A DNA stretch of 64,000 nucleotides from an uncultured delta proteobacterium (GTDB taxonomy: Bacteria > Desulfobacterota > Binatia > UBA9968): the NCBI GenBank assembly GCA_963727625.1, contig CAVSHR010000006.1, positions 256,001 through 320,000 of the forward strand. The letters run 5' to 3'. Below are positions 1 to 64,000 of the stretch, piece by piece (positions within the stretch are counted from its first letter, which is position 1; the number at the start of each line of letters is the position of its first letter). Under the pieces are notes generated by a model that worked only from the letters and a program-made list of their open reading frames with translations, was not told the origin of the DNA and ran no database searches. A program made the position numbers and the translations under genes.

Positions 1-877
1 CTACCAGCGAACCGGCCTGCAGCGCGCCTTGCGCCGGATGCTGCCCGAGAAACTACGCGACATGGACGCGCTCCTGCCGGTAATTCCAAGGCGCTTTTTC
101 ACGCCGAGGACGCCGGTCCCGCCGGCCATCGGCGAGCAGCGCGCCAAAGTCGCCATGCTCGACGGTTGCGTCATGCCGCTATTGTTCGGCGATGTGAACG
201 ATGCGACCGTGCGCGTGCTGCAGCGCAACGGCTGCGAAGTAATTTTTCCCGAAAAACAAACTTGCTGCGGCGCGCTCAACCTGCACAACGGCGAGACCGC
301 CGCGGCCAAACGGATGGCGCAGCGTAACATCGACGCATTTCTCGAGTCCGACGCGGACGCGATCATCGTCAACGCCGCCGGCTGCGGCGCGGCCATGAAG
401 GAATATGGCCACCTGCTGCGCGACGACCCGAAATATTCCGACAAGGCGGTGCGCTTCAGCGGGCGAGTTAAAGACGCCGGCGAATTTCTCGCCGATCTCG
501 GTCTCATCGGCAAACTCGGTTCCGTCGAGATGACCGTGACCTACCAGGATCCCTGTCATCTCGCCCACGGGCAGCGCATTCGCAGCCAGCCGCGCCAATT
601 GTTGCAGGCAATACCCGGCCTAAAGCTGGTAGAGATGGAGGGCGCCGATCGCTGCTGCGGCAGCGCGGGCATTTACAACCTGACTCATTCGGCCATGTCG
701 CAACACTTACTCGACGAAAAAATGCACACGATCGGCGCCACCTACGCCAGCGCCGTCGTTGCGCCCAACCCCGGCTGCATGCTGCAACTTCGCGCCGGCG
801 CGCGCCGTTCTGGCAATGAGCTGGAAGTTTATCATCTCATGGACCTGCTCGAGCGGGCCTACCGCGCCGCCGACTAG
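1..877 (+). CDS. glcF: Glycolate oxidase Fe-S subunit / CCG-domain Fe-S oxidoreductase, 5'-partial
   Basis: Frame is open from position 2. Two CCG domains (TCCGA, RCCGSAG) plus YQDPCHL and NPGC motifs. Directly upstream of a glcE-like gene. Confidence 0.85.
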   Translation, partial: YQRTGLQRALRRMLPEKLRDMDALLPVIPRRFFTPRTPVPPAIGEQRAKVAMLDGCVMPLLFGDVNDATVRVLQRNGCEVIFPEKQTCCGALNLHNGETAAAKRMAQRNIDAFLESDADAIIVNAAGCGAAMKEYGHLLRDDPKYSDKAVRFSGRVKDAGEFLADLGLIGKLGSVEMTVTYQDPCHLAHGQRIRSQPRQLLQAIPGLKLVEMEGADRCCGSAGIYNLTHSAMSQHLLDEKMHTIGATYASAVVAPNPGCMLQLRAGARRSGNELEVYHLMDLLERAYRAAD

Positions 878-887
878 CTACGAGGCG

Positions 888-2162
888 ATGAAATCGATTG
901 TCGATCAGTTAAAGCAAAAGCTCGAGTCGGCTTTGGCCGCCGGTGCAGTGGCCAATGAAGCCAACGCTCTCAAAAAATTTCAGGTAGACGGCAGGGAACC
1001 GGCGCTGGTGGTGACGCCTCAGTCTGTCGCAGAGATCGCGGCCGCACTGCGCATCTGCGCCGAAGCGCAAGCCGTTGTGATTCCTTGGGGCGGCGGCACC
1101 GCGATGGCGATCGGCAACCCGCCGCACCGCGCCGATGTCGTCATCGAGTTAAATAAATTCAACCGGCTGATCGAGCATGATGCCGCCAACCTCACGGTAA
1201 CCGTGCAAAGCGGCGCTGTTCTCAGCTCCGCGCAAACTGCGCTTGAAGGGCAAAGGCAGTTCGTCCCTTTCGACCCACCCTTTGCCGACCGGGCAACGTT
1301 CGGCTCCATCGTTGCTGCCAACTTGAACGGTCCAAGGCGCAGCAGCTACGGCAGCGTGCGCGATTTGGTCATCGGCATGAAGGTCATTCTTGCGACCGGC
1401 GAAGAGATCAAGGCCGGCGGCAAGGTCGTTAAAAACGTCGCCGGCTACGATCTGTGCAAGCTCTTCGTCGGTTCCTTGGGCACTCTCGGAATCATCACCG
1501 AAGTGACCCTCCGACTGGCGCCGATTCCCGAGAGCGCCACGACGCTGATCGCCACCGGCGACCTGGCTCAGGCCGAGCGCTTCGCCGTCGAGCTGTTCCG
1601 CTCGCCCCTGCTGCCGGCGGCGGTTTTTCTTTTCAGTGAGGACAGCGGCAAACGCTGGCGCGTCGCGGTGCGCTGGGAAGGCTTCGAAGAAACCGTAGCG
1701 CGCCGGCTGCGCGATTCGGGAGCCTTGGCGACGGACACCGGTATGAACGAAGAAATTTTACGCACTGCAGAACAGAGCGCGCTATGGCGCCGGCTGTGCG
1801 ATCTTCCGCTCCAGACCGAATCTCTGGTTTACCGCGTCACCTTGCCCCGCGCTGCGGTCTTTGGTTTGTTGCAGCACGCCCGGCATTGGCCGGTTCTAGA
1901 AACCGCCGGCGACGTGGCAACGGGAACAGTGTGGATTGCCTGCGCGCCCAAGCCGGTTTCTCTCGAGCTATTTTCCCAGCTGACTGAATTGGCTCAAGCT
2001 CAGCGCGGCCATGCGGTCATTTTCGCCGCCCCCGCCGCATTGAAATCCGCTATTAACGTCTGGGGAACCTCGCCATCGACGATTTCGCTGATGCGCGAAA
2101 TCAAGCGCCAGTTCGACCCGAAAGGATTGCTCAATCCCGGCCGCTATGTCGGTGGCCTGTGA
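888..2162 (+). CDS. glcE: FAD-binding oxidoreductase, glycolate oxidase subunit GlcE-like
   Basis: GAGG then ATG at 888. Motifs PWGGGT and GGKVVKNVAGYDLCKLFVGSLGTLGII, C-terminal FDPKGLLNPGR. Confidence 0.85.
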   Translation: MKSIVDQLKQKLESALAAGAVANEANALKKFQVDGREPALVVTPQSVAEIAAALRICAEAQAVVIPWGGGTAMAIGNPPHRADVVIELNKFNRLIEHDAANLTVTVQSGAVLSSAQTALEGQRQFVPFDPPFADRATFGSIVAANLNGPRRSSYGSVRDLVIGMKVILATGEEIKAGGKVVKNVAGYDLCKLFVGSLGTLGIITEVTLRLAPIPESATTLIATGDLAQAERFAVELFRSPLLPAAVFLFSEDSGKRWRVAVRWEGFEETVARRLRDSGALATDTGMNEEILRTAEQSALWRRLCDLPLQTESLVYRVTLPRAAVFGLLQHARHWPVLETAGDVATGTVWIACAPKPVSLELFSQLTELAQAQRGHAVIFAAPAALKSAINVWGTSPSTISLMREIKRQFDPKGLLNPGRYVGGL

Positions 2163-2176
2163 ATTTCCTTGCTGAA

Positions 2177-2211
2177 GACTCAGGACCCAGTCCCTAGCGT
2201 CCGAAACCTAA
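2177..2211. repeat. Degenerate 7-mer tandem array between convergent genes
   Basis: gactcag-gacccag-tccctag-cgtccga-aacctaa, 7-nt period. Confidence 0.35.
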
Positions 2212-2711
2212 AAAAACCGAATCACCCAAGAACTGAACCAGTTGTCAAAGCCGAATCCGGCACTGCCGCGGAGCGCAAAGTAGACCGCAGCAGCGAGAAA
2301 TACCAGATTGTCGCGCAGGCCGACTTCGTGAGCGTGATAGGATTGCCGATCGAAAGAGCGAAAATAAATTTGCGCCTTCTCTTCCTTGATGGCATTTTTC
2401 ACCACCGGCGCCATGGCCGGCAAAACTTTTAGCCAATGCCAGTGGAGCGCGAAGGTGGGAATTAAGAAGATGACGATCATCAGCGCGGTGATCGGCGTCT
2501 GAATCCCGGCGGCCACGCCGAAGCCGCCGACGACCATCAGAAAGGTTGCGACGAAGCCGAAATAGACCGCGCCTTGGGGAAATAAAAGACTCGCGGTATT
2601 GACCGGATTGGGCCAGCGCCGAACGTTGCTCAGGCCGCTGATCAACATGCGCCAACCAAGAATAACTCGCAACGTCGCTTCGGCCAGCAGTACCAGTATT
2701 GTCTGTTCCAA
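2208..2711 (-). CDS. DoxX family membrane protein
   Basis: Several hydrophobic segments with a DoxX-like pattern (LRVILG...GIQTPITAL...FLIPTFALHW...RDNLVFLAA). Likely TTG start at 2711 after GGAAGG. Confidence 0.65.
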   Translation of the reverse strand: MEQTILVLLAEATLRVILGWRMLISGLSNVRRWPNPVNTASLLFPQGAVYFGFVATFLMVVGGFGVAAGIQTPITALMIVIFLIPTFALHWHWLKVLPAMAPVVKNAIKEEKAQIYFRSFDRQSYHAHEVGLRDNLVFLAAAVYFALRGSAGFGFDNWFSSWVIRFF

Positions 2712-2995
2712 TGGGGAATTCCTTCCGTCATGTTGCCGCGCTACATACCGCCGTAATATATCCACCGGTAGGAAGATGGTCAATTGCCGCACGCAATGGG
2801 ACAATTACGGTCCTCGCTCCAGCAGATTGGCAAACGGCCAACGACAGAACTCCGCTTCACCATTGGCTGATTTATCGCGAAAATTGCTAATTTTGATTGT
2901 TTCTGCCAAGAAAGTTCTTTACTATGCGGCTCACGGCGCCGATGAGAAACTGGCACAGCGGTTGCTCTTACGTCCGCTGTGATTCGGAGGTGGTA

Positions 2996-4213
2996 ATGCG
3001 GAGCGCAAGACGATGGTTCATTTCACTTTGCTTGAGCTTCTTGGTGTGTTTACCCGCCAAGGCCACGGCTGAGAGTAATTCCTCGAACTCCAAGCCGTTT
3101 CCGGTCCCTGCCGGCCTCGAATCTTCGGTTGAGTTTTGGAAGAAAATTTTTACCGAATACAACCGTTCTCAAATGATTTTTTTCGATCCCCTCGATTTGA
3201 GCAAGATCTACGAGGTGATCGAAGTCGGCGAAGACAACCGCTCCAACGATTTTATCAACGCCGAGCGGAAGCGCGTTGCGGGAGAAAACGGTGTCGATAT
3301 TGAACGGGTCAAAACTCAGCGTGGCATAAAAGAACGCACCGCCGAAGGCATTACCCGATCGGGACGTTATCTCCAGCAAATAAAGAATATTTTTACCGAG
3401 CGCGGATTGCCGGCCGAGCTTGTTTATCTACCGATCGTAGAATCGTCGTATGACATAAATGCCCGATCCTCCGTCGGCGCCTTGGGCATCTGGCAGTTCA
3501 TGCCCCGAACCGGGCGGCAGTATCTCCGCATTAGCCGGGGTGTCGACGAAAGAAAAGATCCGCTGGAATCTTCCCGCGCGGCCGCCGCCTATCTCCAAGA
3601 AGCATACGAAACGCTCGGCAATTGGCCTCTGGCGATTACCTCTTATAATTTCGGACCAGCCGGCATGGCGCGCGCCGTGGCTGTGGTGGAGTCCGAAGAC
3701 CTCGTTGAATTAATTCAAAGCTATGAGCATCGCTACTGGGGATTTGCGCCGAAGAATTTTTACGCGGAATTTCTAGCGGCAGTCGAGATCGGCAGCAACG
3801 TGAGCCGGTATTTCCCCGGCCTCGAGGCCGATGCTCCGGTTGAGATCAAGGAAGTCGAAGTGAAACGCCGCACCAGAGTGGCGACGCTCGTCAAATCTTC
3901 GGGACTAAAGCATGAAGAGTTTCTCGGGTGGAACCCGGCGCTTAGCCGGGGTATCCGGGTCATCCCCGCAGGCTATCGCGTTAAACTTCCCGCCGATAAG
4001 GCCGCCGAGCCGCTCGTCGTCGCGGCGCAAAATCGAAACTCCGAGTCGAATGCCCAACCGCAAGTCGTGCATCACCGCGTAAAACGCGGCGAGACGCTTT
4101 ATGAGATTGCGCGCCGCTATGGCGCGTCAGTGGAGAGGATCATCCAGGCAAACAACATCCGCCACGCGCGTCTCTTGAGAGTCGGCACGACGCTGCGAAT
4201 CCCGCGAATATAA
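2996..4213 (+). CDS. Lytic murein transglycosylase (MltD-like SLT domain) with C-terminal LysM
   Basis: GGAGG then ATG 2996, signal peptide, SLT motifs IVESSY, GIWQFM and SYNFG, LysM HRVKRGETLYEIARRYG. Confidence 0.9.
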   Translation: MRSARRWFISLCLSFLVCLPAKATAESNSSNSKPFPVPAGLESSVEFWKKIFTEYNRSQMIFFDPLDLSKIYEVIEVGEDNRSNDFINAERKRVAGENGVDIERVKTQRGIKERTAEGITRSGRYLQQIKNIFTERGLPAELVYLPIVESSYDINARSSVGALGIWQFMPRTGRQYLRISRGVDERKDPLESSRAAAAYLQEAYETLGNWPLAITSYNFGPAGMARAVAVVESEDLVELIQSYEHRYWGFAPKNFYAEFLAAVEIGSNVSRYFPGLEADAPVEIKEVEVKRRTRVATLVKSSGLKHEEFLGWNPALSRGIRVIPAGYRVKLPADKAAEPLVVAAQNRNSESNAQPQVVHHRVKRGETLYEIARRYGASVERIIQANNIRHARLLRVGTTLRIPRI

Positions 4214-4247
4214 AATTCCCGCCAATTAAACCGGCGTTAAGTCTGAC

Positions 4248-4299
4248 GGCCGGGGCGATGAATGTCGCCCAGGCCTCACTTTCTCTAACTCATTTTTTT
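4248..4299 (+). terminator. Probable terminator hairpin after the transglycosylase gene
   Basis: ggcc-ggggcgat-gaat-gtcgccca-ggcc stem followed by a pyrimidine/T-rich tract. Confidence 0.4.
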
Positions 4300-4354
4300 A
4301 TCTCAGCAAGAGCTGCCGGTCTGTCACCGGCGCGGCTTGTTCGGCGCGCGCGCG

Positions 4355-4384
4355 TTGACAAATTTTCCGCGGGCCGGATATAGT
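4355..4384 (+). promoter_or_regulatory. Sigma70-type promoter
   Basis: TTGACA-18 nt-TATAGT, with ATG 4392 lying 7 nt downstream. Confidence 0.6.
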
Positions 4385-4509
4385 TGACGGCATGGCAGCC
4401 CAAGCGCTTGTCAAAGGAATCGGCCTGCGAAAAATTCGCAAAAGCATTCTTGCATGCCTTTTGTCTCAAGGAGAAAACTTGGGTGGTGAATTACATCCAA
4501 GATCGCTGG

Positions 4510-4705
4510 AATATGGAACAAAGACCGCTGAGACGGTGTACGACCAGTGGTTGTCGATTCTGACGGCGGACGGTAAGAACAGCATCAAGGACATGCAGGA
4601 ATATTTCGATTTCGTTCACGCCCAAAAGCAAATCACGGCGCCGATCAATGTCGCCGCGGTGACGGATTACTCGTTGGTCGATCAGGTGATGGCGGGGAAA
4701 TTGGC
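4510..4705 (+). pseudogene. C-terminal remnant of an NMT1/TauA-type substrate-binding protein
   Basis: TAETVYDQWLSILTADGK...KQITAPINVAAVTDYSLVDQV resembles the C-terminus of this family. The rest of the protein is absent. Confidence 0.5.
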
Positions 4706-4711
4706 AATGGG

Positions 4712-4776
4712 AGTCTCGTGGTCTAGGGTCCAGGATCTAGAGTTAATCCTAGACGCGAGGCGCGAAACTCTAGACT
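4712..4776. repeat. Heptad-periodic imperfect palindrome (TCTAG/CTAGA type)
   Basis: gtctcgtg-gtctagg-gtccagg-atctaga / ctagacg-cgaggcg-cgaaact-ctagact. Confidence 0.55.
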
Positions 4777-4799
4777 TGAATAACGTGAAGGAGTTCAAC

Positions 4800-5468
4800 A
4801 TGGACGGTAAAGCACTAGTTGATTCAGTCAAGAAAGAAGTCATCGAGCCCGGCATTAAGCGCTTGATGGATACGCAATATTTCACCGAATTGCGCCAGGG
4901 CAAGTTGTCGGTCAAACGGCTTCAAGGTTGGGCGATGCAACATTATCTTCACAATAAAGCGATTCTCAAATCGTTTGCTCTAGGCATGGTCAAAAACGCC
5001 CAGGATCAGACGATGATCGATTACTTCACCTATCAGATGAACGAAGAGCAATCGCATCCCGATTTGGCGAAACGTTTTGGCTTGGCCCTGGGACTGAAGG
5101 AGGAAGACTTCGCCGAAGCGACGCAGATTTTCGAGTGTCAAATCCACTCGGCCCGCACGGTGTACAACACGCTGACGGGGATTGCGCCGCAAAATCGCGC
5201 TTCGGCGATGACCAGCGAAAGCATGGTGTGCCGCTACTCCGAAGAGTTTTTGAACGCCGGGCGCAAACATTACGGGCTCAGCGATCATGATTTAGTTTTC
5301 TTCACCACTCACATGGTAGCGGATATCGAACACACCGCGCAGTCGGCCGACCTGATCGCGCGCATGGTGAAGACACCGCGCGAGGAGCGGCTGGTGCGCG
5401 AAAGCGCGCAGTATATGGTACGTATCAAATTGGGCAAATTCGACGGTATCTACCGCGAATACGCTTAA
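4800..5468 (+). CDS. Heme-oxygenase-like (TenA/PqqC/CADD) diiron redox protein
   Basis: AAGGAG then ATG 4800. Ligand-like motifs EEQSH, SE and FFTTHMVADIEH match the CADD-type H-x3-D-x2-H pattern. Confidence 0.8.
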   Translation: MDGKALVDSVKKEVIEPGIKRLMDTQYFTELRQGKLSVKRLQGWAMQHYLHNKAILKSFALGMVKNAQDQTMIDYFTYQMNEEQSHPDLAKRFGLALGLKEEDFAEATQIFECQIHSARTVYNTLTGIAPQNRASAMTSESMVCRYSEEFLNAGRKHYGLSDHDLVFFTTHMVADIEHTAQSADLIARMVKTPREERLVRESAQYMVRIKLGKFDGIYREYA

Positions 5469-5472
5469 GGAC

Positions 5473-5543
5473 AGTTTAAGGTTTGAGGTTCAAAGTTTGG
5501 CCTGATTCCTTGAATCCGGACCCTTGAACTTTGAACCTTGAAC
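5473..5543. repeat. Heptad-periodic hairpin (TTCAA/TTGAA type) between convergent genes
   Basis: gtttaag-gtttgag-gttcaaa-gttt ... ccttgaa-ctttgaa-ccttgaa. Confidence 0.65.
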
Positions 5544-5544
5544 G

Positions 5545-6231
5545 CTACAAGTTTCTCAGTGCGGTCGCTTCGATCTCCAGTAAATATTTCTCGCCGGCGA
5601 AGCCGTCGACAAAGCCATATTCGATCTCCGAATCGGTTAACCTGCCGGAACTTGCCAGGACTCCCCGGACGGTTTCGAGATCGTGCCCCCGCTGCAGAAG
5701 CACCGATAGCTTCATCACCGTGGACCAGTCGGTCCGAGCGCGAGCCAAGACATCATCAAGCGTGGTGAGAATTTCCCTGACCTGCTTCCGTAATGTCGGC
5801 GCCTCAGATGTAAAGCCCGAGAAAAATACAACAGAGTCGTACTCCAAATAACAAAGATAATTTCGCACCGGATCGAAATCCACCGGCCGGCGCTCGGCGC
5901 CGCTGATGGTCGGCTTCATGGCCATTAGCTCCAAACCAGCTGTTGCATCCGACTCGAACCACTCTTGCGAAATAAAGCTGGAACTTGCGACACGGCGGTT
6001 GCCCGCAAGAATTCTCGAGCGCGCCGCGGCGGCCCGCGTGCGCCCATCCTTGTCGCGCCCCCAGACCCGGACGCGTACTGCATCGTTCAATGAAAAACCG
6101 CGAGCCTCAAGTGTCGCCGTGAACCGGTCGAATAATTCTTCAGTTGCCGTGTCTGTCGCGATTCCGGATTTTCCTTCGCCGGAAACCTCGATGAATTCCC
6201 GACCGAGCCAATTAAACAATCTGACTTGCAT
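5545..6231 (-). CDS. Tandem two-domain RidA/YjgF-like protein
   Basis: Two repeats of the Rid pattern (SG...L...G.sL.d.V....; C-terminal LLEIEATA). Confidence 0.65.
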   Translation of the reverse strand: MQVRLFNWLGREFIEVSGEGKSGIATDTATEELFDRFTATLEARGFSLNDAVRVRVWGRDKDGRTRAAAARSRILAGNRRVASSSFISQEWFESDATAGLELMAMKPTISGAERRPVDFDPVRNYLCYLEYDSVVFFSGFTSEAPTLRKQVREILTTLDDVLARARTDWSTVMKLSVLLQRGHDLETVRGVLASSGRLTDSEIEYGFVDGFAGEKYLLEIEATALRNL

Positions 6232-6240
6232 AGTGGCGCC

Positions 6241-6268
6241 ACTCTACTGCAAAGTAAGGCCCCGTCAA
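6241..6268 (-). promoter_or_regulatory. Sigma70-type promoter, near-leaderless
   Basis: TTGACG-16-TAGAGT-9 nt-ATG on the minus strand. Confidence 0.45.
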
Positions 6269-6379
6269 AGAACCATGTAAGGGTAGTCCCTGTGCCCGCC
6301 CTCTTGGATCGGGACCGTTGAGAGTCACCTGCCTAATCCATTTGGATTGGACGCAAAACGAAAGGACCACAGTCGCCCG

Positions 6380-6787
6380 ATGTTCGCCCGTCTGATCAGT
6401 GCCGAAGGTCAAAGCCGCTCAGCAAAGACGGTGGAAGTATTCGGTTGGCTGATTCTGCTCGAAGGAACCCTTGCCTTGTTTGCACCGAACTTTTTAGTTT
6501 CGGTGCTGGGGACCGAAACCCTCACGCCCCAAGCCGCAAACTATTTTCGGCTGGTTGGCCTGCTGGTGTGCGGACTCGGCATGCTCTATATCGCCAGCGG
6601 CCGGTTGAACTCCGAAGGTTTTATTTTCGCTTCGATGCTCGACCGGCCGTTGGTTCCCTTTGCGATGGCGATTCTTTGGCATTTAGACATTCTCCCGGGA
6701 CCGCTCGCGCTGATCTTCTCGATCCAGGACTTCGGTGGCTTTCTTTGGACGCTATTCACATGGCGCGCGGAACACGAATCACGATAG
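6380..6787 (+). CDS. Small integral membrane protein of unknown function
   Basis: About 4 hydrophobic segments. Sits immediately upstream of the garR-like gene. Start uncertain (6347 or 6380). Confidence 0.65.
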   Translation: MFARLISAEGQSRSAKTVEVFGWLILLEGTLALFAPNFLVSVLGTETLTPQAANYFRLVGLLVCGLGMLYIASGRLNSEGFIFASMLDRPLVPFAMAILWHLDILPGPLALIFSIQDFGGFLWTLFTWRAEHESR

Positions 6788-6802
6788 GTTGGAGAAATGG
6801 AT

Positions 6803-7696
6803 ATGAGCAACGCTGTCATCGGTTTCATCGGTCTCGGCATCATGGGCAAGCCCATGGCGCGGAATTTGGTAAAGGCTGGCTACCCTCTAGTCGTACACAA
6901 CCGCAGCCGCGGCGCGGTCGACGAGCTCAGCAAGGAAGGAGCGCAACCGGCGACCAGCTCGAAAGAAGTTGCCGCGCGCAGCGAAATCATCATTACCATG
7001 TTGCCCGACTCACCGGATGTCGAACTCGTGTACGCAGGCGAAGAGGGAATTTTTTCCGGCGTGAAACCCGGCAAGCTGCTCGTCGACATGTCGAGCATCT
7101 CACCCGTCGTCGCGCGCAAGCTCGCTGGCCTGGCTGAGAAGCGCGGCTGCGACATGCTCGACGCGCCGGTAAGCGGAGGTGAAGCCGGCGCGATCAGCGC
7201 GAATTTATCGATCATGATCGGCGGCAAAGTCTCCGCGGTCGAACTCGCGATGCCGATCTTTCAGGCCCTTGGCAAGAACATCGTCCACGTCGGCGACGCC
7301 GGCGCCGGACAGGTGACCAAAGCGGCGAATCAAATGGTGGTCGGTACCACCATCGCCATCGTCGGCGAAGCTCTGGTGCTCGCCGCCAAGGCCGGCGTCG
7401 ATCCGGCGAAGGTCAGGCAAGCGCTGCTCGGCGGCTTCGCCCAGTCGAAAATCCTCGAAGCCCATGGTCAGAAGATGCTCGACCGCAATTTCAAGCCCGG
7501 CTTTCGTATTGTCCTGCACGAGAAAGACATGAAGATCGCGCTCGCAACCGGATCAGAATACGGTGTGCCGCTCATGGTCACCGGCGTCGTCGGCCAGATG
7601 ATGACCGCGATGAAAGGCATGGGCAACGGCGATCTGGATCACTCGGGGTTAGTGAAGTTCGTCGAAGAACTCGCGAAGCAACAGCTGCGTCGCTAG
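6803..7696 (+). CDS. garR: 2-hydroxy-3-oxopropionate (tartronate semialdehyde) reductase
   Basis: GFIGLGIMGKPMA, DAPVSGG, GAGQVTKAANQ, GGFAQSKILE and FKPGFR motifs. Confidence 0.85.
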   Translation: MSNAVIGFIGLGIMGKPMARNLVKAGYPLVVHNRSRGAVDELSKEGAQPATSSKEVAARSEIIITMLPDSPDVELVYAGEEGIFSGVKPGKLLVDMSSISPVVARKLAGLAEKRGCDMLDAPVSGGEAGAISANLSIMIGGKVSAVELAMPIFQALGKNIVHVGDAGAGQVTKAANQMVVGTTIAIVGEALVLAAKAGVDPAKVRQALLGGFAQSKILEAHGQKMLDRNFKPGFRIVLHEKDMKIALATGSEYGVPLMVTGVVGQMMTAMKGMGNGDLDHSGLVKFVEELAKQQLRR

Positions 7697-7772
7697 CGCA
7701 TCAGCTGCCAGTGGCTTAGTACGGCGCGCTAACGCACCCCACCTGCAAAGAAAATTTGCCCAAACTCTCACC

Positions 7773-7816
7773 CTCGCTCAAACCCTCTCCCGCAAGCGGG
7801 AGAGGGTTTGAGCGAG
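7773..7816. repeat. Perfect 21-bp inverted repeat (REP-like / bidirectional terminator)
   Basis: ctcgctcaaaccctctcccgc-aa-gcgggagagggtttgagcgag between convergent genes. Confidence 0.85.
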
Positions 7817-7855
7817 AACTCCATGGCTCCGACAGTGGCGATTTCCGACGGACGG

Positions 7856-8950
7856 TTAATGCAACGGATAGAACTGCTTCGGATTCTCAAAGAAGATCTT
7901 GTCTGTGAGCGCCGCTGGGATATCTTCGCGCGCGCGCATGGTGGCGACCAACTGGCGCTCCTCGGACGGGTCCTGATGGCCGTAATCCGAGCCGATCAGA
8001 ATATGATCTTCGCCGGTGTATTGGGCGATATAGTGTACGTCTTCATCCGCTTCGCAGGCGACGAAAATGCGGTACTCGCGAAACATGTCTTGGTCTGAAG
8101 AGAACTTCCACTTCTCGCGAAATAATCTTTTGATGATATGCATCATGAACGGAACCCATCCCGCCGAGGCCTCGATGAAGCCGAACTTGAGGCGCGGGAA
8201 CTGCTCGGGGATTTTGTTGGCGATAATGTCGCGGAAGGCCAACAGCGGCTGGACCCGGCTGTGGCCGAAGGTGTGATTGCGCTCGACGTCGAAAAGATTC
8301 AAAAACAGCGGGCAGCCGGCGCCGGTATGTATGCAGATCGGCAAGTCGAGATCGTTGGCCGCCTGGTAGATCGGGTAGAAGTAAGGGTTGTCCAGCGTGC
8401 GTTGGCCCTCGATGCCACGGAAGAACACGCCCACCGCCCCATTCTCCTTGCCCCATTTGATTTCTTTCACTGATTCTTCCACCGAGTGCAGCGGCGGCAC
8501 CACCACCCAGCGCATGCGCCCATGGGACCCGGCGCAGGCCTGGGCGAGAAAGCGATTGTAGGCGCGCGCCATGGCGACATCGAGACCGACATCGTCGGTG
8601 ATGTAAATGAGAAACAGCGTCGGAAAAACCACCTGGGTGTCGACGCCGAGCCGGTCCATGTCCTTCAAGCGGCTGGGAATATCGGTCATCTCCCGGCAGG
8701 CAAGATGAATGTCGCCTCGCGAGGTTTCCAACTTCGACGCCGACGGTGTAATCAAGCGAAAGCTCCCCTTGCCGTTGGGCTTGGGAAAAATGTTGCCGTC
8801 GATCAGCCAAAAGGCGTTGCGCGGCCCGTACAGCGTGTCCTCCGGTCCTTTGAGCAGCACTGGCCGGCGTTGAACCATCTCCTTGTCTATCATCGCCCAC
8901 ATCGATTCGCCTTCCGAAATATGCGTGTCCGCATCGATTATCCCTGCCAT
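7856..8950 (-). CDS. Amidohydrolase_2 family protein (decarboxylase/hydratase-like)
   Basis: IIDADTH, PICIHTG, FIEASAGWVP and GSDYGH motifs, with AGGAGG RBS. Confidence 0.85.
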   Translation of the reverse strand: MAGIIDADTHISEGESMWAMIDKEMVQRRPVLLKGPEDTLYGPRNAFWLIDGNIFPKPNGKGSFRLITPSASKLETSRGDIHLACREMTDIPSRLKDMDRLGVDTQVVFPTLFLIYITDDVGLDVAMARAYNRFLAQACAGSHGRMRWVVVPPLHSVEESVKEIKWGKENGAVGVFFRGIEGQRTLDNPYFYPIYQAANDLDLPICIHTGAGCPLFLNLFDVERNHTFGHSRVQPLLAFRDIIANKIPEQFPRLKFGFIEASAGWVPFMMHIIKRLFREKWKFSSDQDMFREYRIFVACEADEDVHYIAQYTGEDHILIGSDYGHQDPSEERQLVATMRAREDIPAALTDKIFFENPKQFYPLH

Positions 8951-9067
8951 GGCATTCCTCCTAGTCTATTGAAACTGCCTGATTTCGCCGTTCGTCAACC
9001 ACGCTCTTCCTGCCACCGTTCACAGAGCTATAGCAAGACTCCACGCTGCTCCGCCAGCAATGGCAAA

Positions 9068-9967
9068 CTAAGCTTTCACTGCCCCAGCGATGATCCACTC
9101 TGACGCGATTTGACGCGCATCGCGCGCTTGTTCCGGGGCGATTTGAGCCAGCAGCTTTTCGAATTGCTTGAAGTCGACCTTCAACGTTTCGTCCATGCAG
9201 GCGATATATTCGTTGAAGGTTTTTTCCGCCAACGCCGGCGCGTGGCCAAAATGCTTTTCCAGAATGCGCAGCGCCTCGGCACGATGCGACTTGAAGTATT
9301 GAATCCCCTCGCTGTACGCGGCGAGGAAAGTTGTCAGATCTTTCTCCCTCTCGCGCCATCGCTTCTCGGTGGTCTCGATGGTTATCGGCAGCGGGTCGTC
9401 GACCACCTCCGGCCATTCACTGAGGCGCTTGAATCCTCTCGCCTCGGCGATAAAACCAAAAGGCCGCGGCAAGAGCGCCGCCTGCGCCTGGCCGTCGATC
9501 AGCCAATTGAAAGCGTCTTGATCGCCGCTCGCTAACCGCAGCGTCAGATCGGTCCCCACGCGGAGCATTGCTAATTGATGAAATGATTCCGCGATCGGCG
9601 CGTTGCGCGATGGGCCTTCCCGGCAAGCCACGATTTTGCCCCTGAGATCGGCGAGCGCGCCGATCCCCGGCGTCGCGATCAAATAATAGGGACAATGATT
9701 CATCGCGCAACCGAGAATCCGCGTCGATTTCGACGCGAGGAAATGCTGCAACGACGCCCGTCCGACCACCAGCGATATTTGCGCCGAATCGTCCGCCAGC
9801 CTGCGATAGCGTTCTTCGGTGCCCTGCACATGCTGCCAGGACACCTCCAGACCATGCTTCTGAAAAATTCCCGTCTCAATGGACAAATAGCCGCTCGGAT
9901 CGCGCGCGAAGTCGCCGCCCGCGCCTTCGAGGTGACCGTACATGACGTTGAGAGTCGTTAAGCTCAT
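9068..9967 (-). CDS. NMT1/THI5-like periplasmic-binding-fold protein without signal peptide
   Basis: GIFQKHGLEV, DLRGKIV and G.AQAALL patterns. No hydrophobic N-terminus. Confidence 0.7.
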   Translation of the reverse strand: MSLTTLNVMYGHLEGAGGDFARDPSGYLSIETGIFQKHGLEVSWQHVQGTEERYRRLADDSAQISLVVGRASLQHFLASKSTRILGCAMNHCPYYLIATPGIGALADLRGKIVACREGPSRNAPIAESFHQLAMLRVGTDLTLRLASGDQDAFNWLIDGQAQAALLPRPFGFIAEARGFKRLSEWPEVVDDPLPITIETTEKRWREREKDLTTFLAAYSEGIQYFKSHRAEALRILEKHFGHAPALAEKTFNEYIACMDETLKVDFKQFEKLLAQIAPEQARDARQIASEWIIAGAVKA

Positions 9968-10058
9968 GGCTCGTCTCCATTCCTCGCCTGCCGCCCTCCT
10001 CTATATTACGGCTTGCTCTAGCAAACAAACCATTCCCGACACGAACGAGCAAGAATTC

Positions 10059-10088
10059 TTGACAGCCGATTGCCTTCGGGAATAAAGT
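10059..10088 (+). promoter_or_regulatory. Sigma70-type promoter for the cupin gene
   Basis: TTGACA-18-TAAAGT. Confidence 0.45.
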
Positions 10089-10138
10089 CCGGTCATACCT
10101 TGGGGTAGAGTTACTATCATTAATAAAGGGAGGTCGTC

Positions 10139-10564
10139 ATGCAACTATTAAATATTTCCGAAAAGGCCACAGAGCGTAAAAAAGGTCAGCGACGCATCGA
10201 CCTTTTCCGCCGCGAAAACCTCGAAACGTGGATTCTTATCTTTCCGCCGGGGGATGTGCAGAGAATGCACAACCATCCGTCGGATCGGACCTATTATGTC
10301 CTCACCGGCAAGGGTATTATGAAGGGCCTCAACGAATCGCACGAGGTTTCAGCCGGCCAGATTCTAAGCATACCGGCCCACGAGTTTTACGAGGGCTCGA
10401 ATCCCTACGATGAGCCGATGATTCTATTGGGCAACAGCCACAAGGCAACGCCAGAAGACGTCGCCAAAGCCGGCGGCCAGCGCAACGAGATCGATGAAAA
10501 GACCGGCAAGCGCATCATTTACCAGCACGGCGGAGGTCAGGACATGGGAGTATTGGCGGACTAG
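10139..10564 (+). CDS. Cupin domain protein
   Basis: GGGAGG RBS and cupin motifs HNHPSDRTYYVLTGKG and GQILSIPAHEFY. Confidence 0.8.
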   Translation: MQLLNISEKATERKKGQRRIDLFRRENLETWILIFPPGDVQRMHNHPSDRTYYVLTGKGIMKGLNESHEVSAGQILSIPAHEFYEGSNPYDEPMILLGNSHKATPEDVAKAGGQRNEIDEKTGKRIIYQHGGGQDMGVLAD

Positions 10565-10587
10565 TCGAGCCTAGCTCAAAGGTCTTC

Positions 10588-11165
10588 TCAAAGCCCGGCC
10601 GGCGCGGCGATCGGTGACTTGGCGTAGCCGATCGGCACAAGATGGTAGATTCGCAGCGGCTGGGGAATTTTCAACAACACTTTCAGCATGGTTTCCATTT
10701 AGGGCGAATTGGCATCGTTGACGTACTGGGACGCCAGGCCGAGCGCCGTCGCCGCCAGATGGATCAGAAGCGTCGCGTTGGCCAGGCCGGTAATGAAGCG
10801 CGACTCGGCATTTTCCAGTTGGGTGCGGATAGGATAGGATTGCTTCACCCTCGGGTCACCGACAATCACGATGTGGAGTGGCGCGTGGCGAAAGCCCTCG
10901 CCGGTCATCTTCGCCGTACCGCGCACGGCTAAATCCATCTCGCGCTTTGGTTCCATCTGCTTGAGATAATAGTCGGCGATTTTGTAGCGAGTGGCTTGAT
11001 CGCGCACGACGATAAACTCCCAAGGCTGTCCGTTGCCACCCGACGGTGCCCAGCGGGCGCAGTCAAGAACCTTTCGCACCATCGCTCGGAGATCTCCCGG
11101 CGTTCGTCGTAGCCGCGAATGCGGTGGCGCTGCTCCGCCAAGCTGAGTCAGTCATCGATATTCAT
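10588..11165 (-). pseudogene. Nitroreductase pseudogene
   Basis: MNIDD*LSLAEQRHRIRGY (nonsense), a frameshift near 11085 into MVRKVLDCARWAPSGGNGQPWEF, a premature TAA at 10699, then continuation METMLKVLL...VPIGY in another frame. Confidence 0.85.
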
Positions 11166-11372
11166 GCTTGCCCCCCTGCCGGCAAATACCCTTGAACTCT
11201 TTTGCAACAAAGCAAGGTTTTAGACAACCGGTGCCCAGTTGCGCAAATCACGGCGCCGAATTGGCGTCAGCTATCATTCCGTCGCTGCCGCTCGAAGCCG
11301 TGCCAAAAGTTAGGCTCGACAATTTGTTTCTTAGTGTTTCCGCGAAACTGTGGTATCCTTTTCACACTTCCG

Positions 11373-14300
11373 ATGAACGGGAAAACCCTACCGTCCGAAC
11401 TCACCCGTGCGCCATCGGTCGCCTCTCGGTTCTTTTCGTTCGTCAATGGGCCGCTGCTCAAGCGCTGGCTCTGGCGCTTGAGTGCTTGTCTGCTGCTGTT
11501 GCTCTGCCTCTTCATCGAAATCCAGACTTCGCTCCTACAGTCATGGATTTTCACCAGCACCAACGAGCGCCTGTTCTTCAACCTGCAGGAAGGTCCGAGT
11601 GCGGAAATCTTCTTTCCGCGTGCCGCGCCCTTCGACGACCGGCGCGGCTATTCCAAATTGCCGCGGTTTCAATCCCGACTGCAAGAACAGGGATACCGCA
11701 TAACCCGGCAAGCGCGCCAATCGGAAACCATGCTGACGCTATTAGCGCAAGGTATTTCCCCACCCTACGGCGAACGAGCCGCCGCCGGTCTCGATATCCG
11801 CGGTGCCGACGGCACGCCTCTGTTTCGCTACGGTCAAGCGGAATTTTTGTTCGAAAAAATTGACACGATCCCGCCGCTGGTGGTCAAAGCACTGCTGTTT
11901 CTTGAAAACCGCGATCTCGATCGTCCGGCGACGCCGTGGCAAAACCCGGTGATCGAGTGGGGCCGCATCCTCAAAGCCGGGCTGATGTATATCGGGTCCA
12001 AGCTTCATCTGCCAGTCCCGGTGCAGGGCGGCAGCACACTCGCTGTCCAACTGGAGAAATTTCGCCACTCCCCCAACGGCCGTACCGACACGCCGATGGA
12101 AAAATTGCGCCAGATCATCGGCGCAAGTCTGAAAGCTTATCGCGAGGGCGCGAACACGCGCGCCTGGCGTGAGCGCATCGTCGTCGATTATCTCAACTCC
12201 GTACCGCTGGCCGCCGCGCCCGGTTACGGCGAGATCCATGGACTTGGCGAAGCGCTCTACGCCTGGTTCGGCATGCGCCTCGACGACGTCGTTGCGGCGT
12301 TGAATTCTCCCGGCCCGTCGCCGGCGAAAGTGCGCGCTTTCAAACATGTTTTGACGCTGCTCATTTCGGTGCGCGCGCCGTCGGTGTATCTGGTCGACGA
12401 GCGGGCTTCTTTGGAGGACAAAGTCAACCAGTTCACCCGCCTGATGGCGCGCAACGGCATCATCGATTGGGAGTTTGCCGCGGAGTTGCAGGAAACCCCG
12501 ATCCGTTTCCTCCTCGCCGCGCCGCTGCCGCCGCAGCCCTCGTCGAGTAAAAATAAAGCGGCCAATGCCATTCGCACCAACATGATGGAGGCGCTCGGCA
12601 TCGCCAACGTTTACGAATTGGACCGTCTGCACCTGCAGGTTCGCAGCTCTTTCGATGTCGCCCTGCAAAAAAAAGTAACCGAATTTCTCCATCGCCTCGC
12701 CAATCCGCAATTCGTCAGTGCCCATGGACTGAGTGGCGAGCGGCTGCTGGAGGACGCCGATCCCGCCAAGGTGATTTATTCATTTCTGTTGGTCGAAGCC
12801 GCGCCGGCCGGCAATTTCATCCGCGTGCAGGCGGATAATTTTGCCGCGCCCTTCGACTTCAATAAAAGCGTCAAATTGGAACTGGGCAGCACCGCCAAGT
12901 TGCGCACCCTGACCCATTACTTGGAAGTGATGGCCGAGCTCCACGCCGAGTTCGCGGGATTGAACGACGAAGAGTTGGCGCGGAGAGCCAAAACCGCGGG
13001 CGATCCGTTGACTCGGTGGGCCATTGAAACGGCGCAGACTGAAAAAAACCTGTCGTTGCAGGCTTTCCTCGAACAGGCGATGGAGCGGCGCTACTCGGCG
13101 AGCCCTAATGAAGAATTCTTTACCGGCGGCGGCCTGCTCCGCTTCGAGAACTTCGACAAAAAAGACGACCACCGCGCCGTGGCGCTCAACGATGCCTTTC
13201 GCAATTCGATCAACCTGGTGTTTATTCGCCTGATGCGCGATCTGGTGAGCTATCATCGAGCCCGGCTCCCTTACAACACCAACGACGTGCTGGCGAACCC
13301 GGCCAACCCGAAGCGGCAGAAAATGCTTGGAGAAATCGCCGAAGAGGAATCCCGCCAGGCGCTGCGCCGGGCGCACCAGAACTACGCCAAGCAGGGTCCG
13401 GACGAAATCGTCGCCCGTCTGCTCGGCAGCAAGGGAAACATCGCGCGCCGTTTGACGATGTTATTTTTTGCCTGGCGCATCGGCGCCGGCATGAGCGATC
13501 TCGAGGCGTGGTTCGAAAAGAATCAAGTTCCAACCGAAGGCGTCGACATGGTGAAACTGTTTCACGCCTATAACAATCCGCGCTTGACACTGGCGGACTA
13601 CGCCTATCTGCTCGGCGTGCATCCGCTGAGTCTTTGGTGCGCCGGCGAGTTTTATAAAACTCCTGATCTTTCCTGGGAGAAGCTCTACGCGGCCGGCGGC
13701 GAAGCGCGCCGGCTGAGCTCGGCATGGTTACTGAGCGGCCGCAACCGCCGCGCTCAAGATCTGCGCCTGCGCATCCGCTTTGAAAAAGATGCGTTCAACC
13801 GCATGACGCCCTATTGGCAAAAGCTCGGCTTTCCGTTCAAGACGCTGGTGCCGAGCTTCGCTACGGCCCTCGGCAGCTCATCGGATCGACCGATAGCGCT
13901 CGCCGAATTGGTCGGCATCCTGGTGAACGACGGCATGCGCCGGCCGTCGGTGAGCCTCACCGAAGTTCATTTTGCCGAAGGCACCCCTTATGAAACCGTT
14001 CTCGAAAGGCCGGCGCCGCCGGGCGAACGAGTGCTCGCGCCGGAAATCGCCCGGACCATGCGTCGAGCCATGGCCGAAGTGGTCAAGCAAGGTACGGCGC
14101 GCCGCTTGAACGGCGTGTTTAAATTGTCCAACGGCGAAGTGCTAACCGTCGGCGGCAAGACCGGTTCTGGCGACAACCGCTTCGAGACCTTCAGCCGCTC
14201 CGGCGCCGTGACCAGCTCGCGCGCGACCAATCGCACCGCGACTTTTGTCTTTTACATCGGAGCGCGCTACCTCGGCGTCATCACGGCCTTCGTGCAAGGG

Positions 14301-14435
14301 CGCGAGGCGGAGAACTACCACTTTACCAGCGGCTTGCCGGTGTCAGTGCTGAAACTCCTGGCCCCGACGATCATCACCCGGATGGAAAATCAATCCATCG
14401 ACCAACCCACCTCAACTGTAAACCGGGCCCGTTGA
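11373..14435 (+). CDS. Large class A penicillin-binding protein (GT51 transglycosylase plus transpeptidase)
   Basis: N-terminal TM, GT51 motifs LENR and QGGSTLAVQLEK, transpeptidase motifs STAK (SxxK), SIN (SxN) and KTG. Start uncertain. Confidence 0.8.
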   Translation: MNGKTLPSELTRAPSVASRFFSFVNGPLLKRWLWRLSACLLLLLCLFIEIQTSLLQSWIFTSTNERLFFNLQEGPSAEIFFPRAAPFDDRRGYSKLPRFQSRLQEQGYRITRQARQSETMLTLLAQGISPPYGERAAAGLDIRGADGTPLFRYGQAEFLFEKIDTIPPLVVKALLFLENRDLDRPATPWQNPVIEWGRILKAGLMYIGSKLHLPVPVQGGSTLAVQLEKFRHSPNGRTDTPMEKLRQIIGASLKAYREGANTRAWRERIVVDYLNSVPLAAAPGYGEIHGLGEALYAWFGMRLDDVVAALNSPGPSPAKVRAFKHVLTLLISVRAPSVYLVDERASLEDKVNQFTRLMARNGIIDWEFAAELQETPIRFLLAAPLPPQPSSSKNKAANAIRTNMMEALGIANVYELDRLHLQVRSSFDVALQKKVTEFLHRLANPQFVSAHGLSGERLLEDADPAKVIYSFLLVEAAPAGNFIRVQADNFAAPFDFNKSVKLELGSTAKLRTLTHYLEVMAELHAEFAGLNDEELARRAKTAGDPLTRWAIETAQTEKNLSLQAFLEQAMERRYSASPNEEFFTGGGLLRFENFDKKDDHRAVALNDAFRNSINLVFIRLMRDLVSYHRARLPYNTNDVLANPANPKRQKMLGEIAEEESRQALRRAHQNYAKQGPDEIVARLLGSKGNIARRLTMLFFAWRIGAGMSDLEAWFEKNQVPTEGVDMVKLFHAYNNPRLTLADYAYLLGVHPLSLWCAGEFYKTPDLSWEKLYAAGGEARRLSSAWLLSGRNRRAQDLRLRIRFEKDAFNRMTPYWQKLGFPFKTLVPSFATALGSSSDRPIALAELVGILVNDGMRRPSVSLTEVHFAEGTPYETVLERPAPPGERVLAPEIARTMRRAMAEVVKQGTARRLNGVFKLSNGEVLTVGGKTGSGDNRFETFSRSGAVTSSRATNRTATFVFYIGARYLGVITAFVQGREAENYHFTSGLPVSVLKLLAPTIITRMENQSIDQPTSTVNRAR

Positions 14436-14498
14436 TTTACGGGGCGAGCATTCTTGCAATCGGCAATTTGTCGTCTGGAATTCCGAGCGAAGCGAGGA

Positions 14499-15185
14499 CT
14501 AGGTGCCGCGCCGGTTGCCGAACAATTCGATGTGCAAGCGCGGCGTGTAGCCGAAGCCGTAACGCAAACAGTCGCCGACGATCCAGCGCGCTTTGGCAGC
14601 CAGTTGTTTTTTGCTGGTGCCCTGCGCCATGATCATGACGCGGGCCGAGTCGACGTTGTTCAGTCGATCGAGCAGCGCGCGAATCTCGGCAAAATCTTTC
14701 CTGCTCTCGACGACAAACTTTAATTGGTAGTCATAACTGTCGAGGTACCTTTGCAAAACCGGCAAATTCAGCCGGCGCTCCTCATGCATGCGCGCAAACT
14801 TGCCTCTTTCCCTGCGCCGAGGGGTAGAATTCGCCAGCTTCGGACTGAGCGAAATCAGATCGCAGTACACCGGTTTGAATATCGTGCCGGCGGTCTCGAT
14901 GGTGATATGTTTTTTTCGGCGTTTGAGCTCCTGCGTCAGCACTTCGATTGCGCCGGTCAACAGCGGCTCTCCGCCGGTAATGACCACGTGACGAGTCGGC
15001 TGTTTTTCGACTAGACGGAGAATCTTCTCGATCGGCCACGACGAGCCCTCCGGCCGCCAGGAAGTGTAAGGGGTGTCGCACCAGACGCAGCGCAGATTGC
15101 AGCCGGAGGTCCGGATGAAGACCGAAGGGGTGCCAGCCAGGCGCCCTTCGCCTTGAATCGAATAGAAGATTTCGCTGATGCGCAT
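14499..15185 (-). CDS. queE: 7-carboxy-7-deazaguanine synthase (radical SAM)
   Basis: EIFYSIQGEG, CNLRCVWCDT, TGGEP, ETAGT, SPKL and PRLH motifs. Confidence 0.9.
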   Translation of the reverse strand: MRISEIFYSIQGEGRLAGTPSVFIRTSGCNLRCVWCDTPYTSWRPEGSSWPIEKILRLVEKQPTRHVVITGGEPLLTGAIEVLTQELKRRKKHITIETAGTIFKPVYCDLISLSPKLANSTPRRRERGKFARMHEERRLNLPVLQRYLDSYDYQLKFVVESRKDFAEIRALLDRLNNVDSARVMIMAQGTSKKQLAAKARWIVGDCLRYGFGYTPRLHIELFGNRRGT

Positions 15186-15323
15186 GGCTTCAATTTAGCA
15201 AAGCACCCGCGCCGCTTGAAGAGAAGCGGGAAACTTGCATCGAGCGCGCCTTGTGGTAGAGGTTAAAGGTTGGCGCCCGAGCAAAAGGCGCCGCCCCTCG
15301 GCGGCATGAATTGGGACAATCGG

Positions 15324-15566
15324 ATGACGGCAGATCAGGAAGCTTTAGTGGCCGAAGAGCGCAAGGTTCGCCGGCTGTGCTGCGCCATGGACGTTGCCGT
15401 GGCTCTGCTCTGGCGGGTCGATCTGACCCTCGAAGAGGCGCAAGACGTGGTCGGCCACGCCAAACGCATGGCACTGCAACTTTTTCCCGACAAAGAAGAA
15501 ACCTTTGATCTGATCTACGGGTCGCGCTTTCGCCGCATCCTGACGGAAAAATATCGCTTGCAATGA
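15324..15566 (+). CDS. Small helical hypothetical protein upstream of uvrA
   Basis: Compact protein-like ORF (ALQLFPDKEETFDLIYGSRFRRIL). Start at 15306 or 15324. Confidence 0.7.
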   Translation: MTADQEALVAEERKVRRLCCAMDVAVALLWRVDLTLEEAQDVVGHAKRMALQLFPDKEETFDLIYGSRFRRILTEKYRLQ

Positions 15567-15622
15567 ATTCTTTACACGGTCACTTCGACCCCGCTGGACT
15601 CAACATCGAGTAAGAATCCGTC

Positions 15623-21298
<5,676 letters not shown>

Positions 21299-21320
21299 CT
21301 TGGCTGCCAGACTTTTCAAG

Positions 21321-21692
21321 ATGCTCCGCTCCGGCATCCGGCTGCGCTGCCCGCGCTGCGCCACCGGCCGGTTGTACGCGAAACCGTTTAAAATGTTCGC
21401 CCATTGCCCGCACTGTAATCTAAAATTCGAGCGCGAGCCCGGTTATTTCGTCGGCGCGATGTATATTAACTACGCGGCGACAGTGGCCATCGCCATCCCG
21501 GGATTCTTTCTCCTGGACCTGTCCGCCGGCCTGACGATCAACCAACAACTCGCCATCTGGGTGCCCTTCGCCGTGATTTTCCCGCTGCTCTTCTTCCACC
21601 ACGCCAGAAGCCTCTGGCTGGTACTCGATCATTTCTTTAATCCCACCCAGAGCATCTACAGCGTGCCACCGAAACAAAAAACAGACCGCTGA
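21321..21692 (+). CDS. DUF983 family Zn-ribbon membrane protein
   Basis: CPRC...CPHC...EREPGYFVGAMY followed by two TM segments. Confidence 0.8.
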   Translation: MLRSGIRLRCPRCATGRLYAKPFKMFAHCPHCNLKFEREPGYFVGAMYINYAATVAIAIPGFFLLDLSAGLTINQQLAIWVPFAVIFPLLFFHHARSLWLVLDHFFNPTQSIYSVPPKQKTDR

Positions 21693-21703
21693 TTGCAGCC
21701 AGC

Positions 21704-22126
21704 CTATGGAAAGTTTTTTTGCTGCGGCTGCTTGGGAAACTTCGGCAAATCCGGGTTCATATGATCCCAGGGCTGGGCGCTGGAGGTGAAAAAATCCATT
21801 GTTGGTTTGAAGCGGCTCGGATCGTCGAGGCTTCCCGCGGTGATCAAGATGAACTGCGGGAAACCGGAGGTCTTGCCGAAGACTCTGCCGCCGCAATTCG
21901 GACAGAATCCACGACTGAAGGTATTACCGCTGTCGGCGCGGCTCTCGTAGTATTGAACCTCGCCGGTAATCTTTACCGAACCCACCGGCACGGCGAATGC
22001 CGGCACGTAAGCGCCGCCGGTTGCTTTCTGACAATCTCGGCAGTGGCAATTGCCGCTGAACAACGGCTCCGAGGCGCATTCGTAGCGCAGCGCGCCGCAC
22101 TGGCAACCGCCGGTAAGAGTGCTCAT
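21704..22126 (-). CDS. GFA family (CENP-V/GFA) Zn-binding protein
   Basis: GGCQCG, CHCRDC and FCPNCG motifs. GGAGG RBS. ATG overlaps the upstream stop. Confidence 0.9.
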   Translation of the reverse strand: MSTLTGGCQCGALRYECASEPLFSGNCHCRDCQKATGGAYVPAFAVPVGSVKITGEVQYYESRADSGNTFSRGFCPNCGGRVFGKTSGFPQFILITAGSLDDPSRFKPTMDFFTSSAQPWDHMNPDLPKFPKQPQQKNFP

Positions 22127-22467
22127 ATTTTCCTCCCCATAGATTGTGCTGAGGTTTGGCAACCGATCGCCTTTATCGCCCAGACGCGCAGTCGATCGCG
22201 GTCTTCGATGATGTCGACCGGGACTTGATAATAGCTTCTGAGCGTTTGCTTGGCGTTGGGCCGAAACGGTTTCATCTTGCGCCTGCGATACTCGCCGACG
22301 CTCGCATCATCGATCTTGAAATACAGCCGGCCTTTATGAAGGATAGCGAAAAACGTTTCTTCCCGGTACAGACCGAAGCCACCGAACATACGCCGCGCCT
22401 CGACACCCTCCAACTCCTGCAGCTGGTCGAGCACAAAATCCTTAAACGACTCATCCTTCTTATTCAT
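22123..22467 (-). CDS. TfoX/Sxy N-terminal domain protein
   Basis: RRMFGGFGLY, LYFK and YYQVP motifs. Confidence 0.85.
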   Translation of the reverse strand: MNKKDESFKDFVLDQLQELEGVEARRMFGGFGLYREETFFAILHKGRLYFKIDDASVGEYRRRKMKPFRPNAKQTLRSYYQVPVDIIEDRDRLRVWAIKAIGCQTSAQSMGRKI

Positions 22468-22484
22468 CGCACTCCGAACACGTC

Positions 22485-22520
22485 TTGAACGATTTGAACG
22501 GCTTGAACTTTTTGAACCCA
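22485..22520. repeat. 9-mer tandem array (TTGAAC-nnn) x4
   Basis: ttgaacgat-ttgaacggc-ttgaacttt-ttgaaccca. Confidence 0.75.
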
Positions 22521-22526
22521 TTCAGT

Positions 22527-23387
22527 CTAACCCACCGCCAACCCCACCACACCCAAAACCATCGCGCAGGCCCCGGCCAAACGCCGCGGCGCATCGCCTT
22601 CGCCGAGCAACCGCACGCCCATCGCCGTGCCGATCAGAACACTGATCTCGCGCGCCGGCGCGACATAGCTCACCGGGGTAAAGCTCATCGCCGTGAGCAC
22701 CAAGATATAAGCCAGCGGGATCAAGATCGCGCAGGAAATTGCCTCGTATTTATGCTCGCGCCACTCGGCCACCGCCTGATCGGAATATTTCAACGCGACG
22801 GGAGTGAGAAAGATCGCCCGGCCGACGTTGGCGCCCCAATCCAAAACCAGCGGCGCGACCCCGAAACGACTCACGGCCTGTTTATCCCACAACGTGTAAG
22901 CGGCGATGAATAATCCGGTGATCGCGGCGTAGAGCACCGCGTCGTGAGCACCGCTTTGACGCAGGCGGGAGAGATTCGTGGTCAAGAAAACCGCGCCGGC
23001 GATGATCAAAAGCGCGCCGGCGACGGCGACCAGCGAGGGGCGTTCGCCGAGAAATAGAATCGCCCCGACGCTCGACAGCAACGGCCCGGTGCTGCGCGCC
23101 ATCGGATAGACCAATGAAAGATCGCCGACGCGATAGCCCTGATTGAGCAGTACGAAATAAGCCGTGTGCAGCGCGGCGCTGCCGGCCATGATACCGACGG
23201 TCAGCCAGCCGATCTTGATTTGCCAGACGCCGATCACCGTGATCGTGGCCGGCGCGTAAAACAACGCTGAAAGCAATGCGACCAGCCAGGTAAACGTCGC
23301 ATGGCCGCTCGCCCGTTTATTGAGAAGATTCCAGGTGGCGTGGGTTAGCGCAGCTGCTAAAATAAGTGTGAGGGCCCAACCGGTCAT
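22527..23387 (-). CDS. EamA/DMT family transporter
   Basis: HATWN, GDLSLVYPMARSTGP and YVAPARE motifs, about 10 TM. Confidence 0.85.
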   Translation of the reverse strand: MTGWALTLILAAALTHATWNLLNKRASGHATFTWLVALLSALFYAPATITVIGVWQIKIGWLTVGIMAGSAALHTAYFVLLNQGYRVGDLSLVYPMARSTGPLLSSVGAILFLGERPSLVAVAGALLIIAGAVFLTTNLSRLRQSGAHDAVLYAAITGLFIAAYTLWDKQAVSRFGVAPLVLDWGANVGRAIFLTPVALKYSDQAVAEWREHKYEAISCAILIPLAYILVLTAMSFTPVSYVAPAREISVLIGTAMGVRLLGEGDAPRRLAGACAMVLGVVGLAVG

Positions 23388-23407
23388 TTCAAGCTGATGC
23401 GCATTCC

Positions 23408-23887
23408 CTATCGATGATCGTCGATCGCGGCGATGGAGTCGCCGGCGCAAATCGTTCCGCCGGTCAGGATCTCGGCCCGAAGCCCGCCGCGATGAATCAA
23501 ACCGCGCCGGGCGCCGTGGACGGTCAGTTTTCCCAGGTGGGTGCAGGGCTCGCAAAGGCGCATACCGCGCAACCGCGCTTCGCCGACGGAAAATTTCCGT
23601 CCGACGAGATGGTTCAACGCTACCCCGCGGGTGACGATGTTACGCCGCGCTTGACCGGGCTCAATTTCCACGGTGTATTCTCTCTTCAAGGCCTCGATCG
23701 CTTCTAACTCAATCAAAGTAACGTGGCGACCCGTACCGGGATTCTTTGAATACGTACCCAGGCCGGTGAAGTAACGATCGCCCTCCAAACCGTGCCCGGC
23801 AACCGCGCGCGCGAAGGAAACCCTTTGCATCGCCGCCGCGCCGGTCGGCGCGATATGCAGCGAGACCACGGAGCCCAGAGCATCCAT
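23408..23887 (-). CDS. MOSC domain protein
   Basis: GLEGDRY, RRNIVTRG, CEPC and GGLRAEIL motifs. Confidence 0.9.
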   Translation of the reverse strand: MDALGSVVSLHIAPTGAAAMQRVSFARAVAGHGLEGDRYFTGLGTYSKNPGTGRHVTLIELEAIEALKREYTVEIEPGQARRNIVTRGVALNHLVGRKFSVGEARLRGMRLCEPCTHLGKLTVHGARRGLIHRGGLRAEILTGGTICAGDSIAAIDDHR

Positions 23888-23895
23888 CGGCGAAC

Positions 23896-24756
23896 TTACT
23901 TTTTTCGTGCCACCAACGCCGCGATTTCCGGAGTTTGTAGTGCGTCTTTGAGCGCGGTCACCGTGCCGTTTCCTTGCAATTCCAACGCTAAGCGTCGCAC
24001 CGCGCCGATGGCGGCCTTGAGAAACGAAGAACCGTAGCTCACCCGCGCCACGCCGAGATCTTGCAACTCCCGGACGCTCGGCGATTGCGCGCCGGCGAGA
24101 ATGCTGATCGGCGCCTTAACCTCTTTGGCGATGCGCCCGATGATTTCGGCCGAGTGCAGGAACAAGTAAAAGATGCAGTCGCCTCCCGCCTCGGCGTAGG
24201 CGTTGCCGCGGCCGATCGCTTCGGCGAGCGCTTTTTTCGGATCGTCGGTGATGACGTGAAAAGCATCCACGCGCGCGTTTAAAAAAAAGTCGCTGCCGAT
24301 TTCGCGCTTGGTGTCCATGACGGCCTTGATCTTGCGCAGCTGTTCAGAAACTTCTACTAATCCGCCACGCCCCTTCACCGCGCCGTCTTCGAGGTTCATT
24401 CCGGCCACGCCGCGCGCCACCAGCGCGCGCACGGTTTCTCGAACGCCCTGCTCGTCGCCGTAGCCTCGTTCACCATCGGCGTTGAACGGCACGGTCACGG
24501 CGCCAGCGAAGGCGCCGCTGATTTCGATGAACTGCTCCCGGCTCATCACCTCGCCGTCGGGCAAACCCAACGATGCGGCGATGCCGCCGCTGGTGCCCTG
24601 AATCGCCTTGAACCCCAATTGCTCGAACAGCAGCGCGCTCAAGACATCATAAGCGCCGGGCATGACGAGAATCTCCGGCGCGCGGACGAGTTCTCTAAGC
24701 TTTCTGCTTTTCTGATTGGTAGCCGCGAGCACCGCGGCAGGAACAGGCTCCATCAT
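23896..24756 (-). CDS. Isocitrate lyase / PEP mutase family protein
   Basis: PGAYD, GLPDG, NADGERGYG, MNLED and NARVD motifs. GGAGG precedes ATG 24756. Confidence 0.85.
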   Translation of the reverse strand: MMEPVPAAVLAATNQKSRKLRELVRAPEILVMPGAYDVLSALLFEQLGFKAIQGTSGGIAASLGLPDGEVMSREQFIEISGAFAGAVTVPFNADGERGYGDEQGVRETVRALVARGVAGMNLEDGAVKGRGGLVEVSEQLRKIKAVMDTKREIGSDFFLNARVDAFHVITDDPKKALAEAIGRGNAYAEAGGDCIFYLFLHSAEIIGRIAKEVKAPISILAGAQSPSVRELQDLGVARVSYGSSFLKAAIGAVRRLALELQGNGTVTALKDALQTPEIAALVARKK

Positions 24757-24874
24757 GACCTCCGTCACAATTTTCTGAGTTCAGGAATCGCGCTTATGGT
24801 AAAGCTTAAACGTGGCGGTAAGCAAGGGTAGTAAAGATGTGCTTATGCATGAGTCGTGTGGTTCCGCCAAGCGA

Positions 24875-25303
24875 TCAACGCAGAACCATTTTTTTGTGCG
24901 CAATGCCCGCTTCGTCGAAAACCGCGCCGACGGAGCGAAAGCCCATGGATTCATAAAAGCCGATCACCGGGACTTGAGCATGGAGATAAATTTTTCTGGC
25001 GCCGAGTTTCTTAGCCGTCGTAATTGAGCGTTTGAGCAATCTCGTCCCGACGCCTTTGCGCCGATAAGTTTTTAGCACGGCCATGCGTCCGATCTTGGCG
25101 CTGCCGCGGCGCAGGACGATCCGCGCAGTGCCCACTGCCCGACCCGCGGTGATCGCCAAAAAATGAATCGCGCTTGCGTCGTCGCCATCGAGCTCGATCT
25201 CGGCGGGCACATGCTGCTCGCGCACGAACACGCGTATGCGTATGGCAAAGGCTTTTTTCAAATGTTGTGAAGAGGAAACTCGCCTGATTTGTACTGCCGC
25301 CAA
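24875..25303 (-). CDS. GNAT N-acetyltransferase (ElaA/YjcF-like)
   Basis: IRIRVFVREQ, IGRMAV, RRKGVG, LHAQ and EAGIAH motifs. Confidence 0.85.
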   Translation of the reverse strand: MAAVQIRRVSSSQHLKKAFAIRIRVFVREQHVPAEIELDGDDASAIHFLAITAGRAVGTARIVLRRGSAKIGRMAVLKTYRRKGVGTRLLKRSITTAKKLGARKIYLHAQVPVIGFYESMGFRSVGAVFDEAGIAHKKMVLR

Positions 25304-25357
25304 ATTCGTAGGGTCCTTGCCGATTGCCTGGTGATGAACTTGGATTTATCGTGGCGC

Positions 25358-26128
25358 CTATTCCCACAGTCCTTCGGGCAACGGCAGGCCTGCGAGATCG
25401 TCGGCGCTTAGCCGGCCGGCCGGTTCGATGCCGAAGCGTTCGAGCACGGCGATCAGTTGGCGCGTATGCTGCGCCGAGTGCCAGGTCGAGCGCTCGAAGA
25501 GCTGGTGCAACGGCGGCGCGCCGTAAAATGTCTTGACCTTTTGCCGGCAGGATTTGTCGTTGAGCCGGTCCCACCAGGTTTCGACTCGCGCGATCGTTTC
25601 TTCGCCATAAGCGGCGATCTCCGCGCCGGTCAAGCAGGTCCCGTCCTCAGGCGGAATGTTGGCGTTGTTGACTCGATACTCAACCTCGTCGATGGCGGTT
25701 TGGAGAAACGCTTCGGCGATTCGAAAAATATGGTGGCTCATGAGCCGGATCGAACGGTCGCGATTATCGATCACCCGCTCCACTAGCCGTTCATCGGGTA
25801 TCTGCCGGATATAACGTCGCGCAGCGCGTAAGACCTCCACCCATTTCGTTAAAATAATTTCCGGCGGCAGGGGCGTCTGCCCCGTCCCTTGCACGCCGAC
25901 GAACTCGGCAACATCTTCGAGATTCTGGCAAAAGACATACTGCCCGTCTCGCGCCAGCACCGGTACGGTGCGCACCCCAAGCTTGTGAAGTTGCTCTTGC
26001 CCGGCGGGATCGTTTAATACGTCGACGGCGCTGAATTCAATGCCTTTCCTCGAAAGAAACTCTTTCGTTCTAAGGCAACTGCTTCAGCCCGGCTGCGTGT
26101 ACAGAACGAGCGGCTCGGCGTTCTCCAT
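25358..26128 (-). CDS. Glutaredoxin-like (UxxC) / DinB-family fusion, predicted selenoprotein, 256 aa
   Basis: ATG 26128 gives MENAEPLVLYTQPG-TGA(26086-26084)-SSCLRTKEFLSRKGIEF...RTVPVL, in frame with ORF 25358..25975. The DinB part has HHIFR and WHSAQHTRQL. A SECIS-like hairpin follows the TGA. Confidence 0.85.
26041..26077 (-). promoter_or_regulatory. Putative bacterial SECIS element
   Basis: mRNA reads UGA-AGCAGUUGCCUUAGAA-CGAAAGA-GUU-UCUUUCG-AGGAAAGGCA: 7-bp upper stem, G-first apical loop starting 24 nt after the UGA. Confidence 0.7.
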
Positions 26129-26228
26129 AATTTTTACAATCCGTGGACCGCGTTCTTGTCCGACACCTATCAACGACTCAAAAAGGTTTCAAGCGAGATC
26201 AACAACCCGACCTCATGGCTAAATTCAC

Positions 26229-27125
26229 CTAACTCAAAGACCGGGTCGCGTCGTCAAACAGCTCATCGACCTCTAACTTGCGCGGAATAAGCCGCTGCTG
26301 CACGGAGTAGTGAATGATCAGCTCCAGGCTGCGCCGTATATTCTCTACGCCGAACTGGATCGGGTCGAGCACTTTTTCCGCGGCCGGTGCGGCTTGTTTG
26401 CTCGCGCGCAACAACTGAAAAATTTCCTTAACGGCCGCGGGATTCGACTTTGTCAGCGATTCCTTGACGACCAGCATGTGGTTGATGGGCCGCACGCCGT
26501 AGCGGCGGCACCATGAGCGCGCCGCGTCGTCGGGATTCGCAATCACCGAGCGCAGCCGGGGGTCTTTAAGATCGCCGCCGCCGACCAGCCCGGCATCGAT
26601 CTCGCCATCGAAAAGCATCTGCACGAGCTGTTTGCCGTCGGGCGCGCGCTCCGCCGTCGGCGGATCTCGATACTCGGCGACATGCGGCTCTTCAAAGGTC
26701 ACCCACTTGATCGTGTCGAGGTCGACGCTGTGATCGTTCTGGAGAATGCCGCGCATCCACGCCGCGGTGGTCACCGAATAGGCGCGGATGCCGACGCGCT
26801 TGCCGCCAAGGTCGGACGGAGCCAGCCGGCCGCGCTCGGCGTTATAAGCGAGAAACGGATGCGGCAACGTGCCGACCACTACGGCAGGCAACAAGACTAA
26901 CGGCTTGCCATACGCTTTGGCCTGCAGGTAGGTCACGATGGCCAGCTCGGCAACGTCGTACTTCAGATGGCGCACGACTTCTTTAAAAGCCGTGTTCGGC
27001 ACTTTCACGTCGGCGAAGTCGAGTATGATGTTCGGCGCCCGCACTTCGCCGTTCTTTAATGCCAAGGTGTTGGGATAATCGCCCAGCAGCGTTCGCAGTG
27101 TGAGAGGCTCTGAAGCGTCGCTCAT
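26229..27125 (-). CDS. 4,5-dihydroxyphthalate decarboxylase-like periplasmic-binding-fold protein
   Basis: YDVAELAI, DLGGKRVGIRAYSVT, GEIDAG, PINH and QQRLIPR motifs. No signal peptide. Confidence 0.7.
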   Translation of the reverse strand: MSDASEPLTLRTLLGDYPNTLALKNGEVRAPNIILDFADVKVPNTAFKEVVRHLKYDVAELAIVTYLQAKAYGKPLVLLPAVVVGTLPHPFLAYNAERGRLAPSDLGGKRVGIRAYSVTTAAWMRGILQNDHSVDLDTIKWVTFEEPHVAEYRDPPTAERAPDGKQLVQMLFDGEIDAGLVGGGDLKDPRLRSVIANPDDAARSWCRRYGVRPINHMLVVKESLTKSNPAAVKEIFQLLRASKQAAPAAEKVLDPIQFGVENIRRSLELIIHYSVQQRLIPRKLEVDELFDDATRSLS

Positions 27126-27354
27126 TTCCCGCTACTCCTCATTGGACTCCATCCGAGATCTTCGGCTTGCCGCAAGCGATTTTACCGCGACAATCCAACT
27201 TCGCGGACGTCGTTTCTCGTACCACCATCGTGGTTTTGGGGCAATACGGGATCGATCGACGAGCCATACCGCAGCCGTCGTAGATTGACCGGGAATCAAC
27301 ATCTGCAATGTCCCGGCTCGAAACCGTAAGAAAGCTCTGCTACGATCGTCAGCA

Positions 27355-28152
27355 ATGAAATCCATTCGTAGAGTTTTGACCATCGCCGGCTCCGACTCGG
27401 GCGCGGGCGCCGGCATCCAGGCCGATCTGAAAACCTTTGCCGCGCTCGGCGTCTACGGCACTTCGGCAATCACCGCGATCACCGCGCAGAACACCGTTGG
27501 GGTAACCCAAGTCTTGGCGTTAAGTCCCAAGCTCGTCGCCGCGCAGATCGACGCGGTGATCGACGACATCGGCGCGCACGCGCTCAAGACCGGCATGTTA
27601 GCCAATCGGGTGATCATCGAAGTCGTCGCCAATAAAGTCCAGCAACATCGGCTAAGAAATCTCGTGGTCGACCCGGTGATGGTGGCGACCTCCGGCGATC
27701 TGCTGATCAAGAGAAATGCCGTGGCGGCGCTGCGCTCTCGACTCCTTCCGCTGGCAAGCGTAATTACGCCCAATCTTCCGGAAGCCGAAGAACTCACCGG
27801 CATGAAGCTACGCACTTGGGAAGAGATCGAGGCCGCGGCCCGGCAAATCGTCGCCATGGGTGCAAAGACGGTCATCATCAAGGGCGGCCATCGCAAAGGA
27901 CCGGCGGTTGACTTATTTTTCGACGGAAAGACGTTTCACGCTCTCGTCGCACCGCGCATTCGGACCAAGAATACCCATGGCACCGGCTGCACACTGTCGG
28001 CGGCGATCGCGGCTTACCTGGCCAAGGGCGAAAATATCGAGAGCGCCGTGCGCGCCGCCAAGAAATACGTCACCGCAGCGATCCGCGCCGGTTTTACCAT
28101 TGGCGCCGGCCACAGCCCGGTGCACCACTTTCACAGATTCTGGAAAACTTAA
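27355..28152 (+). CDS. thiD: Hydroxymethylpyrimidine/phosphomethylpyrimidine kinase
   Basis: TIAGSDSGAGAGIQADLKT, VVDPVM, TPNLPE and THGTGCTLS motifs. Confidence 0.95.
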   Translation: MKSIRRVLTIAGSDSGAGAGIQADLKTFAALGVYGTSAITAITAQNTVGVTQVLALSPKLVAAQIDAVIDDIGAHALKTGMLANRVIIEVVANKVQQHRLRNLVVDPVMVATSGDLLIKRNAVAALRSRLLPLASVITPNLPEAEELTGMKLRTWEEIEAAARQIVAMGAKTVIIKGGHRKGPAVDLFFDGKTFHALVAPRIRTKNTHGTGCTLSAAIAAYLAKGENIESAVRAAKKYVTAAIRAGFTIGAGHSPVHHFHRFWKT

Positions 28153-28193
28153 AATCTTACGACGGGCGGATCGAGGGCCGCACGGCGGAACGC

Positions 28194-28949
28194 TTACTTG
28201 CCGCCCTGTTCCATGTCGACGATAATGGCGCGCGCGGCGCTGACCGGATCGCCGGATTCGAGGATCGGCCGGCCGACGACGATATAATCGACGCCCGCGC
28301 GCACCGCATCGAATGGCGTCATGACGCGCTGTTGGTCGTTGCGCTTGCTCTCAGCGGGGCGAATACCAGGGGTGACGATCACGAAACTCGGCCCGCACGC
28401 CGTGCGAATATCGGCGACCTCATGGGGCGAGGCGACGACACCGTCCATTCCCGCTTCCTTGGTCAAGAGCGCGAGGCGGACCACCTGATCGGCCACTTTA
28501 TGCTCGATGCCGACGCGCTGAAGATCATCCTGATTTAAGCTGGTCAATACCGTCACGCCCAACATAATCGGCCGGCGCAGCTTCTGCCGGCGGCAAACCC
28601 GTTCCACTTCTTTCACCGTCGTGCGCATCATTTCCAAACTGCCGGAGGCATGCACGTTGAACATCTTGACGCCTAATCGCGTCGCCTCGACGGCCGCCTT
28701 GGCGACCGTGTTGGGAATGTCGTGAAATTTTAGGTCCAAGAAAATTTCGCCGCCGAGTTCTTGAATCAACTGCACCGCTTGGGGCCCGGCGTGGGTGAAG
28801 AGTTGTTTGCCGACTTTGAACAAGCCGACTTCGCCGGCGAGCAGTTGCACGAACTCCTTGGCCTGCTTCAGCGTGTCGACGTCGAGAGCAACGATCAAAC
28901 GCTCGCGCATGGATCCCCGTCTACGCACCAGCTCGAGCTTGGATGCCAT
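28194..28949 (-). CDS. pyrF: Orotidine 5'-phosphate decarboxylase
   Basis: IVALD, FLDLKFHDIPNTV, VTPGIR and VVGRPI motifs. Confidence 0.97.
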   Translation of the reverse strand: MASKLELVRRRGSMRERLIVALDVDTLKQAKEFVQLLAGEVGLFKVGKQLFTHAGPQAVQLIQELGGEIFLDLKFHDIPNTVAKAAVEATRLGVKMFNVHASGSLEMMRTTVKEVERVCRRQKLRRPIMLGVTVLTSLNQDDLQRVGIEHKVADQVVRLALLTKEAGMDGVVASPHEVADIRTACGPSFVIVTPGIRPAESKRNDQQRVMTPFDAVRAGVDYIVVGRPILESGDPVSAARAIIVDMEQGGK

Positions 28950-28951
28950 GG

Positions 28952-30679
28952 CTATGTTTGCACCGTCTGGTTTAGGAAGGCTTGCAATTTTTTGATGCTC
29001 TCGGCCAAGGGAATTTCTTCGGTCTGACCGTCCTGCCGGCGGCGCAGCTCGATAGAGCCTTTTTCCAAGCCTTTGGCGCCGATGGTCACGCGCAGAGGAA
29101 TTCCGACCAAGTCGGCGTCTTTGAACTTGACACCCGGCCGTTCGTCGCGGTCGTCGAGCAGGACCTCGACGCCGTTTTGTTGCAGCGCTTGATAGAGTCT
29201 GTCGGCGACGTCGCGGATCGCTTTGTCGTTGTAATTGATCGGCAGGAGCAGAATCTGGAACGGTGCGATGGAAAACGGCCAGATGATGCCGTTGACGTCG
29301 TGGTTCTGCTCGATCGCGGCGGCCACCATACGACTGATACCGATGCCGTAGCAGCCCATCTCGATGGGCCGTTCGCGCCCCTCGGCGTCGAGGTAGGTAG
29401 CGCCCATCGCTTCGCTGTACTTGGTGCCGAGATAAAAGACCTGCCCCACTTCGATGCCGCGGTGGGTTTCGAGCGTCCCCTGCTCACAGCGCGGGCAAGG
29501 GTCGCCGGTCACGGCGAGGCGCAAATCGGCGAACGCCGGGGGGGTAAAATCGCGCTCCTGATCGACTTCGATGAAATGAGCGTCCGGCTCGTTGGCGCCG
29601 GTCACCGCGCCACGCAGGCCGTGGATGCCCAGGTCGGCGATGGTTCGAAGCTTCAAACCGATCGGCCCGAGAAATCCCGGTACCACACCCGCGGCCACCG
29701 CCACCGCCGCTTCATCGGCCAAAGTCAGCTCTTTGCATTTCAACACTGCGCGCAGTTTGAGCTCGTTGATCTCGTGATCGCCGCGCACCAAGGCAGCGAC
29801 CAGCTCGTCACCGTCGGTTTTGTAAACCAGCGTCTTGATAAATTTGTCGGCCGGCAGTTTGAGAAATGCCGCGACCTCGGCGACGCTTTTTTTGCCGGGC
29901 GTCGAGACCTTTTCGAGCTTTGGCGATTCTTCTGTGATGTCGCGCCCGGCGGCCCGGCGCGCTTTGATTTCGGCCTTTTCCCTGTTGGCCGCGTAGTCGC
30001 AGCTGTTGCAGCTGACTATGGCGTCTTCGCCGGACTCGGCGAGCACCTGGAATTCATGCGACTGGCTGCCGCCGATAGCGCCGGTGTCGGCCTCGACAGG
30101 GCGAAACCTCAAACCGCAGCGGCTGAAAATCCGCTTATAGGTTTCATACATGTTGTCGTATTCGCGCCGGCAGTCGTCAACGTCGGTGTGAAAGCTGTAG
30201 GCGTCTTTCATAATGAACTCGCGGCCGCGCATCAAACCGAAGCGCGGCCTGACTTCGTCGCGGAATTTGGTCTGAATCTGGTAGAGATTGAACGGCAGCT
30301 CGCGATAGGAGCGCACCGAACGGCGCACCAGATCGGTGATGATCTCCTCGTGCGTCGGCCCGAGACAAAAATCCCGATCATGGCGGTCTTTGAAACGCAA
30401 AAGCTCCTTGCCGTACATTTCCCAGCGCCCGCTTTCCTTCCACAACTCGGCGGGGGCGCAGATCGGCATCAAGAGTTCCTGGGCCCCGGCCCGGTCCATT
30501 TCCTCGCGCACGATCCGTTCGATCTTGCGGATGACTCGCAGAGCCAAAGGGAAATAGTCGTAAACGCCGCGGCTGATCTGTCGGATGTAGCCGGCGCGCA
30601 CGAGCAGCTTATGGCTGATCACTTCGGCATCGGCTGGATCTTCTTTGAGGGTCGGGATGAGGGTCTTGCTCCAACGCAT
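28952..30679 (-). CDS. proS: Proline--tRNA ligase (bacterial type with editing insertion)
   Basis: LGPTHEE, KFRDEVRPRFGLMRGREFIMKDAYSF and MGCYGIG motifs. Confidence 0.98.
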   Translation of the reverse strand: MRWSKTLIPTLKEDPADAEVISHKLLVRAGYIRQISRGVYDYFPLALRVIRKIERIVREEMDRAGAQELLMPICAPAELWKESGRWEMYGKELLRFKDRHDRDFCLGPTHEEIITDLVRRSVRSYRELPFNLYQIQTKFRDEVRPRFGLMRGREFIMKDAYSFHTDVDDCRREYDNMYETYKRIFSRCGLRFRPVEADTGAIGGSQSHEFQVLAESGEDAIVSCNSCDYAANREKAEIKARRAAGRDITEESPKLEKVSTPGKKSVAEVAAFLKLPADKFIKTLVYKTDGDELVAALVRGDHEINELKLRAVLKCKELTLADEAAVAVAAGVVPGFLGPIGLKLRTIADLGIHGLRGAVTGANEPDAHFIEVDQERDFTPPAFADLRLAVTGDPCPRCEQGTLETHRGIEVGQVFYLGTKYSEAMGATYLDAEGRERPIEMGCYGIGISRMVAAAIEQNHDVNGIIWPFSIAPFQILLLPINYNDKAIRDVADRLYQALQQNGVEVLLDDRDERPGVKFKDADLVGIPLRVTIGAKGLEKGSIELRRRQDGQTEEIPLAESIKKLQAFLNQTVQT

Positions 30680-30773
30680 AAATTGGTCCGAGTATCGCTA
30701 ATCTTGTTATCGCAACTCCTGCAAATTTTCCGGCGCGCTAGCCGTACTGTGTGATTCGATAAAATTCCTATCG

Positions 30774-30843
30774 CACCATGAGGGACATGAAAATCACGAA
30801 GTTTAAGAGTTTATTCATTCCAAAACTCCGCACCTGCTCGGTG
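30774..30843. repeat. Degenerate 9-mer periodic palindrome
   Basis: caccatgag-ggacatgaa-aatcacgaa-g ... ctccgcacctgctcggtg. Confidence 0.4.
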
Positions 30844-30973
30844 AATCCGGTACTTGCTCCTTTGGAAGCCGCTCGGTTGCACAAGATTCGTTGCGGTCAA
30901 GTCTCTAGCCTTCTTTGACCATGGTGTAGCCGCGCCGGATCAAGCTAGCCTACTGAAATGGGGGAGAGGAAAA

Positions 30974-32074
30974 TTACGCTTCCGCGGCGGTTGTGACCCG
31001 TTCGGCGTCCTTCTCGGCGGCAAATTGTTTGACTTCTTCCATTAAGGCGTCGACGATCTCGGCCTCCGGGACCTTGCGAATAATTTCGCCTCGCTTGAAA
31101 ATCAAGCCGATGCCTTTGCCGCCGGCAACGCCGAGGTCCGCCGCCCGGGCTTCTCCCGGGCCGTTGACTTCGCAGCCCATAACCGCCACGTGAATATTGA
31201 GATTGCTATAGGGCAACATTCGCTCTTCCACCGCTTTGGCCAAGGCAACGAGATCGACGTCGGCCCGGCCGCAGGATGGACAGGCGACGAAGCTCAGCCC
31301 CTCTTTTCTAAGTTGCAGCGCCTTGAGAATCTCGGTGCCGACGCGCACCTCTTCGACCGGATCGGCGGCCAACGAGACGCGAATCGTGTCGCCGATGCCC
31401 TCGGCAAGCAACGTGCCCAAACCGATGGCGGACTTGATCGTGCCCACCGTCGGCGTGCCCGCCTCGGTCACACCGAGATGAAACGGATAATCGACCTGGT
31501 CGGCGAGCATGCGGTAGGCTTCGATCATCATCACAGGGTCGGAAGCTTTGAGCGAAATTTTGATTTCCCGATAGCCCAATTCTTCGAGGATATGAATATG
31601 GCGCAGGCCGCTTTCCACCATTCCCTGGGCCGTCGGTCCGTCGTATTTTTGCAGCAGGTCTTTTTCCAACGAGCCGGCGTTGACTCCGATGCGTATCGGA
31701 ATCTTGCGCTCAGAGGCGGCTTTGACTACTTCGTCGACGTACTTGCGCGCGCCGATATTGCCCGGGTTCAAGCGCAAACCGTCCACACCCTGCTCGATAG
31801 CGATCAACGCCAACTTATAATTGAAGTGGATATCGGCAACTAGCGGAATGCGAATTCGTTTCTTGATTTCGCGCAGTTGTTCCGCCGCTTCGCGCACCGG
31901 CACGGCGCACCGTACGATCTCGCAGCCGGCCGCTTCGAGGTCCCAGATTTGCTGCACGGTGGCGCGCACGTCGCGGGTGTCGGTTTTGGTCATCGACTGC
32001 ACCGTGACCGGCGCATCGCCGCCGATTTTGACCTTGCCGAGCTGAATCTGTCTGGATTTGCGGCGCTGGATCAC
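30974..32074 (-). CDS. ispG: (E)-4-hydroxy-3-methylbut-2-enyl-diphosphate synthase
   Basis: VQSMT, PLVADIHF, RLNPGNIG, CPSCGR and GCEVNGPGE motifs. Confidence 0.97.
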   Translation of the reverse strand: MIQRRKSRQIQLGKVKIGGDAPVTVQSMTKTDTRDVRATVQQIWDLEAAGCEIVRCAVPVREAAEQLREIKKRIRIPLVADIHFNYKLALIAIEQGVDGLRLNPGNIGARKYVDEVVKAASERKIPIRIGVNAGSLEKDLLQKYDGPTAQGMVESGLRHIHILEELGYREIKISLKASDPVMMIEAYRMLADQVDYPFHLGVTEAGTPTVGTIKSAIGLGTLLAEGIGDTIRVSLAADPVEEVRVGTEILKALQLRKEGLSFVACPSCGRADVDLVALAKAVEERMLPYSNLNIHVAVMGCEVNGPGEARAADLGVAGGKGIGLIFKRGEIIRKVPEAEIVDALMEEVKQFAAEKDAERVTTAAEA

Positions 32075-32080
32075 AGGTCT

Positions 32081-32109
32081 ACTATAGAGAAGCCGTGAGG
32101 GTGGGTCAA
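32081..32109 (-). promoter_or_regulatory. Sigma70 promoter giving a probably leaderless ispG mRNA
   Basis: TTGACC-17-TATAGT-6 nt-GTG, no SD. Confidence 0.65.
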
Positions 32110-32140
32110 TGCGCTCATCCTCACGCCGTCGACGGCTGGC

Positions 32141-32956
32141 TTAAACGTCCTCGTCTTCCGGAATAGAGGTCGCGGCTGGTTTGACGGACATTTCCTGCGG
32201 CTTTGCAGCCTGATTTTCCGACACCGGCCGATCGGCTCCTTCTCTCCTCTTGCGATCCCCCTCCGGGATGATCAGCAAGCGACGATAGTATCCTTGCCCG
32301 AGACTTTTGGTCGACACCCAGGGATCGTCCTGCAACGCAGTGTGAATGATCCGGCGGTCGGCCGCGCTCAGCGCATCCACCGTCACGGTCTTTCTCTGCC
32401 GTTTGGCCTTTTCGCCGAGGCGTAATGCCATGTCTTCCAGGGACTTACGGCGCCGTTCCCGGTAACTTTCGACGTCGACGACCACGCGCGGCTCATCACT
32501 GTCGGGGCGCTCGCCGGCGATGCGCGTGACGAGATACTGCAATGCTTCGAGGGTCTGGCCTTTACGGCCGATCAAGAGCCCGCTGTTTTCCGCCTGGACT
32601 TCGAGAACCGTCTCATCGCCCGTGGTCGAAGGCTTTCGTTGCACGGTCGCTTTGATACCCATCAAGCGAAAAATCTCGTTCAGAGCGGCATGGGCTTTTT
32701 CGGTGACCGCTGAGTTTTCGATTGGAGTAGGCGAGGGCTGGTTGACACTCGGCTGGATCTCGGGCTTTTTCAATGGAGCCGCGGACGTGCGCAGCTCGGC
32801 GCGCACTTTGGCTTTCTGCGCCCCAAATCCCAAAATTCCCTTGCGCCCTTCGGATATTATTTCAACGCTGATCTTTTCACGCTCTACCCCGAGCAAATTG
32901 AGGGCATTGGCAATCGCCGCGTCGATTGTGTCGCCTTCGGTTTCCACGAAATCCAT
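32141..32956 (-). CDS. jag: RNA-binding protein Jag/EloR (Jag_N, KH, R3H)
   Basis: GRKGILGFG, LIGRKGQTLEALQY and DRRIIH motifs, downstream of yidC. Confidence 0.92.
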   Translation of the reverse strand: MDFVETEGDTIDAAIANALNLLGVEREKISVEIISEGRKGILGFGAQKAKVRAELRTSAAPLKKPEIQPSVNQPSPTPIENSAVTEKAHAALNEIFRLMGIKATVQRKPSTTGDETVLEVQAENSGLLIGRKGQTLEALQYLVTRIAGERPDSDEPRVVVDVESYRERRRKSLEDMALRLGEKAKRQRKTVTVDALSAADRRIIHTALQDDPWVSTKSLGQGYYRRLLIIPEGDRKRREGADRPVSENQAAKPQEMSVKPAATSIPEDEDV

Positions 32957-32981
32957 AAATCAAGCCTTTCCCACAGGGGGC

Positions 32982-34595
32982 CTAATTTTGCTTGCGGTTG
33001 ATCCAGTACTGTTGGCCGATGGTCAAAAGGTTATTGACCAGCCAGTAAACGGTTAATCCAGCGGGAAATGACACGAACATGAAGGTAAAGATCAAAGGCA
33101 TCAACATCATCATCTTGCGCTGGTTCGGATCCCCAGCCGTCGGTGTCATCCATTGTTGAAGAAACATGCTGGCGCCCATGAAAATCGTGAGCACGGGAAT
33201 GCCCAGGTGCCAACTGCCAAGCGTGAACGGCAGCGACTGCCAGTCCGGCCGCGAGAGATCTTTGATCCACAAAAACGGCGCGTGTCTGAGCTCGATAGGC
33301 GTGCCCAAGGCGCTGTAAAGACCGTAAAATACGGGTAGTTGAAACACCATGGGCAAGCAGCCGCCGAGCGGGTTAACGCCGTTCCGGCGGTAAAGCTCCA
33401 TGATTTCCTTGTTGAGCTTCTCCTTGTCATTGCTGAACTTTTCCTTCAGCCGCTCCATCTGGGGCTGGAGCTTTTGCATCTGCTTCATCGACACATAGCT
33501 TTTATGTGTAAGCGGCGCCATCAACAGCTTGATAAGCACCGTCAGCAGGATAATGTCGATCCCGTAGCTTCCCGTAAAGCGATGGAAAAAATGCAATACG
33601 TAAAGAAACGGCACCGAGATAAAGCCAAAATAGCCGAAATTGATGGAGCGCTCGAAGCCTTTGCCCACCGCCTTCAAAATATCGAGTTCTTTCGGCCCGA
33701 CGAAAACCGTATAGCGCTCGGTCGGGCTGCTACCGCGGATCGCTCCGATCAGCGCGGCGCCGTCCCGGCTTACCGAAACATAATGCTGCGCGCCGTTTTC
33801 CGGCACCAGGGCGAAGAAAAAATAGGTATGGCCGAACCCGGCCCATGACACATCGCCGTTAAATTCATGCCCCTTGACGGCCTCAGCCGGCGGTTCCCGC
33901 TTGATCTTGTTATCGACCAGGGCGATAAAACCCTCGAACGGAGCGTCGTGATTGGGCACGGCGTGATCGCTCTTATCGGTGAGCAACACTTCCGGTGCCG
34001 GAGCAGCGCCCGCCGCGGTTTTGACGGCGACCTCCAATTGGATCGGATAGGCGTCTCCGGAAAAGGTCAGCGATTTGCTGATCACCGTGCCATCCGGCGT
34101 TTGACCTTGGAACAGCAGAGTTGCTTTGGCATCACCCGTTAAAACCAAATCCTTGCCGTTGACCTTGTAAACCAGGTTTTCATCGGTGAAGGGCTCTGGC
34201 GCTTGCCAACGCACCCCCAAGGGCAACGGTACACCGGGCGCTGCTTGAACGATTTCAAAGGGTGGACTGTTTTCGTCGGCCGAGCTGCGATATTTCCTGA
34301 ATTTGAAGCTCTTCAGCCGCGCGCCCCGGGTGGTAAAAACGGCGATGTAGTTTTCTGTTTCAACCTTGATCTCGCGCGCTGGTTGAGCGGCGGGAATCCC
34401 CGCTGCTGCTTGCGCAACGGGAGCGGGAGCCGTGGCTTTTGTTTCCGCCGGCGCAGCGTCGGTCTTCGCCACGCTCTTTTCCGCAACCGGCGCTGGGCCG
34501 GTAGTCGGCGTCGGGTAAAATTTCGAAATTAACTGCTGGTATACCACCAGCACGAAAATCGATAGCGCGATGCCAATAATTGCGCGTTTGTCCAT
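32982..34595 (-). CDS. yidC: Membrane protein insertase YidC
   Basis: NPLGGCLP, ELRHAPFLWIKDLS and PAGLTVYW motifs. Confidence 0.96.
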   Translation of the reverse strand: MDKRAIIGIALSIFVLVVYQQLISKFYPTPTTGPAPVAEKSVAKTDAAPAETKATAPAPVAQAAAGIPAAQPAREIKVETENYIAVFTTRGARLKSFKFRKYRSSADENSPPFEIVQAAPGVPLPLGVRWQAPEPFTDENLVYKVNGKDLVLTGDAKATLLFQGQTPDGTVISKSLTFSGDAYPIQLEVAVKTAAGAAPAPEVLLTDKSDHAVPNHDAPFEGFIALVDNKIKREPPAEAVKGHEFNGDVSWAGFGHTYFFFALVPENGAQHYVSVSRDGAALIGAIRGSSPTERYTVFVGPKELDILKAVGKGFERSINFGYFGFISVPFLYVLHFFHRFTGSYGIDIILLTVLIKLLMAPLTHKSYVSMKQMQKLQPQMERLKEKFSNDKEKLNKEIMELYRRNGVNPLGGCLPMVFQLPVFYGLYSALGTPIELRHAPFLWIKDLSRPDWQSLPFTLGSWHLGIPVLTIFMGASMFLQQWMTPTAGDPNQRKMMMLMPLIFTFMFVSFPAGLTVYWLVNNLLTIGQQYWINRKQN

Positions 34596-34604
34596 AGATC
34601 GATA

Positions 34605-34826
34605 TTACTTTACCGGATCGTATCCGCCAGGATGCCAGGGATGGCAACGCCCGATCCGGCCGAGACCGACGACAATGCCTTTGAGGATTCCGTATCTCCG
34701 AATGGCTTGTTCCATATAGATTGAGCAGCTGGGATAGAATCGGCAGGCACGCGGCAATACCGGTGACAGGATTCTGTGATAGCCGGCCGGCAACAACGAA
34801 AATACTCTACGCAGAATGCCCATCAT
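34605..34826 (-). CDS. yidD: Membrane protein insertion efficiency factor
   Basis: CRFYPSCS and RCHPWHPGGYDPV motifs. Start uncertain. Confidence 0.92.
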   Translation of the reverse strand: MMGILRRVFSLLPAGYHRILSPVLPRACRFYPSCSIYMEQAIRRYGILKGIVVGLGRIGRCHPWHPGGYDPVK

Positions 34827-35188
34827 ACTCCGCACCGGCCCGATGGTTTGACCAAGATCTTTGCCAATTCATCTTCGATGCTTTTGTCGGCCAAGTTGGC
34901 AGCGCTCTTGCGCGCGATCACGAGGATATCGACATTCGGACGAAGCTCTGAGCGGCGACGGCGAAAAAATTCGCGGATTCGCCGTTTGATTTGATTGCGC
35001 ACCACGGAGTTGCCCACCTTGCCGCTGACGGTAATTCCCAGCCGCGCTCCGCGCTGGTCATTAGCGCCGCTGATCACGACGAAATTGGCCGAGTGAGACT
35101 TGGCGCCGGTCCGCGATATTTTTAGAAATTCCGCTCGTTTTAGCAGCCGCGCCGTCTTCGGGAAACTCTCGCTCCCTTGCCGTGCCAT
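34823..35188 (-). CDS. rnpA: Ribonuclease P protein component
   Basis: RLGITVSGKVGNSVVRNQIKRRIRE. Confidence 0.93.
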   Translation of the reverse strand: MARQGSESFPKTARLLKRAEFLKISRTGAKSHSANFVVISGANDQRGARLGITVSGKVGNSVVRNQIKRRIREFFRRRRSELRPNVDILVIARKSAANLADKSIEDELAKILVKPSGRCGV

Positions 35189-35201
35189 TCCTCTGCTAAG
35201 A

Positions 35202-35363
35202 TCAGCTGCGCGCCCGCTTCGGCGGCACGGAAACCGTCAATCGTTTGCGTCCTTTAGCGCGGCGCCGTTTGAGCACCTTGCGTCCGCCCGGCGTTTCCAT
35301 GCGTGTGAGAAACCCATGGGTGCGTTTTCTACGTATGTTGCTCGGTTGATAGGTTCGCTTCAT
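35202..35363 (-). CDS. rpmH: 50S ribosomal protein L34
   Basis: [22 protein letters not shown]...[10 protein letters not shown]. Confidence 0.98.
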
Positions 35364-35402
35364 AGAAACATTACTCCCTCGGGCCGCTTCAACGGCCAAG
35401 TG

Positions 35403-35435
35403 ATTATATCAATCATACCGACCTGGTCTTGTCAA
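35403..35435 (-). promoter_or_regulatory. rpmH promoter (extended -10)
   Basis: TG-a-TATAAT on the minus strand. A TTGACA lies 21 nt upstream, a non-canonical spacing. Confidence 0.5.
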
Positions 35436-35437
35436 TT

Positions 35438-36445
35438 TTACTCGGTCTCAGCTTTTAACGAGCGCTGCATCAAGTCTTGCACCGCTTGGGCCGGTTTTTT
35501 GCCGGCATAGAGCACTTCGTACATCTGCTCGACAATCGGCATCTCGACTTCGAGTCGCCGGGCCAAAGCGTAAAGCGAGCGCGTGTTCCGCACCCCTTCG
35601 GCGATCATCCGTGTCGAGCCGGTAATTTCCTTCAGACCCTTGCCTGCGGCGATCTGTAAACCGACGTTGCGATTTCGACTGAGATCGCCGACGCAGGTAA
35701 GAATCAAGTCGCCCAAACCCGGCAGGCCCGCCAAGGTCAGCGGGTCCGCGCCCATACGCACCGCCAGCCGCGTCATTTCCGCGAGCCCCCTTGTTATCAA
35801 CGCCGCTCGGGCGTTTTGTCCCAACATTAAGCCATCGCTGATACCGGCGGCGATCGCGATGACGTTTTTAACCACCCCGCCCATCTGCACGCCGATCACG
35901 TCGGTCGAGGTGTAGACCCGCAAATTGGGCGTGCTGAGAATCTTCTGAATCGCCCGCGCCACCGCATCGTCGTAGGCCGCTACGGTCACCGCGGCCGGGA
36001 GCCTACGCGCGACTTCGCTGGCAAAGGTCGGGCCAGATAGAAATGCGTGGAGTCGCTTGCGCTCGGTGCCGAAGAGATCCACGAAAAGCTCGCCCATGGT
36101 CTTCTGGCTGCCCTCCTCCAGCCCCTTGGTGGCGCATAAAATCATCGCCTCGGCGCCGACCTTTGAGGCGACCCGCGATAAAACCTCGTGCACGACGTGG
36201 GACGGCAACGCGCAAATGATTAGGTTTTTACCCGCGACGGTTTCGTCGACGGACTGACTTGCAATGACAGCTTGCGGGAGCGTGACCCCAGGAAGATAAA
36301 TACCATTTTCCCGGCTTTCAACAATCGCGCGCAAGCTCTCGGCACCGTGGCACCAGAGCGTGACGCGCTCGCCCTTTTCGGCGACCACCTTGGCCAGGGC
36401 CGTGCCCCAGCCGCCGGCGCCTAAAATTCCGATCTCTGTTGCCAT
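35438..36445 (-). CDS. gpsA: NAD(P)H-dependent glycerol-3-phosphate dehydrogenase
   Basis: GAGGWGTAL, SGPTFASEV, KNVIAIAAG and GLGDLILTC...SRN motifs. Confidence 0.96.
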   Translation of the reverse strand: MATEIGILGAGGWGTALAKVVAEKGERVTLWCHGAESLRAIVESRENGIYLPGVTLPQAVIASQSVDETVAGKNLIICALPSHVVHEVLSRVASKVGAEAMILCATKGLEEGSQKTMGELFVDLFGTERKRLHAFLSGPTFASEVARRLPAAVTVAAYDDAVARAIQKILSTPNLRVYTSTDVIGVQMGGVVKNVIAIAAGISDGLMLGQNARAALITRGLAEMTRLAVRMGADPLTLAGLPGLGDLILTCVGDLSRNRNVGLQIAAGKGLKEITGSTRMIAEGVRNTRSLYALARRLEVEMPIVEQMYEVLYAGKKPAQAVQDLMQRSLKAETE

Positions 36446-36525
36446 GAACCACTTGGCCGGCAATCACGATGGGTGGACGGAGCGTTGACAATTTGCAATC
36501 GCACTTTGCCGCAGCGACGCACCCC

Positions 36526-38976
<2,451 letters not shown>

Positions 38977-39014
38977 GTATAACTCGCTCGTCCGATTTGC
39001 TTGAGAATTTTAAG

Positions 39015-39060
39015 TGTTCAAACGACTTGAACGTTTGGAACTATTTGAACGGTCTAAACC
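39015..39060. repeat. Degenerate 9-mer TTGAAC array between gyrB and gyrA
   Basis: gttcaaacgac-ttgaacgtt-tggaactat-ttgaacggt-ctaaacc. Confidence 0.6.
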
Positions 39061-39067
39061 CTTTTCT

Positions 39068-41503
<2,436 letters not shown>

Positions 41504-41733
41504 CTAGCGCAATTTTGATATTTTTACTGTAAAGTTCCGGGGTTAGAAAGATTTACCAGCATCTTAAATCGTACCTGAAACGGGGCCAAAAGTAAAGCGC
41601 CAACTGTTTCTCAAGTATTTGAAATTTATAGACAATTTTCCCCTTCTTGGGATTCCTGAGAAAACCGCGCGAAAAGCTGCTGTTTTTCCGCCAACAGTTG
41701 ACAGCATAGGGCCTGTAAGCGAAAAGGAATGCC

Positions 41734-42441
41734 GTGCAAACTCTATCGGCGGCCTTTAAATATTTGACGATTTGGAGCTACTTTGCCGCCGTTCAACCGG
41801 CTCTAGCAACCGTTGGCAAGGCAGCGGTTTTTTTTCCTTTGGTCGGATTGGCGGTCGGCTTGACGCTGGCGTTTTCTAACTATCTTCTCGCGCCTTATCT
41901 TCATCCGGAAATTTTAAGCGTCTCCCTTGTGACCCTGTTAATCGCGGCCACCGGTGCTCGTCATCTCGAAGGATTACGACGCACGTTCGCCGCTAGCGCG
42001 GCCAAATCCACAAGCCAAGACGGCCGAGAAAATGACAGCTTGGGTTTTGCCGTACTCTTGGTGGTGATTCTTTTCAAGATCGCCGCCGCCGGCAGCATCG
42101 ATGAAAAACTCGCGTTGAGCTTGTTACTCACGCCGCTTTTCGCGCGCTGGGGGTTGGTCATTTTTCTCTACGGCTACCAGACCCGCTTCGACGAGACGCT
42201 CAGACTCATCGCCGCGCAGATTCGACTACGGCATTTACTGATCAGCACTTTGACAACTCTTGCTCTGGCGGTCTATTTTCTCGGCCGCAGAGGGCTCCGG
42301 ATCGGCCTAGTGCTGTCGCTTTTTGCTCTGCTGACGCGCAGCCTGCTCCATCGACGCCATGGCGTTCTCACGCACGACCACGTCGGCGCCATTGTCGAGC
42401 TTGGCGAAGCGCTCAGCTTGGTTCTGCTAGCTTCGCTCTGA
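41734..42441 (+). CDS. cobS: CobS-like (adenosylcobinamide-GDP ribazoletransferase family) membrane protein with degenerate motifs
   Basis: AAFKYLT, FFPLVG, TGARHLEG and GVLTHDHVGAIVELGE match the CobS layout, and it neighbours the B12 genes. Confidence 0.7.
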   Translation: MQTLSAAFKYLTIWSYFAAVQPALATVGKAAVFFPLVGLAVGLTLAFSNYLLAPYLHPEILSVSLVTLLIAATGARHLEGLRRTFAASAAKSTSQDGRENDSLGFAVLLVVILFKIAAAGSIDEKLALSLLLTPLFARWGLVIFLYGYQTRFDETLRLIAAQIRLRHLLISTLTTLALAVYFLGRRGLRIGLVLSLFALLTRSLLHRRHGVLTHDHVGAIVELGEALSLVLLASL

Positions 42442-42466
42442 ACCACAACCCCCGCGCTCTTTGGAC

Positions 42467-43342
42467 ATGGAACTATTCAAGCCCCTCTCTCCCGTTATTC
42501 CGGTATTTCTGTTGATCGGGTTGGGATTCGCTTTTGCCCACTGGAAAAAGATCAGCCTCACATCCGTAACCGAGATTATCGTTTACTTGGGCACGCCCTC
42601 CTTGGTGTTCGGGTCGCTTGCGAGCAAGCCGCTTTTTGCCGCCGATATCGCCGTATTGTTTTGCGGCATTTTCGTTATCTTCGCACTCGTCGGCTTGCTC
42701 GTGGGGGTGTATTTTTTTTGTTTTGGATTTGTCTCGCGCGGTTTCGCGCTTCCCTCACTGTTCATGAACGCTGGAAACATGGGCATTCCGCTGGCGTTGT
42801 TCGCATTCGGTCAAGCCGGTTTTCAGCGTGCAACGTTGATGTTCGTGATGCTCACATTTCTGCAATATTCGTTGGGCATTTATATCTTGAACGGGCGCGG
42901 CAACTGGGCGGAAATATTTCGCCTGCCTTTGATTTATGCGGCGATGGCGGGGCTCGCGGTCAATCTCGCCCAGGTCAAGATTCCCGAGCTGCTCATGCAA
43001 CCAATCGTGATGCTCGGCCAAGCAACGATCCCGATCATGCTCATCAGTCTCGGTTACCGCCTGCATCAAGTGGAATCCCTGCAGTGGGGACATGCGGTGG
43101 GCGGCGCGCTGGTCCGCATTCTGGGAGGCTTTACCGCCGCCAATGTCGCGGTGCTTTTGATCGGCGCCCAGGGCGTCAACCGCCAGGTCTTGCTGCTTTA
43201 CGGCGCCCTTCCCGCCGCCGTCATCAACTTCGTCTTGACCGAGAAGTATAAACAAGATCCGGCCTTGGCCGCGTCGATCGTCGTGATCAGCACATTTATC
43301 TCGGTTTTCACAACCCCGATCGTATTTTGGATTATCCTTTAA
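42467..43342 (+). CDS. AEC family (auxin efflux carrier-like) transporter
   Basis: MNAGNMGIPLALFAFG, IPIMLISLG and LPAAVINF motifs. Confidence 0.85.
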   Translation: MELFKPLSPVIPVFLLIGLGFAFAHWKKISLTSVTEIIVYLGTPSLVFGSLASKPLFAADIAVLFCGIFVIFALVGLLVGVYFFCFGFVSRGFALPSLFMNAGNMGIPLALFAFGQAGFQRATLMFVMLTFLQYSLGIYILNGRGNWAEIFRLPLIYAAMAGLAVNLAQVKIPELLMQPIVMLGQATIPIMLISLGYRLHQVESLQWGHAVGGALVRILGGFTAANVAVLLIGAQGVNRQVLLLYGALPAAVINFVLTEKYKQDPALAASIVVISTFISVFTTPIVFWIIL

Positions 43343-43395
43343 ACCCGAAATTTTTCAGTCGAAACCAACGCATCGGCGCGCCGCCCGAGAAACTC

Positions 43396-43424
43396 TTGAC
43401 AGCATACTTCGTCCGTTATAGTTT
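43396..43424 (+). promoter_or_regulatory. Sigma70 promoter upstream of riboswitch 1
   Basis: TTGACA-17-TAGTTT, with an overlapping TATAGT. Confidence 0.55.
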
Positions 43425-43443
43425 TCGCCTACATTAGTCCAAG

Positions 43444-43599
43444 GCTCTGGGATCAAAGGGAAGTCCGGTGCAAATCCGGCGCGGTCCCGCCACTGTGACG
43501 GCTACGAAAGCCGCAAGCAGCCACTGTCCTAAGCGTCGTTGAAGGATGGGAAGGCGCGGCGAGTAGAAAAAAGCCTAAGTCAGGAAACCTGCCCAGAGC
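43444..43599 (+). ncRNA. Cobalamin riboswitch 1 (upstream of tonB)
   Basis: AGGGAAGTCCGGTGCAAATCCGGCGCGGTCCCGCCACTGT, GCCACTG...GGGAAGG, B12 box AGTCAGGAAACCT, closing stem gctctggg/cccagagc. Confidence 0.93.
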
Positions 43600-43677
43600 G
43601 TAACGACCGGCCTCTCCGGAGAAGAGAGAAAGGTACCTTTACTTTCCCTTTGGGTTTGAGGCCGGCAGTATAAGGCT

Positions 43678-44439
43678 ATGCGATCGGCCGTATTTTTTAT
43701 TCTATCGTTGGCGTTGCATATCGGCGCACTGCTCTACCCGCTTTCTTTTGCCGTGCCGGCGCGGGAACGATTGATCCCCGTGACGATTGTCGCCGCGGAA
43801 CGAGCGCCGATCGGAGCGCTGGATGTTCTAAAGAGCGGCGCCGGGAAAGCTAGTGATAGTTTACAATCGGCCCCGCCGCGCCCGTTGGCGCAGCCAATTG
43901 CAAGAAGACTTTTCGATGATTTGCCGACGACGCCGGATCCCCCTTCCGAACTGGATGCCACAGCACCTAATGAAAGCCCGATCGCGCTCGTCAGCGAAGT
44001 GTCACAGGCCGCGAAAATCAACAGCCGTACGGTCTTCGGTTCGGCGCCAAACGCCTTGGCTCGCTACGGCGGAAATGTCGGAGGCTCAACGCAGGGTGGC
44101 GGAAGGGGAGCGGGCTCGGGAAGCGGCCGCGGTAAAGCCGCGGGTGGCATCGTCCTTAGCCAAGCCCGATTGAACGAAACGCCGCGGCCGGTATATCCGG
44201 AAAGCGCCCGGCGCGAGGGCCTGGAAGGACGGGTTTTGCTAAGGGTCCTAGTCGACGATCGAGGTCGTGCGAAAACCGTAGAAATAAACACAAGCTCTGG
44301 AAATGAAGTGCTGGACCGCGCCGCCGCCGAAGCGATAAAGCGCTGGCGTTTTTACCCGGCGCGCTACGGCGATCGCGCGGTTGAAAGTTGGGTTAAGATT
44401 CCGATCGAGTTCGCGCTGGCAAATGCCAACGCGCGATAG
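43678..44439 (+). CDS. tonB: Energy transducer TonB
   Basis: TM with SLALH, Pro/Gly-rich linker, TonB C-terminus YPESARREGLEGRV...SSG...LD.AA...WRF.P. Confidence 0.85.
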   Translation: MRSAVFFILSLALHIGALLYPLSFAVPARERLIPVTIVAAERAPIGALDVLKSGAGKASDSLQSAPPRPLAQPIARRLFDDLPTTPDPPSELDATAPNESPIALVSEVSQAAKINSRTVFGSAPNALARYGGNVGGSTQGGGRGAGSGSGRGKAAGGIVLSQARLNETPRPVYPESARREGLEGRVLLRVLVDDRGRAKTVEINTSSGNEVLDRAAAEAIKRWRFYPARYGDRAVESWVKIPIEFALANANAR

Positions 44440-44484
44440 TCATTCCAAGAAAGGAGGTTTACGAAGCAAGCAGCTATAATTAAC

Positions 44485-44816
44485 CGCAGGCGGATATAAG
44501 GGAAAGGGGTGACTCCGTAAAGGATAAAGGCAGAAGGCGAAAGGATGGAAAATGATTTCATCCTTTATCCCTTATTCTTCATCCTTTCCGGAAATTCCCC
44601 TGCTGCCCCGCAACTGTAAGAGCTACGAAAGCCGCAGAACACTGCCACTGCTCAAATTGATTTGCGAATTTGGGTTTTTGAATTTGGCCTCAATCCAAAA
44701 TCGGCAATCTGAAATCCAAAATCGACGGGTGGGAAGGCGCGGCAAGTAGGTTTGAAGCTCAAGCCAGGAGACCTATCCGGTCTGCGCCAACGACTCCCCT
44801 TTCGCGGGAAAAGGAG
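44485..44816 (+). ncRNA. Cobalamin riboswitch 2 (upstream of btuB) with two inserted hairpins and an RBS-sequestering stem
   Basis: AGGGAAAGGGGTGA[insert]AATTCCCCTGCTGCCCCGCAACTGT, GCCACTG[insert]GGGAAGG, AGCCAGGAGACCT. Downstream stem ctcccctttc-gcggg-aaaaggag covers the SD. Confidence 0.88.
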
Positions 44817-44821
44817 ATTTT

Positions 44822-46894
44822 ATGCGGTTCGGTTTTGTCTTTTTGGTCTTAGTTCTGTTGGCGCCCGTCGAACTGCGCGGCGCCGAAACACCTGAAGTTA
44901 CGTTTCCGACGGTTTTCGTAAATTCCACACGTCTGCGCGACGTCGAACAGCCGGAAACCCAGGTGCCCGGCAAGGTCATCGTTCTCACCGCCGATGACAT
45001 CGAAAAATCGGGCGCCAAGACCGTTCAGGAAGTTCTGCAATACCAAACCGGCATCGTGCTCTACGATCCGATCGGCAACGAGTTTCAACAGACCATCGAT
45101 TTGCGCGGCTTTAACGGCCAGCCGGTGACCTCCACCAGCGTATTCGTCGACGGCGTGCGCATCAACGAGCCCGATTTCAACACGATCAATTTCGATTTAG
45201 TTCCTGCCGAGGATATCGAGCGCATTGAGATCATGCCAGGCACGGCGACGGTCTTCGGCCGCAACGCCCTCGGCGGCGTAATCAACATCACGACCAAACG
45301 CGGGCGACGCGACCGGCCGCATGTCGGAATCGATATCGGCAGCGGCAGCTACGCGCGGCAGAGGTATTCATTCACTACCGACGGTCCTTTGCCGCTGGCG
45401 AATCTAGACTATTACTTCGGTGTGACGCGCGAGTTGAGCAATGGCTTCAGGGAGGAAAACGGCGACCGCATGGCCGGAGCGAGAATTACCCGGCTGGCGG
45501 CGAAACTTGGCTACCGCCTCGGCGACGCCACCGATGCGACGCTGTCGTATACCCATGTGCTGGATCATCTCAGCCAAGCCGGTTCGTTGCCGGCCAGCCG
45601 GCTCCGTATCGACCGCAACGACAATCTCACGCCCGGAGATGTTTCGGCGAGCAACCTCGATCTGGTTGTCCTGAACGTTCGGCAAAAACTGCCCGTCGGC
45701 TTTTCCCTCGCCTTAAACGGCTTCGTTCGTAATAATCAACAAAAGCTTTTTGTCAGAGGCGTGACCACCGAGTCGACGCTGCGCACCGATATTGTATCCG
45801 GCGGCACGACGGCTCAGCTAACCCATGAGGGAAATATCTTGCGCCGAAGAAACCTCGCCACCGCCGGTTTCGAGTTCAGCCGTAACCAATTCGACATCCA
45901 AAACTCCGGAGTTTTTTTTCCAGCCTTTTCATTCCTGTCACGCCAAGCCACGGCAGACAATGTTCTGGGCGCTTACCTCACCGATAATTTTAATCTCTTC
46001 GAATCGTTGGTGCTCAATGCCGGCTTTCGCTACGATTGGGATAGCCTCGATTTCACCGACAAGCTCGATTCGAGTTTGGATGGCAAAATCAAGTTCAGCC
46101 GTTTCAGTCCTAAAGCGGGCCTGGTCTATTCTCCGGTCAAGAATTGGCAAGCCTCCTTCAGCTATTCCGAAGGGATTCGCATCCCGACGGTAACCGAAAT
46201 ATTTGCCCAAGGCCCCTTCGGCTCGAACCCCGATCTGGTGCCTATGAAAAGCCGCAACTTCGAACTCGGCGTCAAAGGGCGACCGACCGACTGGCTAGAA
46301 GCTTCGCTGGCGGTTTTTTACATGCCGGTGCGCGACGAGATCTTTTTTATCGCTACCAATCCGCTCGACCCCTTTTCGGGCCGCAACGAGAACATCGATA
46401 AGACTCTGCGCAGAGGCATCGAGCTCGCGCTCAACGCCCGCTACGACAAGTGGCTCGACGGTTTTATCAACTATACTTTTACGAAGGCGACTTTCGACGG
46501 CGATTTCTTCGTGCCGGGAATCGATTTTCTCGATCCGCCGCGCTTGGTCAAAAAAGGCGACGAGCTGCCCCTGGTGCCGCGCCACCGGATCGGAGTGGGC
46601 ATCAATACCAGGCCCTTAGCAGGGCTGAAGCTCTCGCTCTTCGGTAGCTACGTCGGCGAACAGTTTCAGCTGCGCGACGAGCCCAATCAGGCCAAGAAAC
46701 TGGCGAGTTATTTTGTTTTGAACAGCCGGATCGCCTATCAATGGCGCGAATGGACCGCCCACGTCGAGCTCAACAATCTCACCGACCGCAAGTATTCGAC
46801 TTCGGGGATTCTCGTCGGCGCGCCTTTCAATGAGTCCTTCCGCGTTCCAGCGCCGGGATTTAATCTATTCGCGGGGTTGTCGTTTAAGTATTGA
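44822..46894 (+). CDS. btuB: TonB-dependent receptor, probable corrinoid importer
   Basis: Signal peptide, TonB-box-like TVFVNS, plug IERIEIMPG...ALGGVINITT, NNLTDRKY, aromatic C-terminus, and a B12 riboswitch upstream. Confidence 0.8.
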   Translation: MRFGFVFLVLVLLAPVELRGAETPEVTFPTVFVNSTRLRDVEQPETQVPGKVIVLTADDIEKSGAKTVQEVLQYQTGIVLYDPIGNEFQQTIDLRGFNGQPVTSTSVFVDGVRINEPDFNTINFDLVPAEDIERIEIMPGTATVFGRNALGGVINITTKRGRRDRPHVGIDIGSGSYARQRYSFTTDGPLPLANLDYYFGVTRELSNGFREENGDRMAGARITRLAAKLGYRLGDATDATLSYTHVLDHLSQAGSLPASRLRIDRNDNLTPGDVSASNLDLVVLNVRQKLPVGFSLALNGFVRNNQQKLFVRGVTTESTLRTDIVSGGTTAQLTHEGNILRRRNLATAGFEFSRNQFDIQNSGVFFPAFSFLSRQATADNVLGAYLTDNFNLFESLVLNAGFRYDWDSLDFTDKLDSSLDGKIKFSRFSPKAGLVYSPVKNWQASFSYSEGIRIPTVTEIFAQGPFGSNPDLVPMKSRNFELGVKGRPTDWLEASLAVFYMPVRDEIFFIATNPLDPFSGRNENIDKTLRRGIELALNARYDKWLDGFINYTFTKATFDGDFFVPGIDFLDPPRLVKKGDELPLVPRHRIGVGINTRPLAGLKLSLFGSYVGEQFQLRDEPNQAKKLASYFVLNSRIAYQWREWTAHVELNNLTDRKYSTSGILVGAPFNESFRVPAPGFNLFAGLSFKY

Positions 46895-46904
46895 GGGAAA
46901 GCCC

Positions 46905-48467
46905 ATGGCCAAAGCGATCATGGTGATGGGGACGGCGTCCGATGTCGGCAAGAGCGTCATCGCCGCGGGTCTGTGCCGTCTGCTTTACCGCAAGGGTATT
47001 CACGTCGCGCCATTCAAGGCGCAGAACATGTCGCTCAACTCCTTTGTTACCCTTGACGGCGGCGAGATGGGACGCGCCCAGGTGCTCCAGGCCGAGGCCT
47101 GCGGCCTCTCGCCTCACGTCGACATGAATCCGATCTTGCTCAAGCCTGAGAGCGACACCTGCTCGCAAGTCATCGTGCATGGAAAAGTTTGGGCCAAGCA
47201 TGACGCGAGAAAGTATTTCGCGCGCCATGAGGAATTGGTAGGATTTATCGAAGCAAGTTACCGGCGGCTCGCACGCGCTCATGAAGTGATAGTTATCGAA
47301 GGCGCCGGCAGTGCCGCGGAAGTCAATCTGCGCGATAAGGATCTGGTAAACTGGCCCGTGGCCGAGATGGCGAACGCGGACGTGCTCCTGGTCGCTGACA
47401 TCGACCGCGGCGGCGTGTTCGCCCAAGTGATCGGCACCTTGGACCTGCTCGGGCCGGCCGAGCGACGCCGTGTGGTTGGCGTCATCATCAATAAGTTCCG
47501 TGGCGATCGTTCATTATTCGCTGACGGCGTCGTCTTTCTGGAAAATCGCACGGGACTGCCAATCATCGGAGTGATCCCGTTCGACCGCGATCTAAGGCTC
47601 GATCAGGAAGACAGTTTGGAGATCGAGCGCTACCGCCACACGCCGTTTACCGCGAATACGGTGAACATCGCCGTCGTGTTACTGCCGCATATGAGCAACT
47701 TCACCGACTTCAACGCGCTGGCGGCGGAACCGGATGTCGCACTGCGCTACGTCGCGGCGCCGTCGGAGCTGCGCGGGACCGATGCGGTTATTTTACCGGG
47801 GAGCAAGAATACCATCGCGAATCTCGATGATTTGCTCGATCGGGGATTCGACGCGGCCCTCGACGATCATCTCAAAGCAGGCGGCGAGCTCGCCGGGATC
47901 TGCGCCGGCTTGCAAATGCTCGGACGCGCCATCGCCGATCCGCATGGCGTCGAGAGCGGCGGAGAACGGCGCGCCCTGGGTTTGCTTGATGTGATCACGG
48001 AGCTCGCCGAGACCAAGCACACCGCGCAGGTCGTGGCCCGCCCGATCAATGAATTCGTCTCAGGCGCTGGTAACGTCAGGGGCTACGAAATCCACATGGG
48101 ACGAACTGAAAGAGGAGCCGATTCCCCTTGTTTTGAGATTCTCCAACGCACTGGCAGCACAAAAGAATTTGCTAACGTGGCCAATGAGCTTCTTGACGGG
48201 GCGGTTAGCGGCAACGGACTGGTCTGGGGCACTTATATCCACGGCGTTTTCGACAGTCCGGGTTTTCGTCGCCAATGGTTGAATCGGATTCGCGCGCGAA
48301 AGGTTCTCGAACCGCTCGCCGTCAGCGTGTCGGAAAGGGTCAGCGCGCGGCTCACGGCCACCATTGACCGTTGGGCGAATCATCTCGAGCGCCACCTAAA
48401 CATGACGCCGATTCTTTCCGGCATCGCCGCCGCGCATCCGTGTAGCGCCGCTGCGACTGATTTGTAA
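46905..48467 (+). CDS. cobQ: Cobyric acid synthase
   Basis: GTASDVGKS, PFKAQNMSLNS, MNPILLKP, EGAGS, SNFTDF, GICAGLQMLG and TYIHG motifs. Confidence 0.95.
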   Translation: MAKAIMVMGTASDVGKSVIAAGLCRLLYRKGIHVAPFKAQNMSLNSFVTLDGGEMGRAQVLQAEACGLSPHVDMNPILLKPESDTCSQVIVHGKVWAKHDARKYFARHEELVGFIEASYRRLARAHEVIVIEGAGSAAEVNLRDKDLVNWPVAEMANADVLLVADIDRGGVFAQVIGTLDLLGPAERRRVVGVIINKFRGDRSLFADGVVFLENRTGLPIIGVIPFDRDLRLDQEDSLEIERYRHTPFTANTVNIAVVLLPHMSNFTDFNALAAEPDVALRYVAAPSELRGTDAVILPGSKNTIANLDDLLDRGFDAALDDHLKAGGELAGICAGLQMLGRAIADPHGVESGGERRALGLLDVITELAETKHTAQVVARPINEFVSGAGNVRGYEIHMGRTERGADSPCFEILQRTGSTKEFANVANELLDGAVSGNGLVWGTYIHGVFDSPGFRRQWLNRIRARKVLEPLAVSVSERVSARLTATIDRWANHLERHLNMTPILSGIAAAHPCSAAATDL

Positions 48468-48514
48468 GAAAATTGGAAACCTGGTAATTAACAAACCCAC
48501 TAACGGAGGTCCTT

Positions 48515-49030
48515 ATGAAACCACGCGCCGTACTGTTACTCGCAATTATTTTTGGAGCGGTCGCTTTACGCCTCTTGCCCCACCCCTCGAATTTTACGCC
48601 CATCGGCGCTCTGGCTTTGTTCGCCGGGGCCCATTTCGACGATAAACGCCGGGCTTTCGTCCTGCCGCTGGCGGCGATGCTGTTAAGCGATCTCTTGATC
48701 GGATTCCACGGCCAGATGCCGATTATTTACGGCGCCTTTGCAGTCATCGTCGGCATGGGCTTTCTGCTGCGTGAAAAAAGGACCGCGCCGCGCGTCGCTG
48801 CGGCATCGGTCGGCGCGGCGACATTCTTCTTTTTCGTATCTAATTTTGCCGTGTGGGCGTTTGACGGGCTCTATCCGATGACCATCCAGGGCTTGGTCAC
48901 CTGCTACATCGCCGCCATTCCGTTTTTTCAGAACTGGCTGCTCGGCACGCTCTTTTTCGCCGCGGTACTTTTCGGCGGCTTCTCCCTCGCTGAAAGAAAG
49001 ATTTCCGTTCTCGCTCCGGCTCGCGCGTGA
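48515..49030 (+). CDS. DUF6580 / BtuM-like solitary S-component membrane transporter
   Basis: RLLPHPSNFTPIGALALFAG, LLSDL, FFVSNF and CYIAAIPFF motifs. About 6 TM. Last gene of a B12-riboswitch unit. Confidence 0.65.
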   Translation: MKPRAVLLLAIIFGAVALRLLPHPSNFTPIGALALFAGAHFDDKRRAFVLPLAAMLLSDLLIGFHGQMPIIYGAFAVIVGMGFLLREKRTAPRVAAASVGAATFFFFVSNFAVWAFDGLYPMTIQGLVTCYIAAIPFFQNWLLGTLFFAAVLFGGFSLAERKISVLAPARA

Positions 49031-49055
49031 CGCTTTAATCTCTCAATTCGTCGTC

Positions 49056-49088
49056 GAATCAGCTGAATCGCTGAGTGGCTAAATGCTG
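49056..49088. repeat. Degenerate 8-mer array between convergent genes
   Basis: gaatcagct-gaatcgct-gagtggct-aaatgct. Confidence 0.35.
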
Positions 49089-49089
49089 C

Positions 49090-50241
49090 TCAGCGATTCG
49101 CTTTTCTATACCCCAGCGCATCCTGGGCGATGATCATCTTCTGCACGTTCGAAGAGCCCTCGACGATCTGGTAGGACTTCGCGTCGCGGTAGTAGCGTTC
49201 GACTGGAAATTCGGTGGAGTAACCATAGGCGCCGAGAATTTTCATCGCCGCATCGGCGGCGTAATTGGCGGCCTCGGCGGCGGCGTATTTGCCGATCGAG
49301 GTTTCCAGGTTGTTCGGCTTTTTTTGGTCGGCCAACCAAGCGGCGCGATAGACGAGCAGCCGCGCCGCTTCTTCGTGCGCGATCATTTGTGCGATCAAAT
49401 CCTGGTTCATCTGAAACTCGCCGATCTTCTGGCCGAACTGGACTCTTTGGTTGCAGTAACTCACTGCCGCGTCCTTGGCCGCGCGCGCTACTCCCAGTGC
49501 ACCGGCGGCACAATTGAGACGCGTTTGATTGAGTTGCCACATGCAGATCTTGAAACCGTCGCCTTCGTTGCCGAGCCGGTTCGCAGCCGGAATGCGAAAA
49601 TTGTCGAAGGTCAGTTCGCCAAGCGGAGAGCAATGAGCGCCTAGAGTTTCCAGTGTCTTGCGGGTTAATCCGGGTGAGTTCCAATCAGTATAAAAAGCCG
49701 TCATGCCGCGATGTTTCTGCGAGCGATCGGTATAGGCATAAACCAAGCCGCCGGTGGTCACCGGCCCGTTGGAAATCCAGAGCTTGCTGCCGTTGAGCAA
49801 GTAGGTGTCGCCGTCTTTGGTTGCGGTGGTGCGAAGCGCCGCGACATCTGATCCAGCATCAGCCTCGGTGATCGCGAAGCAGCCGATGGTTTCGCCGGAC
49901 ACCAGCCCTGGAATAAATTTCTTCTTCTGCTCCTCCGTGCCGAATTGAAACAGCGTCAAAGCCGGACCGATCTGCATGTTGATCGCCACGCGCATGGCGC
50001 TGTGCACCCGGGCGATTTCTTCGGTGATCAGCACCATGGCGAGAAACCCGAGACCGTTGCCGTCGTAGGTTTCTGGAATCATCGTGCCGTAGAAACCTAA
50101 TTCGCCCATTTTTCTGACGAGATCGCCGCGAAAAGTTTTTTCCTTGTCATCCTTGGCCGCCGTGGGCGCGATCTCCTTCTCGGCAAACTCCCGCGCCAGA
50201 TCGCGCACCGCAACTAACTCTTCCGATAGTTCAAAATCCAT
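49090..50241 (-). CDS. Acyl-CoA dehydrogenase, probable non-decarboxylating glutaryl-CoA dehydrogenase (Acd type)
   Basis: EEIAR..SAMRVAINM, FQMNQDLIAQM, LGAYGYSTE, IVEGSSN and C-terminal RKANR resemble, from memory, the Desulfococcus-type enzyme. Confidence 0.75.
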   Translation of the reverse strand: MDFELSEELVAVRDLAREFAEKEIAPTAAKDDKEKTFRGDLVRKMGELGFYGTMIPETYDGNGLGFLAMVLITEEIARVHSAMRVAINMQIGPALTLFQFGTEEQKKKFIPGLVSGETIGCFAITEADAGSDVAALRTTATKDGDTYLLNGSKLWISNGPVTTGGLVYAYTDRSQKHRGMTAFYTDWNSPGLTRKTLETLGAHCSPLGELTFDNFRIPAANRLGNEGDGFKICMWQLNQTRLNCAAGALGVARAAKDAAVSYCNQRVQFGQKIGEFQMNQDLIAQMIAHEEAARLLVYRAAWLADQKKPNNLETSIGKYAAAEAANYAADAAMKILGAYGYSTEFPVERYYRDAKSYQIVEGSSNVQKMIIAQDALGYRKANR

Positions 50242-50519
50242 TCGTCCTCCTTGGGAAAGCGAGGGCAGACGAAAAAATTCCAGCTCATGCCGTCCGCCTC
50301 GCGCCTAGTATCTTCCGTAGTTTCCGCCCTATGACCAACTTTTAAATTCCCGATATGACTTCGTGAATCGGCAGCACGCCGACATCGCGGTAAAGCTGCT
50401 CCAAGAAGCTGCCCGGCAAGCGTGGTTGTATCGCTGCCGAGCGCCTCCAGCGCAAACATCGTACCCGCCGGCGTGTCGCCGCGCCAACTCTTCACACAAG
50501 TTGCACCGACTGCGCGCTT

Positions 50520-50603
50520 GGATGGTCGGGTGAGCGCGTAAAGTTCTTCGGGCACCCTATGCTTGAGAAATCCGCCGGCACCAAGCTCACGCACCCATCC
50601 TAC
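50520..50603 (-). repeat. GTAG-type REP-like long hairpin
   Basis: Minus strand reads GTAGGATGGGTGCGTGAGC...GCTCACCCGACCATCC. A second remnant lies near 50740-50760. Confidence 0.5.
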
Positions 50604-50779
50604 GACACTTAGATCCAAAACGAAGTCCCGTCAACGAAGCAAAACAAACTTTACCTCGAGCCAATTACGCGTGGTCGGACAAAAGAAGTCGATCCGGGTC
50701 AAAGAACAATAAAACGCGAACTATATACCGGGATTCTGGATTCGCTACCCTACACCCATCACGGGGACGCCATTGCCGC

Positions 50780-51331
50780 TTACTGCTTGTCCGTTCTTAT
50801 AGCCGAGCTTTCCGACGCCGCAGGAAACGCAAGAAAGCCAATCTCATCTGGTGCGATCGAGCAATTCTGCGGCGCGCCGGCGGCGAACGATTGCAAAACC
50901 CCGCTGGCGCTGTTGACGATTCCGCCCCCCCGGCTTGGAGTATGGACGGCAAAAACTCTTACAGAAAGTCGGTGCTCCGGTCGGACGGGTTTCCCGGTTT
51001 CGTCTCAGAGATCGTCAGCCCGACCCGTAAAGTTTACAGCAAGCGCCATAGCGGTGTTATCGACCAAAGTATGCACGGTGCTCCAGCGCGCAAGAATCTG
51101 TTCGTTCTTGCTCCATGCTTGATATCTGCGGCAGATATCCCACCGTAACGCGAGGGTCTGCGCGCTCTTATACGCCATCTTTTCCGCAGCGGCCAGGAGC
51201 TGTGATGTCTCGCGTACTTCAAAAATATCGCGGCATCCCTGCTTGGCAAAGGCTTCAGCTAGGGCGCGGCCCAAGCCGCGGCTGGCGCCGGTGACCAGAA
51301 CAATTTGCGGTCCAAGCCGAGCATCGTGCAA
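50780..51331 (-). pseudogene. Short-chain dehydrogenase (SDR) pseudogene
   Basis: VLVTGASRGLG and LVDNTA (eroded NNAG), in-frame TGA at 51005-51007, eroded continuation GGGIVNSAS, no YxxxK. Confidence 0.75.
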
Positions 51332-51437
51332 AGAATACCAGATCCATCGGCCTAAAACCCAATCGCGCCGCCGCGCGCTTGTTCTGTTAAAAACTTTTCG
51401 ATAAAGGGAATGCAGCTAGAATTCCCGGAGGCGTAAA

Positions 51438-52511
51438 GTGAAATTTTTAGCGATTGTGATGTTCAGTATTCTTGCGCTGGTGCCTGCCCGGTTGCAGGCG
51501 CAAGACCAGCCGTCCACCGTGCCCTCGTTCACGTGGCGCGACGCCCCTTCCGGGCGGGGCAATTCAGAGCTCGACCGGCTCAATCAAGCTTTTGTCCGAT
51601 TGGCCGATCAGGCACGGCCCGCGATCGTGCAGATACGGACTACCACGCCGGACCCCCAGAGCCATTCGGGGCAAGCTAGCGGCAGCCGCGGTTCCGGTTT
51701 CATCATCGACCCGCGCGGGTATGTGTTGACTGCCCAGCATGTGATCGATAAGGCCAAAGAGATCGAAATCAGGTTGGCCGACTCACATCGACTGCCGGCG
51801 AAAGTGATTGCCGCCGACAGCCAGATTGATATTGCGATTCTTAAAATTTCAACCGAGCGCGAGTTGCCGATCTTGTACCTAGGCGATTCCGACGCGATCC
51901 GCGTCGGCGAGCTGGCGGTGCTCTTCGGTTATCCCTTCGGCCGCGAAAGCTCGATGAATCTGGGCGTTGTCAGCCGCGCCGGGCGAAGTTATCCCGACTC
52001 GGCGAGCTTCGAGTTCATCCAGACCGACGCCGGCGGCTATCCCGGCGGCAGCGGCGGCCCACTGCTCAACAGCAAGGGTGACGTGATCGGCATGATCACG
52101 ATGGCTTCGGAGCGCGGCAACATGGGTTTTGCGACACCCGTCAACGTGATCAAGCGGATCGTGCCACGCCTGGCCAACGGTGAAAAATTTGTCTGGGGCT
52201 GGCTAGGCGTCCAGATGTCAAACATTTCTCTCGAACATGCGGCCCATCTGGGAATTTTGCCCGCAAAGGGCGTCGTCGTCAGTTCGGTATTGCCCGGCCA
52301 CCCCGCGGCGCGCGGCGGGGTGCAAAAACAGGACATCATCTTATCGATCAACCAAACTCAGGTTGAAAGCCCGCGCGACGTGGCGCGCATGATTGGTGGC
52401 CTCGAGGCCGGCAGAGTGGTGCAATTGACTATCCTGCGCAGAGGGAAAACCGTGCAGATTTCCGTGCCGCTGGGCACCCGGCCCGAGTCGACCAAGGCGC
52501 GCGAAGGTTAG
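51438..52511 (+). CDS. HtrA/DegS-like trypsin serine protease with one PDZ domain
   Basis: Signal peptide, GSGFII, TAQH (His), DIAIL (Asp), PGGSGGPL (Ser), WLGV PDZ start. Confidence 0.88.
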   Translation: MKFLAIVMFSILALVPARLQAQDQPSTVPSFTWRDAPSGRGNSELDRLNQAFVRLADQARPAIVQIRTTTPDPQSHSGQASGSRGSGFIIDPRGYVLTAQHVIDKAKEIEIRLADSHRLPAKVIAADSQIDIAILKISTERELPILYLGDSDAIRVGELAVLFGYPFGRESSMNLGVVSRAGRSYPDSASFEFIQTDAGGYPGGSGGPLLNSKGDVIGMITMASERGNMGFATPVNVIKRIVPRLANGEKFVWGWLGVQMSNISLEHAAHLGILPAKGVVVSSVLPGHPAARGGVQKQDIILSINQTQVESPRDVARMIGGLEAGRVVQLTILRRGKTVQISVPLGTRPESTKAREG

Positions 52512-54979
52512 CGGTCGGTCTCTTCAGCGTGCGCGCTGGAGTTTCTATGATCGGCGAATGAGCTCAATTTTTTTTGCAGCTCGGTGAACTGTTGTAATTT
52601 CTTTTGGACAGCGTAATTGACCGTTCCTTCCGGATATCGCCCCTCGCCGTCCCGTTCGCCAGCTGCAACACCGGTCAGGACTTCGATGCCTTCGTCGATG
52701 GTGCCCACGGCATAAAGATGAAATTTGTTTTCCTTAACCGCCTCGACGACATCGGGCCTGAGCATGAGATGGCGCAGGTTGGAGCGCGGAATCATCACGC
52801 CCTGCTCCCCGGTCAGACCCTTGAGCCGGCAAACGTCGTAGTGACCCTCGACCTTTTGGTTGACGCCGCCGATCGCTTGAACTTCGCCGTTTTGATTGAC
52901 CGAACCGGTCACGGCGATGCCTTGTTTGATCGGGATCTCGGACAGGCTCGATAAAATCGCGTAGAGCTCGGTGGACGAGGCGCTGTCGCCATCGACGCCG
53001 TCGTAGGACTGTTCGAAACAGATCGTGCTCGCCAATGACAACGGGCTCTCCTGCGCGTACTTGCCGCCCAAATAGCCGCCGAGAATCAACACACCCTTGT
53101 CATGCGTTTTGCCGCTGAGCTTGGACTCCCGTTCGATGTTGGTGATGCCGCCGCGTCCCATGAATGTTTTTGCCGTGATGCGCGACGGCTTGCCGAAGCT
53201 AAAATCACCCATCGAGTACACCGCCAAACCGTTCACCTGACCGGTGACAGTGCCATCGACATCCACGAGCACGGTTCCCTCGGTGATCATTTCTTGCAGG
53301 TGTTTTTCGATGAGGTTGAGTCGAAAGGTTTTTTCCGTCACCGCCCGCTCGACATGCTTCCCGGCCACCAGTTGAGCATTTTCCTTTTCCGCCCAATAAT
53401 CCGACTCGATCAGCAGATCGACCATATCACTGAAGCGGGTGGAAAGTTTATTTTGGTCCTCGATCTGTCTAGCGCACTGTTCGATGACGCGTGCGACGGC
53501 TTCGGTATCGAAGTGGCGAAGCTTCTCTCGATTGCAATAGTCGGCGATAAAACAAGCCAACGCGGTAATATTTTCCTGGTTGCGATCGATTTCAAAATTA
53601 AAATCGGCCTTGACTTTGAAGGTCTCGCGGAAATCCGGATCGATGGAAGCCAAAGTACGGTATAAATATGGGTCGCCGATCATGATGACTTTGGTGTCGG
53701 TCGGAATCGGCTCGGGGCGCAGCCCCTGGGGCGGAACAAATCCGAAGAACGCGCCGGGCTCCTCGATGCGCAGCTCGCGGTTTTTGATCACGCGCTGCAA
53801 CGCTTCCCAAACCCCCGCGTTGGAGAGCACGTCGCGATCGTAGAGCACCAGGTAGCCGCCGTTGGCGCGGCTGATGGACCCCGGCTTGATCAGTGTGAAG
53901 TCGGTAAAATAACCGCCCGCAATCGGCTTTTTTTCGACCACGCCGATCAAATTGTGATAGGTGGGATTGGTCTCGACGATGATCGGCGGCCCTTGACTAT
54001 CGCTATTGTCGACGAACACGTTCACTCTATACGGCAAGAACGGATCGCCCGGCGGCTCGCCAAACAACATCGGTCCCATGGGGGTCATCGCCGGCGCGGC
54101 TTCGGCGCCTTTAAAGCGCTGCAAATTTTTTAGAATGTGATCGTGCACCAAGTCGAGGTAGGCCAGCACCTTGGGGTAGTCGCGGTATTTTTCTTTGAGA
54201 TCGGCGAGCGGGATGCGCACGAGATAATCCGCCGTTTGGGTTTCCGCAGCTCCCAGTTTTTCGGCAATCTCCCGCTCGAGTTTTTTGCCTTCGCGCAGGG
54301 TAGCTTCGACTTTTTTTTCGATCTCGCCGCGGCTCTCTTCAAGCCGTTTCTTTTCCTCCTGAGATAATGCCAAATACTCGGCTTCTTGCATGGGCTTGCC
54401 GTCCTTGGTCGGCAAAAGCACGATACCGGAGGGCGTCATTCGCAGGGAAAAGCCCTTTTGGCTCGCCTCCTGCATCAACGATTCCATCATCTCTTGCTGC
54501 TTTTTTTGTAATTGTTCAACCATCTCCTGGCGTTGACGCGCGTAGTCGTCGCTCTCGAACATTTTCTTGGCTTCGGCCAGAAGATTTTTAATCAGATGTT
54601 CCATATCGGTTCGAAGAACCTTGCCCCAACCGCGACGAATTTTGAGCGCCTGAGGCCGATCGGGATCATTGAAATTGTATACGTAGCACCAGTCTTCGGG
54701 GCTCGCCGAGTCGATTGAAGGCGTCGCCTTTTGGCTGGTAATTTTTTTCAAGAACGCCTTGATGATGCTGGTCTTCCCAGTGCCCGTAAGACCGGTGACG
54801 AAGATATTGAAACCCGGCTTGTCGATTCCCAGGCCCAATTCAATGGCCCGGATCGCGCGCTCTTGGCCGATAAAGTCCTCCAGCGGCGTCATCTCCGCCG
54901 TGCAGGTAAACGGAAGATACGAGAGATCGCAGCGCCAAGCGAGCTTGTCGTGCGGCACTTCAAATTTCTTCGACATCAT
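52508..54979 (-). CDS. Lon-like protease (LonC/AAA_32 type)
   Basis: FIGQERA, Walker A GLTGTGKT, coiled-coil insert, ANGGYL, protease DGDSAS and GGVNQK. Confidence 0.88.
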   Translation of the reverse strand: MMSKKFEVPHDKLAWRCDLSYLPFTCTAEMTPLEDFIGQERAIRAIELGLGIDKPGFNIFVTGLTGTGKTSIIKAFLKKITSQKATPSIDSASPEDWCYVYNFNDPDRPQALKIRRGWGKVLRTDMEHLIKNLLAEAKKMFESDDYARQRQEMVEQLQKKQQEMMESLMQEASQKGFSLRMTPSGIVLLPTKDGKPMQEAEYLALSQEEKKRLEESRGEIEKKVEATLREGKKLEREIAEKLGAAETQTADYLVRIPLADLKEKYRDYPKVLAYLDLVHDHILKNLQRFKGAEAAPAMTPMGPMLFGEPPGDPFLPYRVNVFVDNSDSQGPPIIVETNPTYHNLIGVVEKKPIAGGYFTDFTLIKPGSISRANGGYLVLYDRDVLSNAGVWEALQRVIKNRELRIEEPGAFFGFVPPQGLRPEPIPTDTKVIMIGDPYLYRTLASIDPDFRETFKVKADFNFEIDRNQENITALACFIADYCNREKLRHFDTEAVARVIEQCARQIEDQNKLSTRFSDMVDLLIESDYWAEKENAQLVAGKHVERAVTEKTFRLNLIEKHLQEMITEGTVLVDVDGTVTGQVNGLAVYSMGDFSFGKPSRITAKTFMGRGGITNIERESKLSGKTHDKGVLILGGYLGGKYAQESPLSLASTICFEQSYDGVDGDSASSTELYAILSSLSEIPIKQGIAVTGSVNQNGEVQAIGGVNQKVEGHYDVCRLKGLTGEQGVMIPRSNLRHLMLRPDVVEAVKENKFHLYAVGTIDEGIEVLTGVAAGERDGEGRYPEGTVNYAVQKKLQQFTELQKKLSSFADHRNSSAHAEETDR

Positions 54980-55065
54980 TGTACCTCGAGTTGATTGAAT
55001 TAGCCGAGAGGATAGGGTCTCGCTGGTCCCTCGTCAACTCCCGCGGTGCGATTAAGAACCGGCTA

Positions 55066-55094
55066 TTGAACGCTCATCAACCACTCTCTATACT
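55066..55094 (+). promoter_or_regulatory. Sigma70 promoter, probably leaderless mRNA
   Basis: TTGAAC-17-TATACT-6 nt-ATG 55101. Confidence 0.6.
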
Positions 55095-55100
55095 TCATCA

Positions 55101-56528
55101 ATGATATTCGGAGCAGGCGAACCGAAGCGTGGCACGGTGCTGTGCGCGCTGATGCTAGTTGCGGCGATTCTTCTCGTGAGCTGCGGTTCGTTGCCCGCCG
55201 ACTTACCATCGGTTCCCGGTTTAAGTCCGCCGAGCGAGGACGAAGAAACCAGAATCAGTCGCGAATTCCGTCGCGAGGCCAAGAAAGAGTTAAAATTTGT
55301 CAATCATCCCGAAGTCGAGCGCTACATCGACCGTATCGGGCGCCGTATTTTAGCGGTCAGTGGTCCGCAATCCTTCGATTACCGCTTTTTTGTAGTAGAG
55401 GACAATCAGCTTAATGCTTTTGCCGTTCCGGGCGGATCCATCTACGTTTATTCCGGACTGATCGAACGCGCAAAAACCACGGATGAACTTGCAGGTGTCT
55501 TGGGTCACGAAATTACCCATATCAAAGGCCATCACATGGTCCGTTCCTCGGGGCCCGACCCAATTTCGATTCTGAGCCTCCTGGCGATGGTAGCGTTGGC
55601 GAAAAGCGGCAGCGGCGGTCAAGCCGTTGGCATGGTAGGTCAAGCCGTCGCCGCGACCCGTCAATTGGCGTACAGCCGCCAGCTCGAAATGGAAGCCGAC
55701 ACGCTTGGAACGCGATACATGGCGGCGGCGGGATATAACCCGCAGGGCACGATCGCCTTCCTTAAGATGATGGACCAGGAACGTAGTCTCAACCCGGTCG
55801 ATGTTCCAGCATATGTTTTAAGCCATCCACTCAGCCAAGAGCGCATCGCCAATGCACAACTCGTTGTAAAATCGCTCGGCGAGACCCCTATACGCCCCGA
55901 CGAGCCGGACGCCTTGAAAAAAGTACAAATCGTTATCCGCATGGATCGCCCCCCCCGTAACGAAGTGGTTGCCGAGTACGAAAAGCTGGTTCAACAGAAC
56001 CCGCGAGATCCCGATCTGCTCTATTTGCTCGGTTTTGCCCTGCAACTTCAGGGGCGCGCAGCTGAGGCCCAGAAGCGTTACGAGCAGTCTCGTCAGCTAA
56101 AGCCCAACAACCCCGGCTTGCAGCGCGACCTAGGCCGCCTCTATGGGGAAATGGCTGACTTTAAGGCCGCCAGGGAGGCGTTCGACCGTTCACTGGTTCT
56201 AGTGCCAGACGAGCCGCTCACTTATCTCTATCTCGGTGAGATGCTGGAAAAATCAGGTGATCTGAGAAGTGCGGCCGGCGCCTATCTTAACGCCCAGCGT
56301 TTGGCCCCGCTTTGGGATCGGCCGCCGTACCGGCTAGGGTTAGTCTATGGCAAACTCGATCGGCGCGGCGACGGTTACTACTATCTCGGACGTTCGTATT
56401 TGCTCCAAGACGAAGACGAACGAGCCATCGCCGACTACCAGCAGGCGATCAAAGCCCTGGGCGAAAACTCGCCCCGCGCACAGGTGATCAAGGACGAGCT
56501 AAGTAATTTAAAGAAAAGGAGAAAGTAG
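55101..56528 (+). CDS. M48 metalloprotease with TPR repeats (BepA/YfgC-like), probable lipoprotein
   Basis: Lipobox LVSC, NAFAVPGG, HEITH, YSRQLEMEAD, SHP, C-terminal TPRs. Confidence 0.88.
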   Translation: MIFGAGEPKRGTVLCALMLVAAILLVSCGSLPADLPSVPGLSPPSEDEETRISREFRREAKKELKFVNHPEVERYIDRIGRRILAVSGPQSFDYRFFVVEDNQLNAFAVPGGSIYVYSGLIERAKTTDELAGVLGHEITHIKGHHMVRSSGPDPISILSLLAMVALAKSGSGGQAVGMVGQAVAATRQLAYSRQLEMEADTLGTRYMAAAGYNPQGTIAFLKMMDQERSLNPVDVPAYVLSHPLSQERIANAQLVVKSLGETPIRPDEPDALKKVQIVIRMDRPPRNEVVAEYEKLVQQNPRDPDLLYLLGFALQLQGRAAEAQKRYEQSRQLKPNNPGLQRDLGRLYGEMADFKAAREAFDRSLVLVPDEPLTYLYLGEMLEKSGDLRSAAGAYLNAQRLAPLWDRPPYRLGLVYGKLDRRGDGYYYLGRSYLLQDEDERAIADYQQAIKALGENSPRAQVIKDELSNLKKRRK

Positions 56529-56530
56529 TC

Positions 56531-56905
56531 TTATGGCTGACCGCGCATGGCAGCCAGCGAAAGCACTTTCTGGCGTACCGGCTTGGTATAGCGATTTTCC
56601 CGCTTGAGCAGAACTTCCCGCAGATAATCCGGGTCGAATCCTAGTAAGTCACAGATATTATTGAAGGAAAATAGCCAATCGTTGCTGCTGTCCTCGACCC
56701 ATTCGAGGGCGTTCTGGTATTGGCTCTGGCCAGCGCTACTAGGCGAAGCGCGATATTTCTCCAAACATTCCACCGCGTCTTTCAAGACAGCGATCATCAG
56801 CCGCTTTTCACCCTCTAGTTTGCGTGATAACGCACCCGAGCCGTAAAACTGCGAGGGCAGAAAAATATCAGGCTCGAGAATTCTTGCTAGAAAATCGTCG
56901 TACAT
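56531..56905 (-). CDS. Conserved hypothetical helical protein (EKRLM.AVL.DA...SF..IC..LG.DPDYLR)
   Basis: GAGGAG RBS, own AT-rich upstream region, protein-like composition. Confidence 0.75.
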   Translation of the reverse strand: MYDDFLARILEPDIFLPSQFYGSGALSRKLEGEKRLMIAVLKDAVECLEKYRASPSSAGQSQYQNALEWVEDSSNDWLFSFNNICDLLGFDPDYLREVLLKRENRYTKPVRQKVLSLAAMRGQP

Positions 56906-57074
56906 TTGTGGAAAAACTCCTCGGTGGCTTAAAATTGATCCTATACCACAAGGTCATCGTAGCCTGCAACAAAAAACGAAAACCCCTTTAGGTATTAGAT
57001 ATGAGGAGAGTCTGAGCTTTCTTATCAAGAATGACAAAAAACCAATGTATGAAAAACCCTGCAACAAGGATCTT

Positions 57075-57124
57075 GTAGACGGTTGCCCCGTGCCGGCTCG
57101 GCCGCTTTGACCGGGGGCACAGGG
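57075..57124 (+). repeat. GTAG-type REP-like hairpin
   Basis: gtag...ccccgtgcc...ggcacaggg. Confidence 0.4.
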
Positions 57125-57162
57125 TTTTGAGATAGGTGATTGAGAATGACGCCAGGGCGGGT

Positions 57163-57873
57163 TTAGATCCCGCCCATCAGGCCTTCGAGCTTGGTCTTGG
57201 CGACATTGTGGTCCCAGACTTTTTTCACCACGGAATCTTTGCGCCGCTGTTTCATCACGCGCTGCGTTTCATCCTCGTTGTACACCAGCACTGGACCGAG
57301 TAGGGAAGCTTTGTAGTAGCGCGACGCGGCTTCCTCTAAATCGACGCAACCGGCAAAAACCCATTCTATGGAATGAGCCACAACCATCGAGCCGTGCCCG
57401 CGAAGCATGACCGCATCAGCTTTGCCGAGCGCTCTAGCGACCGCGTCGCCCTGCTCAACGGTGTGGATGAGCGCGGGGTCCATGTATTTCGGCAATGGGC
57501 CGGGACCGAAGAAGGCTCCAGGATTAGACGATGCCGGGTAAAATGGCTTATCGACCATCGACAGCGTAGCGACCATGTGGTTATGCAGATGGGCCACGCT
57601 CTGAATGTCGCTACGTGCTTTATACGCCCGCGCATGCATGTTGACTTCCGACGGGGCTTTGTATTTGCCTTCGATCAGCTTGCCTTCGAAGTCCGTGATC
57701 ACCATATCGTCCGGCTGCACCGTGGCGCGACTGACGGGATGCGGCAGGATGACCAGGTGATCCGATCCGGGGACCCGCGCGCTGATATGTCCGCTGTAGT
57801 CCACCAATCCGGCGTTGAACAGCATGCGCGACGCCATGGCGAGTTTAATTTTGAGTTCCGATAATTCCGACAC
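57163..57873 (-). CDS. Class II aldolase/adducin family protein
   Basis: GHISAR, PSEVNMH...Y.AR, VAHLH and MLRGHG motifs. Confidence 0.88.
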   Translation of the reverse strand: MSELSELKIKLAMASRMLFNAGLVDYSGHISARVPGSDHLVILPHPVSRATVQPDDMVITDFEGKLIEGKYKAPSEVNMHARAYKARSDIQSVAHLHNHMVATLSMVDKPFYPASSNPGAFFGPGPLPKYMDPALIHTVEQGDAVARALGKADAVMLRGHGSMVVAHSIEWVFAGCVDLEEAASRYYKASLLGPVLVYNEDETQRVMKQRRKDSVVKKVWDHNVAKTKLEGLMGGI

Positions 57874-57965
57874 GATAGGGCTCCTCTCTTACGACCGGGT
57901 TTTTTTGTGCTATATCTTTCCTGCCATCATAGTTCAACAGCAGCGTCAGCCACAGCCAACGTCTC

Positions 57966-58364
57966 ATGGCGGAAATGCTTTGGAAACCCTTCGCCAAACC
58001 GGAATCGGACAAGGAATACGTCGCCGTTTTGACCTACCTGCCGCTCAAAAGCCTGTGGGCTTTACCGCAGTTTTTTTATTACAGCCGGCGCATTCAAACT
58101 CAATTGAAATCGGCACCGGGTCTGATTGGCTATTCGCTGCTGGCTCATGTCTTAGCGAAGCGATTTTGGACCTTGTCGGTTTGGGAAAATGAGGTCGCGC
58201 TGGCGAAATTCATCCATAAACACCCACACCAGGAAGCTATGGTGATCATGCGCCGCTTCATGGGCGGCAGTGAATTCATCCGTTGGCGCGTGAAAGGCAA
58301 CGCGGTGCCGCCGCGCTGGCAGGAAGCGATGCGGCGCTTTCATGAGCACGAGCCCGCCGAGTAA
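57966..58364 (+). CDS. DUF3291-like dimeric alpha-beta barrel protein
   Basis: QLKSAPGLIG, FWTLSVWE and HPHQEAM motifs. Confidence 0.65.
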   Translation: MAEMLWKPFAKPESDKEYVAVLTYLPLKSLWALPQFFYYSRRIQTQLKSAPGLIGYSLLAHVLAKRFWTLSVWENEVALAKFIHKHPHQEAMVIMRRFMGGSEFIRWRVKGNAVPPRWQEAMRRFHEHEPAE

Positions 58365-58409
58365 CGTCGGCGCTGCTCTCCCAGGCAAAACCATAGGAAC
58401 AGGATTTCG

Positions 58410-60197
58410 ATGGCAACCAACAGCGCGGCAGGCATGACTTGGAATTTAAGCGATCTCTTCGCGGCCCACGATGATCCCAAGATCGCGGCGACCCTTGACG
58501 ACTGTCACGTGGGCGCCGAACGGTTCGCTCGACGATTCCGGCCGCTGATGCAGAATCCGGAAAGCCTCAGCGCCGGCGTGATCCGACAGGCGCTCGAGGA
58601 ACTTGAAATAATTTACGAGGCTATGGGCCGCGTCGACAGTTACGCGGGCCTGCTCTACGCCGCCGATACGACAAACCCGGAATATCAAAACTTCGAGCAA
58701 CGAGTCGAGCAGCGCTCCACGGAGATTCGCAATCTGCTGCTGTTTTTCGAGCTCGAATGGCTCAAGCTTGACGCTATGATCGCGGATCGGCTGCTCGCCG
58801 ACCCGGCGCTGAAAAATTTTCAGCATTATCTCGCAAGCCTAAGGCGTTACCGGCCGCACACCCTGACGGAACCGGAAGAAAAAATCATCAATGAAAGGGA
58901 TAACACCGGACGCAACGCCTTTGGCCGGTTATTTTCCGAGGTCACCTCATCGCTGACCTTCAAGTTAGAAAAAGACGGTACACAAGAAGAGCTAAATCTC
59001 AGCCAGATACTTTCTTTGCTGCACGAACCCAACCGCGCGCTGCGCCAACACGCTATGGAGACGCTCTATGAGGGGCTTTCGCAGCACGGCCAGGTGCTGA
59101 CTTTCATCTATGACACGCTCATCCAAGATAATCTGACCATGGACCGGCTGCGCAAATATCCCGACCCGATGGCCCAGCGCCATCTGTTTAATGAAATTGA
59201 CAGCGCGGCGGTCAAAACCATGATGGCCGTGGCAGAAAATAACTACGGCCTGGCGCAAGATTACTTTCGGCTCAAAGCAAAACTGCTCAAGCTGCCGCGC
59301 CTGGCGCTTTACGACCAGTACGCCCCGGTCGGCAAAGAGGTGAGACCGTTCCCATACCAGCAAGCCCGGCAGGTGATTCTCGAAGCCTTCGAGGCCTTCG
59401 ACCCAACCTTTCGGCAAATTGCCACGGAGTTTTTCGCTAAGAACTGGATCGATGCCGAGATTCGCAAAGGCAAGCGCGGCGGCGCCTTCTGCTCTTCGCC
59501 TTCGCCAAAGCTGCATCCCTACATCCTGTGTAACTACGACGACAACCTGCGCGACGTCATGACCGTCGCCCATGAGCTCGGTCATGGGCTGCACGGCTGG
59601 CTGAGCCGCAAGCAAAATTATTTCAATTACGACACGACGCTGACCACCGCCGAAACCGCCTCGGTGTTCGGCGAGATGCTCGTTTTCGATTATCTGCTTA
59701 AGCAGCAAACCGATCCGCAGGTGCAGATTGCGCTCCTCGCCGGCAAGCTCGAAGATCTCTTCGCCACCGTGTTTCGCCAGAACGTGTTGACGCGCTTCGA
59801 AGAGTCGGTCTTCGCGGCGCGAAAGGAAAAACGACTGACGCCCGACACCCTAGGCAGGCTTTGGCTCGACGCCAACGGTAAATACTACGGTGACGCTGTC
59901 GACCTGTCCGACGGCTATCGCTGGGGCTGGTCCTACATCCCGCACTTCATCCACTCGCGCTTTTACTGCTACAGCTACGTCTTCGGCCAGCTCTTGGTCC
60001 TTGCACTCTACCGAATCTACAAAGACGAAGGAGAAAGCTTCGTCCCGAAGTATTGTGCGCTCCTGGAAGCCGGCGGCGCGGATTCGCCGGAGGCGCTGCT
60101 TCATCCGCTGGGCGTGAAGATTCACTCTGCCGAGTTTTGGCAGAAAGGATTCGAAGAAATCAAGTCTTTGCTCGCGCGGCTCCAGAAGTTAATTTAA
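58410..60197 (+). CDS. pepF: M3 family oligoendopeptidase F
   Basis: WNLSDL, GKRGGAFC, AHELGH, AETASVFGE and YIPHF...FYCYSY motifs. Confidence 0.9.
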   Translation: MATNSAAGMTWNLSDLFAAHDDPKIAATLDDCHVGAERFARRFRPLMQNPESLSAGVIRQALEELEIIYEAMGRVDSYAGLLYAADTTNPEYQNFEQRVEQRSTEIRNLLLFFELEWLKLDAMIADRLLADPALKNFQHYLASLRRYRPHTLTEPEEKIINERDNTGRNAFGRLFSEVTSSLTFKLEKDGTQEELNLSQILSLLHEPNRALRQHAMETLYEGLSQHGQVLTFIYDTLIQDNLTMDRLRKYPDPMAQRHLFNEIDSAAVKTMMAVAENNYGLAQDYFRLKAKLLKLPRLALYDQYAPVGKEVRPFPYQQARQVILEAFEAFDPTFRQIATEFFAKNWIDAEIRKGKRGGAFCSSPSPKLHPYILCNYDDNLRDVMTVAHELGHGLHGWLSRKQNYFNYDTTLTTAETASVFGEMLVFDYLLKQQTDPQVQIALLAGKLEDLFATVFRQNVLTRFEESVFAARKEKRLTPDTLGRLWLDANGKYYGDAVDLSDGYRWGWSYIPHFIHSRFYCYSYVFGQLLVLALYRIYKDEGESFVPKYCALLEAGGADSPEALLHPLGVKIHSAEFWQKGFEEIKSLLARLQKLI

Positions 60198-60305
60198 GCG
60201 GCCCTGGCGGCTATGCGATGGCGCGCAATTGCAGCAGCATGGCGGCGAACTTCCGTTGCCCGTTAACATGCCCACCCGTGGGATTAAACCGGCTTTTCGC
60301 TTGTC

Positions 60306-61748
60306 TCACTTAATCTTAAAAGTCGGCGGCACCACTTCATCAACCGTCTTTCCCGTCCAGTGCCACTTGGGCACACTGTCCCAAACCTGTTCGCCTTTGG
60401 TTTGAACTTTATCCAGCAACTCCTGCTCGTCTAGCCGCAGGTACTTGCCATTGTCGACCAGCGTTTCGCCGTCGACGATGACCGTGCGAACGTCGCGGCT
60501 CACGGCGGTTTCCATCAGCGAGCGGATCGGATCGTGCACGGCGCCGAAGGCGATGTCGCGCAGGTTGATCATTGAAATGTCGGCCTTCGCGCCTTTTTGC
60601 AGCCGGCCGAGATCGTCGCGGCCAAGCATTTTGGCGCCGCCGAGGGTAATCGCGTTGAACACGTCGCGCGGGTGGCCGGCAAGAAAACTTTTGTCGGCGA
60701 CTCTCGACGCGATCGCCGCATAGCGCATATCGGATAAAATATCTTTGGGAAAAGTGTCCGTGCCGATGCCCATATTGATGCCGGCCTGGCGATATTTATC
60801 GAAAGACTCCATCAAAATCCCGAGTTTTAAATATTTCAGCGGGCTGTAGGCCACCGACGCGCCGGAGTCGGCGATGATTTTAAGATCGTCGCCGTAGGGA
60901 TAGGCGAGCCAGCTGTGGCCGCTGACGAAGATACAATGGGACAGGGACACTTCGGGATCGAGAAAGCCGATCTTTTTGAGCAGCTCGATGGGCGTGCAAC
61001 GCTCGCGCTGCATCACGGTATGAAATTCAAAAAGGTTGATCGTCGCGTGTATCTGCACGCGCACGCCGAGTTCCTTGGCCGCGTTGCGGGTGTCTTTCAA
61101 AAGCGCCGGCGTGCAGGAGTCGACATGGCCCGGAAACAGCAACGTCGTCATGCGCCCGCCACACGCGCCGTTGAACTTCCTGGCGAAGTCGACGGCTCTC
61201 TTGAGGCCATCGCTGCCCCGCGTATCGTCCCAGTCATACTCCCATCGGCCTTCGCGATCGTGGAAAAAATTGACGTTCTTGTAGCTCGGACCGGCGGCGC
61301 AACGAATGCCCACTTGATCGATCATGTCGACGTAGCGCTCCGGTTCGCCGCCGGCACCGCCAATATCGAACGTGGTGGTCACACCGCTCTTCAAGACGTG
61401 AATCAAGGAAAAGCGCTGGCCGATATCGACGTCCTTCAAATGCGCCGAGTGCGCGCCCTCGCGCGTCGGTCCGCCGTGGGCCAAATAATTGGAAGCGAAA
61501 AAATCGGTCTTGGTCGAGTCGTTGAGTAAATAGTCGCTAGCGTTGATGCCGGAGTGAAAATGGGTGTCGACAAAACCCGGCGAAACCAGGCAGCCCGTGG
61601 CATCGATTTTTTTTTCTACCGGCTGCGCATATTCCTTGCCCACAAACTCCACGCGATCGCTGTCGAACACCACGACGCCGTTTTTGATTATTTCATGCTC
61701 ATTCCCGTCGAAACCGACGACGTAACCGCCTTGGATCAGTGTTTTCAT
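60306..61748 (-). CDS. Metal-dependent amidohydrolase (chlorohydrolase/deaminase family)
   Basis: PGFVDTHFH, VQIH, LSHC, GIGTD and G.L..GAKAD motifs. Confidence 0.85.
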   Translation of the reverse strand: MKTLIQGGYVVGFDGNEHEIIKNGVVVFDSDRVEFVGKEYAQPVEKKIDATGCLVSPGFVDTHFHSGINASDYLLNDSTKTDFFASNYLAHGGPTREGAHSAHLKDVDIGQRFSLIHVLKSGVTTTFDIGGAGGEPERYVDMIDQVGIRCAAGPSYKNVNFFHDREGRWEYDWDDTRGSDGLKRAVDFARKFNGACGGRMTTLLFPGHVDSCTPALLKDTRNAAKELGVRVQIHATINLFEFHTVMQRERCTPIELLKKIGFLDPEVSLSHCIFVSGHSWLAYPYGDDLKIIADSGASVAYSPLKYLKLGILMESFDKYRQAGINMGIGTDTFPKDILSDMRYAAIASRVADKSFLAGHPRDVFNAITLGGAKMLGRDDLGRLQKGAKADISMINLRDIAFGAVHDPIRSLMETAVSRDVRTVIVDGETLVDNGKYLRLDEQELLDKVQTKGEQVWDSVPKWHWTGKTVDEVVPPTFKIK

Positions 61749-61898
61749 CCCTCAGGCCTTTCGGATTTAGTTAGATTGTCGAGCAGAGGCAGGACTAACA
61801 AAAGACTTGAATCAAGACAAGCGTGCCATTGCGCTAAAGCAATTGCACCTTTAAGAAACGCCCTCGAAGAAATGAGTGACCGGCGCAAGACCGCCCGA

Positions 61899-62933
61899 CT
61901 AAACGGCAAAACGGAAATGGATAATGTCAGCATCCTTGACGACGTACTCTTTGCCTTCGAGACGCAGCTTGCCGGCTTCTTTGCATTTGGCTTCGCTTTC
62001 ATGAACGATGAAATCTTCGTAGGCGACGACCTCGGCGCGAATGAAGCCGCGCTCGATATCGCTGTGGATCTTTCCCGCGGCTTTTTTGGCGACAGTCCCC
62101 TGGGCAATCGTCCAGGCGCGCACCTCGTCTTCTCCCGCGGTGAAAAAACTGATCAGATCCATGAGCGCGTAGGACGCGCGAATGAAGCGCTCCCGCGCCG
62201 GCTCTTGGACGCCAATTTCCCGCAGGAAGGCGGCGCGATCGCTTTCGTCGAGCTGCGTGATCTCCATCTCGACTTTTCCGGAGAGCGCCAGTCCTCGCAA
62301 TCCCCGGCGGGTGAGTTCCTCTCGATGGGCAGCATTAAGCGGCTGTCCGGCTTTCTCCTCGGACTGGTTGAAAATCACCAGCACGGGCTTGCGGCTGAGA
62401 AAACCGAAGCCGGAGGCCAGGTTTTCTTCGTCTACACTGAAGCCAAGATTTCTGAGACTCTCTTCGTTCTCCAGCGCCGCAGCACAGCGCGCGAGCAACG
62501 CTTCTTCCTGCGGCCTGGCTTTTTCTTTTTTGATCCGGTTGCGCCGGTTTTCGACCACGGTAAGATCGGCCAGAATCATCTCGGTGAGGAGCGCGTTCAA
62601 CTCTTTTAATGGTGTGGCGTCAGCATTGTAATCGCCGAGCACGAGCGTGATTGCTTCGACTTCGCGCATTTGAGTCACCAGCGCGTTATTCGACTTGAAA
62701 TCCTCTTCGCCTTGGCTCGGCGGAAAATCGGTGAAGCGTATTTCCGCGAAGGTGGTCTTTTTCGGCTTAAAGATCTTCGACAGCTTGTCGATGCGCGAGT
62801 CGGGGACCTTGATAACACCGAGGTGAACTTCTTCCTTGCCGCCGAAACCGCCGATCTGTGCCTGAAGCCCCGTGAGCATGTTGAAAATGGTGGTTTTCCC
62901 CGCGCCCCGATGGCCGATCAATCCTACTTTCAT
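61899..62933 (-). CDS. Divergent YchF-like protein (DUF933/TGS C-terminus)
   Basis: C-terminus SFFTAGEDEVRAW...AAGKIHSDIERGFIRAEV...RLEGKEYVVKDADII is typical of YchF. P-loop is GHRGAGKT. Confidence 0.85.
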   Translation of the reverse strand: MKVGLIGHRGAGKTTIFNMLTGLQAQIGGFGGKEEVHLGVIKVPDSRIDKLSKIFKPKKTTFAEIRFTDFPPSQGEEDFKSNNALVTQMREVEAITLVLGDYNADATPLKELNALLTEMILADLTVVENRRNRIKKEKARPQEEALLARCAAALENEESLRNLGFSVDEENLASGFGFLSRKPVLVIFNQSEEKAGQPLNAAHREELTRRGLRGLALSGKVEMEITQLDESDRAAFLREIGVQEPARERFIRASYALMDLISFFTAGEDEVRAWTIAQGTVAKKAAGKIHSDIERGFIRAEVVAYEDFIVHESEAKCKEAGKLRLEGKEYVVKDADIIHFRFAV

Positions 62934-63042
62934 GGAAGGAATCTCCCAATGCTGAAATCAAAAAAATCAGTCTAGCAGGAAACGGCGGAGGAATAAATTG
63001 CGGCTGGCAATTGATCGGCCGAAAAATATCGGCTGGCGGAGT

Positions 63043-63095
63043 AAACAAAAAACACCCAGCTTCAGTGCCACGATGATGACAAACCCGAAGCTGGG
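63043..63095 (-). terminator. Rho-independent terminator after the degP-like gene
   Basis: Minus strand cccagcttc...gaagctggg followed by tgttttttgttt. Confidence 0.7.
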
Positions 63096-63123
63096 CGGTA
63101 CCGAACCTGACTTCGATCTAGAA

Positions 63124-64000
63124 TCAGCGTTTCAAGGCTAGGAACAGGCTGGATTGTCCCCGTTGAACCAAAAAGAGCACCGATTTTCCTTTTTCGTTGC
63201 GGTTCAATTCACGGTTATAATCCGCCAGGTTATTGACCGAACGGCGGTTGACCTGGGTGATCACGTCGCCCGATCGTAATCCCGCTTCCTCAGCGGCGCT
63301 GTCGGGGCTAACCGCCGTGACGACGATTCCCTGGGCACGATCCAAGCCCAGGCTCCGGGCGATCTCAGGTGTTACCGGTTGCACGGTTAAACCTAAATCG
63401 CCCTCCTGCCCGGAGGCGACGATCTCATTTTCTTTCATTTCGCCGACCGTGATCGGCAGGGAAATTTCCTTGCCGTCGCGCATAACTTTGAGCTGTACGG
63501 TGGTGCCGGGGGTGACGCGCGCGACTACGGTAGGCAGATCGGAAGAATCCTTGATCTCTTTGCGGTTGAACTCGATGATGATGTCGCCCGTCTTGATGCC
63601 GGCGCGCTCCGCCGGGCCGCCTTTCACGACATCCGCTACCAAGGCGCCGTTATTGTGCTTTAGACCGAGCGACTCGGCGATTTCAGGCGTGATCTTCTGC
63701 ACGGTCGTGCCGAGGAAGCCGCGAACCACTCGGCCTTTTTCTCTCAACTGCGGCAATAACTCTTTGACTGAATTGGTCGGAATCGCGAAGCCGATGCCGA
63801 TGTTGCCGCCTGACTGACTAAAAATCGCCGTGTTGATGCCGACCACCTCGCCGCGCAAATTGATCAAAGGACCACCGGAGTTACCCGGATTGATCGAGGC
63901 GTCGGTTTGAATGAAATTATCGTAGGGTCCGGAGCCGATCTGACGCCCTTTAGCGCTGACGATACCGGAGGTCACCGTGTGGTCGAGGCCAAAGGGATTA
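63124..64000 (-). CDS. DegP/DegQ (Do family) serine protease with two PDZ domains, 5'-partial
   Basis: [16 protein letters not shown] and [16 protein letters not shown] motifs, two PDZ domains, frame open to the window end. Confidence 0.93.

Follow-up and report, generated by a model that had tools for sequence, protein, structure and literature searches.

Locus organisation and identity of the second riboswitch

The window (the whole stretch of 64,000 nucleotides that was analysed) carries, in order, a CobS gene, a transport gene of family PF03547, a first cobalamin riboswitch, a gene with a TonB C-terminal domain, a second cobalamin riboswitch, a btuB-like receptor gene and a CobQ/CobB-like open reading frame. 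The second switch, riboswitch 2, therefore sits in a cobalamin gene context, with the receptor and then the CobQ/CobB-like gene downstream and CobS upstream. The features of the locus are as follows, in window coordinates and with the strand where it was assigned.

42461-43342: membrane-transport protein gene (PF03547)
43432..43610, plus strand: riboswitch 1, cobalamin aptamer with plain loops (RF00174, 89.7 bits, model positions 1-189)
43678..44439, plus strand: TonB C-terminal-domain protein gene, 253 aa (PF03544 TonB_C, E 8.8e-24)
44476..44794, plus strand: riboswitch 2 aptamer, both inserts included (RF00174, 63.8 bits, E 1.9e-13, model positions 1-189)
44505..44601, plus strand: P4 stem AGGGG/CCCCU with split T-loop (sequence, Rfam alignment)
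44514..44592, plus strand: insert 1, a 79-nt hairpin of GGATAAA/GGCAGAA-type heptads and their complements (fold, lag-7 identity)
44606..44611, plus strand: L5 loop, C-CCCGC region, partner of the downstream GCGGG (Rfam alignment, sequence)
within 44651..44730, plus strand: insert 2, a heptad hairpin of about 70 nt, GGATTTT/TCCAAAA family, forming a P6 extension (Rfam, fold)
44762..44773, plus strand: B12-box core AGCCAGGAGACC (sequence, Rfam alignment)
44794..44816, plus strand: expression-platform hairpin CUCC...GGAG (fold)
44822..46894, plus strand: TonB-dependent outer-membrane receptor gene, 690 aa, btuB-like (PF07715 Plug, PF00593 barrel)
46830-48467: CobQ/CobB-like open reading frame, next after the receptor gene (PF07685 and PF01656)

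Riboswitch 1 precedes the tonB-like gene and has a canonical L4 loop of 7 nt. Riboswitch 2 aligns to the Rfam covariance model RF00174 over all 189 positions, and the architecture of its aptamer is that of a cobalamin switch of the AdoCbl type. The alignment places one insert in the L4 loop and another, of 71 nt, in the hairpin loop 3' of GCCACUG. The core motifs GGGAA, GGUG..CC, CCCGCAACUG, GCCACUG, GGGAAGG and the B12 box are all present, as an earlier note made from the letters alone had maintained. That note also supposed that the inserts would hide the switch from covariance searches, which is refuted by a score of 63.8 bits against a cut-off of 31.5.

Complementarity predicts an L5-L13 kissing loop between CCCGC (44607-44611) and GCGGG (44804-44808). 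The latter lies in the loop region of the expression-platform hairpin, the 3' strand of which carries a Shine-Dalgarno GGAG (44813-44816) six bases 5' of the ATG at 44822. Both the kissing-loop match and the stem sequestering the Shine-Dalgarno had been noticed previously; they are conserved in the aligned orthologues, among which the platform hairpin is nearly invariant in sequence. An L4 T-loop and an L5-L13 kissing loop are present in the solved structures treated in the portion of PMC7367189 cited here and, as far as sequence can indicate, the layout of riboswitch 2 is that of the translational cobalamin switches with such a kissing loop (PMC7367189). It is, in short, a functional-looking cobalamin riboswitch whose permissive loops are filled by heptad-repeat palindromes.

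Anatomy of the two inserted hairpins

The strands of P4, AGGGG (44505-44509) and CCCCU (44597-44601), enclose a loop consisting of UGA-C (44510-44513), the first hairpin (44514-44592) and AAUU (44593-44596). This is an interrupted T-loop, GG-U-G-A-[C + helix]-A-A-UU-CC, where empty orthologues read UGAAAUU and similar. The hairpin has a predicted folding energy of -31.8 kcal/mol (z -4.96), which none of 200 shuffled sequences equalled, and a lag-7 identity of 0.64 in each arm, reached by 6 and 39 of 5000 shuffles respectively. The second insert lengthens the stem between GCCACUG (44644-44650) and GGGAAGG (44731-44737). Its fold (-20 kcal/mol, z -0.87) was matched by 36 of 200 shuffles, and energy alone does not set it apart from shuffled sequence. 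Its lag-7 identities are 0.50 in the left arm and 0.65 in the right, values reached by 173 and 0 of 5000 shuffles, and in the left arm the periodicity at lag 8 equals that at lag 7. Both hairpins end in loops of 5-7 nt and both fold locally within the minimum-energy fold of the full-length RNA.

The placement of inserts by Rfam, the folds and the lag-7 identities confirm that there are two heptad-repeat hairpins, one of them within the L4 T-loop; the letters and coordinates originally reported for them, within 44485-44816, were correct. Tandem Repeats Finder (minimum score 30) reported neither array, and the repeats are therefore imperfect. For insert 1 the best match elsewhere in the genome covers only 25 nt (92%, E 0.022), which is no close copy. 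This insert looks vertically inherited rather than recently inserted. It is orthologous across at least 11 species, and when 11 such helices were aligned, both sides had changed in 6 of 31 pairs. Insert 2 has relatives elsewhere in the genome, in the form of partial matches of 30-36 nt with 88-94% identity, the best being 36 nt at 94%.

Gain, loss and replacement among orthologous switches

RF00174 was searched against 61 genomes of the same order, and three insertion sites were measured in the switch pairs that were fetched. Matches occurred in 56 of the 61 genomes, mostly as a tandem pair about 1.0-1.2 kb apart, and the arrangement of switch 1, tonB-like gene, switch 2 and btuB-like receptor is kept across all three families of the order. 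In switch 1 the L4 loop had 7 nt in each of the 34 copies measured. In switch 2 a helix of about 48 to 129 nt occupied L4 in all 23 genomes of the genus from which it was recovered (in three others it ended at a contig edge and five gave no match). The helix is also found in G032 and G033, and G035 (unpublished) has a 16-nt hairpin at L4. Empty sites, which the earlier note had suggested looking for in relatives, do exist: the site is vacant in three sister genera, and the plain 7-nt loop was seen in G031, G034, G036, four genomes of family f2 and the f3 loci examined. The flanks UGA-C...G-AAU are conserved in occupied switches, which places the point of interruption between nucleotides three and four of the T-loop.

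The content of L4 falls into two classes: helices built wholly of heptads of the GGATAAA/GGCAGAA type, as in riboswitch 2 (44476-44794), and helices whose basal stem is rich in G+C and whose apex may or may not carry GGATTTT/TCCAAAA heptads. In a tree of the C-terminal 130 residues of TonB (31 rows; G018, G027, G029 and G039 were left out because of problems with the reading frame, and the G032 locus lacks a tonB), the genomes with an occupied L4 form one clade (97/92), inside which the two content classes are interleaved. G005 (unpublished), for example, belongs to the G+C-stem class and is the sister of the present genome, G000. Three of these loci, L028 (G018), L047 (G027) and L049 (G029), have a tonB-like frame that is apparently shifted near its 3' end, whether through faulty assembly or a true frameshift.

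At the second site, 11 of the 22 measured genus orthologues are long (73-102 nt) and 11 are short (16-21 nt), and the supported pair G025/G030 is divided between short in G025 and long in G030; at least three repeat families occur there, TCCAAAA, GTTCAA and, in f2, TTCGTTA. A third site, between GGGAAGGC and the B12 box, holds GATCGTG/CACGA hairpins of about 77 nt in four genomes, at loci L032 (G025), L043 (G021), L053 (G034) and L054 (G035, unpublished). Throughout this turnover the core motifs, kissing-loop complement and Shine-Dalgarno hairpin are conserved across more than 20 insert-bearing species. Switches with inserts reach 46.5-78 bits in the genus, whereas the two sister-genus orthologues without a long insert reach 93.6 (G031) and 91.1 (G036). 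The comparison of scores with and without inserts that the earlier note proposed thus finds, in natural orthologues, that inserts do lower the score and that it still stays above the cut-off. The lower score of riboswitch 2 arises because insert states cost bits, and not from lost core positions.

Similar or identical repeats also recur at different sites. In G026 the same hairpin is present in both switches (84% identity), and in G035 (unpublished) the two third-site hairpins, one in each switch, share 95% identity, suggesting either gene conversion between the switches or parallel insertion. One 33-mer is shared without a mismatch by switch 1 of G031 and switch 2 of G041, two genomes from different families, and it recurs with at most 2 mismatches at four other intergenic sites, occurring in 6 of the 61 genomes in all; a search around those four copies found no gene of the PF05635 type. 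From these cases, together with the replacement of one repeat family by another at a single site and the G025/G030 pair, we infer exchange between loci.

The helices were also searched for signs of selection at the RNA level, in the form of G-U pairs and strand asymmetry, and none was seen. At L4 the plus strand was the more stable in 10 of 20 cases, with G-U counts of 46 and 48, and at the second site in 11 of 20, with G-U counts of 74 and 57. Such an absence of strand bias fits DNA palindromes rather than selection on the RNA.

The L4 site in other bacteria

The P4 loop of AdoCbl riboswitches was recognised as a T-loop by Barrick and Breaker 2007 (PMC2258182), who, in the portion cited here, describe a helix as an unconserved optional domain at a fixed position of the GNR triloop, that is, a permissive L4 site. 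Riboswitch 2 agrees with that description in RNA family, loop and position within the triloop, and in its flanks, with two closing G-C pairs, U...A and two bulged 3' nucleotides. It differs in matters that this portion of PMC2258182 does not treat, namely the repeat content of the helix, its source and its turnover between species. The earlier note had allowed that its reading would fail if such L4 extensions proved to be common already in the Rfam seed. A helix inside the L4 T-loop is indeed not new, and by that measure this part of the note's reading falls: the same position was described in 2007 (in the cited portion of PMC2258182), and we have at least 115 further valid cases.

These cases come from a scan of one genome per species for switches in which GGUG and the 3' strand of P4 are separated by 56-86 nt. 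At least 119 loci were found and, among the matches listed, the P4 stem comprises 4 bp or more in 115; loci L103, L111, L161 and L169 were mis-anchored and are not valid inserts. All 20 of the loci tested among the matches listed are RF00174 matches above the cut-off, at 40-126 bits, and since genus orthologues likewise reach at least 46.5 bits, the supposition that inserts hide switches in general fails too. Among the 115 listed cases, UG is followed by A in 90 and by C in 21, with AAAU and AAUU the most frequent flanks on the 3' side. We determined the best period between 4 and 11 for the 109 distinct valid inserts among the matches listed. It was 7 in 73 of these inserts (56-86 nt), distributed by taxonomic label, again among the matches listed, as follows.

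Bacteroidota (mostly Flavobacteriaceae): 63 of 79 with period 7
Binatia or delta proteobacterium: 9 of 11
Alphaproteobacteria: 1 of 11
Betaproteobacteria: 0 of 4
Other: 0 of 4

Heptad L4 helices thus occur in two unrelated lineages, labelled Bacteroidota and Binatia, and the alpha- and betaproteobacterial helices among the matches listed are G+C-rich and aperiodic. In the open-access literature that was searched, we found no paper on heptad repeats inside riboswitch loops.

Two loci of the scan deserve separate mention. L092, from a record titled Rhizobium sp., has an A+T-rich heptad helix of the Flavobacterium type, and a binning error is possible. At L091 a Flavo-1 RNA (RF01705, 54.2 bits; 481-624, minus strand) lies directly upstream of a Flavobacterium cobalamin riboswitch; its variable interior of 83 nt is not built of heptads.

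Short-period repeats and PF05635 genes in the genome

Arrays of short period were counted across the genome, 16 or more matches being required in a window of 21 nt, with the following numbers.

Period 5: 11 arrays
Period 7: 108 arrays
Period 8: 60 arrays
Period 10: 5 arrays
Period 11: 12 arrays

Periods 7 and 8 are therefore enriched over 5, 10 and 11 (counts for periods 6 and 9 are inflated by coding sequence), and many families of repeat unit coexist in the genome. The genome also has 11 matches to PF05635, the '23S rRNA intervening-sequence protein', and inverted arms of short period flank at least 7 of the 11 genes. GGATTTT/TCCAAAA arms surround one such gene (C10:23620-23650 and 24110-24140), and GTTCAA arms another (C4:373234-373753). 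These arm families are shared with the switches, and the repeat families in the riboswitch loops are therefore the families that wrap PF05635 genes. A tblastn search with 10 of the 11 genomic PF05635 matches as queries found no PF05635 gene in the riboswitch loci L001-L189.

Other structured RNAs examined in the lineage are free of such inserts. This genome has none in its RNase P RNA (368 nt), tmRNA (353 nt) or TPP riboswitch (111 nt), and RNase P RNA measures 362-381 nt across 58 relatives except in family f2 and in G024, where the match is partial (305 nt, model positions 12-320). In f2 it reaches 407-465 nt through a P12 extension of 37-101 nt (L206-L210, from G037, G039, G041, G045 and G043), with a lag-7 identity of 0.17-0.27, which is not heptad-like. 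General entry of the repeats into structured RNAs is consequently not supported in this lineage. The earlier proposal that repeat elements insert into RNA at tolerated positions stands in so far as these sites do tolerate an extra helix, which comparison finds gained, lost and replaced. Its likening of the repeats to RNA-level inteins, with excision from the transcript, found no support.

Origin and persistence of the hairpins

As a riboswitch this one is unremarkable, and its L4 site was already known to admit a helix. The novelty lies in the material filling the loops: its nature, its recurrence, its turnover and its tie to PF05635 cassettes. We consider it probable that riboswitch 2 is a working AdoCbl-type switch, the loops of which are filled by palindromic heptad hairpins that recombine and are tolerated, being passengers as far as sensing is concerned. 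The switch is predicted to repress translation of the btuB-like receptor and the cobalamin-salvage operon, acting through the L5-L13 kissing loop and the hairpin that would hide the Shine-Dalgarno. Two loops that point outwards are filled by heptad palindromes, one in the L4 T-loop and one at the apex of the P6 extension. These hairpins belong to the genome-wide families of short-period repeats that also form the arms around PF05635 genes, and would behave as DNA-level elements, exchanged or re-seeded between loci, persisting only where the extra helix points into solvent without disturbing the fold. We further propose a ratchet at L4. Once a helix is inside the T-loop, only changes at its tip would be harmless, and the site would therefore stay occupied while its content turns over.

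The main alternative is that the loops grew in situ without any mobility, slippage favouring 7-nt units having expanded the loop and template switching having copied changes across the arms. In the portion of PMC4679880 cited here, heptanucleotide repeats are reported to be, in most bacterial genomes, the commonest of the long simple repeats, and a polymerase-slippage model with a 7-nt footprint is proposed (both from Mrazek 2007 via PMC4679880). Unit numbers that vary between arms and between species would agree with such growth, as would the history of insert 1, which is without a close copy in the genome and orthologous over its 11 or more species with both sides changed in 6 of 31 pairs; both strands, moreover, fold equally well. 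We nevertheless think growth in place rather unlikely. Against it speak the same repeat families at unrelated loci and at different riboswitch sites, three families at one site in related genomes, the short ancestral hairpin kept by G025 where G030 has a long one, and the 33 nt that G031 (switch 1) and G041 (switch 2) have in common.

A bolder version of mobility would make the heptad hairpins the gene-less form of a widespread cassette, in which PF05635 four-helix-bundle genes are wrapped in mirror-image 7-nt arrays. Such cassettes would home or recombine into the apical loops of existing hairpins, entering the split T-loop of cobalamin riboswitches repeatedly and in two or more phyla, and the long helix could be cut as rRNA intervening sequences are, to yield a two-piece riboswitch. 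We regard this as doubtful, about on a level with growth in situ.

It is less likely again that the helices are themselves functional, whether as sites for RNase III or other binding proteins that set leader stability or as folding aids needed by the T-loop. Occupation of L4 in 23 of 23 genus orthologues with conserved UGA-C...G-AAU flanks could be read in this way, as could the retention of pairing through changes on both sides (6 of 31 pairs) and the recurrence of heptad L4 helices in two unrelated lineages among the matches listed. The 23S rRNA intervening sequences, which are long hairpins cut by RNase III, offer a precedent. But the sequence of the helix is replaced between close relatives; the sister genera, f2 and f3 run the same operon with a plain 7-nt loop; the transcribed strand shows no excess of G-U pairs; and hairpin 2 is no more stable than shuffled sequence. 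Finally, that the inserts have disabled the aptamer and left a decaying relic is hardly credible, since the deficit of about 27-30 bits (63.8 against 93.6 in G031 and 91.1 in G036) is the cost of insert states over intact core positions, all 189 model positions align, and the core motifs, kissing-loop complement and Shine-Dalgarno hairpin persist in more than 20 insert-bearing species.

The conserved aptamer serves as a fixed frame in which heptad hairpins can be watched arriving, swapping and vanishing between closely related species, and the pattern is seen independently in Flavobacteriaceae. Where the excess of 7-nt repeats long noted in bacteria comes from, how it behaves and how it is linked to PF05635 genes become testable questions through the many natural pairs of switches with and without inserts, some of them in cultivable Flavobacterium strains. 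For annotation, the rule is that RF00174 matches with long inserts at the three positions lose about 25-30 bits and are still detected.

Comparison with known repeat systems

STRR sequences are specific heptad units of heterocyst-forming cyanobacteria. The resemblance to riboswitch 2 lies in tandem 7-nt repeats within a helix of a structured, functional RNA, and tandem heptanucleotides are indeed present here, with lag-7 identities of 0.50-0.65 over the four insert arms. The RNA, the phylum and the repeat units are all different, and RNase P RNA in the lineage of riboswitch 2 has no heptad insert. The inserts were rejected as STRR on their units (GGATAAA/GGCAGAA and GGATTTT/TCCAAAA) and on their source, records with this type of insert being titled, among the matches listed, Candidatus Binatia or uncultured delta proteobacterium.

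The 23S rRNA intervening sequences that carry a PF05635 reading frame are likewise long hairpins in apical loops of a structured RNA, and the PF05635 cassettes of this genome have mirror-image arms of short period from the same repeat families. The riboswitch inserts differ in having no reading frame. They are not ORF-bearing cassettes, their hairpin loops being only 5-7 nt and containing no PF05635 gene.

Mobile elements of the MITE or REP type (REP/REPIN, Correia, RPE) are similarly short, self-complementary, dispersed and tolerated in functional sequences. To our knowledge, an internal 7-nt periodicity is not characteristic of the REP/REPIN, Correia and RPE families. A non-exhaustive search found no element ends, target duplications or set of near-identical copies for the inserts, and this identity was rejected, copies of insert 1 being at most 25 nt and matches to insert 2 being 30-36 nt at 88-94%.

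The TAACTGA heptamer repeats of Beggiatoaceae, Cyanobacteria and Bacteroidetes, as presented in the portion of PMC4679880 cited here, share the 7-nt unit and an intergenic or 5'-leader location, and they resemble the single arrays that lie just upstream of start codons in the present genome. They are direct arrays of a single unit (same portion of PMC4679880), whereas the riboswitch inserts are mirror-image arrays that form hairpins, come from many unit families and lie inside an aptamer.

Other short-period arrays

Several further arrays were observed. Single heptad arrays of TCCAAAA and related units end a few bases 5' of start codons at C5:716503-716541 and C4:591738-591777 of G000 and at L213. 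In the window, a repeat hairpin of the GTTCAA family lies at 5474-5543, and single arrays of this family, with periods of 8-9, lie at 18420-18445, 22485-22517 and 39021-39051. On contig C11 of G000, five PF05635 genes are clustered among heptad arrays at about 200-216 kb and 280-285 kb, the arrays reaching up to about 100 nt each and being built of units such as GCTGACC, GGCATAG and GGTCGTC.
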